Below are positions 1 through 17,029 of a stretch of 17,029 bases of DNA, in pieces. The DNA lies in contig NW_021824993.1 in the NCBI RefSeq assembly GCF_006345805.1, forward strand, positions 1 through 17,029. Reading direction: 5' to 3'. The position numbers were made by a program, and so were the translations under genes. This DNA is from Octopus sinensis. Lineage: Eukaryota. The notes under the pieces are model-generated. The model searched no databases. It was not told the DNA's origin and was given only the letters and a program-made list of their open reading frames with translations. Numbering within the stretch: position 1 is the first letter of the stretch; each line of letters begins with the position of its first letter.

Positions 1-1430
1 AGTCCATCATTATACTCTGTCATTTATAATTTGACAAATTCAACCTCTCTTCTCTGGGCAACATATTTTCATTTTGATGCTTTTAAAATATGAAAATTAC
101 TTTGACAGTCATTGACCAGAACAAGATGAAGATCTCAGTCAGTAAAGGAATTTGTCTGGGGTCATCAAAGTTTGAAGTTACTCTTTTTAGTTTTATAAAG
201 TCACTAAAAGTCTTACGTTTTCTCAATTTATAGAAAAGTAACACTTTTATAAATGAGTTTATTGTTACGCATTAAATGTTAAACTAAATTTGCTCCAGCT
301 GGTCTATATAAACAGTAACCTATAGCTTTGAACAGCCTTATTATTTTGTTGTGTATTTACATGGCATATAATGTGTGAATAGAATTTCTCCCCCAGTTAT
401 CCAAGCAAAAAATCAGAAACTTATGTTATCAATTTATTTAGAATAATTTTGTACAAAGTTTGATACAAAATAATTTTGTTGTGTCTGGGGAGAGTCATTC
501 TCTTTTAGTGCCTTATTATTTAACACACTCACCGGTAAAATTTCGTTTTGCTTTAATAGTAATTATCAATTTCTGAATAAAGTTTCTTTTTATCTAATTA
601 AAATATCTTGATTATTTAATTTGAAAACAATCAGGTTGTTCACTTCTATCACAAAAGAATCCAATAAAAAGTGGAAAATACTTATGAATCTTCCTTTCCA
701 ATTCCACAAAAGTCTGCTCGGTAGAGCTTCCTGTCACATCTTATAATGTACATAAAGGTCTCATGTGTGTTACTTATTTAATCTTGGTCTCTGCTGTAAG
801 AACTTGAAATCTAATTTCAAATTAAAATAACAGTGGAGTAATATGAAGGTAAATATTGTAAGGAAGAATTGTACTCTTCCTTTATCTGAAGTTATTCAAA
901 AAGAGGGCGACACTGTGGCTTTTCCACAATCACATGCAATTAAAACAACAAATGTTGTGTCAGGATTTTTCAGCACAGCTATTGTTTAATTATAATTTTT
1001 TTGATTTATTTTCATATGTATAATAGTGAAGTTTTATTTTTACTGACGAAAATTTCAGTAATTAGTAAATAACGAAGGTCATAAAGTAAGAATATAAAAT
1101 TAAAATATAGTATATTGCACTCAAAACCCCCTGAATTTTTATTCAACCACCACCACTTTGGAGAGGCCTGTCTTAAACCACAACAGGACAAAGTGAGATA
1201 TATCCTTAGATACATCATGTATTATATAGAAATACTATCTCTATAGGATATATAAAGGGAAAGGCATCAATATATATATACCAGGCATTCTACTCTCAGC
1301 TAAAAATGAAGGTAGATAACTATCAATATAGCAGAAGATATTAAAGCTGTCTATATAACAATGGGGTTGCTTAGGGGGGGGGTTAGATACAACAACAGCA
1401 ACAACGTAAATGAACATTTCAAAGTTTGTC

Positions 1431-1436
1431 TTTATT
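1431..1436 (-). promoter_or_regulatory. Candidate polyadenylation signal AATAAA
   Basis: tttatt on the plus strand about 245 nt past the death-domain stop codon. The hexamer is common in AT-rich DNA. Confidence 0.3.
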
Positions 1437-1579
1437 TTAAATGTGAATTTTTAACAAAGGAGCCAAACCAGTGAAGGGATCACTACGTGGTTGATATACC
1501 TGCTAGAATTAGCAGCTAAATTCACACGATACCACTGTACAGAAGAGCATATTGGACAATGTGGTTGTGGGTTCTCTTT

Positions 1580-1666
1580 GGAAATAGGCATGATGGTCCT
1601 GGCTGGAATGGGTTTGATCATAAGTCTCTGTTTGGTCAAGGTTAATCTGAGGCTAAACAACAACAG
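1580..1666 (+). repeat. Probable retroposon 3' end with (AAC)n tail inside the putative 3' UTR
   Basis: GC-richer segment ending ...ggtcaaggttaatctgaggctaaacaacaac. It resembles a cephalopod interspersed-repeat tail from memory; unverified. Confidence 0.35.
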
Positions 1667-1678
1667 TTACACAGAAAT

Positions 1679-1878
1679 TCACTTTGCGTCTAATGACAGA
1701 CATTCCATCGCAGCGAAACATTCAGCTTCTTCGAGAGCTGCACTTAATGTTGCGTGTGTCCGTGTTTCTGGGTCGCAATTTTTGAACCATTCCTTAAGCA
1801 TCAGGTAGCCTTGTTTTACAGTGTCAATAGACTCATCATCAATTTTCAGTTCAGTTGTATCAACTCCTAAAAATATCG
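1679..1878 (-). CDS. Terminal coding exon: death domain, second part
   Basis: Acceptor gttgtgtcttttgcAG (1879-1894), TGA at 1679-1681. Translation IFLGV...QGYLMLKEW...THATLSAALEEAEC...AMECL fits the death-fold pattern LG...Y.ML..W...T...L..AL. The 5' part of ORF 1679..1891 in the track (MSFA) is intronic. Confidence 0.9.
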
Positions 1879-4800
1879 CTGCAAAAGACACAACAATAAG
1901 AAATAAATAACATAAAACGCTGTGTACTGTAGGTTGTTATGAATATAACAAACAAACTTTATCAATAGAGAAATAAAAAAAGAAATAGCTAAGAAACATG
2001 AAAAATATAAGACATTGTTTTCTATAGACAAAAATAACAAAGAGTTTGAATTAAACGAGATTTTTAAAGAAAATTAATTGAAAATTATACTTGAGAAAAT
2101 ATATGGTAAACGAGGGCAGGAAAACTTTTGTGAAGGCAAAAGTATATCAGAACCTCAAGAATTAACATTGACCTCCAACAGTGAAAGCATATGATCCATC
2201 CATTTCCTCTGCTCAATATTCTTGAGGGCTGTGGGGAAAGAGTCCTCAGGCACCTCCTCCATAGGGTCCTGTCAGAAGCATCCATCATTAGACATTCTGC
2301 TTGTATTCTATGATGTGAAGAACTAAGACTATGGATATCATCCAACCATTTCTTTCTTGGCCTCCCCCTCGGTATCCTGTTCCATTGGTTTGACTTTGAG
2401 AACCTGTCCTGTAATTCATTCCTGCAACACCCTGATCACATGTCCGAGGTACCACAGATGTGGAGGAGATGTGGTTCAACCTGGAGAGACTCCCAGATCT
2501 CTGAACTGTAAATCCTATTGAGTAACATTACTCCAAAGACCCTTTAGAAGAATCCCATATACCTGTCTTATTCTGGTAGATTTCAGACCTGGTATTCAAA
2601 AGGGTCATAAAAGCACTGTCCCTCTGTGCCATCTACTACCTTACAAAGTTCCCAAGAGGACACTGGAAATCGAATGATCAGTGATTGTCCAACAGTCGAT
2701 AATTCTAAGTCAAATTCAATCCCATTTCAAACTTCTCCAATGAACTCCAGGTTCGATCAATTCTACAGAGCCTATTCAGTTATTATTATGTCAGTCTCAA
2801 TGAGAGATGCCACCTCCAGTTCGGCTTGACTTGTGAATGTTCATTTTCTGGTAAATTCCCTTAAAGGAATTCTCTGTTTTCGCCTGAGGAGAATGATAGG
2901 ATTTCGCTGTGTCACCTTTATTAAATCTCTTTTTATTGAAGCATTTACAGACATATGTCATGTGGTAAAGTCATTGCAAAATGGCAAAATAAATTGGAAT
3001 TATCAGCTTCCAACACAATAACCCAATAAATAATCTGTTTGAAGAAAGATGCTTTGTTTTAGATGTTAACTTTGGTACTTGTCCTTCATTACAATAACCT
3101 AACAGTGAACCTAAAGAAAATGTGAAACAAATTCACTCACCTGTTTACCCTTAAACAATATATTTTAGTTCCTTCTTCCAAAAGATAATATTAAACGCCA
3201 TTTGTGTTTTCTAGTTTATCCATTATTACCAACCATGCTAACCTCAGTGGATATTTATGAAATATCAGGAATATCGTAAATAAAATTGTCATACAGATAA
3301 CCTATCAATTGGAAATGAGGAATGTAACTTGTTCTCATTCATTCTGACAAATAAAATAGATCAGGTGAAAGTAAAATATATAGAAATCAAATATACTCAC
3401 CTATTTGCCACCAATCACGTCCTAACCTCTTAGCCACTCTCAGAAGATCTTTCTCCTTCAGAACTGGACTCTCTGAAATAAATATTTCCAGCTTTTATAA
3501 TTGATTGTAAAACTTATTTATCTCTATAAATATTCTGTAGTTTATTGTTGTGGGACATTGTTATCATCAGTTGGTTGGCTGGTAACCACTAGGGTTTTGC
3601 TCAGTATTTTTATACTTTCCATTGTGGGACCAGGTAATAGCTCAATATTTAGGCCCGCAACAAAATAGACTAACTTTCCGAAACCTTGTTTCTCTTTAAC
3701 AGAGACATCCTACATAATCTAACAATGTTGCAATTATTTCATTCAATTATCATTTCATAGTTCTCTCTCTCCTTTCATATATCTGTACCAAATCTATGAC
3801 ATGTGACTGTCCTCTGAACTCTACACTTCACTAACCACCATTCTCCTCATCTTCTGCTAAAGTCCAATATCATCCAATGTGGTCTCCAAAGATCTCGTCA
3901 GAATTGCATGACACACCACTTCAAGTAAAATAAACGTAATACCTGTTCTCTTTGCTGTTGGAAATCTTGAATTTTATCATCCCACATCCCAGTTCACCTG
4001 GTCATTATCTGGTGCAGGGAATATTTTAAGACTCCTTAATACAGGTGAGCAATGATCAGTTCTCCAAAGATGACACAAAAAGTGATATCAGGTGTCCTAA
4101 AACAATGTACACTTGCACAAAACCCCATTCACTACATACAACTGGACATCTACACATTATTGCAGTGAAGACATCTGAAATGGTACAAAAGGACTGATAC
4201 TCAAAATATAAGAAAGACGGGAATACAAAGTGCGAGCTCCAAATCTTTTATTTTCCAGAATGTTTGGCATATTGTTTCTTTTAACCATCTTCGTTCTGTG
4301 ACTTGATCTCAATGCCTTTACTCTTATTGCAAAATTAGGTAGTGTACCATCGTCGTAATAGTTTTTCAAGTTTCCCTTTAAACTTCATCAGGGTTTCTCC
4401 TGCTATTTTGACCTTCACTTGTTTCTGCTGACCTTTCAGAAATGACTGGCTTCATTACTCATTTGCATTGAACCACATTCTTCACCAAGTTCCTCAGTCT
4501 ACCCAGTTAATCCAGAACTATTTGCATATCCTTTTATTTGTTGTTACTATTGTTATGTAATCCATTAATGTCTTCTCCAGTGTTTTCCTTTGAGCCATTT
4601 CTTATCAATCTGCTGATTTAAGTAACATCTCCATAACAATCACAAACCAAATGACTGATTTTGTAGAAACTACAGCAATTCCCGCTTCAAAATGATACCA
4701 GTCTATCGAGAAAGTTTTCCTCAAGAACTGCATATTGAAATTGTTATAGCAGCTCCTCATCAGATCCTTAATCTTTTCTCATATATAAAACAGGTCCACT

Positions 4801-7800
4801 GCTTCCATCAACAATTTGTTTGCTAGAGAACCATAAACCAGATCAAATCTCACAACATTCAATCCCTTTTAATCTTCTTTCCGTCTTGTATCACATCCTA
4901 GATTTAAGACACATGTTCCACACAGCCAGGAATGCCAGAGGATTCCAGTCTTCGAGATACTTTTAGTCCCATATTCTTTATTCTGTAGATTTACAGTTGA
5001 TCTCTTTGTGAATACAACCTTATAAATCTTGCCATTTATATTCAAGGTTGAAATTAGTCTGAACTAATCAATCGGTATTTGATTGCTGGTTTCAATGGAC
5101 ATTTCAAACTGTCTATGAATGGGAATCATTGCTTTTGCTTTGGATCTCCTGCATATATCCATCCAGTTCATCTTTATTGTATTTTAGCTTTCTGTTCTCA
5201 GTATCTGCAAACAGAATTTCCTTGTAGAAGTTAAAGAGGAGCGTTTAATTTTGTTGACGACATGATCATTTTTCTAGGGCTTTTGGAGCAAAATGTGCCC
5301 AAGGCCCTTTTTAAAGTGGTTGATGTTAGGAAAGGCACATCACCATAGAAAAGCCGGAATGTGTTCCTCATCCAATCAAGGCGGACAGTATTTGTTAATA
5401 AGAACTGACATGGATAGGAATCATCCATCCAATCGATAGGAGCATAGACATCAGATGATAAATGATGAGGGTCATCAGTGTCTATCTTGGAGAGAGAGGG
5501 AGAGAGAGAACGGTTGTCTCAGCATCAAACCTAATGCTTTTACATGGATAAAGACAATGTTTAGGGGATGTAATGATAAATTTATTATCAGTGAGAACAA
5601 AAGGCAGGGTGTTCACATACGGAACACATTTCATTGTAAATCTGTCACATTATGAGAGATATTTGCCTAAATAGCAACAACAGCAATAACCTATCAGTAA
5701 ACTTTGTAACTACATATCTTAGTCCTCCGTTTCAAAATACAGTATTAATTCTATTGTCTTCTAAATTATCCATTTACCGAACCATGCCAACCCGTTGACT
5801 ATTTGTGAAATTCCATTGATATCAAAATGTCTAATAGAATTATTATACAGCTAATATTTCAGATGTAAATTAGGAATGGATCTTGTCCTCAGTCATTCTG
5901 ATAAACTACAAATGCTCAGGTGAAGGTTAAATTTATAGAAATCCATGAGGTACTGTTATTTGCTTCTCACCAACTGGCTGTGATGTTGTCAAGGCATCCT
6001 TCACAGAAGTTGGAGTCTTTGAAATGAATATTTTCAAGTTTTACGTTTTATAGTATAATTTCATTATAGTTATTGATAATCAACACTTTATATTGTGGGA
6101 AGGGCATACAGCTGTAAAAACTAGTTCGTAGGGATGTGGTTGTGTACCCATGTAAAAGTTATGTTAACTTTGAGGGTAACAAGGTGTAAAATATCAGATG
6201 AGGGTACAAGATAATGCTATGAAACTTCCAGACAGACAAGTTTAAGAGAGTTAATGAATGATAGCTGATTAATTATCATGTTAATGCGGCGTTTAAACAC
6301 TAACTATCAATATAGATTGTATAAAATCTGTGTGAAGAACATGTGACATTTGTTACAATTAATATGGTTGTGTCTCAGCACAGTTGATATTATGGTAGTT
6401 CCATGAGAAACCATAGAAAAATGTAACCATTTCCAGTACCGAATACTAATGATGAATTCTTTTCTTGGTCAAATAACAATGACCAGGTTCCATGATCTAA
6501 TTTCAACAGAACAATCAAGTCGGAAGTAAAACCAAAATGTGGAAGACTGAAAACAGTGACTCTCTTACAATTGAAACCATCTCAAAGCCAACAATTGTCA
6601 GTATAACGATGTCTATATATGGACAGTAAACGTTATTCAAACATCGTAACAAGCGATAATTATATATATATAGTTAGAAAAGAGTTGTGAGTTCAAGTCA
6701 CACTGGAATCTCATACGTTCATTCCTTTCCATGTATTGCATATGTTAGCATCAATGTTTTGTTCAAATGTGAACATATGTTCTCTGTTCAATATGAATGT
6801 TATCAAAATCACTGAATCGGTTCCACAATCGATATTATTATACTGAGCTAATATTTATACCAGACAGGAAACTACTGTAACAATCTAAGACAAAGAATTA
6901 TGATGAGTTACTGGAAGACAGCATCTCATCATCATCATCATCAACATTCCAAGTTTTGTTTCCATGCTGGAATGGGTTGGAAATCTTGACAGGATCTGAC
7001 AAGCCAGACAACTGCACCAGGCCCCAGATGGTTTCTTTGGCATGGTTTTCTACGGTAGGATGTTCTTATTGATGCCAACCACCCACAGAGTGTACGTGGC
7101 CCCTTTTGTAAAGCACAAGTACTGGCATATTTAGCCAAAAGACATGTAAGACAAAGACCCCACAGCCGGGAGAGGGGTATTGCAAATTTCTCTCCCCGCA
7201 TCCTGATTCTTTTGTCATCACATTCCCTTCTCACCTCCTGAAAATGTCATCAGCTTCAGTGAACCAAACATCATAGAGTAGTGAGGACCGTCTAATTATA
7301 TAGAATGTAGCACAACTTGATTACTACTTGTGCTATAATTAAATGCTCCCAGAACACACTAGGAAGTGGTTGTTGGAAACTAGGAAAGATGACACCACAA
7401 GTTTGAAAGGAACGTTTGATATTGTTGGGAAATTGATGATCATTTCTAATGCTTGTGCGACAATAAAATATACCCACGACCCTTTATAAAGTGGTTGGGG
7501 TTAGAAAGGGTCTACCACCTTAGAAAAGCTGCAATGTTTAAGTGAGATGTTTTCCTCAACAAATGACGGTTGGCAGTAATTTCAGATACAACTGACTTGG
7601 ACAGTGATGACCCACCTAGTGTATGGGAGCATGGAGAGCAGATGAGAAAAGATGAAGATGATATCATTTATTGTATTGAAACTTTTAACCCAGCATCTTT
7701 CTTGAAAAGACGGAGAGAAGAGCATGAATGAGAGAGAGAGAATCAATGAGTACAATGAGATGACAAACAGGGCGAATATTCTCCTTAACGGGAGAGAACC

Positions 7801-10800
7801 GTTTCAGGGTTTATATTTAATTTTTGAATCTTTCTTTCTGCGAGTGAATGAGTAACTGATGTTTGCATAAAGTACATTTATTGGATATTCGTGTTGTTGT
7901 AGAACAACAGAATTTCTTTATAGCTAAGCATTCAAATGAAATATAACATTGGAACCTGTTCTATTGACCAAAATGGCTCAGTAAAAGCTAAAATTTATAG
8001 AAATCAATTATGTAATGTCATTCTATACTCAGCACGTGGCTCTTCTACTGTCTGGACCTCTTTGTCTTCAAATATTGGCCTTGCTGAAATAAATACTTCC
8101 AAGATTATACTTTATAGTAAAATTTCTTTAATGATCATCGATATTTTATAATTGTGAAATATTCCTATAACCAATAGTCAAGATTAACCGTCCCAAATGC
8201 CCCCACTCTGTAGGTAACGAAGGGCTTCTCCCTAAGAGTAGAAAGCAGATTGTATGAGACTTGTGTACGGACAGATGTACAACACAATAATGAAAGATAG
8301 GCTGTGAAGATAGAAGACATGCAAAGGGTTGGAGACAAATGAAGCCAGCATGCTCCACTGGATGTACAACATCGGTGTTCAGGTAAGTCACAGTGGAAAT
8401 GTCTTAAGAGCAAATCTGGGTATAAGAGTCATCCGATGTAGAGTTCAAAAGAGAGATCTTTCATAGTATGGTTATGTGATGCATATGGATGAGGTGATCA
8501 GCATAAAGAGATGCGGATCTCTAAACGTGGAGAGAAGCTGAGGAAGAGGAAGACTGAGAAAGACATGGGACAAAGTGGTGAGAAATGATGTTCAGATGCT
8601 GGGCTTCACACGGGAAGATAACTAAAACAACTGAGACAATCAGCAATTTTCTGTGCTTGAAAAGACCCAACTGGCTAAGTAACATCGAGGCCATCAAGGC
8701 ATGTCCTTTATGTGCATACCTTCCACCCCGCACACAATCTGTCCCCTAGGAAACATCTCCACAAGCTAAATTCCATACACCCTTCCCCAACATGATCCCT
8801 AACAAGATATAAAATGTAAGGTGAGGGTACACGATGCTCCTATGACAAAATAAGTTTACATTTCAGACATACAAATGTAAGAGAGTTAATGAATTATAGC
8901 TTATTAATTATCATGATAATTGGGTATATATGTGATACAATGGCACTGTGCTTGACGGTGCAATACTAGATATCAATATAGATTGTATATAATCTGAGTA
9001 AAGAACATATAGCCTTCATTACAATGAATATGATTGTGTCTCAGCACAGCTAATATTATGGTAGTTCCATGAGCAAAGGAAGAAAGATATAACCAAGTCC
9101 ACTGCCAAATACTAATGATTAATTCATTTCCTGGTCAAATAACAATGACTATCTTTCATTAAATAATTTGAACGCAACGATGTCAGTGTGCACACAAGGC
9201 AGAGTGAAGAGGCCTGAGAGAAGTGGTTGACATAAGAAGCATCAGATGTGGTGTACAAGAGAGACAACTGCACTGTATGGTTTTGGGTATGGATGAGGAG
9301 AATTGTGGGAGAAGTGTTGCACCCTAACAGTGGAAGGAACGCGTGGAAAGAGTGACCCAGAAGACAGGGCATGACGTGGTGAAACGACCTTCGAACGTTG
9401 GGCCTCACAGAGGTAATGGCAAGAGACAGAGACCTCTGGAAATATGATGTGATTAAAGGACCCGGCAAGTGAAGTGAGATCACAGCTGTAGCCTTACCAG
9501 TGTTGCATAACCACCCCTTTTAAAAGTACCTTGAATCACAGAGTGATAAGTTGCGCTTGAGAAGAATTTCTGAGTCAAGTAAACCAAAAACCAGAAATCA
9601 CAAATCAAAATCAAATCAAGATCGAAATCAAAATGCAAATTGTAATTATGGCCAATGCCAGTGCCGCCTGGCTGGCACCCGTGCCGGTGGCACATAATAA
9701 GTACCATTCAAACATTGTTTGTTGCCAGTGCCGCCTGACTGGTTCCCTGTGCCGTTGGCACATAAAAAACACCATCCGAACGTGGTTAATGCCAGCCCCA
9801 AATTCAACTGGCTCCTGTGTCGGTGGCACGTAAAAAGCACCCACCACACTCTCGGAGTGGTTGGCGTTAGGAATGGCATACATATGTGGAAACCTTGCCA
9901 GATCACATTGCAGCCTGACGCAGCCTACTGCCTTGCCAGTGAAATCGTCCGACCCATGCCACCATAAGAAACGGATGTTAAATGATGATGATGATGATGA
10001 TGATGAGTTCTGTGACCAAATGACAAAATTAACTCTATTGTGTCTTCTAATTTGAACATTATTACCAACAGCATTAATCTCAATGGGTATTTCATAAACT
10101 CACAGTAAATCGATATCTTTAATTCAATTATTATACAGATAATCGTTCAATTGGAAAATAGGAATGGAAGCTGTTTTCAGTTATTCTTTCAAGCACAATA
10201 TACTCGGGGGAAGAAAACCTTACAGAAATCAATTGGGAACTATTATTTTATACTCACCAATTGCCTGAGATGCAGCCCCTAATTCCTGACATGTAGCCTC
10301 TTTTTTTACACACCTGTCTTCAGACTTTGGAGCCCCTGAAATAAATATTTCCAAGTTTTACATTTGATATTAAAATGTCTGTATCTTTATTTTTATTAAA
10401 CTCTATCTTGTTATAGTGAGTCATTCAATTGGTGACCTTACTGGTCAAATGTTGACCATTATGGTTTTGGTCAATATTTCTGTACTCTCTACAGTGGTCC
10501 CATGTAATAGCCCAATGTTTCCACAATAAAACAGACTAACATTCCTAAATCCACCCTCTCCCTCTCTCTCTCTCTCTCTAGAAACACATTAAATATTCTA
10601 ACAATGTTGCAATTATCTCATTTAATTAACACTTGATAAGAGTTTCCTCTTAGCTTTGTCTTTCTTTTCTTATAACTGTGCCAAATCTATGGCATGGCAC
10701 AGTCCTCTCATCTCTAGAATTCACTAATCAACATTCCTCTCTAATTAAGTAAAACTAAGCCCATAAAGACATGTTCTTTATGTGCATACCCTCCACCCCG

Positions 10801-13800
10801 CACACAATCTGTCCCCTAAAAAAACATCCCCAACAACCTTGAAACCATACACCTTTTCCCCACCATGATCCCTAACAAGATATAAAATGTTAGCTGAGGG
10901 TACACGATGTTCCTATGACAAAATATGTTAACATTTCAGACATACAAATGTAAGAGAGTTAATGAATTATAGCTTATTAATTATCATGATAATTGGGTAT
11001 ATATGTGATACAATGGCACTGTGCTTGACGGTGCAATACTAGATATCAATATAGATTGTATATAATCTGAGTAAAGGACATATAACCTTCATTACAATGA
11101 ATATGATTGTGTCTCAGCACAGCTAATATTATGGTAGTTCCACGAGCAAACGAAGAAAGATATAACCAAGTCCACTGCCAAATACTAATGATTAATTCTT
11201 TTCCTGGTCAAATAACAATGACTATCTTTCATTAAATAATTTGAACGCAACAATCAAGACCAAAGGGTGAAACACTCAGAAAACTGTGCCTCTTTTAGCA
11301 TTAATATCATTTAAAATCTAACAAGAGTGAGAAAAAGAATGACTATATGGATGGTAAATGTTGTTCAAACAATGTAATAAGTGTATATTATATATAGTTA
11401 CAAACAAGGATTTGTGAGATCAAGTCACACAGGGAACTCATATTTAATTCCTATCTTTGTATTTTATGTCAACACCAATATTTTTAAATGCAAACAGATG
11501 TTCACCGTTCAATACTAAATTTAATATTTAATCAACGTTAATGATCATTATACTTATAATCTTAGAGATTTGATTTTTAATGTCTTTAATTTATAACAAA
11601 GTTATTCTGACCTGAGACATTCAGGGTACGTACCTAAACAACATATCATGACAGACATCTGGATACATAACAATAACAACAACAATAACCTATGAGAAAA
11701 CTTAGGAAAGACCTTAGTAGCAAAAGAAACAAAAACTTTCTTTTTAACTCACCTGTTTACAAATAAACAACAAACTATTTTAGTTCTCTGTCCTAAAAGA
11801 CATCATTAACTCTATAATGTCTTCTTATTTATCCATTTTACCAACCACGTTAACCTTGATTTTATGAAATTTCAGTGGAATATCTAATAGAATCCTTTTT
11901 ACAGCTAATGCGGAAACTAGGGATTGACGAGCGATTATAAGAGTTGAAGAGGCCCTGTAGTAAGGTGAGGATCGGCAATGAGTATAGTGAAGAATTCCGG
12001 ATAGAAGTAGGAGTTCACTAGGGATCATTCCTAAACCCCTCGTTTTCATCATAGTCCACCAGGCAATAAGAGAAATGACAAATCAAAAGCAATTCAAGAT
12101 CGAAATCAAAATGCAAATTGTAGTTGTGACCGATGCCAGTGCCGCCTGACTGGCACCTGTTCCTGTGTCACGTTATAAGTACCATAGAAGCATAGGTCCT
12201 TGTCACTGCCGCCTGACTAGTTCCCTGTGCCGCTGGCACGTAAAAAGCACCATCCGAACGTGGTCGATGCCAGCCCCCACCCCGACTGGCTCCTGTGCCG
12301 GTGGCTCGTAAAAGGCACCCACCACACTCTTGGAGTGGTTGGCATTAGGAATGGGATACATATGTGGAAAACTTGCCAGATCACATTGCAGCCTGACGCA
12401 GCCTACTGCCTTGCCAGTGAAATCGTCCGACCCATGCTACTATAAAAACGGACGTTAAACGATGATGATGATGATGATGATGATGATGAGTTCTGTGACC
12501 AAATGACAAAATTAACTCCATTGTGTCTTCTAATTTGAACATTATTACCAACAGCATTAACCTCAATGGGTATTTCATAAACTCTCTGTAAATCGATATC
12601 TTTAATTCAATTTTTATACAGATAATTGTTCAATTGGAAAATAGGAAAGGAAGCTGTTTTCAGTTATTCTTTCGAGCACAATATACTCGGGGGAAGAAAA
12701 CCTTACAGAAATCAATTGGGAACTATTATTTTATACTCACCAATTGCCTGAGATGCAGCCCCTAATTCCTGACATGTAGCCTCTGTTTGTACACACCTGT
12801 CCTCACACTTTGGAGCCCCTGAAATAAATATTTCCAAGTTTTACATTTAAAAATAAACTTTCTTCATCTTTATTTTTATTAAACTCTATCTTGTTATTGT
12901 GAGACATTCAATTCCTGTCGTTAATGGTCAAATGTTGACCATTATGGTTTTGGTCAATATTTCTGTACTTTCTACAGTGGTCCCATGTAATAGCCCAATA
13001 TGTCCACAATAAAACAGACTAACATCTCTAAATCCCCCCCTCTCTCTCTCTAAAAACACATTAAATATTCTAACAATGTTGCAATTATCTCATTTAATTA
13101 ACACTTGATGACAGTTTTCTCTTAGCATTGTCTTTCTTTTCTTATAACTGCCAAATCTATGGCATGGCACAGTCCTCTCATCTCTAGAATTCACTAATCA
13201 ACATTCCTCTCTAATTAAGTAACACTGCGCCCATAAAGACATGTCCTTTATGTGCATACCCCCCACCCCGCACACAATCTGTCTCCTAAAAATCATCTCC
13301 ACAAGCCAAATTCCATACACCCTTCCTCAACATGATCCCTAAATCCCTAACAAGGTGTAAAATGTTAGGTGAGGGTACACAAGGTCCCTATGACAAAATA
13401 TGTTTACATTTCAGACATACAAATGTAAGAGAGTTAATGAATTATAGCTTATTAATTATCATGATAATTGGGTATATATGTGATACAATGGCACTGTGCT
13501 TGACGGTGCAATACTAGATATCAATATAGATTGTACATAATCTGAGTAAAGGACATATAACCTTCATTACTATGAATATGATTGTGTCTCAGCACAGCTA
13601 ATATTATGGTAGTTCCATGAGCAAACGAAGAAAGATATAACCAAGTCCACTGCCAAATACTAATGATTAATTCATTTCCTGGTCAAATAACAATGACTAT
13701 CTTTCATTAAATAATTTGAACGCAACGATGTCAGTGTGCACACAAGGCAGAGTGAAGAGGCCTGAGAGAAGTGTTAGACATAAGAAGCATCAGATGTGGT

Positions 13801-14842
13801 GTACAAGAGAGACAACTGCACTGGTATTGTCATGTGTATGGATGAGGAGAGCTGTGGGAAGAAGTGTTGCACCCTAACAGTGGAAGGAACGCGTGGAAAG
13901 GAGTGGCCCAGGAAGACAGGGCATGATGTGGTGAAACGACCTTCGAACGTTGGGCCTCACAGAGGTAATGGCAAGAGACAGAGACCTCTGGAAATATGAT
14001 GTGATTAAGAGGACCCGGCAAGTGAAGTGAGATCACAGCTGTAGCCTATACCAGTGTTGCATAACCAGCCCTTTTTAAAAGTACCCTTGAATCACAGAGT
14101 GATAAGTTGCGCTTGAGAAGAATTTCTGAGTCAAGTAAAACCAGAAATCAGAAATCACAAATCAAAATCAAATCAAGATCGAAATCAAAATGCAAATTGT
14201 AATTATGGCCGATGCCAGTGCCGCCTGACTGGTTCCCTGTGCCGGTGGCACGTAAAAAGCAACTTCCGAACGTGGTCAATGCCAGCCCCCACCCCGACTG
14301 GCTCCTGTGACAGTGGCACGTAAAAGGCACCCACCACACTCTCGGAGTGGTTGGCGTTAGGAATGGCATACATATGTGGAAACCTTGCCAGATCACATTG
14401 GAGCCTGGCGCAGCCTACTGCCTTGCCAGTGAAATCGTCCGACCCATGCTACTATAAAAACGGACGTTAAACGATGATGATGAGGAGGAGGATGATAATG
14501 ATGATGATGATGAGTTCCGTGACCAAATGACAAAATTAACTCTATTGTGTCTTCTAATTTGAACATTATTACCAACAGCATTAACCTCAATGGGTATTTC
14601 ATAAACTCTCAGTAAATCGATATCTTTAATTCAATTATTATACAGATAATTGTTCAATTGGAAAATAGGAAAGGAAGCTGTTTTCAGTTATTCTTTCAAG
14701 CACAATATACTCGGGGGAAGAAAACCTTACAGAAATCAATTGGGAACTATTATTTTATACTCACCAATTGCCTGAGATGTAGCCCCTAATTCCTGACATG
14801 TAGCCTCTGTTTGTACACACCTGTCCTCACACTTTGGAGCCC
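1679..14842 (-). CDS. Partial multi-exon gene: 26-aa repeat linker followed by a C-terminal death domain (5' end outside the window). Core join: 14765-14842, 12741-12818, 10258-10335, 3401-3472, 1679-1878
   Basis: All five exons have canonical AG/GT sites on the minus strand and all junctions are phase 1. The spliced frame is open: (G)APKCEDRCVQTEATCQELGATSQAI-GAPKCEDRCVQTEATCQELGAASQAI-GAPKSEDRCVKKEATCQELGAASQAI-ESPVLKEKDLLRVAKRLGRDWWQI-AIFLGVDTTELKIDDESIDTVKQGYLMLKEWFKNCDPETRTHATLSAALEEAECFAAMECLSLDAK*. No transcript evidence, so inclusion of the 78-nt exons is inferred. Confidence 0.75.
2215..2860 (-). mobile_element. Decayed, internally deleted RTE-clade (Rex3/Expander-like) LINE ORF2 fragment
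   Basis: Frameshifted minus-strand translation gives MGFF*RVFGVMLLNRIYSSEIWESLQVEPHLLHI, LWYLGHVIRV, RGRPRKKWLDDI and ASDRTLWRR, which match RTE C-terminal motifs. A weaker RT-like stretch (STVGQ...SWEL) lies at about 2620-2860. Confidence 0.75.
3401..3472 (-). CDS. 72-nt coding exon: death domain, first part (ESPVLKEKDLLRVAKRLGRDWWQI)
   Basis: Acceptor tggaaatatttatttcAG and donor G|GTGAGT. Phase 1-1. The final G plus CG of the next exon gives Ala and restores the typical death-domain motif L..VA..LG.DW..LA..LG. Confidence 0.9.
3945..5230 (-). mobile_element. Decayed non-LTR retrotransposon reverse transcriptase of the RLE-type group (HERO-like)
   Basis: With stops and frameshifts: FRLISTLNINGKIY..FTKR, GIPGCVEH, NVVRFDL-YGSLANKLLMEAVDLFYI*EKIKDLMRSCYNNFNMQF, FSIDWYHFEAGIA..STKSVIWFVIVMEMLLKSA, TLMDYITI, SGK*KIWS.HF.FP. 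These align in order with motifs I recall from this family (FRTISLLNVEGKIF, GCIEH, DLANAYGS.PH, TTDW..LE.GI..GCTIS.ILF...ME...SA, AFMDDLT, PGKYKVW). The RT call is firm; the clade is less certain. Confidence 0.75.
5262..5470 (+). repeat. Old SINE/RTE-tail-like repeat, followed by a (GA)n tract at about 5489-5510
   Basis: Core aaagtggttgatgttaggaaaggcacatcaccatagaaaag with a GAT-like tail. Aligns end to end with 7435-7672. Confidence 0.55.
5971..6018 (-). pseudogene. 48-nt paralogous cassette exon P1 with acceptor AG changed to AA ((E)TPTSVKDALTTSQPV)
   Basis: Upstream intron reads cttgaaaatattcatttcAA versus cttggaaatatttatttcAG in paralogs. Donor G|GTGAGAAGCAAATAACAGTACC aligns with G|GTGAGTATAAAATAATAGTTCC of E1-E3. 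Frame is open. Confidence 0.65.
6927..7127 (-). mobile_element. RTE-type 3' end / SINE tail, inverted relative to the other copies
   Basis: Reverse complement: tgccagtac...ctctgtgggtggttggcatcaataagaacatcctaccgtagaaaaccatgcc...ggcctggtgcag...aacccattccagcatggaaac...(gat)n. Colinear with the last ~170 nt of the plus-strand copies at 9840-10005 and elsewhere. Confidence 0.75.
7435..7672 (+). repeat. Old SINE/RTE-tail-like repeat paralogous to 5262-5470, followed by (GA)n at about 7730-7742
   Basis: Core aaagtggttggggttagaaagggtctaccaccttagaaaag. It occupies the same relative position in the adjacent ancient unit, so it was probably duplicated with the unit. Confidence 0.55.
8033..8083 (-). pseudogene. 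51-nt paralogous cassette exon P2 with donor GT changed to CT ((x)RPIFEDKEVQTVEEPR)
   Basis: Intact acceptor ggaagtatttatttcAG. The donor position reads G|CTGAGTATAG versus G|GTGAGTATAA in paralogs. Frame is open. A weak alternative GT lies 3 nt upstream (would give a 48-nt exon). Confidence 0.65.
8200..8682 (+). mobile_element. Decayed RTE-clade LINE ORF2 C-terminal fragment
   Basis: VTKGFSLRVESRLYETCVRT...EDMQR..NEASMLHWMYNI...LRANLGIRVIRCRVQKRDLS*YGYVMHMDE...GRGRLRKTWDKVVRND...VLEKTQLAK*. It ends at the stop codon and has no 3' UTR. Confidence 0.85.
9179..10005 (+). mobile_element. 5'-truncated RTE LINE (ORF2 C-terminus + 3' UTR + (GAT)n tail), X-type copy 1
   Basis: DVSVHTRQS...IRSIRCGVQERQLH...MDEE...TLTVEGTRG...VVK.DLRTLGLTEVMARDRDLWKY, followed by a UTR with three 67-nt repeats and a (GAT)n tail. 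Confidence 0.85.
10258..10335 (-). CDS. 78-nt cassette exon E1 ((G)APKSEDRCVKKEATCQELGAASQAI)
   Basis: Acceptor ttggaaatatttatttcAG, donor G|GTGAGTATA, length a multiple of 3, no stop in the phase-1 frame. Splice flanks are homologous to those of the death-domain exon. Confidence 0.7.
10556..10579. repeat. (CT)n microsatellite, with paralogous length variants at 13040-13051 and 15070-15089
   Basis: Read directly; repeat number differs among the three units. Confidence 0.9.
11907..12488 (+). mobile_element. Internally deleted RTE LINE (RT core piece fused to the 3' UTR), Y-type copy 1
   Basis: MRKLGIDE...SKVRIGNEYSEEFRIEVGVH*GSFLNP..FIIVHQAIRE (RT segment just before the YADD box) is joined at about 12075 to the aaatcaaaa...67-nt repeats...(GAT)n tail. 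Confidence 0.85.
12741..12818 (-). CDS. 78-nt cassette exon E2 ((G)APKCEDRCVQTEATCQELGAASQAI)
   Basis: Same intact splice sites and phase as E1; 4 nt differences from E1. Confidence 0.7.
13727..14512 (+). mobile_element. 5'-truncated RTE LINE, X-type copy 2
   Basis: Same 5' junction (gaacgcaac|gatgtcagt) and 3' junction (gat|gagttc) as 9179-10005, but only two 67-nt UTR repeats. Confidence 0.85.
14765..14842 (-). CDS. 78-nt cassette exon E3 ((G)APKCEDRCVQTEATCQELGATSQAI)
   Basis: Same intact splice sites and phase; 1 nt difference from E2. Confidence 0.7.
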
Positions 14843-16413
14843 CTGAAATAAATATTTCCAAGTTTTACTTTTAAAAATAAACTTTCTTCATCTTTATTTT
14901 TATTAAACTCTATCTTGTTATTGTGAGACATTCAATTCCTGTCGTTACTGGTCAACCTTTGACCATTATGGTTTTGGTCAATATTTCTGTACTTTCTACA
15001 GCGGTCCCATGTAATAGCCCAATATGTCCACAATAAAACAGACTAACATTTCTAAATCCACCCTCACTGCTCTCTCTCTCTCTCTCTCTAGAAACACATT
15101 AAATATTCTAACAATGTACCAATTATCTCATTTAATTAACACTTGATAACAGTTTTCTCTTAGCTTTGTCTTTCTTTTCTTATAACTGTGCCAAATCTAT
15201 GGCATGGCACTGTCCTCTCATCTCTAGAATTCACTAATCAAAATTCCTCTCTAATTAAGTAAAACTGAGGTCATAAAGACATGTCCTTTATGTACGTACC
15301 CTCCACCCCGCACACAATCTGTCCCCTAAAAATCATCTCCACAAGCCAAATTCCATACACCCTTCCCCAACATGATCCCTAACAAGATATAAAATGTAAT
15401 GTGAGGGTACACGATGTTCCTATGACAAAATATGTTTACATTTCAGACATACAAATGTAAGAGAGTTAATGAATTATAGCTAATTATTTATCATGATAAT
15501 TGGGTATATATGTGATACAATGGCACTGTGCTTGACGGTGCAATACTAGATATCAATATAGATTGTATATAATCTGAGTAAAGAACATATAACCTTCATT
15601 ACTATGAATATGATTGTGTCTCAGCACAGCTAATATTATGGTAGTTCCATGAGCAAACGAAGAAAGATATAACCAAGTCCACTGCCAAATACCAATGATT
15701 AATTCATTTCCTGGTCAAATAACAATGACTATCTTTCATTAAATAATTTGAACGCAACAATCAAGACCAAAGGGTGAAACACTCAGAAAACTGTGCCTCT
15801 TTTAGCATTAATATCATTTAAAATCTAACAAGAGTGAGAAAGAGAATGACTATATGGATGGTAAATGTTGTTCAAACAATGTAATAAGTGTATATTATAT
15901 ATAGTTACAAACAAGGATTTGTGAGATCAAGTCACACAGGGAACTCATATTTAATTCCTATCTTTGTATTTTATGTCAACACCAATATTTTTAAATGCAA
16001 ACAGATGTTCACCGTTCAATACTAAATTTAATATTTAATCAACGTTAATGATCATTATACTTATAATCTTAGAGATTTGATTTTTAATGTCTTTAATTTA
16101 TAACAAAGTTATTCTGACCTGAGACATTCAGGGTACGTACCTAAACAACATATCATGACAGACATCTGGATACATAACAACAACAACAACAATAAACTAT
16201 CAGAAAACTTAGGAAAGACCTTAGTAGCAAAAGAAACAAAAACTTTCTCGTTAACTCACCTGTTTACAAATAAACAACAAAATGTTTTAGTTCTCTGTCC
16301 TAAAAGGCATCATTAACTCTATAATGTCTTCTTATTTAACCATTTTACCAACCACGTTAACCTTGATTTTATGAAATTTCAGTGGAATATTTAATAGAAT
16401 CCTTTTTACAGCT

Positions 16414-16985
16414 AATGCGGAAACTAGGGATTGACGAGCGATTATAAGAGTTGAAGAGGCCCTGTAGTAAGGTGAGGATCGGCAATGAGTATAGTGAAGA
16501 ATTCCGGATAGAAGTAGGAGTTCACTAGGGATCATTCCTAAACCCCTCGTTTTCATCATAGTCCACCAGGCAATAAGAGAAATGACAAATCAAAAGCAAT
16601 TCAAGATCGAAATCAAAATGGAAATTGTAGTTGTGACCGATGCCAGTGCCACCTGACTGGCACCTGTTCCTGTGTCACGTTATAAGTACCATAGAAGCAT
16701 AGGTCCTTCTCACTGCCGCCTGACTAGCTCCCTGTGCCGGTGGCACGTAAAAAGCACCATCCGAACGTGGTCGATGCCAGCCCCCACCCCGACTGGCTCC
16801 TGTGTCGGTGGCACGTAAAAGGCACCCACCACACTCTCGGAGTGGTTGGCGTTAGGAATGGCAACATATGTGGAAACCTTGCCAGATCACATTGGAGCCT
16901 GGCGCAGCCTACTGCCTTGCCAGTGAAATCGTCCGACCCATGCTACTATAAAAACGGACGTTAAACGATGATGATGATGATGATG
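16414..16985 (+). mobile_element. Internally deleted RTE LINE, Y-type copy 2
   Basis: Near-identical to 11907-12488, at an offset of 4507 bp. Confidence 0.85.
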
Positions 16986-17029
16986 AGTTCTTGACCAAAT
17001 GACAAAATTAACTCTATTGTGTCTTCTAA

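Follow-up and report, generated by a model that had tools for sequence, protein, structure and literature searches.

The locus raises the question whether a row of short, similar exons in front of a death domain (DD) encodes a spacer of variable length, and what such a spacer would be good for. The window, i.e. the whole stretch of 17,029 nt from Octopus sinensis that was analysed, probably covers the 3' portion of a gene from a family specific to Octopus, in which tandemly duplicated cassette exons encode a variable-length spacer before the DD. A protein of that family would consist of N-terminal ankyrin repeats (ANK), one C3HC4 RING, a spacer of short repeated peptides and the C-terminal DD. 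Each peptide of the spacer would be encoded by one exon of 51 nt, or of 78 nt in the subfamily of the window, which lies within a unit of 1-2.5 kb. The units would have multiplied through tandem duplication and unequal crossing-over, and the founding unit was presumably the carrier of the first DD exon. The RING exon, the cassettes and the first DD exon all border phase-1 introns with near-identical splice signals, and therefore any cassette can be gained, lost or skipped while the DD stays in frame. The protein may act as a RING E3 that binds to death-fold complexes through its DD, and the spacer would then determine how far apart and how flexibly RING and DD are linked.

Exons and units of the window

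Six homologous units were found on the minus strand, each with one short exon, introns of phase 1-1 and near-identical splice flanks (Table 1). The 200-nt exon which ends the DD is located downstream of all six units on the same strand. All six short exons have lengths divisible by three and are open in the frame set by the flanking phase-1 introns, and this frame continues into that of the DD. The acceptor flank TTGGAAATATTTATTTCAG occurs six times at up to three mismatches, exclusively on the minus strand, whereas shuffled sequences give 0.04 occurrences. The donor GTGAGTAT, preceded by an exonic G, is present in U1 and in U4 to U6. The six exons with their lengths, phase and near-identical flanks were already described in the initial annotation, and all coordinates hold on the minus strand.

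Table 1. Exons and units identified in the 17,029-nt window.
Feature	Positions	Strand	Description
DD exon 2	1679-1878	-	200 nt, last coding exon, DD helices 2-6 and TGA stop
Old unit-family members	3178-8156	-	64-72% identity among themselves and with the young units
U1 unit	3178-3843	-	~66% identical to the U4-U6 units
U1	3401-3472	-	72 nt, phase 1-1, first DD exon (helix 1, SPVLKEKDLLRVAKRLGRDWWQI)
U2 unit	5708-6097	-	old member of the unit family
U2	5971-6018	-	48 nt, dead cassette with CAA in place of CAG at the acceptor and an intact donor, GTGAGAAG
U3 unit	7971-8156	-	old member of the unit family
U3	8033-8083	-	51 nt, acceptor intact, donor dead (CT instead of GT)
Young tandem array with U4-U6	8676-17029	-	units of ~2.0-2.5 kb, 91-95% identical
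U4	10258-10335	-	78-nt cassette (G)APKSEDRCVKKEATCQELGAASQAI(G) of phase 1-1 with the consensus splice sites AG and GT
U5	12741-12818	-	78-nt cassette exon APKCEDRCVQTEATCQELGAASQAI; 4 nt differences to U4
U6	14765-14842	-	78-nt cassette exon APKCEDRCVQTEATCQELGATSQAI; 1 nt difference to U5

The gene is read from the right, and its 5' end lies beyond position 17029. In the ORF listing of the window the DD exon is the sole long ORF and the remainder is non-coding or repeat debris. A match search with the family proteins revealed neither RING nor ANK inside the window. The possibility that the window comprises two genes, with a RING exon between the cassettes, was consequently rejected.

Long and short units alternate in the young array, and the last one, truncated at the window edge, is the beginning of a further unit. 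If this unit is in step with that of U6, its 78-nt exon would fall ~208-285 nt past the edge, which fits the distance of about 250 nt expected in the initial annotation. Three 78-nt cassettes of the window are splice-competent, and the locus probably has four or more. Births and deaths of cassettes had been proposed for the array. A duplication of a two-unit block (9723-12533 versus 14213-17029, 94.8% identical, offset 4490) and the broken splice sites of U2 (acceptor ...TTTCAA) and U3 (donor CTGAGTAT) bear this out, but of the deleted exons that were also claimed the window shows no trace. Such a loss, a clean deletion of 993 nt that takes out U3, was observed in a single relative, L001 of O. 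vulgaris. The CAA acceptor of U2 is shared by the related loci L001, L002 and L003, and U2 has no match among annotated proteins. Read past its dead donor, U3 ends in ...EEPRAEYRMTLHN*, and this read-through matches the C-terminus of the O. sinensis protein XP_036354528 (P0027) at 100% identity. In L002, U3 (51 nt) has an intact donor and is an annotated alternative exon. The C-terminus of P0031 is matched at 100% identity by U5 and its read-through.

The 78-nt exon type corresponds to the 51-nt type plus an internal duplication of 27 nt; the 48- and 51-nt exons are not shortened forms of it. Between the U1 unit and the cassette units, homology extends across the exon. The exon bodies of U1 and the cassettes are 55-60% identical without gaps, a value that is reached by at most 1 of 20000 shuffles. 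The window thus has homologous adjacent exons in one symmetrical phase, as in cassette arrays derived from tandem exon duplication.

The death domain and its first exon

DD exon 2 has a phase 1 acceptor (ttttgcag) and translates as IFLGVDTTELK...ECLSLDAK*. Family proteins gave 70 tblastn matches to it, with identities of up to 94%. Together, U1 and DD exon 2 are assigned to the Pfam family Death (PF00531) with 23.1 bits at a cut-off of 22.6, covering profile positions 3-81 of 86. The score drops to 13.6-13.7 bits if U1 is omitted or replaced by a 78-nt cassette; more distant family members reach 44-45 bits. By these scores, the whole DD requires the 72-nt exon U1. The best solved match of the window DD is the DD of PIDD (PDB 2of5, 9tuf; E=0.002). 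It aligns over U1 and the larger part of exon 2, and U1, which has the same splice flanks as the cassettes, aligns to helix 1 of the PIDD DD. The DD of PIDD1 is thus the closest solved sequence relative, yet the similarity is weak, and the rest of PIDD1, which carries LRR and ZU5-UPA, is unrelated to the octopus family. An AlphaFold2 model of the closest relative, P0001, built on a family alignment of 23 sequences, has a mean pLDDT of 50.7; its DD part is helical at low confidence.

According to the initial annotation any of the cassettes could be skipped in frame. Phase 1-1 and lengths in multiples of three agree with this. The claim does not extend to U1, which was rejected as a freely skippable linker cassette because it encodes DD helix 1 and the Pfam score falls without it, nor to U2 and U3, which as read from their acceptor (AA) and donor (CT), respectively, cannot be spliced canonically in the window.

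The C-terminal DD of the window belongs to the ...NCDPETRTHATL...AECFAAMECLSLDAK subtype and shows 85-94% protein identity to family members. The related loci L001, L002 and L005 divide their DD in the same way, between a 72-nt exon and a final exon of ~200 nt.

Related genes in Octopus

All 27 homologues (27/27) are proteins from Octopus vulgaris or O. sinensis. They comprise a RING (PF13920) with or without ANK, followed by 0-4 copies of APKxEDRCVQTEATCQELGAASQAI and then by the same DD; the annotated proteins of the relatives overall contain 0-6 cassettes. These relatives are already present in public annotations, while no description of an Octopus-restricted ANK-RING-DD family was found in the full-text literature searched. 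In L001, L003, L004 and L005 every repeat is encoded by a separate exon of 78 or 51 nt with the same flanks as in the window, where the 51/78-nt phase 1-1 exons are bordered by ttggaaatatttatttcag and gtgagtata and precede the first DD exon. The 78-nt unit occurs in 0, 1, 3 or 4 copies in closely related loci and at least three times in the window. The 78-nt exon was compared in 11 copies from four loci, and all of them retain AG, GT, length and open frame. Upstream ANK and a C3HC4_3 RING are present in L001 and L003, the DNA of which is ~97% identical to the window, and it is through these two relatives that the window locus is likely to be connected to RING and ANK exons. In L001 the cassette subtypes follow one another in a different order than in the window, so that strict orthology is uncertain.

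The best match in the protein collection is 87% identical, and a protein from the window locus itself is absent there. There is also no record of P0005 as a separate gene, which would be expected, without being proof, if the P0001 gene gives rise to P0005 as a shorter product.

The annotations of O. vulgaris, O. sinensis and O. bimaculoides contain sets of isoforms between which the difference is exactly one cassette; the isoforms compared are gene models, not inspected cDNA sequences. One cassette separates CAJ1099327 from CAJ1099329, and the annotation behind this pair contains splice forms that were added by PASA from Iso-Seq and RNA-seq data (PMC10700109). The same is seen for XP_036354468 and XP_036354469. 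Single-cassette differences are also found among the isoforms X1, X2 and X3 of LOC115230672 and among the O. bimaculoides isoforms of 563/545/528 aa and of 424/407 aa. That interchangeable in-frame cassettes precede the DD and that the length varies by copy number and skipping, as initially suggested, is therefore supported in the relatives by their cassette numbers and single-cassette isoforms. The window locus is likewise presumed to be expressed and to include its cassettes.

Selection and alternative explanations

No purifying selection on the cassette peptide could be detected (pN/pS ~1.0). The 78-nt exon and the flanking intron vary to the same extent (11/78 versus 81/526 sites). The splice-proximal 30 nt on each side, in contrast, are more conserved than the exon (2/59 versus 11/78 variable sites, p=0.04). 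Because pN/pS is ~1.0, the exon varies like the intron and the copies are young, the intact frames and splice sites are weak evidence of constraint. Adaptive "tuning" of the spacer is therefore a matter of interpretation, and the data agree just as well with a spacer that is neutral and tolerated. The spacer sequence evolves neutrally, and selection, if there is any, would act on the frame, the splice competence and perhaps the length.

That the cassettes are indeed spliced in, but that their number and skipping are non-adaptive and result from unequal crossing-over and splice noise in a probably disordered linker, is accordingly a serious candidate, to which we assign only slightly less than an even chance. 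Apart from the substitution pattern, it would account for the free variation of cassette number and type among paralogues (0-6), for the persistence of dead cassettes without obvious consequence and for the cysteine pattern, which differs between cassette types and is not conserved. The conserved splice-proximal flanks, the intactness of all young copies and the persistence of the cassette architecture in O. bimaculoides and the O. vulgaris group stand on the other side, but are all the same compatible with neutrality.

It is unlikely that the window copy is an unexpressed or decaying paralogue, the 78-nt exons of which are intact merely through the youth of the duplications. In favour of it, besides the missing exact protein and the peptide without a selection signal, two of the six units are already dead, and many family models are truncated or end in read-throughs (...GEYKIIVPN* or ...AEYRMTLHN*). 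However, the window has an undamaged DD frame, an undamaged U1 and all the splice sites of both, and in the closest loci (~97% identical) the annotation shows expressed genes with homologous exons in use.

A far-reaching version would make the array a regulated module that diversifies octopus innate-immune or cell-death signalling, in which tissue or challenge sets the number of cassettes per transcript and thereby the reach of the RING towards substrates in a DD-nucleated complex, selection drives a rapid turnover of copy number between individuals and species, and read-through (...GEYKIIVPN*) switches to DD-less decoys. We regard this version as quite improbable.

The initial annotation went on to suggest that the array also adjusts the valency of a signalling platform formed by death domains. 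This is contradicted already by the domain content and hardly tenable: apart from the general knowledge that death domains oligomerise no support was found, every family protein seen has a single DD, and the cassettes have no Pfam match and lost the helix-1 residues GRDWW of the U1-type exon. It would be equally far-fetched to regard the 78-nt exons as exonised fragments of transposable elements with chance splice sites, for although repeat debris abounds in the units, with (GAT)n tracts and a SINE-like element that contains a 67-nt repeat, exon and flanks were found only as tandem copies within the gene family, always between RING and DD, the exons are homologous to the first DD exon, and the exon itself gives no Rfam or TE-protein signal. 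The Rfam search of the entire window had no match either, and the repeat element of one unit found none in a phage collection.

Comparison with known systems

Symmetrical arrays of alternatively spliced cassettes are well known from the PEVK exons of titin, the variable exons v2-v10 of CD44 and the FNIII repeats of tenascin, which belong to the class of tandem exon duplication. The octopus array shares with them adjacent homologous exons in one symmetrical phase and one short spacer repeat per exon; the number varies by paralogue or species, and single exons are skipped in isoforms. Unlike these systems, the octopus protein is a predicted intracellular RING-DD protein, its cassettes are very short (17 or 26 aa), its units are young (91-95% identical including introns), and its alternative splicing is predicted from gene models of relatives. 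Furthermore the array seems to have been founded not by a spacer exon but by the exon with which the neighbouring folded domain begins. The pattern is real and octopus-wide, and a fairly ordinary outcome of tandem exon duplication that leaves the general concepts unchanged. Within that class the locus is a clean and young example of how duplication of symmetrical exons builds a variable-length spacer inside a signalling protein, and births, three kinds of death and exon skipping are all visible among close relatives.

Proteins with a death-fold domain and a RING or ankyrin repeats in one chain are known as well. The E3 ligases cIAP1/2 have the order BIR-CARD-RING, and ANKDD1 and NF-kB p100/p105 combine ANK and DD. 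Compared by description, they differ from the octopus family in domain order and death-fold subfamily, and lack a cassette-exon spacer.

The relatives are labelled "MIB2-like", a name that stems from RefSeq and Blast2GO. Like the MIB2 / Mind bomb E3 ligases they carry ankyrin repeats followed by a C3HC4_3 RING, which is C-terminal in these ligases. The five full-length relatives, however, contain ANK repeats, one zf-C3HC4_3 RING and Death and nothing further. MIB_HERC2, ZZ and two C-terminal RINGs are thus not found in them, a bona fide MIB2 / Mind bomb identity was rejected, and judged by domain content the name denotes partial similarity only. None of MIB_HERC2, ZZ and RING is present in the window. 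Human MIB2 is reported to act on death-receptor complexes via RIPK1 and cFLIP (PMC7815719). With an Octopus-restricted ANK-RING-DD protein, an E3 ligase would be linked directly to complexes of the death-fold type, which makes the family of interest for cephalopod immunity and cell death.

Spacer in Octopus ANK-RING-DD proteins

The reading best supported by our data is that short cassette exons encode a variable-length spacer between the RING and the death domain (DD) of an Octopus-specific protein with ankyrin repeats (ANK). Used as a protein query, the conceptual product retrieved 27 proteins, every one from Octopus vulgaris or O. sinensis. In these a C3HC4_3 RING, often preceded by ANK, is followed by cassettes (short repeat-peptide exons) and then by the same DD. 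The cassettes comprise zero to four copies of APKxEDRCVQTEATCQELGAASQAI or are of a 17-aa type. A HMMER search of the whole library with a RING-DD member as query gave only 58 clusters; all ten looked up are from Octopus, O. bimaculoides among them, and in the more distant members as many as six 17-aa cassettes separate the RING from the DD. Full-length members consist of ANK repeats, one RING and a Death domain and have neither a MIB_HERC2 nor a ZZ domain, therefore their database label "MIB2-like" reflects partial similarity only. The product of the window itself is absent from the searched protein collection (best match 87% identical), and no RING or ANK exon lies within the window. No published description of the family was found in the literature; its members are present in public annotations.

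Exons and repeat units

The window has a G+C content of 30-45%, abundant repeat debris and, according to the ORF listing, no long ORFs. All six short exons have lengths divisible by three, and phase-1 introns on both sides set an open frame in each of them, which also enters the terminal exon. The acceptor flank TTGGAAATATTTATTTCAG occurs six times at up to three mismatches, on the minus strand only (shuffled sequence, 0.04). The donor reads G|GTGAGTAT in U1, U4, U5 and U6; U2 has CAA as acceptor and U3 has CT as donor. The coordinates, lengths, phases, flanks and broken sites of the initial annotation are thereby borne out. A 78-nt exon corresponds to the 51-nt type with a 27-nt internal duplication, traceable in the peptide as ATCQELG / AASQAIG. 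The 26-aa cassettes of the window contain two or three cysteines (C-x3-C-x6-C), with Ser for the first one in U4. Some 17-aa cassettes of the relatives P0057, P0043 and P0056 carry a CPxC motif (ECPKCKEKAVKTVVESF, ECPRCREKTVKTVAESF), with up to four consecutive repeats.

Self-comparison separates a young array, with short and long units of ~2.0-2.5 kb alternating at 91-95% identity, from older units (64-72% identity) that belong to the same family. The window edge cuts a further unit, of which only the first 64 nt are included; by register with U6, the next 78-nt exon plausibly lies ~208-285 nt past the edge. Each young unit contains a G+C-rich repeat element with (AAATCA)n at its head, (GAT)n at its tail and, internally, the 67-nt repeat GCCAGTGCCGCCTGACTGGCACC...GGCACATAAAAA... 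in two to three copies, which is without match in Rfam and is probably an octopus SINE-like element. Old and young units also share, downstream of the cassette exon, a conserved ~150-nt block with a perfect donor-like end (...TTGTAAACAG|GTGAGT) and stops in its upstream frames. The block may represent a relic exon or belong to a repeat element.

Features of the window and of related loci
Feature	Description	Position or match	Strand
U6	78-nt exon	14765-14842	minus
U5	78-nt exon	12741-12818	minus
U4	78-nt exon	10258-10335	minus
U3	51-nt exon	8033-8083	minus
U2	48-nt exon	5971-6018	minus
U1	72-nt exon	3401-3472	minus
Terminal exon (DD exon 2)	200 nt, TGA at end	1679-1878	minus
Post-donor stretches	30 nt, immediately 3' of each 78-nt exon	10228-10257, 12711-12740, 14735-14764	minus
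Young array	alternating units	8676-17029	
Two-unit block	94.8% identical	9723-12533 vs 14213-17029	
Older units	U1, U2, U3	3178-3843, 5708-6097, 7971-8156	
G+C-rich element	one in each young unit	9593-10006, 12071-12489, 14083-14513, 16578-16990	
~150-nt block	donor-like end	3132-3286, 5715-5855, 11744-11909, 16251-16416	minus
~150-nt block	same block in L002	12000-12130	
P0028 start region	in window	~7227-7270	minus
P0028 start region	in L002	~14500-14550	
L001	O. vulgaris, gene of CAJ1099327	96.7% identical to window 1-7962	
L002	O. sinensis LOC115230672, 78-nt unit absent		
L003	O. sinensis	97.0% identical to window 3903-9177	
L004	four 78-nt exons		
L005	one 78-nt, five 51-nt, 72-nt DD exon 1; flanks alike in all		

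U1 and the death domain

U1 and the terminal exon together encode SPVLKEKDLLRVAKRLGRDWWQIAIFLGV...ECLSLDAK, which reaches 23.1 bits against Pfam Death (gathering score 22.6) over profile positions 3-81 of 86, versus only 13.6-13.7 bits if U1 is left out or replaced by a 78-nt cassette. Among solved sequences the PIDD death domain (2of5, 9tuf) comes closest, at E=0.002, and the start of this alignment falls in U1 (LLSVAGRLGLDWPAVALHLGV vs LLRVAKRLGRDWWQIAIFLGV). Because the Death score needs U1 and the PIDD alignment starts in it, U1 is, judged from sequence, the exon for helix 1 of the DD and not a neutral linker cassette, as which it had been proposed to be skippable.

The U1 unit is homologous to the cassette units across the whole exon. 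Over its first 42 nt, the exon body aligns ungapped with the 51-nt cassettes U3 and L002_Ux (from locus L002) at 55-60% identity, a value matched by at most 1 of 20000 shuffles. Another particular feature of the array is that its cassettes appear to derive from the exon with which the neighbouring domain begins. A unit with DD exon 1 would have been tandemly duplicated, and its copies would afterwards have lost the helix-1 residues; we infer the direction from DD exon 1 to cassettes.

Copy number and splice forms in relatives

Among the related loci, L001 comprises a RING exon and three 78-nt exons, then a dead U2, U1 and DD exon 2, and L003 comprises a RING exon, a single 78-nt exon, a U3 whose donor is CT as in the window, and a dead U2. 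In L002 the donor of U3 is an intact GT, followed by a dead U2, U1 and DD exon 2. The close loci hold 0, 1, 3 and 4 copies of the 78-nt unit, the window at least three. Cassettes are lost in three ways, by acceptor mutation (CAA), by donor mutation (CT) and by deletion, as for U3 in L001 (a clean 993 nt). With the duplicated two-unit block, the births and deaths suspected from the sequence are both found. The 'VKK' 78-nt subtype is nearest the DD in the window (10258-10335) and nearest the RING in L001 (17765-17842), so that the order of cassette subtypes is reversed though the 3' parts are ~97% identical. This difference in order suggests unequal crossing-over or gene conversion within the array, not simple orthology.

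That cassettes are used and skipped is supported by gene models of the relatives. Annotated isoforms differ by exactly one cassette in O. vulgaris (three repeats in CAJ1099327 vs two in CAJ1099329), in O. sinensis (XP_036354468 vs XP_036354469) and in O. bimaculoides (sets of 563/545/528 aa and 424/407 aa); P0012 and P0010 differ by 17 aa. The isoforms of LOC115230672 contain U3 and U1 (X1), U1 alone (X2) or U3 alone with U1 skipped (X3). At the isoform junctions the split codon changes as expected for a phase-1 intron. The splice forms of the O. vulgaris annotation were added by PASA from Iso-Seq and RNA-seq (PMC10700109).

Several models terminate via read-through of a cassette donor (...SQAIGEYKIIVPN*), one of them through the CT donor of U3 (...EEPRAEYRMTLHN*), identical to the window sequence. 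The 30 nt past the donor of the 78-nt cassettes show no variation in 10 aligned copies from four loci. When read through, they translate as GEYKIIVPN*, the end also of P0024, P0026, P0030 and P0031, in which the DD is absent. Such models may reflect genuine isoforms that lack the DD, or may be artefacts of annotation. Model P0028 (LOC118760885) of O. sinensis begins within repeat-derived sequence of the U3-U2 interval (MFWFTEADDIFRR, donor GGTGAG), from which it is spliced to an exon of the U1 type; in the window counterpart of this start a 1-nt deletion shifts that frame.

Selection and function of the spacer

AG, GT, length and open frame are kept in all 11 copies of the 78-nt exon from four loci. 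In the ten copies that have 300 nt of flanking sequence at either end, pN/pS is ~1.0 within the exon, which is as variable (11/78 sites) as the flanking intron (81/526), and variation in the 30 nt next to the exon on each side is confined to 2/59 sites (p=0.04). From these values the cassette peptide looks unconstrained and the splice signals conserved, which is weak evidence because the copies are young. The predicted structure of the closest relative has low confidence (pLDDT 50.7), and a helix in each repeat is no more than weakly indicated. The data are explained about equally well by a neutral, tolerated spacer and by adaptive tuning.

The observation of the array is confirmed and its interpretation, a tuning of linker length and valency by copy number or splicing, partly supported. 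Linker length agrees with the varying copy number and the one-cassette isoforms in relatives; valency is unsupported because each protein has one DD. In the variable-spacer model a symmetrical mini-exon unit, tandemly duplicated, would build the RING-DD spacer, whose length would shift via gain and loss of units, with exon skipping annotated in relatives. The RING E3 would dock via its DD onto death-fold assemblies, and the spacer would set its reach. The one outside support for this functional picture is human MIB2, which has a known role in death-receptor complexes (PMC7815719).

The array is an instance of a known phenomenon, tandem exon duplication giving arrays of symmetrical cassette exons; the variable exons of CD44 and the PEVK exons of titin are analogous. 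Particular here are the very short cassettes, the young array and the lineage-restricted ANK-RING-DD architecture.

The same DD subtype is also present at the end of an octopus adhesion-GPCR-like protein with LRR and 7TM (P0064 / P0093 from O. bimaculoides, P0044), in which the spacer before the DD is a long (STSQQ/PSTSQHE)n repeat with no 17- or 26-aa cassettes. So the DD is joined to unrelated N-terminal parts via different repetitive spacers.

What the first reader, a model, noticed from the sequence alone, without database searches (positions are those of the whole stretch)
8033..14842. One LC8 (dynein light chain)-binding-like motif per exon: D-[KR]-x-V-Q-T array next to a death domain
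E2 and E3 encode EDRCVQTE, and the much more diverged P2 encodes EDKEVQTV (seen). This matches the LC8/DYNLL recognition consensus: Q at 0, T at +1, T/V/I at -1, K/R at -3, often D/S at -4, as in Bim DKSTQT, with VQT variants in Nup159 (established). The motif is shared between P2 and E2/E3 although the rest of the exon is barely alignable, which suggests selection. LC8 is a dimerisation hub for disordered multivalent clients such as ASCIZ, Chica and Nup159. Inference: each exon adds one LC8 rung to a ladder that dimerises the chain and positions two death domains, so exon number would set the signalling threshold.
Basis: partly seen in the sequence, partly recalled or inferred. Interest (0 to 1): 0.8.

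Follow-up and report, generated by a model that had tools for sequence, protein, structure and literature searches.

The report
Octopus linker exons with LC8-like motif
The motif is real: it lies in small, recently duplicated exons that form the spacer before a death domain in an Octopus-only family of ubiquitin-ligase-like proteins, it fits the docking site for the dimerising hub protein LC8 and is the best-conserved part of these exons, but binding is untested and only two copies in this window are usable.

Summary
On the minus strand, exons E3 (14765-14842) and E2 (12741-12818) encode EDRCVQTE. P2 (8033-8083) encodes EDKEVQTV. A death domain follows (3401-3472 and 1679-1878).

The gene belongs to an Octopus-only family with the layout ANK, MIB-type RING, 0-7 linker exons, death domain. 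All linker exons are phase 1-1 cassettes. They descend from the first death-domain exon, and their splice flanks are still homologous to it.

EDRCVQTE scores like a mid-range validated LC8 binder. Across 44 distinct linker units from three Octopus species, K(-3), V(-1), Q(0) and T(+1) are far better conserved than the other columns (0.63 against 0.21), and position -2 is free. This is the LC8 recognition pattern.

Several points count against the ladder model:
- E2 and E3 are near-identical young duplicates.
- E1 reads VKK, which destroys the anchor.
- P2 has a broken donor (CT), and P1 a dead acceptor.
- About half of the family's units lack a usable anchor.
- The AlphaFold2 model is too poor to show disorder.
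- Binding was not tested.

Verdict: a plausible, partly supported candidate LC8 client. The idea that exon number sets a signalling threshold remains speculation.

The parts
14765..14842 (-). E3: 78-nt phase 1-1 class-A linker exon encoding (G)APKCEDRCVQTEATCQELGATSQAI. The motif DRCVQT is at 14808-14825.
   Evidence: It has a canonical TTTCAG acceptor and GTGAGT donor. The same exon appears in annotated O. vulgaris and O. sinensis proteins.
12741..12818 (-). E2: 78-nt class-A linker exon encoding (G)APKCEDRCVQTEATCQELGAASQAI. The motif DRCVQT is at 12784-12801.
   Evidence: It differs from E3 at 1 of 78 nt.
10258..10335 (-). E1: 78-nt class-A linker exon whose anchor is destroyed. It reads DRCVKK (10301-10318), because CAA ACA has become AAA AAA.
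   Evidence: The same VKK exon is present in O. vulgaris locus L001 and in proteins P0001, P0005, P0006 and P0028.
8033..8083 (-). P2: 51-nt short-class linker exon encoding (A)RPIFEDKEVQTVEEPR. The motif DKEVQT is at 8049-8066. The acceptor is intact.
   Evidence: The intact paralogue in L003 is used in O. sinensis isoforms P0009 and P0015.
8031..8032 (-). Defective splice donor of P2: CT instead of GT (CTGAGTAT, where all but one of the other 34 units in that alignment read GTGAGT).
   Evidence: The same change is present in O. sinensis contig L010, where P2 is modelled as the last coding exon, reading through to a stop.
5971..6018 (-). P1: decayed 48-nt linker exon with acceptor CAA instead of CAG and no motif (KDALTT).
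   Evidence: The same defect occurs in L001 and L003, and P1 is in no annotated protein.
3401..3472 (-). Death-domain exon 1 (72 nt, phase 1-1) encoding (E)SPVLKEKDLLRVAKRLGRDWWQI. It is the ancestor unit of the linker exons.
   Evidence: A profile built from linker units alone hits this unit at E=2.6e-35, and the death-domain exon-1 units of six other loci at E=1e-19 to 1e-43.
1679..1878 (-). Death-domain exon 2 with the stop codon (AIFLGVDTTELK...ECLSLDAK*).
   Evidence: Pfam Death scores 23.0 bits against a cut-off of 22.6. PDB profile matches are RIPK1 DD 3.6e-6 and PIDD DD 1e-4.
8676..17029 (.). Tandem array of 2.0-2.5 kb exon-plus-intron units with a 4.5-kb higher-order repeat. The array runs off the window, and the RING exon lies beyond 17029.
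   Evidence: Searches show 91.7-95.6% identity between units. No RING exon is present in the window.

Best explanation
Shown:
- The region is the 3' part of a minus-strand Octopus gene of the family ANK repeats, MIB-type RING, linker exons, C-terminal death domain.
- E3, E2 and E1 are 78-nt symmetric (phase 1-1) cassette exons in young tandem 2.0-2.5 kb units.
- These exons, and the short 51-nt class that includes P2, are diverged duplicates of the first death-domain exon. The splice flanks were kept while the coding body was remodelled.
- Each unit carries a core [ED]-[KR]-x-V-Q-T that is the best-conserved part of the exon family in three Octopus species.

Inferred:
- This core is a short linear motif that docks, as an added beta-strand, into the groove of the LC8/DYNLL dimer.
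- Two chains would then be zipped in register between RING and death domain, with two competent sites in this gene (E3 and E2, 26 residues apart).
- E1 (VKK) is an anchor-dead spacer.
- P2 cannot be spliced onward in this locus because its donor is CT. It is therefore either skipped or ends a product without a death domain.
- P1 is a dead exon.
- Site number changes by unequal crossing-over and by exon skipping, because any combination of these exons stays in frame.
For: Anatomy and splice sites.

Family and architecture. Only O. vulgaris, O. sinensis and O. bimaculoides carry it.

Origin from death-domain exon 1. Flanks are 70-84% identical and exon bodies 43-61%. VQT is three single-base changes from LLR.

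Fit to the LC8 motif: rules and training sets come from PMC6607443. My matrix built from them gives EDRCVQTE 13.1 bits, EDKCVQTE 14.6 and EDKEVQTV 12.2, against a binder median of 14.6 and a non-binder median of 8.8. The flank-only score is 5.0, against a binder median of 3.5.

Conservation: among 44 distinct units the top columns are -3, -1, -8, 0 and +1, and -2 is among the least conserved. After clustering on non-motif columns, identity is 0.63 at -3, -1, 0 and +1 against 0.21 elsewhere. All four columns were in the top 6 of 17 in 500 of 500 resamples.

Codons: V(-1) and Q(0) show the highest share of synonymous differences, 0.52 and 0.35.

Specificity: 38 of 41 high-scoring 8-mers in 30,543 scanned lie in linker exons.

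Multivalent LC8 duplexes are an established mode (PMC10046861).
Against: - No binding data exist.
- Validated non-binders include the close look-alikes VDRSIQTV (DAZL) and LDTSIQTE. Only 7 of 19 matrix-predicted peptides bound in that study.
- VQT anchors are rare among binders (3 of 79).
- 23 of 44 family units score below 5 bits (VKT, VKM, VKK, VQR, SQR, VQA, VQM). P0054 keeps seven linker exons with no predicted binder-range unit.
- Within class A, two of the three anchor codons are polymorphic.
- The family favours V/L/M at +2, which is disfavoured for LC8.
- A first nucleotide comparison of seven exon classes put the VQT codons at the exon average of 0.59.
- AlphaFold2 drew the repeats as low-confidence helices (pLDDT 31-58, whole model 48), so disorder is not shown.
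- K(-3) is inherited from death-domain exon 1.
- The units are not independent samples.
Confidence: 0.4

Rival explanations
1. The conserved K-x-V-Q-T core is a functional short motif or beta-strand, but for a partner other than LC8. Candidates are another beta-sheet-augmenting domain or a modification site such as T-x-x-E. The resemblance to the LC8 motif would then be coincidental.
For: Conservation is concentrated at alternating positions -3, -1, +1 and +3, plus Q. This fits any strand-addition interface. T(+1) followed by E(+4) is common. V at +2 is conserved in much of the family although LC8 disfavours it. Whole subfamilies keep K-x-V-K-T with Q replaced.
Against: No other catalogued motif that I tried fits across the exon classes. 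The TRAF2-type [PSAT]x[QE]E occurs only in classes A, A' and B. The acidic -4, basic -3, free -2 and V/T-Q-T pattern is specifically the LC8 logic, and scores reach the validated-binder range.
Confidence: 0.25
2. The exons are only a variable-length flexible spacer between RING and death domain. The shared core would be left over from common descent of young duplicates and from death-domain exon 1, with no motif function.
For: - The family is confined to one genus.
- Units in the window are 92-95% identical.
- Exon bodies diverge faster than their intron flanks, 0.59 against 0.76-0.81.
- Anchor-dead exons (VKK, VKT, VQR) are kept and annotated as expressed.
- Anchor codons vary within class A.
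- K(-3), V(+2) and A(+3) are inherited from death-domain exon 1.
Against: Units that have diverged to under 50% identity elsewhere still keep K, V, Q and T: 0.63 against 0.21, in 500 of 500 resamples. Synonymous differences accumulate at V and Q. V, Q and T are not inherited from death-domain exon 1, which reads LLR.
Confidence: 0.2
3. The linker exons keep a helical, structured character from death-domain helix 1. They would act as a structural element, for example a helical spacer or, in some paralogues, a CxxC metal knuckle, rather than a disordered motif carrier.
For: AlphaFold2 draws each class-A repeat as a helix. The exons derive from the exon that encodes death-domain helix 1. One subfamily has a CxxC in every exon.
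Against: Model confidence is very low (pLDDT 31-58). The cysteines in class A are not conserved, with C, F or S at the same site. The hydrophobic helix-1 residues LL and WW are replaced by polar ones.
Confidence: 0.1

Closest known systems
Multivalent LC8/DYNLL clients (ASCIZ/ATMIN, Nup159, Chica)
   Same: Several copies of an 8-residue [DS]-[KR]-x-[TVI]-Q-[TV]-[DEP] motif sit in a linker at short regular spacing. In the known clients these assemble two chains into a duplex on LC8 dimers (PMC6607443, PMC10046861). Here two to four predicted sites per protein lie 17-26 residues apart.
   Different: Binding is unproven here. The anchor is VQT, which occurs in only 3 of 79 validated binders, rather than TQT. 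Each site is a separate cassette exon made by recent tandem duplication. Many copies in the family have lost the anchor. The host protein is a RING-death-domain protein found only in Octopus.
Bim and Bmf LC8 sites (CDKSTQTP, EDKATQTL); gephyrin EDKGVQCE; ZFPM1 SDKGVQTP; MAST1 RHQSVQTE
   Same: They share near-identical flanks, E/S-D-K/R-x-[TV]-Q-T, and these peptides are validated binders. Bim and Bmf also link LC8 to cell-death signalling.
   Different: These are single sites in unrelated proteins. The look-alikes DAZL VDRSIQTV and TMV LDTSIQTE do not bind, so similarity alone is not proof.
Mind bomb 2 (MIB2) type ANK-RING E3 ligases
   Same: Family members carry ankyrin repeats and a PF13920 RING, and sources name them MIB2-like. 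Mammalian MIB2 acts on the death-domain kinase RIPK1 (PMC5912950 abstract). The death domain here is closest by profile to the RIPK1 death domain.
   Different: True MIB proteins have no death domain and no such linker exons. Here the RING is followed by the linker and a C-terminal death domain. The RING exon itself lies outside the window.

Membership tests
LC8/DYNLL-binding short linear motif | Anchor triplet at -1..+1 of type [TVIS]-Q-[TVC], with no charged residue at -1 or +1 | tested here: met
   E3, E2 and P2 have VQT. VQT is a validated anchor in SON, MAST1 and ZFPM1. The feature is not met by E1 (VKK) or P1 (LTT).
LC8/DYNLL-binding short linear motif | Favourable flanks: a polar H-bonding residue (D) at -4, a large or basic residue at -3, no bulky aromatic at -2, no internal proline, and D/E/P at +2 | tested here: met
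   EDRCVQTE has D, R, C and E at these positions. Its flank-only score is 5.0 against a binder median of 3.5 and a non-binder median of -0.4; the rules are. P2 (EDKEVQTV) has the disfavoured V at +2 and a flank score of 1.0.
LC8/DYNLL-binding short linear motif | Motif lies in an intrinsically disordered, accessible segment | tested here: inconclusive
   In the AlphaFold2 model of orthologue P0001, the linker repeats have pLDDT 31-58 but are drawn as helices. The whole model is poor, with mean pLDDT 48 and an alignment of 24 sequences.
LC8/DYNLL-binding short linear motif | Motif positions conserved in relatives above their neighbours | tested here: met
   Across 44 units from three Octopus species, identity is 0.63 at -3, -1, 0 and +1 against 0.21 elsewhere, and -2 is variable. 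Caveats: 23 of 44 units have lost a usable motif, and an early seven-class nucleotide comparison showed no excess conservation.
LC8/DYNLL-binding short linear motif | Direct, QT-dependent binding to the LC8 dimer (Kd in the micromolar range) | not testable with these tools
   This needs ITC, pull-down or a complex prediction.
LC8/DYNLL-binding short linear motif | Client and LC8 share a compartment, and LC8 is present in the organism | not tested
   The ANK, RING and death-domain types imply an intracellular protein. I did not search for Octopus DYNLL. LC8 is near-universal in eukaryotes (established knowledge).
Multivalent LC8 client (duplex scaffold) | Two or more competent motifs in one chain, separated by short linkers | tested here: met
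   E3 and E2 give two predicted sites 26 residues apart. Paralogues have up to four, for example P0002 and P0082. Their competence is only predicted.
Death domain (Pfam PF00531) | Sequence match above the curated threshold and similarity to solved death domains | tested here: met
   The window's 90-aa C-terminus scores 23.0 bits against a cut-off of 22.6. Six of 8 family members match, the best at 5.5e-9. The family profile hits the RIPK1 DD at 3.6e-6 and the PIDD DD at 1e-4.
MIB-type ANK-RING E3 ligase | Ankyrin repeats plus a C3HC4 RING (PF13920) in the same polypeptide | tested here: inconclusive
   These are present in the O. vulgaris orthologue and in paralogues. No RING or ANK exon lies inside the window, so for this gene the architecture is inferred from 96.8% identity to locus L001.

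The most novel reading that the evidence does not exclude
An Octopus-specific family of RING-death-domain E3 adaptors may have built a copy-number-tunable LC8 ladder from scratch. The first death-domain exon was duplicated. Three point changes turned helix-1 'KDLLR' into the docking motif 'KxVQT'. Tandem exon duplication, in units of 166 bp to 2.5 kb, together with exon skipping, would then set how many LC8 dimers zip two chains together, and so how readily the two death domains and RINGs are brought together.
Probability: 0.2. Interest if true: 0.75.

Novelty: new member of a known kind. Interest (0 to 1): 0.55.

Why it matters
If the peptides bind LC8, this would be a natural case in which a docking motif was born from a duplicated domain exon and then multiplied exon by exon. 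That would give a heritable and splice-adjustable valency in a lineage-specific family that is probably involved in immune or cell-death signalling. It would add a RING-death-domain ligase to the LC8 client list. It would also give a tractable system, with natural VKK, VKT and VQR variants as built-in controls, for asking how motif number affects assembly. If they do not bind, the finding is still a clear example of very fast exon turnover in cephalopod genomes, but an ordinary one.

Tried and rejected
- TRAF-binding motifs: [PSAT]x[QE]E fits TCQE (class A), ASEE (A') and TVEE (P2) but not the other exon classes. The TRAF6 pattern PxExx does not fit at all. Rejected as the conserved feature.
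- Cysteine pattern in class A (C-x3-C-x6-C) as a disulfide or metal site: the first Cys varies between C, F and S among copies. Rejected for this gene.
- Seven-class nucleotide comparison: VQT codons came out no better than the exon mean. I first took this as refuting conservation. Wider sampling of 44 units and 11 clusters reversed that reading, and both results are reported.
- AlphaFold2 of P0001: too low in confidence to decide between disorder and helix, so no fold search was run on it.
- Search for a RING or ANK exon in the window: none found.
- Looking for the window's exact source: the best matches are 96.8% (O. vulgaris L001), 97.0% (O. sinensis L010) and 95.7% (L003). None is identical, so the species or haplotype is unresolved.
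- Linker-exon homologues outside Octopus: none in 5.8 billion proteins. The full HMMER scan outside Octopus found only distant death-domain proteins.
- Locus look-up for P0030: not on record.
- Rfam and tRNA scans of the window: nothing.
- The bacterial-style ORF list is not meaningful for this intron-rich gene.
Full report
**What is in the window.** The motifs lie on the minus strand. A six-frame search finds D[KR]xVQT three times: DRCVQT at 14808-14825 and 12784-12801, and DKEVQT at 8049-8066. They sit in small exons with canonical splice signals:
- E3, 14765-14842
- E2, 12741-12818
- E1, 10258-10335
- P2, 8033-8083
- P1, 5971-6018
- Death-domain exon 1, 3401-3472
- Death-domain exon 2, 1679-1878, which ends in a stop codon

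All the internal exons are phase 1-1 and have lengths divisible by three (78, 78, 78, 51, 48 and 72 nt). Any combination therefore stays in frame. Splicing E3-E2-E1-DD1-DD2 gives an open 168-residue C-terminus.

The death domain is real. Pfam Death scores 23.0 bits against a cut-off of 22.6. Six of 8 family members match. A family profile hits the RIPK1 death domain (3.6e-6) and the PIDD death domain (1e-4) among solved structures.

**What gene this is.** The translated C-terminus hits only Octopus proteins that sources name 'MIB2-like'. Their layout is ankyrin repeats, a PF13920 RING, 0 to 7 short linker exons, then the death domain.
- Window 1-7962 is 96.8% identical to the O. vulgaris locus of P0001 (L001).
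- Window 3903-9177 is 97.0% identical to an O. sinensis contig (L010).
- No fetched locus is identical to the window.
- No RING exon is in the window, so the gene continues beyond 17029.
- A full HMMER scan of 1.84 billion representatives, and a search with the concatenated linker exons, found the family only in O. vulgaris, O. sinensis and O. bimaculoides.
- I found no paper describing this family.

**The array is young and dynamic.** The exon-plus-intron units of 2.0-2.5 kb are 92-95% identical, with a 4.5-kb higher-order repeat. E2 and E3 differ at 1 of 78 nt. Their shared motif therefore says nothing about selection. The order and number of class-A exons differ between the window and L001, and the P2 unit is absent from L001. 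In other paralogues the same exons form arrays of only about 166 bp per unit.

**Status of each unit in the window.**
- E3 and E2 are intact and read EDRCVQTE.
- E1 reads EDRCVKK-E, because CAA ACA has become AAA AAA. The same anchor-dead exon is present in O. vulgaris and in several annotated proteins.
- P2 has an intact acceptor, but its donor is CTGAGT, where all but one of the other 34 units in that alignment have GTGAGT. The same change is in O. sinensis L010, where the annotation lets P2 read through to a stop (P0029). An intact P2-type exon in paralogue L003 is used in two of three isoforms.
- P1 has CAA in place of the CAG acceptor in three loci and appears in no model.

So this gene offers two usable motif copies, not one per exon.

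**Origin of the linker exons.** All linker exons, long and short, share about 75 nt of upstream and about 100 nt of downstream intron with death-domain exon 1. A profile built only from linker units hits the death-domain exon-1 units of seven loci at E=1e-19 to 1e-43. Flanks are 70-84% identical, while exon bodies are 43-61% identical. The linker exons are therefore duplicates of the exon that encodes death-domain helix 1, with the coding part remodelled. K(-3), V(+2) and A(+3) are inherited from '...EKDLLRVAK...'. V-Q-T replaces L-L-R by one base change per codon. A 72-nt copy that is still decaying serves as a linker in L008.

**Fit to the LC8 motif.** The rules and data come from Jespersen et al. 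2019 (PMC6607443):
- Q at position 0.
- Mid-sized T, V or I at -1 and +1, with charged residues not tolerated.
- D at -4.
- A large or basic residue at -3.
- Position -2 free, apart from bulky aromatics.
- D, E or P at +2, with hydrophobic residues disfavoured.

Many peptides that contain the anchor do not bind. I built a log-odds matrix from their 79 binders and 32 non-binders. This is not LC8Pred itself.

| Peptide | Score (bits) | Note |
|---|---|---|
| EDRCVQTE (E2/E3) | 13.1 | 35th percentile of binders in leave-one-out; above 81% of non-binders |
| EDKCVQTE | 14.6 | |
| EDKEVQTV (P2) | 12.2 | weak flank score, because V is at +2 |
| EDRCVKKE (E1) | -3.5 | |

About 1e-5 of random 8-mers reach the E2/E3 score. 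Validated neighbours include EDKGVQCE, EDKSTQTT, EDKATQTL, SDKGVQTP and RHQSVQTE. Validated non-binders include VDRSIQTV and LDTSIQTE.

My first comparison covered seven exon classes at the nucleotide level. It gave the VQT codons the exon average of 0.59, and showed the exons diverging faster than their flanks, which were 0.76-0.81 identical.

Wider sampling changed this. From all family proteins I compiled 44 distinct units from three species. With sequence weighting, the best-conserved columns are -3 (K/R 0.90), -1 (V 0.74), -8 (P 0.73), 0 (Q 0.68) and +1 (T 0.70). Position -2 is among the least conserved.

I then clustered the units on the non-motif columns, which gave 11 clusters, and resampled one unit per cluster.
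- Identity was 0.63 at -3, -1, 0 and +1, against 0.21 at the other 13 columns.
- All four columns were in the top six in 500 of 500 resamples. The prior chance for four named columns is 0.006.

At codon level, V(-1) and Q(0) have the largest share of synonymous differences, 0.52 and 0.35. These reflect few independent events. Of the 41 high-scoring 8-mers in 30,543 scanned, 38 lie in linker exons. The refutation criterion is therefore not met. A K-x-V-Q-T core with a free -2 is under constraint, and this mirrors the LC8 recognition logic.

**Evidence against a general LC8 role.**
- Only 15 of 44 units score in the binder range, and 23 score below 5 bits.
- Whole subfamilies read VKT, VQA, VQM or SQR. 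P0054 keeps seven linker exons with no predicted binder-range unit.
- Within class A, the Q and T codons are among the few polymorphic sites.
- The family prefers V, L or M at +2.
- The AlphaFold2 model of P0001 is poor (mean pLDDT 48). The repeats appear as low-confidence helices, so a disordered context is not shown.

**Verdict.** The anatomy, the origin and the conserved core are well supported; I put that part at about 0.9. LC8 docking is the best available explanation of the core, at about 0.4. The rivals are a different partner for the same strand-like motif (0.25), a neutral spacer whose similarity comes from descent (0.2), and a structural remnant of helix 1 (0.1). The ideas that the ladder positions two death domains and that exon number sets a threshold remain inference. 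Multivalent LC8 duplexes are a known mode (PMC10046861), so if this is confirmed it would be a new client with an unusual exon-modular origin.

Noticed in passing
L008 8408-9284; L009 16950-17830: In two paralogues the linker exons form compact tandem arrays of about 166 bp per unit (a 51-nt exon plus an intron of about 115 nt). In the window the units are 2.0-2.5 kb.
   Followed up: partly
L009 16950-17830 (proteins P0053, P0054): In one subfamily every 17-residue exon reads ECP[KR]C[KR]EKxVKTVxESF. That is one CxxC per exon, with Q replaced by K at motif position 0. These could be paired metal knuckles.
   Followed up: no
L008 9665-9736: A 72-nt exon, the same length as death-domain exon 1, encodes SLNLEENRAHSTSKKVAVKQQQV and is used as a linker in P0041. 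It looks like a recent copy of death-domain exon 1 that is still decaying.
   Followed up: partly
Proteins P0015, P0019, P0020, P0021: Some annotated isoforms skip death-domain exon 1 and join the RING or a linker exon directly to death-domain exon 2. The resulting death domain would lack helix 1.
   Followed up: no
window 8031-8032; L010 about 7680: The P2 donor change from G to C is shared with an O. sinensis contig, where P2 is annotated as the last coding exon (…VEEPRAEYRMTLHN*). The O. vulgaris locus L001 lacks the P2 unit entirely.
   Followed up: yes
window 9982-10006, 12461-12489, 14473-14513; 9654-9795: The introns of the repeat units contain (ATG)n and (GAT)n microsatellites, and a 67-nt tandem repeat of 2.1 copies.
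   Followed up: no
window 3401-3472 with 1679-1878: By profile, the family's death domain is closest to the RIPK1 death domain. Mammalian MIB2 ubiquitylates RIPK1. An ANK-RING fused to a RIPK1-like death domain may therefore target death-domain signalling complexes.
   Followed up: no
window-wide, against L001, L003 and L010: The window is a mosaic. It is 95-97% identical to loci from both O. vulgaris and O. sinensis but identical to none, and the order of VKK and VQT exons differs from L001. This indicates unequal crossing-over or gene conversion, or a third genome.
   Followed up: partly
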